Source: Lytechinus pictus
Taxonomy: Eukaryota
Length of the DNA stretch: 64,000 nt
Assembly: GCF_037042905.1 (NCBI RefSeq)
Contig: NC_087248.1
Location: 25,048,001 to 25,112,000, forward strand
Direction: 5' to 3'
The notes under the pieces were generated by a model that searched no databases, had not been told where the DNA came from, and was given only the letters and a program-made list of their open reading frames with translations. The position numbers were made by a program, and so were the translations under genes. Shown here in pieces: positions 1 to 64,000 of this stretch (position 1 is the stretch's first letter; the number at the start of each line of letters is the position of its first letter).

Positions 1-108
1 TTGACAAGTACGTATATAATAGAAACAAACGATGATAGAACAAATAACGACAGACGCGTCCGTCTAGTAATGTCACATAATGTATAAAATATTACGTTCA
101 AATAATCT

Positions 109-128
109 TTAGCATCATCTGCAAAGGT
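109..128 (+). pseudogene. Remnant 3' end of a deleted B-type repeat exon (LASSAK|GT)
   Basis: TTAGCATCATCTGCAAAG|gtat matches the end of exon B (TTAGCATCGTCTGCAAAG|gtat); it is fused directly to intron sequence homologous to ~5348-5447. Confidence 0.75.
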
Positions 129-214
129 ATATTTTACCTCTTCAAACCTATTTTTACCTTCTAATTATTGAAGGGATAAGCATATACTCATGATAGCGTA
201 TAATCATGATATAA

Positions 215-685
215 TCATGGTAAGTCTAAGCATACAGATGATTTCAATATATACTATAACAATCAATTAATTGAGAGACAGAATTCCGTGAAGTATTTAG
301 ATCTGATATTAAATAGTGATCTCTCATGTACATCTATGGTTGACTCTATTGTCAAAAAAGCTAATTCTCGCTTGAAATTTATATACCGGTACCAAAATTG
401 CATGAATACGAAATCCAGACGCATTTTAAGCTTTTCATTAATACAGTGTTTATTTGATTATGCTAATGCAGCATGGTACTGCAGTCTTGGAAAGGTTGAT
501 AAAAAAAGTTTATAATTATTTAAAATAAGATTGTTAGATTTATTACTTGCTTACACCCAAGAACACATGTTGGGAAGAATGAAATCGAAAAAGCTGGCCT
601 TCTTCGCATAGACTTGAGGTCGCAACAACTTATACTTCACCATGTTCATAAAATTTTCTATTCAAACGAATATCATTACATATAA
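215..685 (+). mobile_element. Decayed LINE fragment (CR1-group, C-terminal part of RT ORF)
   Basis: VKYLDLILNSDLS...IVKKANSRLKFIYR...LIQCLFDYANAAWY then NKIVRFI after a frameshift; absent from the paralogous intron at ~8170-8370. Confidence 0.75.
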
Positions 686-1325
686 AAAAAACATTGGTCC
701 AGTCATTTATTATGTAAACAAACAGCCGAAATGTTTGATTAGTGCTATCGATGTAAAAAAAACACAATAATTAAAAACGATTGGAAAAAAATTTGCTTTA
801 GCGCATTCTCTACATTACCCATATGAACCAAAATTTGTTTAGGGCAAAAAGCTCGTTTCATTTGTATTGTTCATGAGCATGGAAAATGAAAACAAGATTC
901 GCTTTTTCTCTCTGGTTCGTTTCTTTGCATTTGATTCATTGAAACTTTACATGTATATGCATTCGTATCTTATGAAATTATGATGTTGTCTAATCATCTT
1001 TAACATAATGATTTGTAATAAATGTACCTCACACAATGGCCCAAGAAGTGAAATTTGCGTCTACTGTTCAGTCAAAACTTTTATTTTTTTAAGTTTATAG
1101 CAATTTGCCACTATGCTTTATTTCTGTGTAATAAAAAATAATGTGATAAACACATCCAGAACTGAAGTTCATGAAGTTGATAGACCGTCCAACATTAACA
1201 ATAGTAGTATAGCAATCATTAATTTCAGTATGTTTTTAATGTGGTATTTTGATGGCGTACGAAATGAAGATTCTTAGGTTTATGATTTGATTGAAACAAG
1301 TATTGTGAGCACAGGACCCGTCGAG

Positions 1326-1615
1326 ATAATAATCATAATAATATGCATTTATATAGCGCCATCTATCTAGAAATAATCTAATCCGAGGCGCACTGTTTAT
1401 TATTATTATTATTATTACTCGACTTTAGCTAGAGCTACCTTTCAACGATCCGTGCGTTTGAGAAATTAATTCTGCCGTGTATCGATTCATGTTCCTCACT
1501 TGGGTTGGGTGCAGCTCAACGTGGATAAATTGCTTGCTGAAGGAAATAACGCCATGGCTGGGATTCGAACCCACGACCCTATGTTTCAAGGCTAATACAC
1601 TGGGTCACAACGCTC
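1326..1615 (-). mobile_element. tRNA-derived SINE
   Basis: Minus strand: GAGCGTTGTGACCCAGTG (A box)...GGTTCGAATCC (B box), CCTTCAGCAAG core, 3' GCGCTATATAAATGC plus (ATT)n tail. Confidence 0.8.
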
Positions 1616-2180
1616 TACATGTAAATTATTAGTACTTAAAATCCAACAATCGAATTCATTATAGTTTATTATGAAAATGTATTCAATAGTCAAGATATCA
1701 AATCATATTATGATTTCATTGGTGCCATTGTGTACAATGAACCACTTACAGTTCTTCCAATGCTTTGAAATTAAACAAATAAATCTATCAAAACCTAAGA
1801 ACCTTGCAAGAACATTTTTAATGTTAGTAACTCATAAAGCCCACGGTCCACCAAATAATTGCACTATAAAGGAGCATTAGTTTCATCTGACTAAAGGACT
1901 ATATTTCCCCTTAATTTTGTTTGTTTGTTTACGGTTAATAATCGTGCCGATACTTAAAAAAATACGGAGTGTGAAATGTTAGCAGATATGCAAAACACGA
2001 TTTCCTTTAAGATTTTCTATCATATAATATCATTTTTATTACCATGATTACAGCAATACTAGATTGGTGTGTTGTTTAGTGGATGATATTCGTGATAAAC
2101 TACATTTCTATATTCCCATTTCTGCATACGGATTAAAATACAATAACCTTGATTTCCTCTTTATGCTACTACTATATCAG

Positions 2181-2345
2181 ATTGAGATTCTTCATCACGA
2201 TGAGTATCTCATCAAACGTGCATCTGCATCACGTGATTTCGCTCAGTTCATCTGTAAGATGAATTATCTGAAGAACCTCACACTCGACGGTCAGTATCAT
2301 GATGACTTCTACTCAACATCATCGTCGATGGCATCAACTACAAAG
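2181..2345 (+). CDS. Repeat exon A1 (165 nt, 55 aa, phase 0-0), two LRR-like units: IEILHHDEYLIKRASASRDFAQFICKMNYLKNLTLDGQYHDDFYSTSSSMASTTK
   Basis: Acceptor ctactatatcag|ATT, donor AAG|gtaata; paralogous to the exons at 6471 and 9837, including splice context. Confidence 0.85.
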
Positions 2346-2534
2346 GTAATACATGTTAGGAGGTCTTTACATGTAAAAAGAGTAGAACTCACAAGCAAAC
2401 CATACAAGTTCTGATTTTTGTTCATGCTCCTCATTATGTAGCCATTAATTTGTATAATGGGGCTATGATGCCTCCTATAAAGCGAAATTGTTCATACCTT
2501 TACTGAATTATTATTCTGGTAAATTTTAATTGAT

Positions 2535-5500
2535 TCCTTCCCATATGTTTAGGGTAATCAAGAGGCACACCTGTTTGACGGTTAAATTAAACGAACCCTT
2601 AACACGTTGACATCCATAATGCATCCGTATAAGAATAATTTTACAAAAAAAAAATAGTAATAAATCTTTATGTATGCAGCACATATGCGATAAAACACGT
2701 TACATTCCGTCTCTGCATCATTAAATGCTATTTATATTTGTGTGTAGATATGTTTAGAAGTAATAGTTCCTTTAATTGTTTATTGCAGTGAACCTAAAAT
2801 GTAGAAACCGTCTTTCCCCTTGTTGAAAAGTATGCAGATATATATGCCCCTGTATATTGTATTAACATACGAAGACAATACAAATAATGACAGATGCGTC
2901 CAAATACTACACCAATACACTAAACTATGAACAAAGAGGTGTCATTCGAATAGTTTCATCAAATCTATTCTTTATCATTTTGTCTTTATCTTTTTTTGTT
3001 TAATTAAAAAACAAGCGATTTTAACGAAATTGAAATATAACTGAATATGAAATATTGCCAAACTGACCCATTATGGCAACCTGTGTATTCTGTTCCTTTA
3101 TTAACGTCGTACACTTTAATTTACACTAGACAGAATATAATTTGAATACATCAAGTAAACTCAGACAAAGAACACAATTTGTTCAAATAACCAGACCAGG
3201 AATAACGAAGTTTGCATTATGACATGTCTTCATGAATATGCAATGATCATGATGAGTATGCTCATTTTTATTGAATGAAATTATATTTATTCAAATATTG
3301 TCAGTCATATTCATTCAGTTTTGTCAATCATCAAATTTAAAAATTGAGCAATTGGTTGGTTCGAATGAATATATTTTGCCTGCCAGTTGTAATTAGACCC
3401 GTGCGACCATCCAGGCTTACAAGCTTACGAACTGTATGCAACAGTTTATGGATGAATGAATTTAATTTCGACGAAATATCGTGATGGATCAGAAACATCC
3501 TTAAAGAGAATGAAGCAAATATTCTCAAAGTCTTTTCACATTGTGAAAACCCATCTTGCTGGAGTCATGATAGTAAGCCTTAAACAAATAAAACCAAAAA
3601 CTGCAATATGTTTAATGCTTTTTCGACGACTTAAATGAAATCGAAATAACCAAACGCATTAAATTGACGATTGTACGGTGTGATTTCCATATATTTCTTA
3701 AGGGTAAATTTTATTTCCGCAAGTACTGTGTTCCGATTTATTTTAAACACACTACATTTCCTTTAGATATCAGCAAAGAAAGGTTTTTGGTATACATGTA
3801 TCTATTTCATTTCTTCCCAAATGCTTAGGGTAAAAAATCAAGTGGCACACTTCTTTGATGAGGAAAATGAAACCAATCTTTAACATGTTGTAATCCAGAA
3901 TGTATCCATAGAAAAATAATCAAGAAAATAAAAATTAATACTAAACCTTCGTTTATGGAGCACATATGCGATAAAACACGTTACATTTCGTCCCTGGATC
4001 ATTAAAGACCATTTCTATTTTTGGGTAGATATGTTACATGTAATGGTTTCTTTAATTGTTTATTAAAACGAACATAAATTGTAGAAACCGTTGTTTCCTT
4101 TTCCTTTGGTGAAAAGTGTGCAGATTATGTGCCTCTTTAATATTGTTTTAACAAACAAGGACAATACAAATAATTACAAACGTGTCCCTCTAGTAATGTG
4201 CATAATGCTTTAATACTACATTGAAATAATTAACTATGAACATAGAAGTGCCATTCGAATTGTTTCATCAAATCTATTCGGAGTCTGTCCCTTTTTTATT
4301 TAAAAAACAATTTGAACATGTTTGTACCTTCAAATGAAAAATCAAAATTTAAATGACACATAAACAAAATGACCGATTTGGGAAACCTGTTTAATCTGAC
4401 CCTTCATTATCGTCGTACTTTGCGCTGAATGCAATATATAGATAAAGCAAACTTTGACAAAGAACGCAATTTGATTATATAACCAGACCGGGAATAACGA
4501 AGATTGCAATATATTTGATGAAACAGTTTGAGGCATGTCTTCAATGAATATGCAAACAAACATGATAAAAACGCTCATTTCAAATCCCCACTTATCTTTT
4601 TTTTTTTTGAAACTACATTTATCAAATACTTTCAACCGCGAATGAACACAATTTAATTTGTGTACACTATTGCAACTGATTTTGTTGCAAGGGAGACATA
4701 CAGCATCCACGTGCTTTTGTTTGTTCTTGTTTTTAATCTTTGCCACAACTTTCTTCATCTTTCTGGCCCAATCCTCTCTCTGTATTTTCTATATCTTCTT
4801 TTAATTAGCCTTAGTTTCCCTTTACTCACCTTTTCTCTGTCTGTCTCCCTTTGCCGTCTCTATCCTTTCCCACCTGGCTTTCGACTAATACGAATACCGG
4901 TGTTGTTTCACACTTCTCTGGTGTGGACATAATATAGATTCCGGGCTGGTGTTAATCAACACCGGAGTTGTAAAAATCAAGCATGTTTTTATCCAACCTT
5001 TTCTTCACCTTGTGTCAATCATATTTTACGCTTTTGGTCTCATATGGAAGAGGAAAAGATGGATAATCGGTGTATAAAATTTGTTTTCCAAATAGATAGC
5101 AGTAAGAGCCAGAAAGCTCACTAAAAATTGCAATTTGCTCGTGCAAATTAAAGATTGGTAGCACCATTTCCATTGTTTTAGCTTAATTACGGTATCCCTC
5201 TTTTCTTGGACGCACTGTACTTCACCGTCCTTTCTGAATAATTAAAGACCATTAACATATTTATTTTAGATTTGTCGTAGGTCAGTAGGTAGTGGTTTAT
5301 CTTATTGTTTATTGAAATGAATTATTATTTGTCACTCTTTCCCTTGTTGACAAGTACGTATACAATAGAAACAAACGATGTTAGAACAAATGACAGACGC
5401 GTCCGTCTGGTAATGTACATTATGTCTAAAATATTACGTTCAAATAATAAACTATGAACCTGAAGGTGACATTGGAATATTATTTTTTGATCAAATATAT

Positions 5501-5900
5501 TCGGAGGCTGTTTCTTCTAATTTAAAACAAGCGATTTGAATATCCTTGTACCTTCAACTTTAATCGGCATTTAAATGAATATGACGTATTACCTAACTGG
5601 CTCACAATAAGGGTAACCTGTATGTTCTATTCCTTTATTAAGGCCGTGGTTCACGCTGAACGCAATATAATTTGAATTGATCAAGCAAACTCAGACAAAT
5701 AACATATTGTTAATTTGATTGAAATTACATGGAATAACAAAGATTGCATTACGTTTGGTGACAGAAACAGCTCAATACATGTCTTCATTAATATGCAATG
5801 ACCATGATGAGGACGCTTATGAAGTTATTTCACTTATTATGTTTTTTTATTGTATTAAATTATATTGATTCAAGTATTGTCAACCGTTGATGAACAAAAT
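2535..5900 (+). repeat. Three diverged copies of a ~0.7-0.8 kb intronic unit (~2535-3310, ~3815-4640, partial ~5235-5900)
   Basis: Shared blocks such as agcacatatgcgataaaacacgttacatt, aactatgaac, cagacaaagaac, ggaataacgaag. Confidence 0.7.
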
Positions 5901-6470
5901 ACTTTTTACAACACTGGTGTAATGTGTAAGATAAACCTTTTTTTTGCAACCAATTTCAATTACCCTAACGATTGCCAGCTGATATAGAACTATGCATAGA
6001 GATATATATAAAAAAATATAAATTTATAAAAACGCATGATATGGGCCGAAAATCCATTATTCTTGCGAGATGAATATGACCTTAGATGACTTTTTCATAG
6101 TCTTTTTTTTTACAGATTTCGAATATTTTTTATAAAGAATGCAAAACACCCGAATCACCATGCGGATTTAATAAATGACGCATCTACATGTAGCCACCGA
6201 CCATATTTTTCATTAAGAAAATAGGGCAAATTATTAGCCTTTGATTAGATAAACAATAACATGATTAAGAATAATTTTCTTTTCATTCTTAGTTGTTAGA
6301 GAAAATTACTGTGATTTTCATAACATTATGTGATCGAAGAGGATTAATTTCCAATGATTCGATGATCAAGGTTTGCTCATTTAACCGAATGTAGAATAGA
6401 GTTAATTTGCTCAATCAGACCCTTGTTTGATGTATTGTTTTATTTAAACATTATGTCACTACTATTCCAG

Positions 6471-6653
6471 ATTGAGCGTCTTGATATCAATTACATTGAT
6501 CTCGGTCCACGTCAGTCCGCATCACGTGATCTCGCTCAGTTCATTTGTAAGCTGACTCATCTCAGGGAACTTTACCTCGGTAATCAACTCTCCAGTCCCT
6601 CATTTCATGACGAGTTCTATTCAACGGTATCATCCTTAGCATCGTCTGCAAAG
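6471..6653 (+). CDS. Repeat exon B (183 nt, 61 aa, phase 0-0): IERLDINYIDLGPRQSASRDLAQFICKLTHLRELYLGNQLSSPSFHDEFYSTVSSLASSAK
   Basis: Acceptor ctactattccag|ATT, donor AAG|gtatct; shares SASRDLAQFICK and HDxFYST motifs with the A exons. Confidence 0.85.
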
Positions 6654-8054
6654 GTATCTTTTTAGTTTCTTATTTTCGTTTTCTTTACGTTTCAAAGCAT
6701 TTTCTTCCAAATAGTGCAATATGAAGTGATGAGGATATTCACTTTCTAAAAATGAAATTTGTCTAATGTTGTATACCAGAGGAATGATGTATTATTATAT
6801 AACGAACATGGTGCATAGGCATGAAGAGTTTGGCCCAATTTGTATTACTCTATAACATTCTTAATTATTATCATAATTATATTCATTTTTAAAGCTATAT
6901 TTTAATCCGTTATTTATTCCAGGGAACCGAGATGAACAAACTTTGCTTCAAAGCGGAATACCTTTTTGTTATGTATTTGTATTTCGCTTAAGTTTGTATT
7001 GTAATTTGTGTTAGAATTGAAATAGAAGCAGAATAAATTCAGTCAATTATTCAATCAATCGTGATAATCTTGATTTCACCTTGATCTTAGTCATCACAGA
7101 CTCCAGCCCGCAACAAAAAGGGTTTTTCTTCCCCATCCCGTGCAGCATTCAATGTCAGCCTACTGTCTGCTGTTTTGTTGGGGGAAAGAAATGCATGTAA
7201 TAAGTAGAAATCAAGCATGTTTTCATCCAACTTTTTTTTCTGAACCTTGCGTCGATCTTATTTTACGCGTTTGGTATAATAATTGGAGTATGACATTTGT
7301 TTTAGAAATAGATAGCAGTAAAAGCCAGAAAAACTCACTCAAAATCGCTCGTGCAAATTAAAGATCGGTAGCACCATTTTCCATTGTTTTAACTCAGTCA
7401 TGCGTGTGTTATATAAATATTGAGGTGAATATCAAATGAAGTAAATCATATCATTCCATTTATGTCCATTTCATGAAGCAAATTAATGATTCTAATGGCG
7501 CAAATTACACTTAATTCCGGTGTCCCTCTTTACTGGAACGCACTGTACTGAACATTTTCCTTCCTGAATAATTAAGGACCATTGAGATAAATTATTTATT
7601 TTAGATATGTTTCCAGCTGATATAGAAATATAAATATAAATATAAACAAAAACATCAACCATTTTTAAGAAGGCGTTACATAGGACGAAAATATATTTTT
7701 TTAGATGAATGTGACCTTAGATGTCTTTTTCAATGTCTTTCAGATTTTGAATAAATTATTGTGTATAAAGTATACATAACACCCGAGTCACCATGCGTAT
7801 TTAATGAATGATGCATCTACATGTAACTCCGATCAGATTTGCTTTATTAAGAAAAAAGGGCAAATTAACATCCTTTGATTAGATAATAATTAGTATGATT
7901 AAGAAAAAAATCTTTTCATTCATAGTTATTGGAGAAAATTTCTGTAATTTTCATAACATTATGTGATCGACGAAGAGTAATTTCCAATAGGTCGATGATC
8001 CAAGTTTGTTCATTCAACTGAATATACATGTAGATTAGAGTTCAACGGTTTATT

Positions 8055-8110
8055 CAGGCCCTTGTTTGATGACGTATTTTGGTTTCTTCATCAAAGGTAT
8101 ACTTTTACCT
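8055..8110 (+). pseudogene. Second deleted B-type exon; only upstream intron and donor (CAAAG|gtatac) remain
   Basis: 7610-8070 matches the intron upstream of exon B (to cccttgtttgat), then jumps to aaag|gtatacttttacct, whose downstream sequence matches 122-185. Confidence 0.65.
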
Positions 8111-8980
8111 TTTCATTTCTTTAAATTGTTATTTTTTCTTTCTAATTATTGCAACATCAAGGGATAAGCATATTATAATGATAATCTTGGTTTCGTTTTA
8201 ATCATGATGAATTTGATTTAATATTACCTTAATTTTGTGTGTGTGTGTGTTTTGAAAAATATATTTAGTTTACAAATTAAAAGGTGTTTTGATAAAGGCA
8301 ATTTTCTTTTAAAACTTATTATACATGTAGAGCCATCAAGATGGATACACTACACTATTTGAAATGACAAACATTAGTCCAGTCAATTATTATGTGAAAA
8401 CAAAAACAAAACAAAACACAAATGTTTGATAAATGCTTTCGATGTAAAAGCCCTGATAATAATTAAAAACGATCGATGGAAAAGTACTTTGTTTTAGCGC
8501 ATTATCTACATTATGCATCTGAACTCTCATTTCATTTACATGAAAAAAATCGTATTTTGTCTCAGGTTCATTTCTTTGCATTTAATAGTTTCATTGAAAC
8601 GTCACATATACATGTATATGCATTCGTTTCTTATAAAGTTATGATGTTGTCTAGTCTTCTGCATAATGATTCGTAATGAATGTAATTTAGACAATGACCC
8701 AAGAAGCGAAATTTGCGTCTACTGTTCAGTCAAAACTTTTATTTGTTATACTTCATATCAATTCGCCAGTATGGTTTATTTCTGTATCATAAAACATAAT
8801 GTGATAAACACATCCAGAACTGAAGTTGCTTAATAAACTCGTCCAACATTAACAATAGTCTATAGTATAGCCATCATTAATTTCAGTATGTTTTTGTGGT
8901 ACTTAGATGGCGTATGAAATGAAAATTCTTCGGTTTATAATTTGAATGAAAAAAGCATCGTGAGCACAGAACCGTCTACA

Positions 8981-9263
8981 TAATAATTATAATAATTGGC
9001 ATTTATATAGCGCCATCTATCAAGACATAATCTAATCCGAGGCGCACTGTTAATTGTTATTATTATTATTACATCGGCTTTAGCTAGAGCTGCCTTTCAG
9101 CGCTCAGTGCGTTTAAGAAAATTAATTCTGCCGTGTATCCATTCATGTTCCTCACTTGGGTTGGGTGCAGCTCAACGTGGATAAATTGCTTGCTGAAATT
9201 GCATGGCTGGGATTCGTACCCAGACCTTTTGTTTCAAGACTAATATATTGGGCCACAACGCTC
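8981..9263 (-). mobile_element. tRNA-derived SINE, same insertion as 1326-1615 copied with the exon unit
   Basis: Same sequence and same flanks as the 1326 copy. Confidence 0.8.
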
Positions 9264-9836
9264 TACATGTAAATTATTAGTACTTATAATCTAACGATAT
9301 TATTCATTGTTTCTTATTCGAATTCATTATAGCATATTATGAAAATTTATTAAATAATTAAGATATCAAATCATATGATTTAATTGGTGCCATTGTGTAT
9401 ACAATAAACCAGTAACAGTTCTTCCAATGCTTTGAAATTAATCTATCAAAACCTAAAAACCTTGCAAGAACACTTTGAATGTTAGTAACTCAAAAAGCTT
9501 GGCACCAAAATATTATGCTATAACCAAACATTTGTTTCATCTGACTAAAATGACTATATATTTCACCTTAAGTTTTTATTGTGTATTTTCAGTTAATAAT
9601 CGGGCCGATACTTTAAAAAATACGGAGTGTTGTATGTTAGCAGATATGCAAAACGCGATTCCGATTAAGATTTTCTATTATGATAACATTTTTATTACCA
9701 TTATTACAGCCATACTAGATTGGTGTGTTGTTTTGCAGATGATATTCATGATAAATTTGATTTTAATACTCCCATTTCTGTCAACGGATTAATGTACAGT
9801 AACCTTGATTACATCTTTATGTTACTATTATATCAG

Positions 9837-10001
9837 ATTGAGACTCTTGATCACAATGATCATCTCAGTGAACGTCCGTCTGCATCACGTGATCTCGCTC
9901 AGTTCATCTGTAAGATGAATCATCTGAAGAACCTCACACTCTACGGTCAGTATCATGATGTCTTCTACTCAACAGCATCGTCGATGGCATCAACTGCGAA
10001 G
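9837..10001 (+). CDS. Repeat exon A2 (165 nt, 55 aa, phase 0-0): IETLDHNDHLSERPSASRDLAQFICKMNHLKNLTLYGQYHDVFYSTASSMASTAK
   Basis: Acceptor ctattatatcag|ATT, donor AAG|gtaaca; 148/165 nt identical to exon A1 by hand count. Confidence 0.85.
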
Positions 10002-10124
10002 GTAACATATGTTGGGAGGTTTTACATGAAAAAAGTAGTACAAGGAAACCATACAATTTTTTTAGTGTGATAATCCTCATTCTATTGACAATGAAGTTGT
10101 CTAATGAGGCTATGATTAACTGTA

Positions 10125-10894
10125 GAGTGCGTCCCACAAAAAACGAAACCGAGATTTAGCGATGATTTATCATACCTTAATCATAAATACAATAGACAAA
10201 TGACCTATCAATGTAAAGCTTAGAATCTCCTCTTTCCTGTGATATTACTTAGATTATTCATTATTCATGCATGAGTGAGCAAACAAAATTGAAGAAAGGA
10301 TGCCAAAAACTCATTTGACGGGGGGTATCTGAATTTCCAAAAAAAGTCACATGCCTCACAAGTTCAATATCCGCTCTTTTATTTGATACCTTAATCACAA
10401 AAAAATGATCAAGAAGTAAGAAAGTTATGGTCCATCGAAACAATGCTTGTATTTCCATAGTTTCATTAAATAAACGTGTTTTCACCGGTTTCCAACAGAA
10501 GCTATCGCACGGTTTAACAAAACGGAGTGTCGAGTGAGTTTGAATGCTTGCCTGTAAATCCTCTTAATTTTATGAGATTATTGAAATTCAAGCCTTATTT
10601 CAAATGACCAGAACTTTGTTATTTCTTGACCATTTTCTAAAATTGAGGTATCAAATTAAAGAGCAGATATTGAACTTTTTAGAAATGTGGTTTTCCTTTT
10701 GTAACCCAGATAGAGCCCGCAAAATGACTTTTTGGTATCCCCTCTTCAAATTGTTTTTGCTCACTCATGCATGAATGATAAAAATCTAAGTAATTTCAGA
10801 TGAAAGAAGGGATTCTAAGCTTTACAATGGTAGGTCATTGTCTATTGTATTTGTCATCGATAAATCTCGGTTTCGGTTTTTGTGGGACGCACTG
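10125..10894. mobile_element. Tc1/mariner-type MITE with ~300-bp imperfect TIRs and TA target duplication
   Basis: TA|(G)AGTGCGTCCCA...TGGGACGCACTG|TA; empty site in the paralog at ~2476 (cctataaagcgaaattg); sister copy at 58129-58942. Confidence 0.85.
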
Positions 10895-11984
10895 TATAAA
10901 GCGAAATTGTTCATATCTATACCGAATTGTTATTATATCAATTGTCAATTAATAGTAGCCATAAACCAATTGTATAAATGTTTCGGAAATTGTTTCCATT
11001 TTCGTTAAAGAATCTAGGACAAATGAGTAGGGGATTTGTGCCCCCTTATTTTATTATTGAGCTCTACCAAATGATACATAATGAACTGATGATATAAGCA
11101 TAATGCAATGAGATATATGTGTTTTTTCCTATTAATTTTCGAATCGTATTGTGTTTTGATGAGAGCTTTTTAATGCAATGGAAAACTTGCAATTTTTGGA
11201 GGTTTGCATAGCAATTAATCAACCCTTTTTATCTAAAGCTAAATTTATTTTGAAAGCACATCGAGTGTTACAACTGATTAACCCATTAACCTATTTTGCA
11301 TTACTAGTATAATCATTATGTTTCACATGACGAATAGGCCTGTATGTTTTTATCCAAAGTTGTTATCTAAATTTACTTTAGGATAAACTTACACTTCGTG
11401 ATGCAGATTAAGGTTTAAAATGTATAGCAGATTAAAACAAACATTGTTTTGTGCGGGGTTTATAGCAAAATGAATTTTCCCAAAGTGTGGTGCGTGACAT
11501 TTTCGTTATGGTCCTACTCTATATAAATCAAATTCTCTTTTTCTTACCTCGGTATTGGGATCTGTGAAATAGATTTCTTTAACATTTAAATGGGTTTTTT
11601 TTTATTCTAATTTTGATTTCAGGTGTTATAATTAAACTACAATCTTGATACACTAGGGGGCATATCAGGCTCAAAAGAGATGAAGATTACTTTTACTTAA
11701 ATTCATTTATATGAGGAATTCGTCGGCATAGTAAAAAATGAACATCAGAGTACAGATGAAAATCACAGCATGATTGTTTTTTTATTACAAAGGCAAAAAA
11801 AATTATTCGCTGCTTTCAATCTATCGCTGTTTTTTTTTGGCCTCTCTTTCCACGCTCGGCCCCCTCAAAATATTTGGTTCATTCAACCACTGAATGTGAT
11901 TGCACTGATGAATGTACTAGGGTGTGGAGTAGAAATGTGTTATTTCTTCTAGCCATACTGAGCCCGCATACCATTTTACTGCAC

Positions 11985-12640
11985 TTCGAATGGTTACATT
12001 GAATGAAAATAGAAAATCAAACGAGCTTTCTATTTCGTTTCCAAAACTGGATGTCAAATGATATTTTGCTTAAATTCATAAAGTAGTTATGTACACATTT
12101 TGATTATCATGCAGATGAGGAAACCGATGAAGTCACCCATTTACAATTGTATTTTGATATATTTCTCCTCATGTAAATCAAAGTTTGATTTGTCTCTAAT
12201 CAATGTAAATTGCCATTGTTGTAACGTCATTGTGTTTTGATGTAGAGTCTCTGGACTGTAAAAGTATTTTTTTTTAAACAAGTGTACATCTAGTTACCAA
12301 TAATGCATATAGCATTTCCATTTATTTGAAAGCAGGATAAAAGAGCATTGTAGATTAAATGCCTTGCTCACGGGCATAGGTGCCGCGGCCGGGGATCGAA
12401 CCCTGGACTTCCCATGTATAGTCAGGCGCCTTAGACCACTCGGCCACGGCACCTACAAAAATAAAATGAAAATATTGTTTAATTAAAACAAGAAAATACA
12501 AAATGGACAGCGAATTAGGAGCATCGACTACATTGTTTGCATATTGCTATGCACAATCTGTTTTGTGAAAAAATAAACAAATTTTTTAGTGCCATAACTT
12601 TCTAAATTTTGTATGAAACCATCAGTGCTCCTACTTTTTT
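11985..12640. mobile_element. Old degenerate relative of the TTAA MITE family at 47110/50393, interrupted by a SINE
   Basis: Patchy similarity (gatgaggaaaccgatgaagtcacccat, gcatcgac, ttttgtgaaaaaataa, gccataacttt) to the reverse complement of that family. Confidence 0.4.
12315..12453 (-). mobile_element. tRNA-derived SINE 5' part with well preserved Pol III boxes
   Basis: Minus strand GGTGCCGTGGCCGAGTGGTCTAAGG...GGTTCGATCCCCGGCCGCGGCACC followed by CCCGTGAGCAAGGCATTTAATC SINE core. Confidence 0.8.
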
Positions 12641-13217
12641 TTATTTGCCTAATTTCATTTTTTGTGCAATTATTGATCCTCTTTTCTTATTTACAAAATT
12701 AAGTGTTTGCACGAACATGTTGGTTTAAGTGAATTTAGCCTTCATGTTCGAAAGCATAATATGGGATGCAGGAAAAGTTACTAAGAATCAATCTTAGCAA
12801 TCTGATTTTTTTTTATCATGATTTAAATGACAAAAATACAATGGTAGTATTAAAAGAAAACGCTTCGTGGATGATCTGTACTTTTCTTAAAATTCATTTT
12901 GGATGCTTTTTCTTCTTTATCGTTTTACATATTTTATGTCTCTCTCTCTTCATTCTCTCCTCCATTGTGTAAATTATATTGTTCATTTTACATTACTTTG
13001 TGTATAAATAATTAATCTGTTGTCTTAATTACGTATTTGCACGACATGTACACAATTTCCATTTATTGACAATGTGTGAATAATTATACTTTCTTATACT
13101 CATGCTTATACATTCTCAGACGATGAGGATGGTGATAAATAGATATTATGTTTCCACTAGTATGATGTCTTGTCATCTCTTTGGTTAACTTTGTTATCAT
13201 TTTCTCATCTATTGTAG

Positions 13218-13594
13218 GATGAATGCAACACAAGCTCAAATGTGACTGATCTGACCGTTACTAATAGGACACTAAAAGGATGGCAGGATTGTGGATCGAT
13301 GTTTGACATTGTGAAGAGGTTCACCATAGAGGTATGGGGCAGGATCATATGTGACGTCTTCCAGAGGATCCATCTACCAGCAGCGACAGAGCTCACCGTT
13401 CAAGCATACGAGTATGATTGGGAACCGGCTTCTCTCCGCGATGATCCCACCTCACTACCCAATGCTCTCCTCAAGGTCTCATCTCAGCTTGTCAAGGTCA
13501 CATTCACAGATCTCAACATAGGTAACGACAAGACCGAACGCATCATTCAAGCTTTCAGATCAACACCCGATCTCAAACATCTGAGGATCCTAAG
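13218..13594 (+). CDS. Unique exon C (377 nt, phase 0-2): DECNTSSNVTDLTVT...PDLKHLRILR, degenerate LRR-like C-terminal region
   Basis: Acceptor tctcatctattgtag|GAT, open frame matching ORF 13242..13619, higher GC than flanks, donor CTAAG|gtatga. Confidence 0.8.
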
Positions 13595-14344
13595 GTATGA
13601 TACATTTAGTACATTTTAATATTTTGTTGGTTCATGACGAGCATTTATCGGTTGATAAGTCCACACTTTTTTTTTCAAGGTGTGGTTCTTTATTATGGAG
13701 AATAGGTGTTTTGCTTATATTATAATAAGTACATGTTTTGGGACTCCGTGGACAATGTTAAACATGTACTTTTGAATATAATACATCATGCATATACAGT
13801 TCATGTATAACGTAAAATAAATGCTCATCATAGAGAAAACACAAAAATGCGCTATTGGTATGCCATTCTGCTCTTTACCATATAGAGATAAAAGCTATGA
13901 TACTTTAAAATTAAATCCCCTCTTTGGCATGTCTGTCTAAAATGTGCAACCCCACGTATTGACATGATTATTATAATTTGACATGGTTCGCACCCTACTG
14001 AATATTTCCATAAATTTATTACCTGAATGATTTGTTGTCTTACATTTCACTTTGTCTTTATGGGCATGCATGGGGTAATGCGCTTCAGGTTAAGACGACA
14101 ATACCTTGCTCTAACATTTTATTTCAGTTTGATTTGATTTCATTTGTTGTAAATCTAGTTTCCTTGTAGTTACAATCTAATCTCTTATACCTTAACACTG
14201 CAACAAATGATTAAACTAAACAGTTTTGTCTCCGCCTTTGCCGGTGTTTTTACTTTGCGTTCCCCAGAGCAGACCCACCAAACACCAGCCTTCCCCCATA
14301 TAAGATAAACAGAATACTTCTTCTCTCCACGTTAACACTATTAG

Positions 14345-14446
14345 ATTCATACGATGTGGGACTGATGAGAGATTAGATCGTTCTAGTATTGATTCCGATG
14401 ATGAACATAGGATAACGGTGGAGATAGATCATGGCAAACCAGTTGG
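14345..14446 (+). CDS. Exon D (102 nt, phase 2-2): (R)FIRCGTDERLDRSSIDSDDEHRITVEIDHGKPVG
   Basis: Pyrimidine tract and ctattag|A acceptor, phase matches exon C, strong donor GG|gtaagt (read-through would give GGG TAA). Confidence 0.7.
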
Positions 14447-15325
14447 GTAAGTCATAAGACCTCGTTTTATCAAACATTCCCCCTTTTCAACATATGTAAT
14501 TCAAGTTTCTTATACAAAGGAATTAGCTAGGTTTTTTTTTCTGATGTACGAATTTTCTGTCTGATATAAGGCGAGCATCATTGCTTACTTTTCAGATATA
14601 CAACCATATAGTATGCAAAATAAATCTTATCCTTGCATTGTGCTCTTCCATCTAATCTCCTTATAATATATATTAAATATTCTGATAGAAAGTATGCCCT
14701 CGAATATTTAGAATGAAGCAATATGTGTGTTTTGGGTCGCCTAGTCTTAAGCAGGGAAATCACATTGTAAATCTGCACGAGCTGACTAAAGTTTAGAGTG
14801 TTTAAAAGAGTTGAAATTAAGATGACCTCCAATACTTTTTTTTTTTTAGACAGGAATAAAAACATGAACTGAAAATCAATGGCCAAACAAATACCTGAAA
14901 TCAGCTAAAGAAACCAAATTATTTCACCCCTGGCATGGCTACTGCATGCTGTTTTCTTACATTATCATGGTTATTTAGACATAGTTGAAATTTTCATGAA
15001 CCTAAATGACTATTCAACAAAGAACTTGACCACATGAGCATAATGATAAAGAGACCATCTGATGATGCAAAGAATACATCGTTAGCTTACATTGCGGTAA
15101 CCGAAAATCGAACATGATTTTGTACGTCATTGATGAAATATATTTATCCGATCACGTTGTGAACTTATTATTGAGTGTCTTCTCAGCATGGTACACGCTG
15201 ATTTACTACACTCACTATGCACACGCTAAATCGACAAATAACCTGTCCTAATAAATAATCCCCACTCTTCTGACTTGTCCTCCCTTTTTTTCTTATTTAC
15301 TTATTATGTTCTTATTCTGTCTTGT

Positions 15326-18300
15326 CCTGCATCTTGTTATGTCTTGACTTATATGTCTTGTCATTCCCTCTCTCTTCTTTTTCTCCTCTCTTATGCGCAA
15401 TACATCCTTCATAGCTGATACCTCTTTGTGTGACTAGCTTTGCATTTGGTCAGTAATCTAAAATATGTTTACATTAATCTGATCTCCATCTGTTTGTTCC
15501 TTCTCCTTTTTTCTTTCCTTTGTAATATGTACGCATATATAAAAAAGTCGACAATATTTTTTTCATGTCCAAGGAGGATACACGCTTTACAAGCTTTGCT
15601 TTTAGCGGACCCCCCCCCCCCCCCGCCTCATTTCAATTTTATCTGAATATGAGAACAGCCCAAGTCTAATTTTTGGCGAAATTGAGTTAAATATGGAAGA
15701 TCGTTCCTTATACAATGACTCATCTTGTGTATAAATGATAAATCAAAAATCATTTCAGAAATGTCTTAAATAAAGAAGGAAAATCTGGAATGAGTGTAAG
15801 AAAAGCCCAAGTCCAGGACATGGGCTTTTCTTACATTCATATCATAGCGACCTATCTGATTCATTTACTACTTACTACAGAATTCTACCACGTATATGAA
15901 TGTAAGAATGTCCCAAGTCCATATGATTCGTAAAGCGACCCAAGTTCACCAGACAAAAGAACCTACCCACAAATAACGTGAACATTAATGTTCCTCAAAA
16001 AATATACACCTAATTTGTCATATGATACTTAAATTTGTTTTATGATGTTCTGTAATTTCGTCAAATATAGACCTACATTAATTGCCCAAAATAATATATC
16101 CAGTATTTTTTTTCCGATTTTCTCGAAATGACGTCCTAAGGACTTGGGACTGTTTCATATGCATATGCCCAATTGAATCGAATTTAATATAAAGGCCACT
16201 GTGTCGGGTTGCGAAATTCCCGGGAATTTTCGCGGTGAAAACTTTTTATGGGAATAAACGGGAAATCATTGGGAATTTTGGGAATTCTCGGCAATTTACT
16301 GGAATTTTAAAGAGTGTTGGGAATTTTCAAAAAATAGATATTTTCTGATATTTATATACAGGAATTGAAAGGGTTATCCTGGCAGATGAAGCTTGATTGT
16401 GCTTTGTCAGCAAGTTTAAAGCCAAATATTATGCTAAGACAGTCAGACAATGCGGAATTTCAATGAATTTCAATTAACAGTTGATTACTGTATTAGTGGC
16501 TGAATGCTACGTGCGATGGCAGTACATTTACACTGCAAATGCTTTACACAAGGAATATATATACACTGTTCATGCAATGATGCCTATTTGATATTCTAAT
16601 CTTTTTGCAGATGAGTATAATCATTATTAATGATAATTATAGCATTATTGTTAGTAGCATTTTTAATATTCTATCATCATTTTTTTTATTTATCATTTAT
16701 TTCTGCATAGCAGAAGTCAGAACTTTGTGCTGTTTGTGGCGTTAATTTGATGAGTATAAATACAGATTGCTGGTTCAAGCTTCAAGTTTATTTCAGTTCA
16801 ATTAACCCTCTTAGAACAAAACATTTTGTTCGTTATTTTGAAAATACTGTAGATCAAGTATAATGAAACTGATATGAGATTGTCATTAAATATCATAAAA
16901 TATGTGAAATTAATAACAAGTTTCTCAATCTCAATCAATGAAGGTCAAAGGTCATTTGAGGTCAACAAACTTAGTGCATGTTGTTTCCTCCCTTTGTGAA
17001 AAAGTATTCATCTTGATTGCTTTCAAAGTCAGCCATTATTGTTATTTCTTGCCCCCCCCCAAAAAAATTTTTTTCGGGGGTGGAGGGGAGCATTTTAGAA
17101 ATAAATTAGCAATGTAACATTTTTGTTCCTGGACCTGCATCTTGTTATGTCTTGTCTTCTATGTTTTGTCATTCCCTCCCTCTTCTTTTTTTCTGTTTCA
17201 TGCGCAATATAACCTTCATAGCGGAAGACATCTTTGTGTGACTAGCTTTGCATTTGGTCAGTAATTTAAAATATGTGTACATTAATCTGAACTCCAACTT
17301 TTTGTTCCTTCTCTTTTTTAATTTTCTTTGTAATATGTACGGATATATAAATAGGTCGATAATATTTTTTCATGTCCAAGGAGGATTCACGCTTTACAAG
17401 CTTTGCTTTTAGCGGACCTCCCCCCCCCCCCCCGCCCTCATTTCCATTTTATCTGAATATGTGAACAGCCCAAGTCAAATTTTTGGCGAAATTCCAATCT
17501 GATTCCTTATACTACTTACTACAGAATTCTACCACGTATATGAATGTAAGAATGTTCCAAGTCCATATGATTCCTAAAGAGACCCAAGTTCACCAGACAA
17601 AAGAACCCACCCACACATATTGTGAACAATAAAGTTCCTCAAAAAATATACACTTAATTTTTCATATGATAATTAAATTTGTTTGATGATATTCTGTAAT
17701 TTCGTCAAATATATACCTACATTAATTGCCCCCCCCCCCAAAACAAAAAACAAAAAATATATATCCAGTATTTTTTCCCGATTTTCTCGAAATGACGTCC
17801 CAAGGACTTGGGCCTGTTCCATATTCATATGCCCTATTGAATCGAATTTAATATAAAGGTCACTGTGTCGGGTTGCAAAATTCCCGGGAATTTTCGCGGT
17901 GGAAAACTTTCCATGGAAATAAACGGGAAATTATTGGGAATTTTGGGAATTCTCGGCAATTTACTGGAATTTTAAAGAAATGTCGGGAATTAAAAAAATA
18001 TACATTTTCTGATATCTATATACAGGAATTGAAAGGATTACCCTGGTAGATGAAGCTCGATTGTGCTTTGTCAGCAAGTTTAAAGCCAAATATTATGCTA
18101 AGACAGTCAGACAAGGCGGAATTTCAATGAATTTCAATTAACAGTTGATTACTGTATTAGTGGCTGAATGCTACGTGCGATGGCAGTACATTTACACTGC
18201 AAATGCTTTACACAAGGAATATATATACACTGTTCATGCAATGGTGCCTATTGGATATTATAATCTTTTTGCAGATGAGGATAAGCATTATTAATGATAA

Positions 18301-18792
18301 TTATAACATTATTGTTAGTAGCATTATTAATATTTTATTACCATTTTTTATTTATCATTTATTTCTGCATAGCAGAAGTAAAAACTTTGTGCTGTTTGTG
18401 GCGTTAATTTGATGAGTATAAATACAGATTTGCTGGTTCAAGCTTCAAGTTTATTTCAGTTCAATTAACCCTCTTAGAACAAAACATTTTGTTCGTTATT
18501 TTGAAAATACTGTAGATCAAATATAATGAAACTGATATGAGATTGTCATTTAATATCATAAAAGATATGAAATTAATAACAAGTTTTTTAAATCTCAATC
18601 AAGGTCAAAGGTAATTTGAGGTCAACAAACTTAGTACATGTTTTTTCTCCCTTTGTGAAAAAGTATTCATCTTGATTGCTTTCAAAGTCAGCCATTATTG
18701 TTATTTCTTGCCCCCCCCCCCAATTTTTTTCGGGGGTGGAGGGGGCATTTTAGAAATAAATTAGCAATGTAACAGTTTTGTTCCTGGACCTG
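15326..18792 (+). repeat. Head-to-tail tandem duplication: 15326-17133 and 17134-18792
   Basis: Near-identical collinear units joined at a shared CCTG; the second unit lacks ~170 bp. Confidence 0.9.
15644..16170. mobile_element. MITE-like inverted-repeat element, left end truncated (second copy 17454-17834)
   Basis: TGAATATGAGAACAGCCCAAGTC versus GACTTGGGACTGTTTCATATGCATATGCCC; internal inverted/direct repeats of TGTAAGAAnnnCCCAAGTCC. Confidence 0.5.
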
Positions 18793-19184
18793 ATTTTTCT
18801 CATTTGAAGACTCAAGCCAGTGCCATTGCCGCTGGTGGGATTAGTATGCTGTGCATACCTAGTCTGCAGGCACAGACCATGAATGGAACTGTGATCAACA
18901 AGTGGGTCTCCACACAAAGACTAGCACATAAAAACTTGCCTGAGCGAGAGGGCCTTCAGTACACAAGGCATGAGTAGACTGCACATTCAGATCCTTAAGT
19001 CGAGTGAAGGCTTTGCACAGTAGACAAGTGCAAACCCTTCATCGAGGAAAGTGGTCTGAATATGCAGCCTACAGTTTCTACCAATGACTCCAGAAGATCA
19101 TTTTGTGAAAAAATGAAAATTCCCGAAACTTTCCATGGAAATTACCCAATATCTCCAGAAAGTTTTCGGCCCTTTGCAATCCTA
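17868..19184. mobile_element. hAT-type non-autonomous DNA transposon; extra left end at 16204 created by the tandem duplication
   Basis: TIRs TCGGGTTGCAAA / TTTGCAATCCTA, 8-bp TSD TCACTGTG / TCACTGTC, subterminal GGGAAT(T) repeats. Confidence 0.75.
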
Positions 19185-19444
19185 TCACTGTCTAATACCC
19201 CCCCCCCCCCTCCTTGAGCAAACGCGCCCTCTCCCTTTCTATTTGTTCCTTTCCCTCTCCGCTCACTTTCTATCCAGACTCTATTTATTAAATGCGAATC
19301 TCTCTTTGTATTACTCGTTAACTTCTCTTTCTCTATTTTCTCATTTTCTTATTTCATTATTAGTCTTTTTTTTTATTCCCAATACACAACAACCTTATTA
19401 ATATGTGTATATATCTCTCTCTTCTCTCACACACCACTATACAG

Positions 19445-19463
19445 TGAGTACTTTCGAGGATGA
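19445..19463 (+). CDS. Probable terminal coding exon E: (G)EYFRG-stop, followed by 3' UTR
   Basis: Strong pyrimidine tract tctctctcttctctcacacaccactatacag|T, phase 2 compatible with exon D, TGA at 19461-19463. Confidence 0.5.
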
Positions 19464-22173
19464 AGTTGCGGCATCGAGGTCATGACGAATCAGACGACCT
19501 TAATATTCAAGTATGATGGCAGCCAAGAAGACGCCATGAGTTATTTTATTTCGGAGTACCATAATTGGAACAGATTTACTGATAATGAAGATCCCACACC
19601 TCAACCATTTGTTAATGTGTCGATTAAATTATGGACCTATTAGACATTCAACGCTATCATTTCTTTGATCGAACGAGATCCGCCGCCCAATGATAATGTG
19701 CATCTTATTGAGAACATACAGGTATTTTGACAATATCGACTACCAAGGCGTATCTCATTATTTTCAAAGCACAAATTTACTGGTTTTAGTTATGTTGGCT
19801 GATGCCCTGTGTTAGAGAATGATTTTCAATTAATATGATTTAGATTTGAAGCAGCAAAATTAGGAAGCAGTCGATTTTGTGAATAAATTATATTATCATC
19901 TTTATCTGCACACTTCCTTACGAACATAATGACCTCAGTAAAATTGAGAGATAAACGCTCTCTATATGAGCCATGCATAATTTTCTTGAATATTAGGAGA
20001 ATAATTTGGAAAAAGGGATTATAAATATAAAGCAATTAATCACAATGTTGCATATATCTTCAAAATTGCATAGGGTAAACCAGAACTGTATATTTATTTT
20101 CTAGGATTTAAGTGATTTTCATCCTATGCGCATGCAGTTTGGGCAATATCGATGTCTTATCACAAACTGCTTCTTTCACCTCAAGGCCGAATCGAAGGCG
20201 GAACATGGTAGGATGAAAGTAGAAAACATATAAACCGAATGAAATGCAGCAACATTGGCCACGGAATGATTTTGTTAGGCGGTTGAAGCCCCGCCCCTCC
20301 CCCACCGGCCCCGCTTACGCGGACCCTGCATAATACTCATGAGGGGGGGGGGGTGTGCGCATTCTGGTCGTTATGCGAATGAAGAATTAATACAGTAACC
20401 GACTCATTATTCCTGTTGTGTTTCATTATCAAGTATTCCTATATGTTATGTGCCATTGTTGCAATCTATGGTGATTCAGTGACAATTGATTTCCTTATGT
20501 AAAAAAAAATCCATATATTGGATAATAGAATTATACGGATTTATAACTGTATTGTTAAAATAAGCGATACTCTTTAAAAAGTGTATAACTTATTAAACTT
20601 TTATAGATTACTGAAGCGATGACCTCGGTTGCCATGGTGCCATGGCGGCCTGGTTCTATACAAATGAACACAGAAGTATTGCGAACTGTTCTATCACAAA
20701 GCGCGTGTTTCTCAGGAGAAAAAGGTTGCTATCGGAATTTCATCGCTTGCAACCTTACAATTAAGATAACAATCAGGGACAAAAACATCACCATTTTTGC
20801 AAATTCGAAGGTGTATAAACGATTGTCAGCTGCGACTCTGTTTAGAACCAACCGGTTCATTGCCATGACACCGTGACGTCACAATTCGGTACTGAAAACG
20901 TCGGTCCATTATTTTACATCCGATTTTGAAGAAATTTCGCTTGTTACCCTTGTTTTGCGTCCCCTATTTCATTTAAATTTATCTTCTTGGTGGTGGACGG
21001 GTCCTTAAATTATTTTGTGACCAACCGATTCAAAAGAGTCGAAGATAAAAAGATACCCAATCATAACCGCTGCAGCTGTAAGACCGTCCTATACCATGGA
21101 GGGTTGTATTTGATCGAATGTTGTCATAGTTCTATTAGATATTTCATTCCTACCGAGCAGTTACAACCTTAAAAAAAACAATGGACGTTCATACATAATT
21201 AATTTCTAATGCGTGATACGATACATATTACTCTATTTTTTTGTTTAAAGAGTAACTTTTCATTGAACTTTTACATTGTTATTATCTTGTTTAGAAACAA
21301 TCAAACATTCTAATGTGTGATATAAAGATGAATCGTCTGTAAAAAGGGTAACTACATGATTTGTACCAAACGTAATATAAGCAGAGAAATGCAAACTTCC
21401 TAATATGTTTGTTAAAAAACAAATTATAATTTTATATTGCTCATTACATCATTGGTTCGATGTCTTGTTTTGTAGCATTTTATATACTGTAGAGATTGAT
21501 GGGATGACCAAACAAAAACAAAATCCGATGAGTTTCTATCATCTCATAATTTCATTCAATTTTTCATAGCACTCTTTCCAATTTCCCGCGATTGCATATA
21601 ATGTTTTGTTTGTTCATCTTGACATAATAAGCAAATACAACATAAACAATATTTAAGTACAATCATACAAACTGGTTATGAATGGAGGATGCTGTCAAAA
21701 AAGCTTGTAGAGAGATTGTAGAGTGCATCTTCCTTTTAAAATATTCGTGTAAATATTATAAATAATAAAACAAAATCAGAAAAAGGAAACAAAAAACAAT
21801 CAATTGCCTACAAATCGCACAAAATTAAAGAGAAATGACACAAAATAGATCAGGATAACAATTTTGTCAAGAGAGGGCAGTAAAATGAATGCGAAGTACG
21901 TGACAAACATGCATGGTAAACCTTAAACTGGCGTGCAGGAAAAGATGGGTAATCAGTCATAAATAGTTCGCTAACGTTGAAGTAAAAAACGGATGATGTT
22001 CAACAATCTCAACGAATTCACAATAATACTGGTTACTGCATTTGTATCAAATTACACACATCGGATGTAAATAGTAAAAAAGGTGGTGTCTGTATATTGT
22101 AAATACTATATTACATTAACGTCATTTTATGTTTTGTTCATTTCATTTTCTGAATTGTTTTGCCTCACTGTAG

Positions 22174-22507
22174 TTATTTACTATGCCCCGCCTAACGAAG
22201 TTTGAAATGAATTGAAAAGTGGCTCACACACTGGTCTCGAGGTATATATATTTTGTATATGTCACAAATTGTGTTGTCATGGTAACAACATATATGTATC
22301 ATATTTTAACAATTATACCATAGACTTTATACAAACACTTTGCAGTTTGTAGTGCTTCATCATTTTATAACCAACTCTCATGATGTTTATTATACATTGG
22401 TCTTGGTGTAAACATTTTCGAGACATATATTTTTATGTGTTTGAAATTGTTGTCATGGTGACGACATACAGCTGGGACATGCATCCCCTTTAGTGATAGT
22501 TCTAGTT
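22174..22507 (+). mobile_element. Helentron-associated (HINE/pearl-like) non-autonomous element, degenerate
   Basis: 5' T-rich end plus ATGCCCCGC; 3' GCTGGGACAT, short hairpin and TCTAGTT end; two internal ~170-bp repeats (gtcatggtaac / gtcatggtgac). Confidence 0.5.
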
Positions 22508-24088
22508 TGTTCTTATGTTTGAAGTCTACAGTGGCGCGTGACACTCTCGTATATACATTTGTATGTTTATAACCGTACAGTGTAATTTCATTAAATTTGT
22601 ATATAGTTTCTCATAAAGTTTTCTAAGATTTCTTCTGCTCCGGGTATGATCATCAGCATGTAAAATAATATTTCAATTGAAGGTCATGTACTTGAGGGAT
22701 AATACAAGACTGTTTTAACGTTGTACATTTTACTATTCCGAGGCCCAGTTCCGATGTTCAGTTTAGTTTAATACTCGAGTTCTAGCCAACAGAAACAAAA
22801 CCAAATGCTTATTGATGCAACATGCAACATGCTGCATAGAAATCAAATCAATACATTTGTATTCTAAATATGTTTTTAAAGAAAAAAAAAACCCATCACA
22901 GTAATAAAGTTGGGCGTGGTCGCATCTTTACTAACTGTATTTTCTAACAAGTATACAATGTCATGAAGAATGTTGCTGCAAGATTGGTGTGTTTATGATG
23001 TGTGTTACATACTGGTTACTAAGTGCTTATTGTCCCTAACAAACATCGTGAGTGTTGTTGATAAATAATTGATGAGTGTAAATGACGCCTGGATTTAGCC
23101 CTGGAATTGGATTCGATCCTACGACCCTCTAATTGACAATGAAGAATCAGAACCACTAATAGTCTCTGTTATCATCCAGGTTTATGTTGACTCGTTGAAA
23201 TATTTCGATTTTGTATACTCTATATTGCTTAATATCTTGTGATTCTTTTTAATTTGTAAGTTATGTTTATATTGCTAAGTGAAAATAACGCCTGAGGTAA
23301 GATTCGATCCGATGATTTAAAAGGAATAATCAAAACCACTACTATTATCTGTTATCATCCAGGTTTATTTTGCCTCGCTGAAATCGTTTATACTCCATAT
23401 TGTTTGATGTTTTGTGATTCTTTTAATTTGCAATTCATATTAATTTAAACATGTAGGCCTATTACTAGACATGATGCTTTGGTAAGATCAAGTTCTATAT
23501 AGATTTTGGATATTTTTTAAAAATCTATTCAAGGGCAGAATCATGAATGATTCATTCTGTGGAGGCATATTGTAATAATTAATATCTAAATACATTTATT
23601 AATCATGATCGTTCTATGTGTAATATCACTGTGCTACAGACGGTTTATTGCCTTAATTATCCATTTAACTATTATTTTCTGCCCGTCAATCAAAATCTGT
23701 TTTTCTACTACATGTCATAAATAAACTGATTACCGATGTGTTACATATTCATTGTATATTCTTCATCTACCTAATAAAGAATAAAAGACACAAATAAATA
23801 TTCAACATTTTTTTATATTGAGTTTGTAAAGATATTCTATGTAATGGGATCTCGTCTCGAATACACATATATCATAAATGAAGAAAAAAAAACACGTTAC
23901 ATTTCTGGAAAACCTACAGCGCCATGAAATAAAGGTTGCGTTATTTACGTCATAGCGCCACCTTATCTCGCTTTGGCTTGTTAAAGTTTCTAACTGCTTG
24001 TTTTCGATGCAATTCGGTAATGCCGCCTACCTGTTGCGACATTTGTGGTTTTACACCTGAGCCATTGGAAACATAAAGTCAAAAAGGG

Positions 24089-24127
24089 GCCTAAGCTTTC
24101 GATCCTAGCAGAATCTTCGTCGGAGGC
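24089..24127 (-). ncRNA. Minimal type-I hammerhead ribozyme-like motif (Penelope-like element type), core variant U4C
   Basis: Minus strand GCCU-CCGACGA-A-GAUUCU(GCU)AGGAUC-GAAA-GC-UU-AGGC: stem I, core, stem II, GAAA and palindromic AAGCUU stem III. Confidence 0.55.
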
Positions 24128-24732
24128 AAAATGACAAACATATAAAGTGGAACAACCATAATATAGACCACAAACAAGCTACAGCAACACTAGAAACAAG
24201 GAGACAAAAGGGGCATTAGTGAGTAGAGAAGACCAATCAGGTTAGTGAAGGGGATGAAAGAAAAGGAGTAGGCAGACACAAAGGGAAGTTAGTGTAAGTA
24301 AGGACAGTAAAAGACCTCAAGCCAAGAGGGATTAAAATAATGAGGCAGGCAACATCAAACAGGATCTGGAACAAAACAGTGATAATGGGATGAAAAACAA
24401 GAGAATTAGTGAGAGGTGGGTCAAACAGGTTACAAAGAAAGGCTTAATAAACTGGTGCATAAGAGTGGGGGGAAAAAAAGGAAGAAAAAGAATGGGGAAC
24501 AACTGATAATGTGCAAAAGACATATAAGTATATATGATAAAGCATTAAACAAACTAAGAGAAGAAGGTAAGTGTAAATATGTATCTATAAGTGATATGTA
24601 TATAAATATATCCAAAAAAGAAATGTATATGAAAAAATATATAAATATATACACATATGGTGTAACTGATATGGTAATCCGCTAGGTGTGACGGGAAAAA
24701 ACATAAGACTATATAGTAGGAAAGAAAGAAAG

Positions 24733-24765
<33 letters not shown>

Positions 24766-27573
24766 GTATATGTGAAAAAGAGGAAGCAAATTGCCTAAAA
24801 AGGTAAAAGCAAATATAGAAGAGAGGGGGTGTATTATAAAGAAACCATAGTATACATGTAAATAAGCAAATGTGGTAAATCTAAAAGAGGTGAGTGGAGA
24901 AAAAACAAATATATATATATATATATATATATAATAATAATTATTATATCGCCTGAATAAGGAAGGAAAAATTGGAGCTGAGCTTGTATGAGATATGGGA
25001 GGAAAGTAGAGTAAGAAACTATAATGTAAAAATTGGAGCTGAGCTTGTATGAGAAACATTTCTTTTTAAGGGGGAGCTTATGCAGTGGCCAGTCACAAAA
25101 AAAGAAAGGGGCAGGGGTCAATAAAAACATGAAGTCCATTTTGGACCCGATAAATTATACAGGCACAAAAAAGAAACTAAGAAAGAGAGGTCTCACTACA
25201 AAATGAAGGTCACTTTGCTTTTATTTCTTCCTTTTGCAACTTCTACCAGAATTCCATGTGGTGCTGCCTATGGGGAATAACACATAGACCAGCCCCTGGA
25301 AATTTGTGAGGGTGCTTCAATGCTTCACTGCCCTGCTTCCCAGGACCATGGCTTACACGTGAGAGCAAATGAGATCAAAATCAGAAAGTGCATTTGGATA
25401 TGACTATTAAGTACAACAATGTTAATTTGTATAAAAGAGTGAATGAATATTTATTTCAATAGGGAATAATTGCTTTATTTGCATGACAATTCATTTAGAC
25501 CACTTCTCCATGATTGAATGAGTGGCATGTTTCTTACATTTTCTTTACTGTTTCTCCCATTGTGTGTTTAAATGAAGATGTCTGTAAAATTCTGCCTGAG
25601 AAAAAAAATCAGATACTACCTATATCCTCAATAGTGCTTAAAGTGTACATTCATTATATTCGAAGCCTTATACAAATATCTAAAGGCGTATATCATTAGC
25701 CTACTACATGTCCGTGCCCCTGAAATAATATGAATTATAATGAATAAAGATATATATGTTTTTACAATAATTCAATTTTCGATTTTGTATGAAAAGTAAA
25801 ATAAAATTAATATGGTTGTGAGTCCAAACTGCGCGGATGTCCATGTCTTACGCATTAGTACAATACGCGATATAATGACTGCGGAAAGACGTTCGAAAAA
25901 TGGAAGCAACCACCAAAAGTTCAAAATGCGACACGTAAGACGTAAGTTAATTCATTTTAAGTTCATTTTATGAAAGTAAATCATGATAATTTACAATATT
26001 TCTGCTTTATTTGAAAGAAAAATCTAAAAAAATAACCATCAAATTACCGAAAATTTAGCGTTGATTCTCCCGTTGTCAGATACATGTACATCATTTTGCC
26101 ATGATTCAACCATAGAAACTAATCGATGTATGTATGTGCAGAAACACCTTTTTGCCATGATATTGCTGTATGAATTGTATGATGTATCTACAGATACATC
26201 ATTTTGCCATAAACGTTGGACTAATGTGGACAGTTGAATGATTTGGCTATATGGTGTATCTACATAAAAACAGTTATTTTGATGAAAAACAAAAGTTAAA
26301 TGTTATAAAAACTATTAAGGAACATGAATTCAATGACATTCTTATAAATCCAACTAAATTCAACATTGGGAAATTTTCTTTTGAAGAAAGACAAATGCTG
26401 TAACTTCAAAGTGATTTTTCTAAGAATGTGCATTTTGCAGATACATCGTTTTGCCGTGTAACGGCCGCTGTGTCAATGGAAGTACATTTAAGGATAACAA
26501 GGGGACGACTTTTGTTAAAAAAGTTTGATATCTTTTCCCATAGACATTGTATAAACAATGAGTGCATAAGCTTGATAATAAGTAACCCCTTATTCAATAT
26601 GGTGAAACTTTTTTTTTTCAAAACTGTCTTTAGCAATATTATTTGGCAGTAATGTTGATTAACCTATCGGCAGAATTATGTGCAAAAATGAAATCGATTT
26701 ATGTATTTATGGATTAGTAAACACGCATCACAAGGAAAAATTACATTTGTTAATGTCACAGAGTATTTTTGAGGGGTTATAATGGGAATATTGGAGGCAA
26801 AATCAGTTTTAGATATGACTTAATTGCTGTTGTTTTTTATCATCCATCACTTTCATCACCGCACACTCTCCGAACTTTTTACACTTTATTGGTTGAGCGA
26901 GCACACTTGAAAACTTAGAAATGAATACTATTTATATTGCATAAATGCATTATGTTTTAGAACAATTTCTCAGGATCAGTTAAATTTATGGAGTATTCAG
27001 TGATGGATCCATAATTTAAATATAGATAGGGGCCGAGGATTTGTGAGAGGGGAACATAACTAACATTTCCCAATTCTAACTTTTTTAGTGATAGAGGATA
27101 TTAACGTGAAGCCCTAAGATGATAAGTCACCAAAAATTGTGGTCACTCAACCATGAACATACTATGATGGATAGTAAAACGACATTAACACTCTAAAATT
27201 CACCAACAACCTTCGCCCGACATAATTTATTTACCCAATCTGAAAAACGACTATTGTGACTTTATAAATGGTCATTTCTTATTCACAAAGCTGCTTGCAT
27301 AGTTGTAAGACCCTACATCTAAATAATAATTCATAATATCATTAATTAAATCACCCATTGATATCGTTGGAACGTTGACTTCCCTTAATAAATCATTTTT
27401 CATAGGAATGAAGTACTTTACCAATTTGCCAAAAAGACAGGTTTTGAATATTTGATGTTAAGAATAAAAACATTTTCTTAGTGTTCAACACAACTGGGTA
27501 TACACAGTTGTCAAATATGATACTTTCATGTACATGTATGCTAACACCTCCTCCGTTTCTGCTTCTATATCTT

Positions 27574-28247
27574 CGGCCATGCGTTTTGAGTTTGGCCAGT
27601 TCTTTGTGACGTGTTTTTGCGACATGCAAGTTTCGTCTTTTTTCATTTAAACACTTGTTTAAAATGTTTATACAACTTCTGTGCGATTCACATATTAAAC
27701 ACTGTTGTTTACTGCTGTGTAGTATTTAACGGGACCCATCTGAATCTAGCTGTTCGCTATCAAAATGACTGTCAGGGCCCTGATGTATGTAATCAAACAA
27801 AATAAGAATAAAGTATTGTTTGTTTGCTTAACATTTAGTATGGCGTAACATTTTACTCATCTATGTATCAAAGTGAATAGACGGATTTAGATAAAAGTTA
27901 CAAGGCAGTTGTACACATTAGGTCTCCATGACACTCTTTTTCAAGAATGCAAAAGTTATCTATCGTAGGAAGATATAATCCCCAAGTTTGGGTTTAGTAC
28001 AATTATATTGCCTCTTCCATGTTTTTTTTTTGTGAAGCAAGCCATCTCCTTGGTACTTCCAATACTTCACATTGCTATTCTTTCAGTTACACTTACGTAT
28101 TTCTTGATAAATTCAAATGTATATAGGACAATGATGTTAAAGGGATCTGTTGAGGGCTTCCATGTAACGAGGATTTAATTGCTGAAAATTTTCTCGTAGA
28201 TGTTTGTACTCCACATATTTACTGGCTCAAATCAAAACGCATGGCCG
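27574..28247. mobile_element. Non-autonomous DNA transposon with ~28-bp TIRs, superfamily unassigned
   Basis: CGGCCATGCGTTTTGAGTTTGGCCAGT ... ACTGGCTCAAATCAAAACGCATGGCCG; TSD unclear. Confidence 0.55.
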
Positions 28248-28767
28248 TACTTCACTATCTTACATGTATATCAATAAATCATTAAGCGTAGACGCTTTGG
28301 CAACCAGAAATATATAATTTTTGCATACATGTAATATATTACTATTTTCATCGAGGTTCTTCAATAAGCTGCCCCATTCAATTGAATAAATTTTAAATCG
28401 CTACCCCATAATTCCCTGAAATTACCGGAATGGTAGTGTGCTAAAAAAAAAAATTATTGATAAAATTGTGTGACTGTTTTGCTTTCCGTTTTGGTTGCAA
28501 AGGGTCTTACTCAGCTGAAAAGGGTAAATGTTTAAGTACACAACGTGGACAAATCCAGTTTACAAAATGTTAAAATGGATCATTGTATCATTCTTGAGAA
28601 AGATGAGCACATTTCGCACATAAATTTCATGGTTTATTTTCACAAACTTTTCGCATATGCCACAAAGATTATCCCTACCCGAAAACCATTTTCCCCCTAA
28701 AACTTGCTAAAAAAAGTTAATCAAAATTAGGGAAAAGTGTGATATATGGGACTGAATAGACCTGCAA

Positions 28768-28985
28768 CATGGCCCTGGGAAGCAGGGATGCCGAAGCACC
28801 CCCAATTATTTCCTGGGGGTGTTGTGTGTATTATTCTCCATAGGCAGCACCCCTGGAATTCTGAACGATGCGAAGCAATGGAGATATATAAACCAAATTG
28901 ACCTACATTTGGCGGTGAAACACCCTTTTGTGCTTTCCAAGTTTACGTCAGCACCCCTAGTGAAAATATCGTTCTCAGAGCCTTG
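28768..28985. mobile_element. hAT-type MITE (218 bp)
   Basis: CATGGCCCTGGGAA...TTCTCAGAGCCTTG, 8-bp TSD ACCTGCAA / ACTTGCAA, internal CAGCACCCC repeats. Confidence 0.65.
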
Positions 28986-29029
28986 ACTTGCAATAATGGA
29001 TAATGCAAGAAGAAAACATGATACTTGTA

Positions 29030-29308
29030 TAATAATAATAATACTAATAACATAGGGTATTTATATTGCGCACATATCCACCTTGTTAGGTCCTCAAGGC
29101 GCTCCAATATTACCCAGCTAAGCTAGGCGTTCACAGAGCACACAGCTTCTTGAGGAATTCCTACCGGTACCCATTTACATCACCTGGGTTGACTGCAGCA
29201 CATTTGGATAATTTTCTTGCTGAAGGAAATTACCCCATCGCTGGGATTCGAACCTACGACCCTCTGTTTCAAAGTCCGGAGACTAATCCTCTTGGCCACA
29301 ACGCTCCC
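29030..29308 (-). mobile_element. tRNA-derived SINE, same head family as 1326-1615 with a different 3' part
   Basis: GGGAGCGTTGTGGCCAAGAGG...GACTTTGAAAC...GGTTCGAATCC, (ATT)n tail. Confidence 0.8.
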
Positions 29309-29924
29309 TATAAGTAATATAGCTTACATTGCCATTGCCTTCTTTAACGGACGTAATGAACTTCTCGATGGACTTTTCGGAGCTGCGACAATATTTACAT
29401 CTATTAGAGACCAAACAAACGAAACATTTTTATTTCCGTGCTGTCTTTGAGATTGCATACCTGTAGTTTATGGCGGTGAGGTCTTCGGAAATTAATATCC
29501 CAGTCTTCTTTAGTTTTCTTCTGTTACGTAGGATCGGTAACAACTTACCCGATAGTGTTAACAGGGTAGTAGTAATATATATCATTTAAGTCCGTTTTGA
29601 AGGCATTCTTTTTGTATAAAAATTGACCGTAAGCTCCTTTGTAAACAGGTTTTTCCATCTCTTGGTTTTCTTTTTCTTTTTCGAAAGCGCATATAGAAAC
29701 GCTGCTCCCGTGCAGACGTGCAATATACTCGTTTCTCCTTTTTAGCTATTTTTTTCCCTTTTTGGATTTTTTTTTCTACAAAAATAGATTTTTAGCCAAA
29801 AGACCATTTTGGAATATACTAACGAGCATTTTAAACTGAAATTTTATCTGACTTTATCGGTCATTTTTATAAAATCTGATCCACCAAATTTACATCGTCG
29901 CTATACTGATTTTCAACCAACACA

Positions 29925-32900
29925 GTCTACGTAGCGCAGTAGCTGACCATTCCCGAACCTACGGCAGCAGCAGTACCTCGTCGTTTCATCTAATCTTACC
30001 GAGCAACCTTTCCTGCCTTTACTACGCCACAATCGCGGGAAACTTCTATTGTCTTCGAGCGCCATCTTGCTTTTTTTTACCTGATTGGATTGAGACCGAT
30101 TGTGTTTTGGTGACTTTTACCTGCTACCTCTTCTTTCTTACTAAAGCTGTTGTGGACATAAGTCAAACTCAATGTGAGCATGTTCCATGTTGTGCCTTTT
30201 TCTGTCTTTGATTGAATGAGGAGTGAATCTGCTCTTGACTCTGACTCAACTACACTGGGACTGACATTTTGGAACGACTGTATATGAATTGTTGAATCTT
30301 TCTAATTGTGACTTCATGATATTACGCGTCAAAATCTAATCTAAACTTTGTATCCGGCATTTTCTTATCTAAGTAACGTTAGACATCCTAACCAACCCCC
30401 TAAACACGTTTTGGCCCCTAAACAAGATGTCGCCAGAACACGACCTCGGGGAAAAAGCTTGGGGGGGGGGGGGGGGGAAACATACCCGTTTGGCTAGTCT
30501 TAATAAAAAATCTTAGGGAAAAAACATACCCAAAATACGTTTGAACCCGTGATTGACCATTGACCAGTCTTAAAAAACCACCCTTTTCTTGAAAATCTGT
30601 ATTTTTGACACCCTTAACGAGTCCACGCGCGGACCGCATCCAAAACTGAAAAACACTCCTTTAAACGCGTTTTTTTTTTTTTGTTCACGCGTGTGTACAG
30701 CAATATATTTGACTGCCCCCCCCCCCCCGGGCGTTAGATCTGGAATCTACTGATATTGATTTGTAAATAGAGACTTTAAACTGTTAATGCTTTTTTGAAG
30801 ATTAGTTGTTTTGCGAATTTTTGACTTGGCAATTGGAAAAGTCAAACCCACACCGTTCTTCGTTCTTTTAGCTAGCAGGTGTGCAGTCTTACTTTTTGTA
30901 CTGTTTATTAGCAAGCAAAACAATTCTTTATGTAAACCTGAGGAGTCTAGGAACTCTAGCGTTTGGCCAAATGATGACGTATCTATTTACAAGTCACCAC
31001 CCTCTCTTCTATCGAACGTTAAGCCTACCTCAATTCTGATGAGTTCCACTTGGCAATCTTAAAGGGCAGGGCTTCCAAGAATAAAACCAAGGTATAAAAA
31101 ATGGAAGGAAAACACCGATATTCTTCTGATGATAATTCTGTCGGGAGATTGTCTAGTCAATTGTCCAGTAAGATACCCCTGTGGAATGTGCTGTAAAGCA
31201 GTTGCTAAAACTCATAAAGCTATTTTGTGTGATCTGTGTGATAAGTGGTATCATATTGGATGTGCCAAGATGACGGGTGACCAGTATAAACTTATTCAAA
31301 GTCAATCAGAAGAAGAAGCCTGGTATTGTGAAGATAGTAGTAGTCCCACTGAATGTTCCATTTGCAATCATCCAAACATCCAGGCATTGCTGTGACCACT
31401 GTGATAAATGGTATCACATTCAATGCTGCTGCTGTAATTTCCCTCTCATGGAGTATAAGAAAATGCAAAAAGGAGGCGCCAGTGTTACTTGGTTTTGCGC
31501 TTCATGTGAACTACCAAATCTTTCGGACTCACTTTCAAATTCTTCAGGACTTACTTCGAGTAATAATTCCTTCTCTTTCCTGGTCAAGCAGGATTCATTT
31601 CAGACAGAATCAGCTATTCTAAGTGATAAATCAAATTGTCCTAAATCAGCTAGTTCCAGTTTTTTTTCAAAAACAAATTGTCGTAGGAAGACTAAACTGA
31701 AGATCCTGTTAGTGAATTGTCGTAGCTTACGCAGTAATGTAAAACAAGCAGAATTCCAGGCCCTTATTGGTTCTGAGGACCCGGATATAATTCTTGCATC
31801 TGAGTCCCATCTCGACGATACTTTTTCTTACCATTCCTGTCTACCACCAGGGTACTGTGCATAAAGGACAGATAGCTACGTGTGATGGGAGGTACCCCTT
31901 TAGCTTTTAAGGAGAATATCCACATGACTCCCGTCAAGAATGGTCCTTATGATGTTACTTGGGGAAAATGTTTGATTTGTGGCAAACAAAAACCTGTTTT
32001 ATATATTGGTTCACTTTATCGCAACCCCTCGTCAAATATACAACTGTAAGAGAGTCGAGAGGATGATCTGTCAAAGATGGTTACTGGTCAATCTTTACCG
32101 TTAATCATACTTGGGGAGATGTTAATCTACCAGATATTGATTGGGAGACAGACGCTGTTAAACTATCTCCACATTATGGCCTAGGACTGAATCAAAAGTT
32201 CATGAATATTGTGAACGATTTCTGCTTCCATCAACATGTTCACGAGCATACTCGTCAAAATAACACATTCGATATTCTTCTAACGACATACCCAATGTTC
32301 AAGAAAGGGGACATACCGTCACTCAAAAAAAAAACCTTCTTGATAGTTGTAAAAGTTTAATGGATAGTGTTGAAGGTAGGTCATTGGATGATAACTGGGC
32401 ACTCTTAAAAAAAAAAAACATTTTTGAGGCCACAAATTCTCACGTTACTAGAAACTTAAAAATGGCAAAGACATGCCATGGATGAATACTCAAATTAAAA
32501 TGAAAATTCGGAAACGTAAACGCTTGTTTAAGCGAGCTAGAAGAACAGACCTGGCTGATGTTTGGGAGAGTGTTCGTATCCTACGAAACAGCATTAGGCG
32601 TGAACTAAATAATGCTCAAACGGAATATATTCGAGGTATTCTCAACACAGAGAATCTGTACACCCGCCCCTTGACGTTTTTGGTCATTCGTGGCTCATAA
32701 GCGACGTGATCATAGTGTAGTCCCTCCTTTACAAACAGAGAGCGGACTCGTATGTGATAGTTTACAGAAGGCTGAAATTTCGAATGCCCATTATGGATCT
32801 GTATTCACCAAGGATGATCCCTCAATTGACCAACACATCGGTTGGATACCCGTAAAGCACGAAGTCCTGGTGATATTCCCACATACATTTTGAAAGAATG

Positions 32901-33535
32901 TGCAGAAATAATGACACCAGTTTTCACTGGAATCTTCAACCAATCATTGAAGGAGGGGAAATTACCAGCTGACTGGCTAACAGCAAACGTCTGTCCTCAG
33001 TGTATTCAAGAAGGGTGAATAATCACTTACTGTACACTATAGGCCTGTATCTTTGCCATCAATTCCTTGCAAATTACTGGATCATATAATATTTCATATT
33101 ACATTATCATGGCACATATCGATAACCACTCAATTTTGAAAAAAATTCACCATGGCTTTTTAAAAGCCCATTCTTGTGAGACCCAGCTTATAAACACAGT
33201 TGAAGAAATCATGCGTTGTCTCGACTCTGTTCCTGGTAGTCAGGTAGACATGCAGATCCTATATTTTAGTAAAGCTTTTTATGCTGTGTCGCATCGAACA
33301 CTCCTGCGTAAAATAAATCATTATGGGATACAGGATTCGACCCTTCGATGGATTGGCACTTGGCTTACTGCTCGTAGTCAACAAGTCATTGTAGATGGAG
33401 AAAAATCCCAACCGATCCCTGTCACCTCCGGTGTGCCGCAAGGGACCGTTCCCGGCCCCTTTTATTTCTTCTTGTACATCAACGACATTGGAAATCAATT
33501 TAGTGCAGAAACAAGGATTAAATTATTCGCTGACA
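29925..33535 (+). mobile_element. Decayed CR1-clade LINE: 5' UTR, two PHD fingers, AP endonuclease, reverse transcriptase (many frameshifts and deletions)
   Basis: CxxC...CDLCDKWYHIGC...WYC and CDHCDKWYHIQC...WFCASC; LVNCRSL...ASESHL (APE); HGF...SCETQL, FSKAF, SGVPQGTV, FAD (RT). The 5' boundary is approximate. Confidence 0.85.
30384..30731. mobile_element. Non-autonomous DNA element with CCCGGG-poly(G) terminus inserted in the LINE 5' UTR; left end lost
   Basis: Right end GACTGCCCCCCCCCCCCCGGG; CGTTAGA repeated on both sides; same terminus type as 47872-48401. Confidence 0.55.
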
Positions 33536-33544
33536 ATTTTATCT

Positions 33545-33885
33545 TCGATCTCGAAATGTGGTCTTATCCGATGTGCCGAATATTATGGAAACAAAGGAAA
33601 TCGAACGGTGATGTCCCGAAACTCATGGATCTCACACGGAAAGAAAGATTAATATTGATCCAGGAACGCAAACTCTCATATGATGACCATACCAGGAGAC
33701 ACGAATCTTTGCCAAATAGAAATTAAGGAACAATAGGGAGGAGGAGAAAAAGGAAAAGCTTGCTTGAGAATATTGAGGAGTTGACAGGCAGAAAGACGTA
33801 TGTATGCTGTGAGATAGCGCTGGACAGAGACAGATGAAAAACCATTACATCCAACCTCTTTAAGGAGAAGGAACAGCAGAAAGGC
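33545..33885 (+). mobile_element. RTE-clade LINE 3' fragment
   Basis: LEMWSY..CRILWKQRKSNGDV...IQERKLSY..HTRR...GRRRKRKSLLENIEELTG...ALDRDR resembles the RTE C-terminal pattern (FEMWCYRRML.ISW...GHI.R...RGRP...W..NI..WTG...A.DR..W). Confidence 0.7.
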
Positions 33886-34308
33886 ACGCTAAGATTTTCG
33901 ATTCACTCTTTTTCTACAATTTTCGACAACTCTTACCCTTCATACTCTTGTATTTACTCTATTATCACGTGAAATACAAAATTCATAGTGGTTAGTTTCG
34001 GTCATGTTCGCTCATTTGGCTTAAACAGCAGACGATGCAGCCTGCTAGTTTCTACTATATGTACGCAGACCCTATTGCAAATTAAATTCGATTCCGGACG
34101 CTATACTACTAAATATTTGCCCTCTCAATCTGTAGCTATATTATAAATATCAGTAGACAATGCTGTAGAGTACAAGAACATTGTTACTTTCAACATTAAA
34201 TGTGTTAGTTAATTTTGTTTGGATTGCATTAATTGTTCCAAATGAAAAGGGTCTTGGAACGGAAACTATCATACGTTAGTCAGGCGACGTTGTACACAGA
34301 AATATGCC

Positions 34309-35179
34309 ATGTTCTGCCTGCTCGATTTCAAAGTTTGGGAGAAAAATGAGATGTAACCATTATACCAGTCATACAGTATTATACATCAACATGCATATAG
34401 GTAATCTATTTCGCATTCAGATGAAAATCAATCTGCGCGAAGCGCGCTGCTGCTGGTTTGCGATGCAAACCAGCCTGAAAGGACGAGCGAAGCGAGCCAT
34501 TAGACCTAGTCTGCTATGCAGACTTTCTCTTCCTTCTTTCCTATTTTTCTTTTTTTCCCTTTCATTCTTCTGGACTTGTTCTTTTCCTATGCAGACTCCT
34601 TCAATTAGCTGTGGTACACACACTGCTGATGTGGGTCTACATTTGACTACATGTACTTTCTCTTAGCAGTACAGGAAGCGCCGTGGTGTAGCGGTTCTGA
34701 CCTTCGCGGTAGGAAACAACCGTCATTGCGGTTGGTTTAGCAAGTGTGCGCCTAACAGGCTGCTTAAAATGCTATGAATAAAGTACCCGGGTAATAATAA
34801 TTGTGAACAGATTTGAACAGTCGTAGATTGATAAAGCGCTACATAAATGCCAATTATTATTATTATTGATTGATTGCATTTATTATTTTTCGTTCCAAAA
34901 TTTAACAAAAGTTACAATGTAAAGCATAACACAAAAATATCATATACAGAAATGAAAAAAGGGAACCTACTGGAAAGCAAAGCTTGTTGGTATGGGTTCC
35001 CTGCAATAAATAGTGAATTAAAATATATATTTGATTAATGAAATTCAATTCAATGTTCTGCCTGCTCGATTTCAAAGTTTGGGAGAAAAATGAGATGTAA
35101 CCATTATACCAGTCATACAGTATTATACATCAACATGCATATAGGTAATCTATTTCGCATTCAGATGAAAATCAATCTG
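34309..35179 (+). repeat. Identical 127-bp direct repeats (34309-34435, 35053-35179) flanking a 617-bp composite insert
   Basis: No mismatch seen between the two copies; the insert holds sequence paralogous to 37186-37740 plus an inverted LINE tail. Confidence 0.85.
34673..34867 (+). mobile_element. Internally deleted tRNA-SINE, paralog of 37433-37754
   Basis: Same head and tail; lacks ~105 nt including the B box. Confidence 0.75.
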
Positions 35180-35938
35180 GACCTTTTTGACCTGAAAACA
35201 AAGATGCCAGTATCTCGAAAATTTGGGTGGTTTTGGACTCTTTGCCATAGCAAGAGTTGTGAACATGGACAATACAGCGAGATGTAAATAGTAAATTGAT
35301 TGTAATAATATTTACATCAAATGAATGGAATAGGATAAATATTTCACACTAATATCAATCTGGTGTGAGATCATTAATAGTTAGAAAAATATATACGGAT
35401 TTTTTTCTATATTACGCTCGTGAAAACGACTGTTCCCTTTGTTGAAGCTGTGCGTGTGGCTTTTCGGACACTCAAATGCACGTGACTAACCATTATGCCT
35501 TGTGTGATATCTCACGCATATATTCACTGGTATACTAGTGCGTTATTTTATTTTTCTAAGCTCAATTATACCTATACAAAGTCGCATTTAAACTTTGTAG
35601 ATATACTAAATTAAATATGAGAAAAAACAACCGTAGGAGCCCTTTTCAGAGAGCTTATCCTGTATAAATATGTTCTTATAAATAAATAAAATTAATGAAT
35701 CCACTCTCAATGTACATCCATAAACGCCCAAAACACGACACCCTGATGATCATCTGTACATGTATCAAGTCGAATATATCATTGGACACTGACGATAGAC
35801 ATTACTATGTATTATACATTATTTTATTTCTCTCTCTTTTCTTCCCTCCCTCTAATTCCGTTTCCATTTCCCCCCTACTATATCCATCTACAGTATCTAA
35901 GTCATGTCAATGAAAAAAAAATAATGAAAAAATAACCA

Positions 35939-36820
35939 ATAGAAACACCGACTCCCCGTTGCCATGGTTGTGTAAACAATAGTACCCTAAACAAACCCCA
36001 CAATGCATTCGCACCAACAGTATGAAGCTGCACAAAACCTCGCCCCGCGTGATCGAACACAGACGTCAATGTCATATTTGTGTATAAAAACCCCTTTATA
36101 CAATTTACACACTTTGCGTGCGGTCGTTGATGAAGTTCGTAGTCGGGTTTGGTATTTTGCATGAACCAAGTTGCAATAATTCACCGGGAACCGAATGGCA
36201 GGACTCTAAGGGTTGTCCTAATTTTTATGATAGGCATACCTCTGAAAGGAAGGATACCAAGTGACGTCACCTACACCTACATCTATCTTGCATGTGCTTG
36301 AAGGTGGAAGATATAGTGCAATCGAGTCATCACGGATGGTAATATGATGTACCATGAAAAAAATGAAAAAAAAAAAACATTGAAAACTAACTTATAGAAA
36401 CACCGACCCCCCCCCCCCCGATGTCATGGCTGCGCAAACAATAGAACCCTTAAAAAAAACCTCCACAAAACATTCGCACCAGCGCTATCAAACTGAACAA
36501 AATCTCGTCCCGCGTGATCGAACACAGATTCCAATGTCATATTCGGGGTTAAAACCTCTTTATACAATTTACACACTTTGCTTGCGGGCTTTGATGAAGT
36601 TCGTAGTCGGGTTTGGAATTCTGCATGAACTAAGTTGCAATAATTCACCAGGAACTGAATGGCAGGACTCTAAGGGTTGTCCTAACTTTTATGATAGGCA
36701 TACCTCTGAAGGAAAGCATACCAAGTGACGTGACCTACACCTACATCTATCTTGCATGTGCTTGAATGTGGAAGATATAGTGCAATCGAGTCGTCGTGGA
36801 TGGTAATATAATGTACCATG
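35939..36820 (+). repeat. Tandem duplication of a ~455-bp unit (35939-36356, 36394-36820)
   Basis: Collinear from atagaaacaccgac to atgtaccatg. Confidence 0.85.
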
Positions 36821-37432
36821 CAGGAAATTGAGATTGTTTTCATCGTTGATAATGGAAAACCCTGTTAAAGGTAAGCGCATTACCAACGCCCATGACCACG
36901 TATAGACCCAGACCAAACGACACACACCAGCTATTTGGGCGGGCAAATTATTTCGTTTTAGGAGCGTATTTTAAATTTGCAGCCTAATTGAAGCATGAAG
37001 GGATACTTTTGAACTTCTTCTCTCACCCTTCCCCTTATTTAAAATCTTGTCTTTATTTGGTCTTCTCTTTTTTCATTCTTTGAATCCATTTCTCTCTCTC
37101 TGCTCTTATTTTTTCCCCTTCACGAACCATCAGTTTCTCTTTAGTTTGCTATGCAGACTCTGAATGGCTCGTGAGATGGGATCTGAGCGCGCGAAGCGCG
37201 CTGCTGCTGGCTTGCATACCAGCCTGAAAGGACGAGCGCAGCGAGCGTTTAGACCTTGTCTGCTATGCAGACTTTTTCTTCCTTTCTTTCCCCTTTTTCT
37301 TTTTTTTCCCCATTTTTTCCCTTTAATTCTTCTTGACTTGTTCTTTTTCTATGCAGACTCCTTGAATCAGCTGTGGTACACACACTGCAGTTGTGGGTCT
37401 ACATTTGTAGAATAGTTTCTCTTAGCAGTACA

Positions 37433-37754
37433 GGAAGCGCCGTGGTGTAGCAGTTCTGACTCTCGCCTTGTAAGCAGAGGGTCATGTATCCGAATCCCAC
37501 CATGGCCTAGCGTCCTTTGGCAAGGCGTAAATCCACTCTTTGCCACTCTCACCCAGGTGCTACTTGGGTACCGGTAGGAAACAACCGTCATTACGGTTGG
37601 TTTAGGAAGTGTGCGCCTAACAGGCTGCTTGAAATGCTATGAAACCACTAACCGGGTAATAATAATTGTGAACAGCTTCGAACAGTCGTAGATTGATAAA
37701 GCACTATATAAATGCCAATTATTATTATCATTATTATTATTATTATCATTATTA
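37433..37754 (+). mobile_element. Full-length tRNA-derived SINE
   Basis: A box TGGTGTAGCAG, degenerate B box TATCCGAATCC, CCTTTGGCAAGGC core, AAAGCACTATATAAATG plus (ATT)n tail. Confidence 0.8.
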
Positions 37755-38875
37755 CAGTTAAAATGGGTTCGGCTTACAGTACCAAAGTGAGGAGTCAGTG
37801 GTTACATATAAGGGCATATTAACATTCAACGTATTCAACATAAATGTTCACAACAAAAAGAGCGCACTGAAAAGCTTTATTGTAATCAAAGAAAATAATT
37901 ATAGAAAAAAAGTATTCCAGCGCTCAGTAACGGTTAAAGGTAAAACATTGCTAGAGCATGATTCAATTCCCATTGATGGAGAGAAACCCTTTCTTTTCAT
38001 AGGAAAAAAAAAATCCTCCTATGTATTCAGAAAAGATCAATAAAAAACGATACCTGGCTTATTTTTTTTCTCTGAGCATTGCGTAGATAAAATTTATCTC
38101 TCTAAAAAAAATAAGGTACAATAAATCGTCGAATGTTATATCGCTACATTTGGAATAATGTAAGCATCTTATACAAATACAAAAACTCATTTAAGAGGTA
38201 TTCTGAATTTTAAAATCGTTCCTTCTTCATTTAAATATCTAAGATTCAGGATATTTTTGTGATGCAATGCATCGACCAGTTCATGGTCATAGACAGAAAA
38301 CAGAGGTAATATTCTGCGCTTTTTGTCTATGCTATTGGGATCTCGTCGTACAAACTTTCGTCTCATATCTAGAAGTTCTCAGTACTTTCTAATGTTTCTG
38401 TGTACAAGACCATTTTATTTTGCTATGAAATAATGTTTGCCGTATACACATGAGCATGTTTATGTATATGTAACACAACAAATGGGTTTTCATCAACTTT
38501 TATCAGCATGAGATAATATCGACCATTTGCGTCAGGAATCGTTCACGTTTTAGCTCATAAAACCATTCTCCACTGAAACCTAGGATACCTTGAAAGCACA
38601 GCGATCCATGTGAAAATCAAATCTTTCATTTAGTTTCTCGCATATATTTTACTGTACTGTGCACACTATATTTGTTCTTTGGTTTTGAAAAAAAAAGATC
38701 GTTTATGCCAAGTTTCGACTGGGTGATAATACCAGTCATTTTTTTTCTCACGTTTGAATATTATCTTTGCTAAACAAGATAACCTGAATATAAGAGAGGC
38801 GATTGTATTGTCCTATTATATTTATCCAATTGGTAATAACTCGTAGATAGAGTACAGTAATAATGAACAATATTG

Positions 38876-40637
38876 CAGTGCTTCCACAACTTAAAACTGG
38901 AATTCCTTATTTGAGTTCCAAAATGTCCTTAAATTTTGGACAAAATTCCTTGAATTAGAGTCTGGAGAAAAACTGTCTATATTTTTGCGTTACAAGCCTA
39001 GTTGTTTCATTGATCATGTAGAATGTTGCATACATGTATCAAGTTGCTGTATGATCAGGCACAGAGAAGAAAGTAAAGAAACAGAACTAACATAAACGTC
39101 TTTACGCACAGTATGGTAGTCAGTGGCGCGCCGTGGGTCATGGCATCGGGGGGCACAAGCAAAAATGTTGAGTCACTTAGTGGGCGCGCGAAGCGCGCTC
39201 AATTGCCACGTATAACCTAATAAAGATATTTTAAGGACGGTTTCATTAAATGGTTATGTATCTCACTTATTAAATAATGTGAGCGCGAAGCGCGAGCTGA
39301 ATTTTTTTTTTATTCAGACCTAAGAAAGGATATCACGGGCAAAGTTTTGTAATCATGATACGTATCTCTCTCACAAAACAAACAATGCGAGCGCGAAGTC
39401 ATCTAATGCGAGCGCCATGCAAGCGCTTGCTGATTTTGTTAAAATTACACCTTACCCATGAAACACCTTATGCAGTTATTGTAATCATGAACAAGATACA
39501 TATCTGACTACTCAACTTTGCGAGCGCGAAGCGCGTGCTGAAAATTTTTGAAATTCAGACCTGAAGAAGGGCATTCTCAGGCTTGTTTGTAGTAATTCAC
39601 TAAGACCTTTATACGTTTTTCATTAACCAAATGATTTTCCTCCGTTATTTTTTTTTGCCCCCGTAGTTACGCCACTATGGACTAAGCTATTGTGAGTTGT
39701 GTGCACTGAATTGCTGCCTGTAGCTATTGTTGGTTGTGTGCATTGAATTGCTGCCTGTATATAAGCCAGTTCGTAGTTCCTTTCTGCGCATGATCAAAAT
39801 GTTCTACGCATGATCAGGGGAAGGTCATTTGTACTGAAGTGACATGGTGGTTTGAAATCTAATGAGATAACCACCAACTTTGATGTCTTGATTATTTAAA
39901 TATTCTTTTGAATTGTGGTTTTCATTTACATCCACAAAAACAACAATGCGTCCACGAACGACTGGCATTTAACAGTTTGCCAAGTACATTGTGCAACGCA
40001 ACATGCTATGCATTCAAAGTAGGAATGCAACAAATACCTTCATAAATTAGAGTTCATTGGTGTGCTATTCGTGTTGATCACCTGGTCTATTCAATTTGCT
40101 CATCCTGCTATGTTAGGCAAGCTTACGTAATATCTTGCTTTGAAATCCGCCTATGATAATGAAAGAAATGAAAGGTCATTTGACCAAAATTGTCCATGAA
40201 GTAACTACGAACTGGTCTATTCAGTGCACACAACTCCCAATAGCTTAGTCCAGAGCTATAGTTATCACTGTGCGCACATGAAATACATGCCTCAGCATGC
40301 CAAGGAAAAAGAAAGTATAGCACATCAGCCGGCATATAAGAACATTTAAATAAATGTGGATTTAGTAGTCTGACATCCAGTCGTTTATTGTGTGAGAAAT
40401 TAAACATTTTTAAGATTCATCATTATTTTTTTCTTTATTTTCCTCATAACTCAATAAATTTCCTTGAATTCTCAGATTTCATTGGATTTCCTTAAATATT
40501 CCTATATATTCCTTGACTTTTTACATTTTTCCTTGTAATTCCTTGACTTGTCAAAATTCCTTTGAAAATCCCTGTGGAGTCGAAAGATCCTTAAAATTCC
40601 CTAAAACAAGGAAATTTCCTTGCATGTGGAAGCACTG
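38876..40637. mobile_element. hAT-type non-autonomous DNA transposon (1.76 kb)
   Basis: 13-bp perfect TIR CAGTGCTTCCACA / TGTGGAAGCACTG, 8-bp TSD CAATATTG / CAATATGG, subterminal TTCCTT repeats. Confidence 0.85.
39121..39677. mobile_element. Nested MITE-like element with GCGAGCGCGAAGCGCG subrepeats
   Basis: CAGTGGCG...CGCCACTA termini and five GCGCGAAGCGCG-type motifs; TSD not clear. Confidence 0.55.
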
Positions 40638-43600
40638 CAATATGGATGTACAGAATAATGAACAAAGTAACTTACGAATACATTCAGGATATTGTGTGCA
40701 ATCGTAATTAAATTTCCACACTTTGTGTATACATGAAGCTATCTGACTGTATTCTATTCATTAACAAAACAAATCAAGTATTAAAAAAAAAAATCTATTT
40801 CTCTGTCAAGGTTTTATTTTCATTCATTATATCAATCGAAAGTATTGAAAAGGCAAACACTACAAACTGTTTCCACAACATAATCATCTTGTTTTTACAA
40901 AAGGCCTTTTGATATTCGTGTAATATTCTTTGATTAAAACTGCCTCACCCCCTGTCTCGTTTCGATATCATTATACATTTCCTGTTGAATAATTCAGTTT
41001 TCATGATGAAACTGTCACTTGCATGGCGACAGAATAAAGATCTTGTACCAGCGTGACCAGTGTGCGAAAAATGGTTCTGATATGGTTCTCCTTTTTGCTA
41101 ATCTTGATATTTTTACCATGTTTCATCCAAAAATGATTCTGATTAGAAATCAATATTCTTTACACTGTCCAATCGCCATTTATTCAGCATTATGAACCTA
41201 TATATTTTTTTTACAATTATGGTTTTAAAACTTACTGAAAATGTCCAGGCACTTTTCGTTGTTTCGTTTGCCATTTAGGTACGCCATACCTTACTGCAAA
41301 CTAGTTCGTTGTGTTAGTATGGGGCGAATAATAGATTATTGGCCAGACAAATTCATTCGATGTGATACATTGATTGAATATAAATGATAGATGAGCGAAT
41401 CAAGCACATCTTACACATCTCACTAATTTTAGGTTTCAAAGTAAAATCCTATAGCAATGATAAAGAATCGTCAGATTTTACTTCAAACTGTAAAAGAAAA
41501 TAATAAGCAATTAGTTCTAAACTTTGAAGGGTACATTTCAATTTTGCAATGTATTTTCTGATGATATGGTTGTTTATTTAGGAGGGGGGTGATAATGTTT
41601 AAAAAAATAATAGTAATGAGAAACCTCGATTTCGAGAAATGCGATACGCATGGACGAGAATTTGGAAAAGTCGCAACTGTACCAACTCATATTTGTAAAT
41701 GTATCAAATGTACTGATTCATGACCATTCTGTTATGCCAAGATTGCCAACGATAATAATGATGATTATATCATTATTATTATCAATTTTGTGGTTATGAT
41801 TGTCGTCATCATTATCACCAATACTGCTAGTACTCCTCCAACTACGAGTTATAGGGCTTATTACGAATCATCCGCGTTCGCAGAGCGGGTATGGAGCGGG
41901 GGTGACCGCACCATTTCGAGAAAAACCGAGGGAATTTTTTTCAAAGGGTGGGTTGAGGTAGGGGAGTCAAATTAACGGATCCTTTCGGGACAACGGGGGG
42001 GGGGGGGGGGGGGCTTTTCACGAAAGGCTATTAGCTCTCCGAACCAGTTCGTTCTATGACAATTATTCATTTACCAATAACAACAGTTTATTATTGATAG
42101 ATTTTTAGCAATGGCGTACATAAAGAAGGGGGGGGGGGTGCCTACCACCCCACTTAATTTTTAAACGAGCAAGAAAAAGGGGAAAGAAAAGGAAACAGGG
42201 GCAGAGATGGAGAGAGGTCAAAATTTGACATTTCGTCAAAAATCTGATAGAAAATTGGATTTTCAAACGCATTAACCTTAAAAAACCTTCATATTCATAA
42301 CTTAAATGAAAGAGGAAGTTCAAACGGCGTATCACCAACTTATTGACAATTTGTGTTTTTGCGCGAGTAACTTCCTTTTTGTTTGTTTCGGAAGAGTCTG
42401 GTTTTTCCCCTTTTTTTTGTCAAAAATAAGTTTTTTTCGCTATTGTGTCAAGCAATTTGCAGCAATAGTCGCACTTTTGGTAAGACAAATAAAATATACG
42501 TAACAAATAGCAGAAAAATGGTTATTGTTTTGTACAAGAATTGAACTTTGCAGACCCTAATAAATATTGCATAAAACATATCCTAAAAGAGTACTGTATT
42601 AAAGATAGCAAATAAAGATCAGTAGTATATTCAATAGAAAACAAAACTATGTGCTCACAGAACGGAATTTTGTATTGGGAATGACGGTCGCAAATCATTT
42701 GTGACCAGCCCTTCCAAAGTCAACACGTTATTTAGTGGGCCTGTTCGTACAGCTACAACTAAAACTCTTGTAAATCTAACGTGCCTAAACAAAACAACAT
42801 TTGAATAAATAATCATTCCTTCAAATACAGCAACAACTTAAGCCACGTTCCCTTTTAACCAACATAATACTGAAGTTTCATATTTCCTATTGTGCCAGAT
42901 ATTGTACACACTTTTTAAACAGTAAAGCATTTTACACAACCTGTGCTGTGTCGCTTTTTACCCAACGGCAACAACCATGTCCCCTTTTACCCAACATAAA
43001 TACTTAAAATGTTACATTCCTCGTTGTGTAAAACATATTCTGCACATTTGTTGAGTAAAATACTACGCATTTATTGTGAAATTGTTTACTCAACCTGTGT
43101 AGTGCCGTGCTTTACCCAACAACCGTGTTCCATTTTTACCCAACATAAATACTAAAGATTTTAAATTCTCCATTGTGTCAAATGTTCTGCACATTAGTTA
43201 AGTAAAATACGGCAAAAAACATATTCCCTTTTTACATAGGTAAAGGTTTTTTTTTACTGAATATTGAGCAATTATTTTTCAGAATGTAAATTTGAATTAA
43301 CGCTCTTGACAATACTAATCCTCTTCCAGCATTGAATTCGTACAAATCTTCCTAGTCACAAGCTTCACCTTTATGTAGAAAATTACAAAAAGTGTACAAC
43401 AATAGAGAATACCAAGTGCAGTCAAAGGAAACATATTTTTCACAAAGAATCGGTGAATGAAGTCGCATCATGTATTCAGACCGGAATGTTCGTACGATAT
43501 TCCAATATTGCCCTATTCCCATGGTTGTGTACGAAGCTTCATGCAGTCTTTCAAAGATATTTGAATATACACGCCTGATTTGTTTTCATATAAAATGGCA

Positions 43601-43857
43601 TTATTTGACTTGTGTCAGACAAGGGAACTCATAAATATTACGTCTGGATTTATCAATGGATAATAAACTACAATATGGCTAAATTAGTGTTAAATGTGAA
43701 CACTGGCATGCCCTTACCATTTGCGAGTGACGATATATAGTAGCTTTACTTACATTTGTCTTCGCACATATTCATATCCCTATATACATATGCCTAATAA
43801 TTTTTCTCTACATACTGTATGTATAAACAAACGTGTGTTATGTGATGGGGGGGGGGG

Positions 43858-44185
43858 GTTATTTCCTATTGTCTAATGCCAATTCGTCCATTTATCAACT
43901 CGTGTACTATCTATTGACCTACAATTAGTGGGTCCACCATCCACATGGTCTAATTGCCATTTCATCCACTCACAATTTTGTCCAAAACTATTTGGTTCGA
44001 TGGCAATTTACCAGTTGGCCTGATCGCACTTGGTGTTGATTGAGTGACATGAATAAAAAAAATAAATGGGTATCACACTAACTGGTTATCAGACGAAATG
44101 GTTATCGACGAAGTGGTGATTAGACGAAGTGATTATTTGACTAAATTGCTGTTGAACCAAATGGTTGTTAGACGAAATCGTGATG
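43858..44185. mobile_element. Foldback-type element of inverted ~15-bp subrepeats (second copy ~55022-55365)
   Basis: Left arm has CCA(T/A)TT(C/G)GTC(T/C)A-like repeats, right arm has TAGACGAAATGG-like repeats. Confidence 0.55.
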
Positions 44186-44314
44186 GATGGAAGGGCATTA
44201 GTCCAGGGGTGGCAAAACGTATTTTCGTCGGGGGGGGGGGGGGTGGCAAAGCCAAAAAAGCCACTTCTATGCCAAATTGGCATTTTGAAATGTGGAAACA
44301 GTTTAGATAATATT

Positions 44315-46010
44315 TTCATGTAGATGATTGACTGAATTTGTAGTAACTGTTTAATGAATGAACTTCCTTTTTACGTTGAAAATCCACCTCAAAAATATAT
44401 AAATGTACTTCTAACAAGATAATCTCAAGATAATTCTAACGAGAACTCAAAATTTCAAACACATAAATTCCCAACAGAAATATGAATTAAAATGTCATAC
44501 CTTAATGTTCACAGTTTAATGAATAAAAAGGATGAAATAGAGTTGTTTTTTAGAACCTAATCCATATGATATTTTTTTCAATGTCTGAAACCTGGTTGGA
44601 CAGTGATTTTCCCTCTGGAAGCTTACATAAATTATAAATGGATATGACTTAGAGAGAAAAGATAGAACTTGTGGAGCTGGTGGTGTTGGCTGCTGTATTA
44701 CATGTAAATCAAATATTACATATAAAAGGAGAAATGCCCTTGAAAATATTTCTTTGGAATTAATGTGGATAGAAATCCAAATAACCAATCAGAAATCATA
44801 CCTACTACATGTAGGTATTGTGTATTGTCCTCCCAAGGCAACAATAGATGTGTTGAAGAATTAGATAGAAGAATTAGAATATAACATTGAAAACATTTGC
44901 AATATAAGTAATTAAATACTAATCACAGGAGACATGAATTGTAATACGTTAACAAACAACCTTTGTCTCGGAAAATCACAGACTTGTGTGACTCCCTTCA
45001 GTTTAGACAAGTGATCACAAAACCAATTCGCATTACTCCATACAGTGAAACACTAATTGATCTTTTTCTTATATCTGATAGCCTGGGTACATTGCCGTGT
45101 GGTGTTCAATCGGTCGGTATAAGCGATCATTCCTTGATATATATAACAATCCCAAAGAAAAGAAATTGAAATCATATCCAAAGATTACAACTATAAGATC
45201 TTTTCGTAACTATGATACACAAAACTTCAAAGATAACCTTATATTATTAAACTTGGATGAACTCTTTTCAGACAAAGAAAACGTTAATATGATGCGGTTA
45301 ACTTTTTATAATAAGTTTGCTGAACTGTGTGACAAACACGCGCCTTATGTTAGTATAGGAAAAAAAAAGAATAAACCTGCTCCATATGTAATAAATGAAT
45401 ATTTGATTATTAGAAGAGACAGAGAATTTCACAAATCTAAATTCGACTATTGTAAATCTATTGGAGATGTAAAGAAAATGAGTTACTTTTGGTCTGAATG
45501 TAAACGTATTCGTAATGAAATTAATCAATATGAATAAAAAAATTAAAACGTAAATATTACAGCAATAAATTTAAAGATTTCTCAAGTGATCTGAAACAAA
45601 AATGGAAAACAATAAAAAAAAATTGCCAACAAGTAAAACCAATGATAAATATTATCTACTATTTGAGGGTAAAATCATAATGAATAGTAATAAAATTGGT
45701 AATGTTTTCCCTCTTATATTCAATACTGTAAGAGACATAATTAATTATTCAGACACACAAAGGACAGAAGCAGATGTTGGTGATGTAGATGATCCTTGCA
45801 TTAGAAACATACCCAATGTTGATACGATATTTTGTTTTAGAGAAATAAGTTAACAGTTTGTATTGAAAGAGCTTAAAAATATTGATACGACTAAAGTTTA
45901 TGGTCTCGATAACCTTCACCCTCGATTAATGAAATACGCTGCAGATTTTATTGCAGGACCTCTAATCTATATATTTAATTTTTCACTTAGAACTCGTTGT
46001 GTTCCAATTG
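44315..46010 (+). mobile_element. Decayed CR1-group (L2/Crack-like) LINE, APE region, truncated at a duplication junction
   Basis: LNVHSL...SMSETWL...GDMN...ITKPIRIT...IDLFL...GISDHSLIY; paralog of 55485-58050. Confidence 0.8.
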
Positions 46011-47109
46011 ATTTGTGACCAGCCCTTCCAAAGTCAACAAGTCCTTTGGTAAAAATCCCATTCGGTTCTGCTCTACACAGTCCTTAACAATGTTTGGTAA
46101 TTTAATAGTGAACGTGAACTACAATATTATGGCCTGGTAAGTAATTTTATATGCTCTAAAATGCGATTTTCGCATACATATTAATTTACGAAGGTCCTTC
46201 TCCCACACCCTTCCCCGCTCGGTTGCTTTGCTCCCACGCCGATCATCCCCCAATCATCACAAGAAATCGACTCCTATGGTAGAAATAGTATGAATGTTAA
46301 CATACATTCTTCCCAATGTTGGTAAATGATATAATGTATTTAAGGGCAGGATTTTTTTTTTGCAATCGGAATAATCATTAAATTCCTTAAGATGGCAACA
46401 CATCACACTCAATAGAAGCATGTAGCATTAAAATTGAAATATTGATGTTGCCAATTTGAGTAACATAATATAAATTTAACCCTTACACATAATAAAATAA
46501 TTTGTTTTCTAAATGTGTTATTCAGTCGGCCTGTTCGTACAGCTACAACTAAAACTCTTGTCAATCTAACATGCCTAAACAAAACGACATTTGAATTAAT
46601 AATCATTCCTTCAAACACAGCAACAACTTAAGCCACGTTCCCTTTTAACCAACATTATACTACAGAGTTTCATATTCCTATTGTGCCAGATATTCGGCAC
46701 ACTTTTTAAACAGTAAAACATTTTACACAACCTGTGCTGTGTCGCTTTTTACCCAACAACAACAACAACAACCATGTTCCCCTTTTACCCATCATATTCA
46801 TAAATACTTAAAATGTTACATTACTCGTTGTGTAAAACATTTGTTGAGTAAAATACTGCACATTTATTCTGAAATAAATTACTCAACCTGTGTAGTGCCG
46901 TGTTTTACCCAACAACCGTGTTCCCTTTTTACCCAACATAAATACTAAAGATTTTACATTCTCCAGTGTGTCAAATGTTCTGCACATTAGATAAGTAAAA
47001 TACTGCAAAAAAAAAAACATGTTCCCTTTTTACATAGGTAAAGGGGTTTTTTTAAACTAAATATTGATCAATTATTTTTCAGAGTGTAAATTCGAATCAT
47101 CGCCCTTAA

Positions 47110-47699
47110 AGGCCAAGTCCACCCCAGAAAGTTGTTAAATGAATCGATAGAGAACAATCAAACAAACATAATGCTGCAAATTTCATCAAAATCGGATGTA
47201 AAAAATAAAGTTTTGGCATTTTTAAGTTTCGCTTATATTTCACAAAACAGTTAAATGCACGACTCAGCGATATGCAAATGAGAGTCGATGATGTCCCTCA
47301 CTCACTATTTCTTTTGTTTTTTATTATTTGAATTATACAACATTTCAATCTTTGAAGATTTGACAATAAGGACCAACTTGACTTAACCATAAGCTGTTAA
47401 AATAATGGTAACTCCACATGTTCAGGGAGTAATAAAATTTTGTTTCACATGACAATGAGGAGAGAATGAGAATATTTCATATTTCACATAATAAAATACA
47501 AAAGGAATAGTGAGTGATGTCATCAGTTCCCTCATTTGAATACTGATTAGGATGTGCATATAACTATTTCGTGAAATTAAGCGAAACTTTAAAATGTCAT
47601 AACTTTCTTATTTTACATCCGATTTTGATGAAATTTTCAGTGTTTTGCTTGTTAGATTTTTCTCCTTTTATTCAAATCAACTTTTTGGTGGGGTGGACT
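47110..47699. mobile_element. TTAA-targeting (Kolobok-like) MITE with long imperfect TIRs
   Basis: TTAA|AGGCCAAGTCCACCCC...GGGGTGGACT|TTAA; empty sites in copies A (~43305) and D (~54465). Confidence 0.8.
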
Positions 47700-47871
47700 T
47701 TAACAATACTAATCCTCTTCCAGCATTGAATTCGTAAAAAGCTTCTACAGTGTATAAGCTACAAACTTCGCCTTCATGTAGAACATTACAAAAAAGTGCA
47801 TTACAATAGAGAATACCAAGTGAGATCAAAGGAAAAATATTTTTTTTTATAAAGAATCGATGAATGAAGTC

Positions 47872-48401
47872 CCCGAAGGGGGGGGGGGGCAATCAGTATA
47901 TAATGCATAGTGTGTATGTGCCGCGGAGGGGACCCCGATTTTTCACTCAATTTTCCGTTTCGAGGCATAGCATTTTTGTCTTATTGAGAAAAAGAACAAA
48001 GGAAGCCGCTCCAAAGCATAGCATTTTCTTCTTTTCGAGAAAAAAAGAATAAAAAAGTCCCTCTCCAGGGCTTCGCATATTTTCCGTTACGCCGTTCCGG
48101 TCGCAATTTTGGTGAAAAGCGGACGCAGCTCGCTGTCCGACCATCTCCTCTGCGCTAGCGCACCCGTCCGTCGTGCCGCCGGGTTAGCTGCTGCATGCAC
48201 GTTCCATAGGGATGCATACGCACTCGCACGCAGGCGACCCGTTCCAAGGACCCCCGTTTTCACAAACGTTTGTAGTTCCGAAGCCCGTTCCGAAGACCCT
48301 CCTTTTTACAATAAGCCCGCTCCAGGGCCCCCGTTTTTTGTCTCGCCCGCGGCACATACCTACTACTTTTTTTTGGTCGAGTGCCCCCCCCCCCCCCCGG
48401 G
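47872..48401. mobile_element. 530-bp GC-rich non-autonomous DNA transposon with CCCG-poly(G) TIRs and 8-bp TSD
   Basis: ATGAAGTC|CCCGAAGGGGGGGGGGGGCAATC...GAGTGCCCCCCCCCCCCCCCGGG|ATGAAGTC; empty site at ~43457; left end also at ~51104. Confidence 0.85.
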
Positions 48402-50392
48402 ATGAAGTCATATCATGGCCACTACATGTATTCAGACGGGAATGTGCGAACAATATTCCAATATTGCCCTATTCCCATGGTTGTGTACGAAGCTCCAAGC
48501 AGTCTATCAAAGATATTTGAATATACACGCCTGATTTGTTTTCCTCTAAAATGGCATTATTTGACTTGTGCCAGACAAGGAAAGTACAAATATTACGTCT
48601 GGAACTATCAATGGATAATAAACTACAATATGGCTAAAAATGGTCTGAAAATGAGAGTTAAATGTGAACACTGGCATGCCCTTAGCATTTGCGAGTGACG
48701 GTATATAGTCTCCAGTATCACTATATACATACGCCTAATATTTTTTCTCTACATACTGTATGTATACATAAACGTGTGCACTAGCGTACCTACGGGGGAG
48801 GGGGGGGGGCAGTCTGCCCCCCCCCCCCCCCTGACGAGCTTGAGTACCTTTTTTTTTTTGCTTGTCAGTTTTTTTTTTCGGTACGAAATCCTTTATTTGT
48901 GTATTCAAACGGTGTATCACCAACTTATTGACAGTTATTCATGTTTTTGCACGAGTACCTTCCTCTTTGCTTGATTCGGATGAGTCTGGTTTTCCCCAAT
49001 TTTTTGGATTTCTGTAAAAAAAAATGAGTTTGTTCTCGCTCTCGTGTCAAGCAATTTGCAGCAAGAAAAACACATACATAACAAACAGCAGAAAAGGGTT
49101 ATTGTCTTGTACAAGAATGGGACATTGCAAACCCTAATTTTTTTTTGCATAAAACAGATGCTAATAGAGTACTGTATTAAAGATAGCAAATAAAGATTAG
49201 TATTGTATTCAATGGAAAAAAAATACTATGTGCTCACAGAACGGAATTTTGTATTGGGAATGACGCTCTCAAGTCATTTGTGACCAGCCCTTCCAAAGTC
49301 AACAAGTCCTTAGGTAAACATCCCATTAGGTTCTGCTCTACATAGTTCTTAACAATGCGATTTTCGCATACATATTAATTTACGCATGTCCTCCTCCCAC
49401 ACCCTTCCCCGCTCGGCTGCTTTGCTTCAACGCCGATCACCTCCCAATCATCACAAGTAATCGACTCCAATAATAGACATAGTGTGAATTTTAACATACA
49501 TTCTTCACAATGCTGGTAAATGACATAATGTATTTAAGGCTATGATTTTTTTTGCATTTATAATAATCATTAAATCATTAAGATGGCAACACATTAAAAG
49601 TTAAAGATCACCCTTTTTCATTTAAATTTGAAGTAAAAAAAAATCGAAGTTCCTAACCATGTGTGTTCGTTTCAAACACATCACACTCAATTAGAAGCAT
49701 GTAGCATTAAAATTGAAATATTGGTGTTGCCAATTTGAGTAACATAATATAAATTTAACCCTTACACATAATAAAATAATTTGTTTTCTAAATGTGTTAT
49801 TCTATTCAGTCGGCATGTTCGTACAGCTACAACTAAAACTCGTGTAAATCTAACGTGCCTAAACAAAACGACATTTGAATAAATAATCATTCCTTCAAAT
49901 ACAGCAACAACTTCTGTCACGTTCCTTTTTTACCAACATAATACTGAAGTTTCTTTTTTCTCTATTGTGCCAGATATTCGGCACACTTTTTAAACAGTAA
50001 AACATTTTACAAAACCTGTGCTGTGTCGCTTTTTACCCAACAGCAACAACAACAACAACCATGTTCCCCTTTTACCCATCATATTCATAATTACTTAAAA
50101 TGTTACATTCCTCGTTGTGTAAAACATTTGTTGAGTAAAATACTGCACATTTATTCTGAAATAAATTACTCAAGCTGTGTAGTGCCGTGTTTTACCCAAC
50201 AACCGTGTTCCCTTTTTACCCAACATAAATACTAAAGATACATTCTCCATTGTGTAAAATGTTCTGCACATTAGATAAGTAAAATACTGCAAAAAAAAAA
50301 CATGTTCCCTTTTTACATAGGTAAAGGGTTTTTTTTAAACTAAATATTGATCAATTATTTTTCAGAGTGTAATTCCGAATCTTCACCCTTAA

Positions 50393-50931
50393 AGGCCAAG
50401 TCCACCCAAGAAAGTTGTTAAATGAATCGATAGAGTAAAATCAAACAAACATAATGCTGCAAATTTCATCAAAATCGGATGTAAAAAAATAAAGTTATGG
50501 CATTTTTAAGTTTCGCTTATTTTTCACAAAACAGTTAAATGCACAACTCAGCGATATGCAAATGAGAGTCGATGATGTCCCTCACTCACGATTTCTTTTA
50601 TTTTTTTATTGTTTGAATTATACAACATTTCAATCTTTGAAGATTTGACAATAAGGACCAAATTGACTTAACCATAAACTGTTAAAATAATGGTAACTCC
50701 ACATGTTCATGGAGTAATAAAATACAAAAGGAATAGTGAGTGATGTCATCAGTTCCCTCATTTGAATACTGACTAGGATGTGCATATAACTATTTTGTGA
50801 AATTAAGCGAAACTTTAAAATGTCATAACTTTCTTATTTTACATCCGATTTTGATGAAATGTTCAGTGTTCTGCTTGTTGGATTTTTATCCTTTTATTCA
50901 AATCAACTTTTTGGTGGGGTGGTCTTGTCCT
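50393..50931. mobile_element. TTAA MITE, same insertion as 47110-47699 duplicated in copy C
   Basis: TTAA|AGGCCAAGTCCACC...GGTGGTCTTGTCCT|TTAA with the same flanks. Confidence 0.8.
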
Positions 50932-51301
50932 TTAACAATACTAATCCTCTTCCAGCATTGAATTCGTAAAAAGCTTCTACAGCGCATAAGCTACAATCTT
51001 CGCCTTTATGTAGAAAATTACAAAAAAGTGCATTACAATAGAGAATACCAAGTGAGATCAAAGGAAATTTTTTTTTTTTTATAAAGAATCGATGAATGAA
51101 GTCCCCGAAGGGGGGGGGGAGGGGGGGGGGGGCACTCAGTATGTGGGTATGTGCCGCGGAGGGGATGTTGCACCCACAAACGTAATAACGCCCACAAATG
51201 TAATAACACTTTATCCACAAATGTAATACATTTGAAGGGATTTTTGGCGAATCCGTTCTAAACTAAAATCCTACAGTAACGCGTTCATAAAGCACAAAAG
51301 T

Positions 51302-52245
51302 GCAAAGTCTTTTTTCCAGACCCGGTAAATAAAACTTTATAGTACAAGTCCAAAGTCTTTTTCCAGACCCGGTTGTTTCAAAATTATAATATACGTCCAA
51401 AGTCTTTTTTTCCAGACCCGGTTGTTACAAAAATTATAATGCAAGTCCAAAGTCTTTTTTCCAGACTTGGTTGTTTCCAAAATTATAATATATAAGTACA
51501 AAGTCTTTTTTTCAGACCTGGTTGTTTAAAAAATTATAATATAAGTCCAAAGTCTTTTTCCAGGCCCGGTTATAACAAAAATTATAATATGAGTCCATTC
51601 TTTTTTTCAGACCCGGTTGTTTCAAAAATTATAATTTAAGTCCAAAGTCTTTTTCCAGACCCGGTTGTTTCAAAAGTTATAATATAAGGCCAATTTTTTT
51701 CCAGACCCGGTTAATTCAAAAATTATAATGCAAGTCCAAAGTCTTTTTTCCAGACCCGGTTGTTTCAACAATTGTGTGTGTGTGTGTGTATTTGAGTTTT
51801 GTCAGACGCGTATCAATCAGATATGATTATTTACATCTGGGACCGACCTTTAACATCACCATCCGAAAGACATGACCAGGGCTCGAACCTCTGCATCAAT
51901 TTGTAACTTCCCCAGAGCTTGGATTACAGGCGCACGCCACAACGCCCAGTTGTTGTTGTTGTTGTTGTTTTAGCTTATACCGGCGGCGCGTGTCATTCAG
52001 TGGTGAATATTTGCGCCAATTATAATATAAGTTATAATATAAGTCCAGAGTCTTTTTTTAGACCTGGTTGTTTAAAAAGTTGTAATATAAATCCAAAGTC
52101 TTTTTTTCAGACCAGGTTTTTTCAAAAATTATAATATAAGTCCAAAGTCTATTTTCCAGACCCGGTTGTTTAAAAAATTACAATATTAAATCCAAAGTCT
52201 TTTTTCCACACACAGTTATTTCAGAAATCTTAATATAAGTCCAAA
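51302..52245 (+). repeat. ~49-bp minisatellite, about 14 copies, interrupted by a SINE; degenerate units continue to ~53900
   Basis: Consensus AAGTCCAAAGTCTTTTTTCCAGACCCGGTTGTTTCAAAAATTATAATAT. Confidence 0.9.
51773..51951 (-). mobile_element. 7SL (SRP RNA Alu-domain)-headed SINE with (CA)n tail, copy 1
   Basis: Minus strand AACTGGGCGTTGTGGCGTGCGCCTGTAATCCAAGCTCTGGGGAAGTT, B box GGTTCGAGCC, GTCTTTCGGATGGTGATGTTAAAGGTCGGTCCC core, (CA)n. Confidence 0.75.
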
Positions 52246-52549
52246 CTAAAATACAATAATGATATTCCAGTGGAAAAAAAAAATGAGAATCGAGCTTAGT
52301 CTTTTCTCCAGACCCAGTTAATTAAAACTGGTGGAATTAATGTCTTTGTTGTTGTTTCAACTTATACGGCGTATATTGTGAATATATGCGCTAAGGGTAA
52401 AATGAGAATCAAGCGTACTCTCTCCTCCAGACCCAGCTATTCAAAAAATGAATTAAAAAATTCAAATGTAAGACCAATTTTCCAAAGTTTCACCCAGTAA
52501 AAAAATATGTCTTTACCCCACACCCATTTTTTTAAAATAATACTACGAC

Positions 52550-52792
52550 CAGGGGCGGAAATCTCAAGATAGGGGGACAAGGGTCTGGAAAATTTGACAA
52601 GCAAAAAAAAATTATCACCCGAAAGTAAGATAATCTCGTCCTAAAATACATGTTTTATTTCGATTTTGAATGATGAATTTCTTACCATCATAAAAGACCA
52701 TAAATAGTAGGGGGACATTTGATAGTGTGTCCCCCTACTATTTTGAGTAGGGGAGACACGTCCCCCTGTCCCCCCTGGGATTTCCGCCCATT
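52550..52792. mobile_element. hAT-type MITE (243 bp)
   Basis: CAGGGGCGGAAATC...GATTTCCGCCCATT with perfect 8-bp TSD ACTACGAC. Confidence 0.8.
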
Positions 52793-53070
52793 ACTACGAC
52801 CCCTACAAAACATTGTAATAATGCATGGGTTAAGCAAACATCCTTTCTCCAGACTTAGTTATTATTAAAAAAAAAATAGTTTTTACAAATATTCTGAAAC
52901 GAATACTCAATAATCTAATTACTGTGGAATAACATGAAGACCGACTGTCGAAGATCGACATTCCTCCGGACACAATTATTTCAAGAATAAAAAATCAATA
53001 AAACCCAACCCCCAACAACGAATCAGAGAACCAACAATCCTCCAAATTAAGACCATGCATGTAGAAAAGC

Positions 53071-53250
53071 GTGTGTGTGTGTGTGTATTTGAGTTTTGTC
53101 AGACGTGTATCAATCAGAAATGATTATTTACGTCTGGGACCGACCTTTAACGTCACCATCCGAAAGACGTGACCAGGGCTCGAACCTCTTCATCAATTTG
53201 TAACTTCCCCACATAGCTTGGATTACAGGCGCACGCCACAACGCCCAGTT
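53071..53250 (-). mobile_element. 7SL (SRP RNA Alu-domain)-headed SINE with (CA)n tail, copy 2
   Basis: About 6 substitutions and one small indel versus copy 1; different flanks. Confidence 0.75.
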
Positions 53251-53253
53251 TAA

Positions 53254-53648
53254 AGGTAAATGCTAGTTTTGGTAACGATATCAAAATGAGTTCGTACAGA
53301 ATCCAATGAAATGACCACCAAAGTGTCTGTTTGTATAAATAAAACGCATGTGCCAAAGGATTCTGGAAGAAATTGTGTAATTGCTGAGAAATCAGCAAAT
53401 AAGCACAGGATTCGGGTAGAGCGTCGGGCCCGACGCTCAAAGCAATAATTATACACAGTCCCACGTGCGCTTATCTGTGTTGGGGAAGTTCAGTCTGAAC
53501 ATTTTACAGCGTAGATTTCAAGATTTCACTAAGTTCAGTTTATGTAACTGTACCAGATCTAGATCCTCGATGATATACTGACAATTAAGCCTGGTTTTAC
53601 AGACTTTCTCATGAAATCAGTGTTTACTGCAACTACTGGAATTTCTCT
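53254..53648. mobile_element. TTAA-targeting (Kolobok-like) MITE
   Basis: TTAA|AGGTAAATGCTAGT...ACTGGAATTTCTCT|TTAA. Confidence 0.65.
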
Positions 53649-55484
53649 TTAAAGCACATGTTTAGAGCGTTGTCTTTATTCCAGACCCAGTAATTTATAA
53701 ATGATTTTAACAATCTTAAAAACAAAAGACTTTGTCATATTCTTATTCTTGTGGAATAACACGAGTATTATGCTTGGTCTTTCGTCTAGACCTGGTTATT
53801 TAAAAGATAAACAAATATTGAAAAAAAATCACAGCTAAGACCAATCTTCAAAATCAAACCCACTTTAAATGCTTGGGCTTAGAGCGTTGTCTTTAAGCCT
53901 CACGCAGTTCTCTTAAAAATACAAATTAAGCGAAACATTAATCTTAAAACTTAAACCCCAGCATCTTCCAATCTATAAAACCTAAACAATAAACATAATA
54001 CTGAAGAGTTTCATATTCCCCATTGTGCCAGATATTATGCACACCTTTAAACAGTAAAAAAATGTACGCAACCTGTGCTGTGTCGCTTTTTACCCAACAA
54101 CAACAACAACAACCATGTTCCCCTTTTACCCATCAAATTCATAAATACTTAAAATGTTACATTCCTCGTTGTGTAAAACATATTCTGCACATTTGTTGAG
54201 TAAAATACTGCACATTTATTGTGATATAGTTTACTTAACCTGTGTAGTGCCGTGTTTTACCCAACAACCATGTTCCCTTTTTACCCAACATAAATACTGA
54301 AGATTTTACATTCTCCATTGTGTCAAATTTTCTGCACATAAGTTAAGTAAAATACGGCAAAAAAAAAAAAAAACATATTCCCTTTTTACATAGGTAAAGG
54401 TTTTTTTTTTTTTAACTAAATATTGGAACAATTATTTTTCAGAGTGTAAATTTGAATTATCGCCCTTGACATTACTAATCCTCTTCCAGCATTGAATTTG
54501 TACAAATCTTCCTAGTCACAAGCTTCACCTATATGTAGAAAATTACAAAAAGTACACAGCAAAATAGAGAATACCAAGTGCAATCAAAGGAAACATATTT
54601 TTCACAAAGAATCGGTGAATGAAGTCGTATCATGTATTCAGACCGGAATGTTCGTACGATATTCCAATATTGCCCTAATCCCATGGTTATGTACGAAACT
54701 TCATGCAGTCTTTCAAAGATATTTGAATATACACGCCTGATTAGTTTTCATATAAAATGGAATTATTTGACTTGTGTCAGACAAGGGAACTCATAAATAT
54801 TACGTCTGGATCTATCAATGGATAATAAACTACAATATGGCTAAATTAGAGTTAAATGTGAACACTGGCATGCCCTTAGCATTTGCGAGTGACGATATAT
54901 AGTAGCTTTACTTACATTTGTCTTCGCACATATTCATATCACTATATACATATGCCTAATATTTTTTCTCTACATACTGTATGTATAAACAAACGTGTGT
55001 TATGTGATGGGGGGGGGGGGGGTTATTTCCTATTGTCTAATGCCAATTCGTCCAATTACCAACTCGTGTACTATCAATTGGCCTACCATTTGTGGGTCCA
55101 CCATCCACATGGTCTAATTGCCATTTCATCCACTCACCATTTTCTCCAATAACCATTTGGTTCGATGGCAATTTACCAGTTGGCCTGATCGGACTTGGTG
55201 TTGATTGAGTGACATGAATTGACAAAAAATAAATGGGTATTACACTAACTGATTATCTGACGAAATGGCTATCGACGAAGTGGTGATTAGACGAAGTGAT
55301 TATTTGAATTTATAATATAAATTGCTGTTGAACCAAATGATTGTTAGACGAAATCGTGATGGATGGAAGGGCATTAGTCCAGGGGTGGCGGAACGTATTT
55401 TCGTCGGGGGGGGGGGGCAAAGCCAAACAAACTACTTCTATGCCAAATTGGCATTTTGAAATGTGGAAATGTTTTAGATAATAT

Positions 55485-58050
55485 TTTCATGTAGACGATT
55501 GACTGAATTTGTAGTAAGTGTTGAATAAATGAACTTCCTTTTTACGTTGAAAATTCACCTCAAAAATATATAAATGTACTACTAACAAGAGAATCTCAAG
55601 ATAATTATAGCGAGAACTCAAAACTTCAAACACATAAATTCTCAACAGAAATATGAATTAAAATATCATACCTCAATGTTCACAGTTTAATGAATGAAAA
55701 GGATGAAATAGAGTTGTTTTTAGAATCTAATCCATATGATATTTTTTCAATGTCTGAAACCTGGTTGGACAATGATTTTCCCTCTGGAAGCTTACATATA
55801 AATGGATATAACTTAGAGAGAAAAGATAGAACTTGTGGAGCTGGTGGTAGTGTTGGCTGCTGTATTACATGTAAATCAAATATTACATATAAAAGGAGAA
55901 ATGCCCTTGAAAATATTTATTTGGAATCAATGTGGATAGAGATCCAAATAATCAGAAATCATACCTACCACATGTAGGTATTGTGTATTGTCCTCCCAAG
56001 GCAATAATAGATGTGTTGAAGAATTAGATAGAAGAATTAGAATATAACATTGAAAACATTTGTAATATAAGTAATAAAATACTAATCACAGGAGACATGA
56101 ATTGTAATACGTTAACAAACAACCTTTGTCTCGGAAAATCACAGACTTGTGTGACTCCCTTCAGTTTAGACAAGTGATCACAAAGCCAACTCGCATTACT
56201 CCATACAGTGAAACACTAATTTATATTTTTCTTATACCTGATAACCTGGGTACATTGCCGTGTGGTGTTCGATCGGTCGGTATAAGCGATCATTCCTTGA
56301 TATATATCAAAATCTAAAAGAAAATAAATTGAAATATCTTTTCGTAACTATGATACATAAAACTTCAAAGATGACCTTATTTTATTAAACTGGGATGAAC
56401 TCTTTTCAGACAAAGAAAACGTTAATACGATGTGGTTAACGTTTCATAATAAGTTTATTGAACTGTGTGACAAACACGCGCCTTATGTTAGTATAGGAAA
56501 AAAAAGAATAAACCTGCTCCATATGTAATAAATGAATATTTGATTATTAGAAGAGACAGAGAATTTCACAAATCTAAATTCGACTATTGTAAATCTATTT
56601 GAGATGTAAAGAAATTGATTTACATTTGGTCTGAATGTAAACGTATTCGTAATGAAATAAACAATATGAATAAAAAATTAAAACGTAAATATTACAGCAA
56701 TAAATTTAAAGATTTCTCAAGTGATCTGAAACAAAAAATGGAAAACAATAAAAAAGTTTTTGCCAACAAGTAAAACCAATGATAAATATTATCTACTATT
56801 TGAGGGTAAAATCATAATAAATAGTAATACAATTGGTAATGTCTTCACTCTTATATTCAATACTGTAAGAGACAAAGGACAGAAGCAGATGTTGGTGATG
56901 TAGATGATCCTTGCATTAGACATATACCCAATGTCGATACGATATTTTGTTTTAGAGAAATAAGTTAACAGTTTGTATTGAAAGAGTTTACAAAAACTGA
57001 TACGACTAAAGTTTATGGTCTCGATGACCTTCACCCTCGATTAATGAAAGACGCTAAAGATTTTATTGCAGGACATCTAACCTATATATTTAATATTTCA
57101 CTTAAAACTGGTTGTGTTTCAATTGATTTTAAATCAGCCACAATAATACCAATACACAAAAGTGGTGACATGTCACAACCAATGAACTACAGAGCTATAT
57201 CGATTATGGTATTTAGGGAATTCATAAACAGTTATATAAATATTTAAACGACCATTCATTCCTTACTGATAATTAATCAGGACTTCGACCATTTCATTCC
57301 ACAAATTCTTGCCTCCTGACATCACTGACTATATTCATCAAAGTATAAGGTCTGGCTACCTAACGGGTGCTGTATTTTTAGACCTTCGGAAAACTTTCGA
57401 TGTGATTCTGCATGGTAAACTATTTTTAAAATGTTATTGTATGGTATACAATGCACTGAATATAACTGGTTCCAATCGTATTTAACAAATAGTATACAAC
57501 GTGTCATCATACATATTGATGCACTTGTATAATCAAACTCTCTCGTTTTGCTGCATGTATACGTCGAATTCAGATTTATCTAACACAGAAAACAGTAACT
57601 GATTTATATCATTCTATATTTGTACCACACCTTGATTATTGCAGTATTTTTTTGGAGAACCTCAACAGAGCATAACATTACCAAACTACAACGAGTTCAA
57701 ATAGATACGCTAAATGATTTTGAATGTCGATAGATATACACCAACTAAAGTAATGTTACATACCCTAAACTGGCAATCCGTCCAACAACGTATATAATTC
57801 AATTATTGTATAATGATTTTAAAAATAATTAATAACCTTGAACCAATGTTTCTAACAAGACTCGTTTCCTATAGACCAATTTATTAATCTATCAGATATA
57901 CTGCAACCAATCCTTTACATGTCCCTACACCTAGAACAGAATATATGAAATCAACTTTTTCTTCTCAAGCAATCGTCATTTTAATACCCTTCCTTTAAAT
58001 ATACAAACTTGTGGATCATTTGTTATTTTTAAGCATTGTAAACGACTAAG
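55485..58050 (+). mobile_element. Decayed CR1-group (L2/Crack-like) LINE: APE, RT and C-terminal region
   Basis: SMSETWLD, ITKPTRIT, GISDHSLI, YGLDDLHPRLMK, ATIIPIHKSG...NYRAISI, LNWQSVQQRI; many stops and frameshifts. Confidence 0.85.
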
Positions 58051-58128
58051 TGTAGAATTTGAGTTCATTTTTTTTAAGTAAACTTAATACATTTTAACCG
58101 AATCCTGATAACATAATCTTACGTTATA

Positions 58129-58942
58129 CAGTGCGTCCCAGAAAAAACGAAACCAAGATTTAGCGATGATTTATCATAACTTAATCATAAATAAAATAGA
58201 CAAATGACCTACCAATGTAAAGCTTAGAATCTCCTTTTTCATCTGGTATTACTTAGATTATTCCTTATTCACGCATGAGTGAGCAAAAACAATTCGAAAA
58301 AAGGATGCCAACAACTCATTTGGCGGGGGTAACTGAATTTTAAAAAGAAAATCACATGACTAAAAAGTTCAATATCTGCTCTTTTCTTTGATACCTTACA
58401 GAAAATTGTCAAGAAGTAAAAAAGTTATGATCCCTCGAAACAACGCTTGTTATTCCATAATTTCATTAAATAAACGTGTTTTCACCGGTTTCCCACAGAA
58501 ACTATCGCACGGTAACAAAAGAGTTAATGCATGGTTGATCGTCAACAAAACGGAGTGTCGAGTGAGTTTGGACGCTTGCCTGTAAAACCTCTTCATTTTA
58601 TGAAATTATTGAAATTCAAGCCTTATTTCAAATAACCAGAATTTTGTTATTTCTTGACCATTTTCTGTAATTGAGGTATAAAATTAAAGAGCAGATATTG
58701 AACTTTTTAGAAATGTGGTTTTCTTTTGAAAACCCAGATACGGCCCGCCAAGTGACTTTTTGGTATCCCCTTTTCAAATTGTTTTTGCTCACTCATGCGT
58801 GCATGAGAAATAAAGTAAGTAATTTCAGATGAAAGAGGAGATTCTAAGCTTTAAAATGGTAGGTCATTTGTCTATTGTATTTGTGATTAGGTTATGATAA
58901 ATCATCGATAAATCTCGGTTTCGTTTTTTCTGGGACGCACTG
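58129..58942. mobile_element. Tc1/mariner-type MITE (814 bp), ~300-bp TIRs, TA TSD
   Basis: TA|CAGTGCGTCCCAGAAAAAACGAAACC...GGTTTCGTTTTTTCTGGGACGCACTG|TA; same family as 10125-10894. Confidence 0.9.
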
Positions 58943-59068
58943 TATAGTGGGCTTTTAGTGGGGTTTGGGATGGGGAGGGATTTAAATTTTTTTATTTATT
59001 TTAATCTATGTTTATATATGTTTGCCTGTTAGGCACTTTTTATTTGATTTGAATAAAAAAAATCAAGG

Positions 59069-59232
59069 ATGGCAGAGGTAAAAATGGCAGAGGTTATAAT
59101 GGCAGAGGTAAAAATGGCAGAGGTAAAAATGGTAGAGGTAATAATGGCAGAGGTAAAATGGCAGAGGTAAAATTGGCAGAGGTAATAATAGCAGAGGCAA
59201 AAATGGCAGAGGCATAAATGACACAGGTAAAG
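59069..59232 (+). repeat. 15-bp tandem repeat (ATGGCAGAGGTAAAA), about 11 copies
   Basis: Directly visible periodicity. Confidence 0.9.
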
Positions 59233-60045
59233 ATAATGACATGCTACATCAACAAGGAAGACAGAGCCTTTTCGGTTAATATCAGTCATAATTAGTATGA
59301 CTCCTCTCGACTAAATAAGTATAATGAACTGATTAGATATGTGTCATCATTTTAGGTCTATACTTTATCGTTGATATGATTAAACTCAAACATTTCCATG
59401 CCAAAATTATTTCAATTAGTGATTGATGAAAAGATTTATCTTGGCCAGTTCATAAGTAGAACTTCATCCCATTTATAGGCCTACCCAACAAGTCATAATG
59501 TAAACACTGATGTGCGCTACCATTAACAAACTGAAATAGACATATTCGGGATTTCTTTGAACCACTTGTATAACTTGGATAACATAAAAATATCAAACGC
59601 TCTGTAATAAAAGTATATTTTTTTTATATTTCAACATTATAATTGATCCGAATAGATATTGATATGATACGCATGTAGTTTAATGTAAATGATATAATAA
59701 TAGCAACAAGTGTTCAGTTTTTCAGAGCAATACCTCATTGCACCTTTCCCAAGTGGATGTCAGGTCCCCAAACCAGCTACCGCATAAATTTTAAAATGAG
59801 TAGCGAATCAGGGATTTAAATTTATATCTTTGGTACCATTCTATCGACCTACTTTTAAGAGGAAATTAACCCTGTCAAATGGTTTACTGTAAAATTAGCA
59901 GAAACATATATTGGTGGTTTATACGGAAAGTCCATCAAAGATTAAGAAAGTTATTAGAAGTTTGAGTTTTTGATCTGTGACGTCATATACTAGATTTTAT
60001 GCACCAACATATACACTTTTCAATTTTTTCATCAGTGGTTCATGA

Positions 60046-63000
60046 TTTTGATTTGATTTGATTTATTTATTTTCCGTTTCACAATTGTACATAATATGAT
60101 AAACATAACATAAAAAGGTCGAAAATACTACAAGACAAAATATAATATATATAACATAATCATAGATTTAAGGAACACAATTCAGTAAATAAAGATATCT
60201 CAAATGACATTTGTATTTAAAAGTAAAACGGAGGGTCTTGCCGAAAAAAGCAAAGCTTGTACAAGAGACAAGCCCCTATCTTAGTTACATTACAAAATTA
60301 CAACAAATAAATATTGGGTCTTAATAATAATTTTGTTTAAAAATAAATACAAACAATTTTTGTGCACTTGACAAAAACGTAACTGATGGATCGTGAGAAA
60401 AAAATTACGTTTTACAATATTATAAGAGAGGGGGAGGTGAGGGGGGAAGACAGGAGGGACAGATGAGTGCAGTACACTAAGTAGAAAGAATGAAGAAGGC
60501 GGGCAGCAGGAGCAGGTACTTTGGCTAATTGCAATTTTAAGAAGAAAATAATTAAACGAATAATATACATGACTATGTATATAACATGAGCGCATATAAT
60601 ACGCATATACACAAAAGTCGAGTATGATTAAATTAGTTATTCAGCTTGACCTGTTTGCGACGAGTATTGCAGAATTAACATTTTTTCAGTTTGCGGTTAA
60701 AAATATTTACATTGGGGGATTCTTTGAAATCTTGAGGCAGAGAGTTCCAGTAGGCAGGCCCAGAGAAGACAAATTAATTCTTTGCAAATAAAGTTCTTTT
60801 TAAAGGGAGATGGTAATATTGTCGTTGCCTTGTTGGGTAGCAGTGTACGAATGTATTTTTACGGAACATATTAGAGAAAAAGGCGGGAAGGTCGTCCTTG
60901 CTTAATTTGAACATAAATTGACTAAGTTCGAAAAGATACATGTCACTTACTTTAAGAATGTTATTTTCAAAAAATAAGATATCAGTATGTGATCTAAAGT
61001 GTGTTTGAAAAATTATTCTTAGAGCTTTTTTCTGAAGAAGTAATATTCTATTTAGTTGTGTTTATATTGCACATCCCCAGGCAATAATTCCATAATTAAT
61101 ATATGGTAGAATAAGGGTGTAATATAATGTTAACAAAGTGCGGGAAGGGAGAAAATGTTTGAGTTTATTAATAATTCCAATGTTTCTAGAAATTGTTTTA
61201 TATATACTATCGATATGAGGCTTCCAGGATAATTTGTCGTCAATAAGGACACCCAAGAATCTGGTAGTGGAAACATTATTAAGAACGAAATTATCAAAGA
61301 AAATACTGTCAGGTAGAGTATTGATTTTGTTGCTGAAAAGCATGTAGTTTGTCTTCTGGTGATTAAGCGAAAGTTTGTTGGCCTTGATCCAATCTGTAAC
61401 ATTTGTTAGTTCAAAATTTACGATTCTAACGAGTTGGTTAATATTGTCATGGGAAAAGAAAATATTGGAGTCGTCAGCAAAAAGTATAAATGAAAGTAAA
61501 TTTGATGTATTTTTAATATCATTGATGTAAGTAATAAAAAGAAGTGGGCCTAATAGGCTACCCGGTGGGACAACGCAAGTAATTGGAAGAGTAGTCGAAT
61601 TGCTATTATTTACTGATACAAATTGGGTCCTATCAGTGAGGTAACTCCTGAACCACTCCAAGGCCTTCCCTCTAACTCCATAATGACACAGTTTATGAAG
61701 GAGAATTTCATGATTTATAGTGTCGAAGGCCTTGGAGAAGTCCAGGAAAATACCGACAGTATGACAACTATTATCGATGGAAGTGGTGACTTTATTAATA
61801 AATGACAGAATAGCATGGGAAGTACTATGGTTTTTACGGAATCCAAATTGGAAGTTTGAAAAAATGTTGTGTAATTTGAAAAAATCACTTGTTCTAATAT
61901 GGACAAGTTTTTCTAGAATTTTAGATAGTGAAGTTAGTAAGGATATTGGACGATAGTTGGAAACGAGTTGGCTATCACCTTTTTTTAACAGTGGGATGAC
62001 TTTGGAGATTTTCATTTTATTAGGGACCCGTCCAGTGCTAAGAGAGATATTAAAGATATGTACCAATGGATCAACGATGGCTGTAATGATTTTTTTTAGA
62101 AGAAAGTTGGGTATACCGTCATACCCCGGGCTTTTATAATTCTGTTAATTGCTAACAATATTAATGATTTCCATCGAAGTAGTAGGATTAAAAAACATGG
62201 AATTGGGGTTAGGGTCGTCAAGGAAATCGGAAAAGGATTTGTTAGTTCGAGGTATATTTTTAGCCAAGTTGTTGCCAACATTTGAAAAATATGAATTGAA
62301 CTCTCCTGTGATTATATTAGTGTCGTCTGTGATAGTATTGTTTGATTTTATTTTTGTGATTGTAGAGCTTTTTATCTTTTTGTTCAGTACATTATTAATA
62401 ATCTTCCAAGTATTTTTCATATCATTTTTGTAAATGTTTAATTGGGAAGTGTAGTAATCCTTTTTGGCTATACGTAATAATGTGGTAAGGGTGTTTTTAT
62501 AACAAGTGTACTTAGAACGAGAGTTTTCGCTTGGTTTAGAAATATATTTATAATAAAGATTATTTTTACGGTTAATAGATCGTAAGATAGATTTAGTAAT
62601 CCACGGATGTATTGGGATGTTTTTATAATTTGACTTTCGGTTGGTGATAAGAGGGACGTGGGTGTCTAGAGAAGATGTTAATTTGGTAATAAAAGAGTCG
62701 TAAGCTACATCAACATCTGTGGAGTAAAAAATGGTCGACCAGTCTGTATTGTCTAAATCATTAATTAAATGGGAAATGTTATCATCGGTTATTTTACGAT
62801 AGGAAGTATTATATGATTCATTCTTAGAAAGTTTATTTTTAGACAACTTCGCAAAAATTGAAAAGTGATCAGAAATATCGCTAAGGACTATACCAGCTTG
62901 GGGGGTAGGATATGTTACATTACTAAAAATATTATCTATAATAGTTGCAGAAGTGTTAGTTACTCTCGTTGGTTTAGTAATTAGTGGTAAGAAAGAATTA

Positions 63001-64000
63001 GTCAGAAACGTTTCGAGAAACTCTTGCGAGATATTGTTAGTGTTGCAATTCATTAAATTGATGTTGAAATCCCCCATAAAGAAACAATCTTTGTTTTTCA
63101 GAAAAGGATTGAGTAAAAAGTCATTGAGGGTTTCCAGAAAATGTTGAGTATTTGAATTAGGAGGTCGGTATAAAACTCCCAGTATCAGATTTTTTCCTTT
63201 TGGATTGATGATTTCAACAAAGAGTGATTCTAAAGTGTCATTGGATAAAGTCATATTATTTATAAGATTATATTCGTATTGCTGGGGTATATAAAGCGCA
63301 ACACCACCACCGGGTCTTACAGTTCTGTTGTTAACAACTATATTAAAATCGGAGAGTGCAAAAAGAGAACAAGGATTTTCCGAGAACCACGTTTCAGTTA
63401 ATCCAATGATTGAATATTTCGGAAACTGATTATTATCAAGAAATAATTTTAACTTATCGAAATTTTTCTTGGCACTACGAATATTTAGATGGAGAAGAAA
63501 AATATCTTCTTCAAGACTGCTAGAATTAATTAAAGATTTAAAATGTTGTTCTGTAAAATACTGTGAAGTAATAAGCTGTCCACATGGGTCATTTGGGTCA
63601 AAGTTTGAGTTAAGATCAGCAGTATTATCATTCAGGTAGTTTTTTATATAAGTATCAAAATAGGGGTTTTCTGACGAAGCGCCGTGTTGTGATGAAAGGG
63701 ACAACAGGTCATCGTTGCATAACGAGCTGAATGGAAAGTCAGACAAATCAGCCGTCGGAGCTGGGAAGAATTACACTAGATACGCTAAAAGAGTAGACAC
63801 GCCGCCATGCTCCTGCTCCTGTTGCTGTGCAAGAAGAGGGAAACAGAAGAAATGAAAGTATGCTGTGCAAGAGAAAAAGACAATACAAGTTTAAAGGAAG
63901 AAAAGTAAAATGGGAAGAGAAGAGATAAGAAACCCGAACCAGACCAGACACGAGAACGATCATTACTAATGTAATATGTGAATGATATAATAACTGAAAA
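60046..64000 (-). mobile_element. Near full-length CR1-group (L2/Crack-like) LINE; 5' end probably beyond the window
   Basis: APE plus RT reading frame, 3' UTR with ACAAGCTTTGCTTT stem-loop, AATAAA and (TCAAA)n tail. Confidence 0.85.
60640..63746 (-). pseudogene. LINE APE-reverse transcriptase ORF (~1030 codons) interrupted by in-frame TAA stops
   Basis: HLNIRS, GLTETW, YRPP, GDFN, PTRVT, SDH (APE); NYRPISLL, QFGFR, LDFSKAFD, FADD (RT). ORFs 62145..63746 and 61062..62066 are in one frame; stops at 62145, 61062, 60774. Confidence 0.9.

What the first reader, a model, noticed from the sequence alone, without database searches (positions are those of the whole stretch)
109..10001. Modular LRR exon-cassette array undergoing birth and death in a probable immune receptor
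Seen: three homologous exons (165, 183, 165 nt) all begin ATTGAG, end AAG|GT and are phase 0-0, so any one can be skipped, duplicated or deleted without a frameshift. They sit in duplicated intron units, and two further copies have been deleted. Each exon encodes two ~26-32 aa LRR-like units. Established: vertebrate NLRP genes encode LRRs in symmetric two-repeat exons, and sea urchins have greatly expanded NLR families. Inference: the locus could diversify recognition specificity through unequal crossover between intron repeats and through cassette splicing.
Basis: partly seen in the sequence, partly recalled or inferred. Interest (0 to 1): 0.78.

Follow-up and report, generated by a model that had tools for sequence, protein, structure and literature searches.

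The report
Sea-urchin NLR gene's modular LRR exons
The three look-alike exons are real, already-annotated coding exons of a Death-NACHT-LRR innate-immune receptor gene of the sea urchin Lytechinus pictus. Each encodes two leucine-rich repeats in a frame-neutral cassette, and the array is visibly reshaped by duplication, deletion and recent gene conversion, which is an ordinary pattern for an expanded NLR family.

Summary
Exons at 2181-2345, 6471-6653 and 9837-10001 are homologous, start AG|ATTGAG, end AAG|GT and are phase 0-0. Two dead exon tails lie at 109-126 and 8081-8096.

The exons belong to RefSeq gene LOC129258778 of Lytechinus pictus (XP_063954785.1). Its Death and NACHT exons lie 11-14 kb upstream of the window, and its C-terminal exons lie at 13218, 14345 and 19445.

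An AlphaFold2 model (pLDDT 87) shows two strand-helix LRR units per cassette. Its best structural matches are NLRP9 and ribonuclease inhibitor.

The gene sits in a 2.3-Mb NLR cluster. Paralogs there carry from about 2 to at least 14 such cassettes.

Turnover is visible in three ways: an old intragenic block duplication, copied and re-cut exon remnants, and a 5.4-kb tract (6850-12250) that is 99.5% identical to a paralog 127 kb away, while the flanks are 65-90% identical.

Cassette skipping is annotated in paralogs but not for this gene. Expression of the three exons is only weakly supported, by one A2-to-next-exon junction contig. There is no clear positive selection.

Modular two-LRR exons and sea-urchin NLR expansions are already known. 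This scan also noted similar arrays elsewhere in this genome (s1-317521, s1-327720). Interest is low to moderate.

The parts
109..126 (+). Remnant 1: last ~18 nt of a B-type LRR exon, followed by a GT donor. Its upstream junction differs from the other remnants.
   Evidence: Alignments. A 34-nt match to the tail of a paralog B exon.
219..690 (.). Young interspersed repeat inserted in the intron
   Evidence: at least 40 copies at 96-98% identity on many chromosomes.
2181..2345 (+). Cassette exon A1, 165 nt, phase 0-0, two LRR units (residues 1043-1097 of XP_063954785.1)
3409..4872 (+). Intron segment copied from the intron upstream of exon B0. It is 95.7% identical over its first 1 kb and absent from the paralog's equivalent intron.
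   Evidence: the sequence is found only inside this NLR cluster.
6471..6653 (+). Cassette exon B1, 183 nt, phase 0-0, two LRR units
8081..8096 (+). Remnant 2: exon tail plus GT donor. The acceptor and about 165 nt of exon are deleted. Two paralog copies have the same junction.
9837..10001 (+). Cassette exon A2, 165 nt, phase 0-0, two LRR units
   Evidence: A junction contig joins it to 13218.
6850..12250 (.). Tract 99.5% identical to the paralogous gene 127 kb upstream, with flanks only 65-90% identical: recent gene conversion or non-allelic recombination
13218..13594 (+). Exon C1, 377 nt: C-terminal non-cassette LRR region
14345..14446 (+). Exon C2: C-terminal cap (FIRCGTDERLD...)
19445..19463 (+). 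Last coding mini-exon (..EYFRG, stop) of the RefSeq model

Best explanation
The three exons are cassette exons of one intact, annotated NLR gene of Lytechinus pictus, LOC129258778. The exon order is: N-terminal exon, an exon with a 2A-like motif, Death domain, NACHT, first LRR exon (177 nt), B0, A1, B1, A2, then three C-terminal exons.

Each cassette is a frame-neutral module that starts at the first residue of a beta strand and encodes two ribonuclease-inhibitor-type LRR units. Adding, losing or skipping a cassette therefore lengthens or shortens the horseshoe without breaking the frame or the fold.

The unusual B-A-B-A order comes from an old duplication of a block made of a B exon, a dead exon and an A exon. 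The dead exon had already lost its acceptor and most of its body before that duplication.

Rearrangement is still going on. Intron pieces have been copied within the gene, a sister gene keeps one more B exon, and a 5.4-kb tract that includes exon A2 was recently homogenised with that sister gene.

Shown here: the gene structure, the domains, the fold, the paralog variation and the recombination tracts. Inferred from the NLR family: the protein is a cytosolic innate-immune sensor whose LRR surface senses a ligand or holds the NACHT domain inactive, with Death-domain signalling after oligomerisation.
For: - Exons and frames.
- The RefSeq protein contains the exact translations of all three exons in the predicted order: (P0281).
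- NACHT and Death domains.
- LRR fold, with two strand-helix units per cassette. Best structural matches are NLRP9, ribonuclease inhibitor and NLRP3.
- Family cluster and variable cassette numbers.
- Block duplication and remnants.
- Comparison with the paralog.
- The 99.5% tract.
- A contig that joins the end of A2 to 13218. Its 30 downstream letters match this gene exactly and differ from the paralog at 3 positions.
Against: Two rRNA-depleted RNA runs, sampled at about 6% each, gave no reads on B1 and almost none on A2. RNA-like contigs over A2 in run X1 carry letters of other family members (9937A, 9961A). The run that holds the junction contig is of unknown type.

Pfam LRR models barely see the repeats: LRR_14 scores 26.9 bits against a cut-off of 40. 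The introns are 3-4 kb and full of repeats, whereas sister genes have introns of about 0.9 kb, which could mean relaxed constraint. The 99.5% tract could in principle be an assembly artefact.
Confidence: 0.88

Rival explanations
1. The LRR part of this gene copy is decaying. The cassettes are open by inertia, but the gene mainly makes Death-NACHT-only products or nothing.
For: No raw RNA reads fall on B1 or A2 in two runs. Many family members have annotated isoforms that stop by read-through just after the NACHT exon. The introns are long and invaded by repeats. An earlier scan note on another array reports a copy that shows no sign of using its exons.
Against: All 12 coding exons are open with canonical AG/GT sites. 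RefSeq models both isoforms with all cassettes. There is a gene-specific A2-to-C1 junction contig. RNA-like runs hold 43-63% of the NACHT exon's words.
Confidence: 0.1
2. This gene itself uses regulated cassette skipping to make several receptor isoforms. That is the reader's strongest functional claim.
For: The phase 0-0 modules allow it. In the same cluster, LOC129259285 isoform X2 lacks two of four intact B exons present in the genome. L. variegatus LOC121414360 isoforms X2-X5 differ by whole cassettes. Human NLRP3 does this (PMC6642158).
Against: The two RefSeq isoforms of this gene have identical LRR exons. No skipping joint was seen, although coverage was far too low to tell. Isoform models over near-identical repeated exons can be mapping artefacts.
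Confidence: 0.3
3. The differences between cassettes are driven by positive selection on ligand-contacting residues.
For: All 14 codons that differ between A1 and A2 change the amino acid. Family variability is concentrated at exon positions 3, 5, 7-9, 12, 36 and 38, which lie in or just after the two beta strands.
Against: NG86 dN/dS is 1.3 for A1 versus A2 on only 17 differences. The family-wide value is 0.76. At the post-hoc variable codons it is 0.97, with dS also high. Gene conversion mosaics confound pairwise dN/dS.
Confidence: 0.3

Closest known systems
Human NLRP3 and other NLRP LRR exons (Hoss et al. 2019, PMC6642158)
   Same: Frame-neutral exons that each encode two RI-type LRRs, with the exon border at a fixed place relative to the beta strand. 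This modularity permits exon skipping. The structure model's best matches are NLRP9, NLRP3 and ribonuclease inhibitor.
   Different: The exons here are 165 or 183 nt (29+26 or 29+32 residues) rather than 171 nt (28+29). The effector domain is Death, not pyrin. There is no sequence-level LRR match in Pfam. Alternative splicing is not shown for this gene.
Expanded Death-NACHT-LRR family of Strongylocentrotus purpuratus (Hibino et al. 2006, cited in PMC3879445; Roulston et al. 2016, PMC4981915)
   Same: Same domain order. Clear homologs: 67-70% NACHT identity to S. purpuratus proteins. A 2A-like D(V/I)ExNPGP motif lies ahead of the Death domain. Large clustered family.
   Different: Different species. 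I found no published description of the cassette exon structure or of its turnover in sea urchins; that was only a limited literature search.
Zebrafish NLR-B30.2 family (Howe et al. 2016, PMC4852459)
   Same: Hundreds of clustered NLR genes, LRRs each on single exons, shaped by amplification, exon shuffling and gene conversion.
   Different: The fish genes end in a B30.2 domain and have other N-terminal domains. The expansion is independent.

Membership tests
Animal NLR (NACHT-LRR STAND NTPase) | NACHT domain with Walker A and Walker B motifs | tested here: met
   PF05729 scores 78-80 bits against a cut-off of 26.7. GEGGVGKTT and LVLDGLDE are visible.
Animal NLR (NACHT-LRR STAND NTPase) | C-terminal leucine-rich-repeat solenoid | tested here: met
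   AF2 model pLDDT 87, pTM 0.87, with alternating strand-helix units. Foldseek matches NLRP9 at E 3e-10 and ribonuclease inhibitor at E 1e-9. Pfam LRR_14 is below its cut-off.
Animal NLR (NACHT-LRR STAND NTPase) | N-terminal death-fold effector domain | tested here: met
   PF00531 Death scores 30.6 bits against a cut-off of 22.6 on P0281. The exon is mapped at window -14032..-13763.
Animal NLR (NACHT-LRR STAND NTPase) | All domains on one transcript | tested here: inconclusive
   The RefSeq models join them. One contig supports the A2-to-C1 junction. No read-level evidence links the NACHT exon to the cassettes.
Animal NLR (NACHT-LRR STAND NTPase) | Role in innate immune sensing | not testable with these tools
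   Inferred from the family only.
Modular two-LRR exon architecture (as in NLRP genes) | Exon length a multiple of 3 with phase 0-0 borders | tested here: met
   Lengths are 165, 183, 165, plus 177 and 183 upstream. All 48 family copies are multiples of 3.
Modular two-LRR exon architecture (as in NLRP genes) | Each exon encodes two LRR units with the border at a fixed structural position | tested here: met
   DSSP gives two strands and two helices per cassette. The first strand begins 0-2 residues after the exon start in B0, A1, B1 and A2.
Modular two-LRR exon architecture (as in NLRP genes) | Alternative inclusion of cassettes | tested here: inconclusive
   Absent from this gene's two RefSeq isoforms. 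Present in paralog models. Read depth was too low to judge.
Sea-urchin NLRs with a 2A-like recoding motif | D(V/I)ExNPGP motif ahead of the Death domain | tested here: met
   LLLRSGDVEPNPGP in exon 2. Recoding activity was not tested.

The most novel reading that the evidence does not exclude
Echinoid NLR clusters might run a germline cassette economy. In it, near-identical two-LRR exons are shuffled between genes by frequent gene conversion and unequal crossover, and intact cassettes are then variably skipped at splicing. Individuals and cells would express combinatorially different receptor horseshoes. That would be an innate counterpart of repeat-assembly systems, and it could be tested at this locus and its 99.5%-identical sister tract.
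Probability: 0.15. Interest if true: 0.6.

Novelty: new member of a known kind. Interest (0 to 1): 0.3.

Why it matters
The locus shows, in a non-vertebrate deuterostome, the same frame-neutral two-LRR exon module that underlies alternative splicing of human NLRP3. It also gives a concrete, dated example of how such arrays change: a dead exon copied by block duplication, intron pieces moved within the gene, and a 5.4-kb conversion tract between paralogs. This is useful for annotating the very repetitive sea-urchin NLR clusters and for comparative immunology. It does not reveal a new kind of system.

Tried and rejected
1. Pfam on the single exons found nothing usable: LRR_4 at E 0.0085 on one exon only. 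The LRR nature had to be shown by structure.

2. I first took A2 for the terminal exon, because homolog P0123 ends by read-through after its last cassette. I rejected this when a contig's loose end led to exon C1 at 13218 and the RefSeq protein confirmed C1-C3.

3. I suspected separate 156-162-nt 'X-type' exons from partial hits. They are ordinary B exons aligned only in part.

4. I suspected that exons B1 and C1 evolve faster than their introns: 86% and 84% against about 94% region-wide. I rejected this because the identity profile shows a sharp boundary of a 99.5% tract instead.

5. Positive selection is not supported by dN/dS.

6. Expression: two raw-read RNA runs gave no exon reads, and the X1 contigs over A2 come from paralogs.

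7. The 1-kb intron duplicate is not a dispersed transposon; it occurs only inside this cluster.

8. The protein search did not flag the window's own protein. I recognised it by exact exon translations.

9. I did not try a complex prediction, since I make no binding claim.
Full report
**Observation.**
Reading the window and translating confirms three exons on the + strand: 2181-2345 (165 nt), 6471-6653 (183 nt) and 9837-10001 (165 nt). Each follows an AG, begins ATTGAG, ends AAG and is followed by GT. Each is open in frame 1, so all are phase 0-0. They are 55-75% identical as protein (tblastn E 1e-16 to 1e-24), and nothing else in the 64-kb window resembles them. I call the 165-nt type A and the 183-nt type B.

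**Where the window lies.**
The window is C4:25048001-25112000 of an 812-Mb assembly. A search of the whole genome with exon A2 found at least 111 copies. All but one lie on C4 between 23.79 and 26.1 Mb, typically in runs spaced about 0.9-1.1 kb apart. A search with the NACHT profile found about 15 NACHT exons in the same interval. One is at C4:25034936, on the + strand, 13 kb upstream of the window.

**Gene model.**
- The upstream open frame carries NACHT (E 2.5e-22) with Walker A and B motifs.
- Homologous proteins map three further intact exons upstream: an N-terminal exon, an exon with the motif LLLRSGDVEPNPGP, and a Death-domain exon.
- Between NACHT and the window lie a divergent first LRR exon (177 nt, window -8128..-7952) and a B exon (B0, -2480..-2298).
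- Downstream, a contig's loose end after position 10001 matched 13219-13245 exactly. This revealed exon C1 (13218-13594), followed by C2 (14345-14446) and a mini-exon at 19445-19463.
- The RefSeq protein XP_063954785.1, 'uncharacterized protein LOC129258778 isoform X2' (P0281, 1378 aa), contains the exact translations of all these exons in this order.
- Isoform X1 differs only by 273 extra N-terminal residues.
- Pfam on the whole protein gives Death and NACHT above their cut-offs, and LRR_14 below its cut-off.

The finding is therefore part of an annotated Death-NACHT-LRR gene.

**Fold.**
An AlphaFold2 model of residues 925-1378, built with 15 homologs, has mean pLDDT 87 and pTM 0.87. Each cassette (B0, A1, B1, A2) holds two strands and two helices, and the first strand starts 0-2 residues after the exon border. 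Foldseek against the PDB puts bovine NLRP9 first (E 3e-10). Ribonuclease inhibitors, NLRP14, NLRP2, NLRP7 and NLRP3 follow.

**Birth and death of cassettes.**
- *Block duplication.* Self-comparison shows that window 886-2469 matches 8540-10116 at 84%, and that -5173..-2209 matches 3409-6745 at 86-96%. The B-A-B-A order therefore reflects duplication of a block of about 8-9 kb.
- *Dead exon remnants.* Between B and A in each block lies a dead exon. At 8081-8096 the intron sequence upstream of a B-type exon runs to about 25 nt before where the acceptor would be, then jumps to the last 17 nt or so of the exon and its GT donor. The sister gene (NACHT at C4:24875754) has two remnants with the identical junction. 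This points to one ancestral deletion that was later copied. The remnant at 109-126 has a different upstream junction and a tail closer to an intact B exon, so it was rearranged again.
- *Differences from the sister gene.* The sister gene carries one more B exon (B, B, A, B, A against B, A, B, A).
- *Intron copying.* The intron between A1 and B1 holds a 2.7-kb insert absent from the sister gene. Part of it is a 95.7% copy of the intron upstream of B0. That sequence occurs only in this cluster, so it is not a dispersed transposon.
- *Variation across the cluster.* The hits per gene range from about 2 to at least 14. These are lower bounds.

**Recent exchange between paralogs.**
Overall the two sister genes are 80-91% identical. 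From window 6850 to 12250, however, they differ at only 28 of about 5,390 aligned positions (99.5%). The borders are sharp: identity is 80-90% before the tract and 65-84% after it. The tract includes remnant 2 and exon A2, which has one difference. I read this as recent gene conversion or non-allelic recombination. A mis-assembly is the alternative, and I could not exclude it. This result also removed my short-lived idea that exons B1 and C1 evolve faster than their introns.

**Cassette splicing.**
For this gene, the two RefSeq isoforms have the same cassettes. In the same cluster, LOC129259285 has four intact B and four intact A exons in the genome, but isoform X2 (P0275) contains only two of the B exons. 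In L. variegatus, isoforms X2-X5 of LOC121414360 differ by the presence or absence of whole cassettes. These are gene models, not experiments, and repeated exons invite mapping errors.

**Expression.**
RNA-like runs hold 43-63% of the sampled words of this gene's NACHT exon. I laid four runs on 4150-10149:
- The two raw-read RNA runs, sampled at about 6% each, gave no reads on B1 and almost none on A2.
- Contigs of run X1 cover A2, but they carry the letters of other family members.
- Run X15, of unknown type, has one contig that joins an A-exon end to the start of C1. Its 30 downstream letters match this gene exactly and differ from the sister gene at three positions.

Splicing of A2 to C1 therefore has some support. 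A1 and B1 have none beyond the RefSeq model.

**Selection.**
A1 and A2 differ at 17 nucleotides in 14 codons, and all 14 change the amino acid. This confirms the companion note s1-306859. However, NG86 gives dN 0.117 and dS 0.090, which is not a significant excess. Among 35 distinct A exons, variability concentrates at positions 3, 5, 7, 8, 9, 12, 36, 38, 47 and 54, mostly in or just after the two strands. Family dN/dS is 0.76, and it is 0.97 at those post-hoc chosen codons. Given the conversion mosaics, these numbers neither show nor exclude diversifying selection.

**Comparison with what is known.**
- Hoss et al. 2019 (PMC6642158) describe strict exonic modularity of human NLR LRRs: 171-bp exons, two LRRs each, the border at a fixed point of the beta sheet, and skipping of NLRP3 exon 5.
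- Howe et al. 2016 (PMC4852459) describe zebrafish NLRs with LRRs on single exons, shaped by amplification, exon shuffling and gene conversion.
- Large sea-urchin NLR families with Death-NACHT-LRR order, and their 2A-like motifs, are published (PMC3879445; PMC4981915).
- A profile of the cassette finds only 134 proteins among 1.84 billion representatives. The named relatives retrieved in the other protein searches are all sea-urchin proteins, so the repeat variant looks narrow.
- Earlier notes of this scan describe similar arrays elsewhere in this genome.

**Verdict.**
The object is an annotated member of a known family that works on a known principle. I rate it a new member of a known kind, with interest about 0.3.

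Noticed in passing
Upstream of the window: window -15098..-14925 (C4:25032902-25033075): Exon 2 of the gene encodes LLLRSGDVEPNPGP, a 2A-like ribosome-skipping motif just ahead of the Death domain. Such motifs are described for S. purpuratus NLRs (PMC4981915). Here the motif lies about 285 residues into the protein rather than at the N-terminus.
   Followed up: partly
window 219-690: A repeat of about 472 bp with at least 40 copies at 96-98% identity spread over many chromosomes, so probably a recently active non-autonomous mobile element. It sits in the intron just after exon remnant 1.
   Followed up: partly
window 10126-10893: A palindromic element in the intron directly after exon A2, with arms of about 670 nt at 76% identity flanked by 40-nt inverted ends at 95%.
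   Followed up: no
window 61065-63746 (-) and 33067-33723 (+): Open frames with an APE-type endonuclease and a reverse transcriptase (RVT_1, E 8.5e-36), i.e. a non-LTR retrotransposon. A second reverse-transcriptase fragment lies at 33 kb.
   Followed up: partly
Family proteins P0001, P0002, P0004, P0014, P0016: Many RefSeq models of this family end a few codons after the NACHT exon by reading through its donor site. That gives Death-NACHT proteins with no LRR at all. This gene's NACHT exon has the same read-through frame (…HRKVVNNNPHTNALGIQRSNV, stop).
   Followed up: no
window 4750-5150 and 8950-9150: Two intronic repeats, one with a tRNA-like stretch near 9180-9240, are very abundant in RNA runs: summed contig depth is in the thousands, with reads on both strands. 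The surrounding intron is silent.
   Followed up: no
P0297 residues 1-273 (isoform X1 of this gene): Isoform X1 starts with a second copy of the N-terminal exon, about 70% identical to the first. The 5' end of the gene therefore also holds a duplicated module.
   Followed up: no
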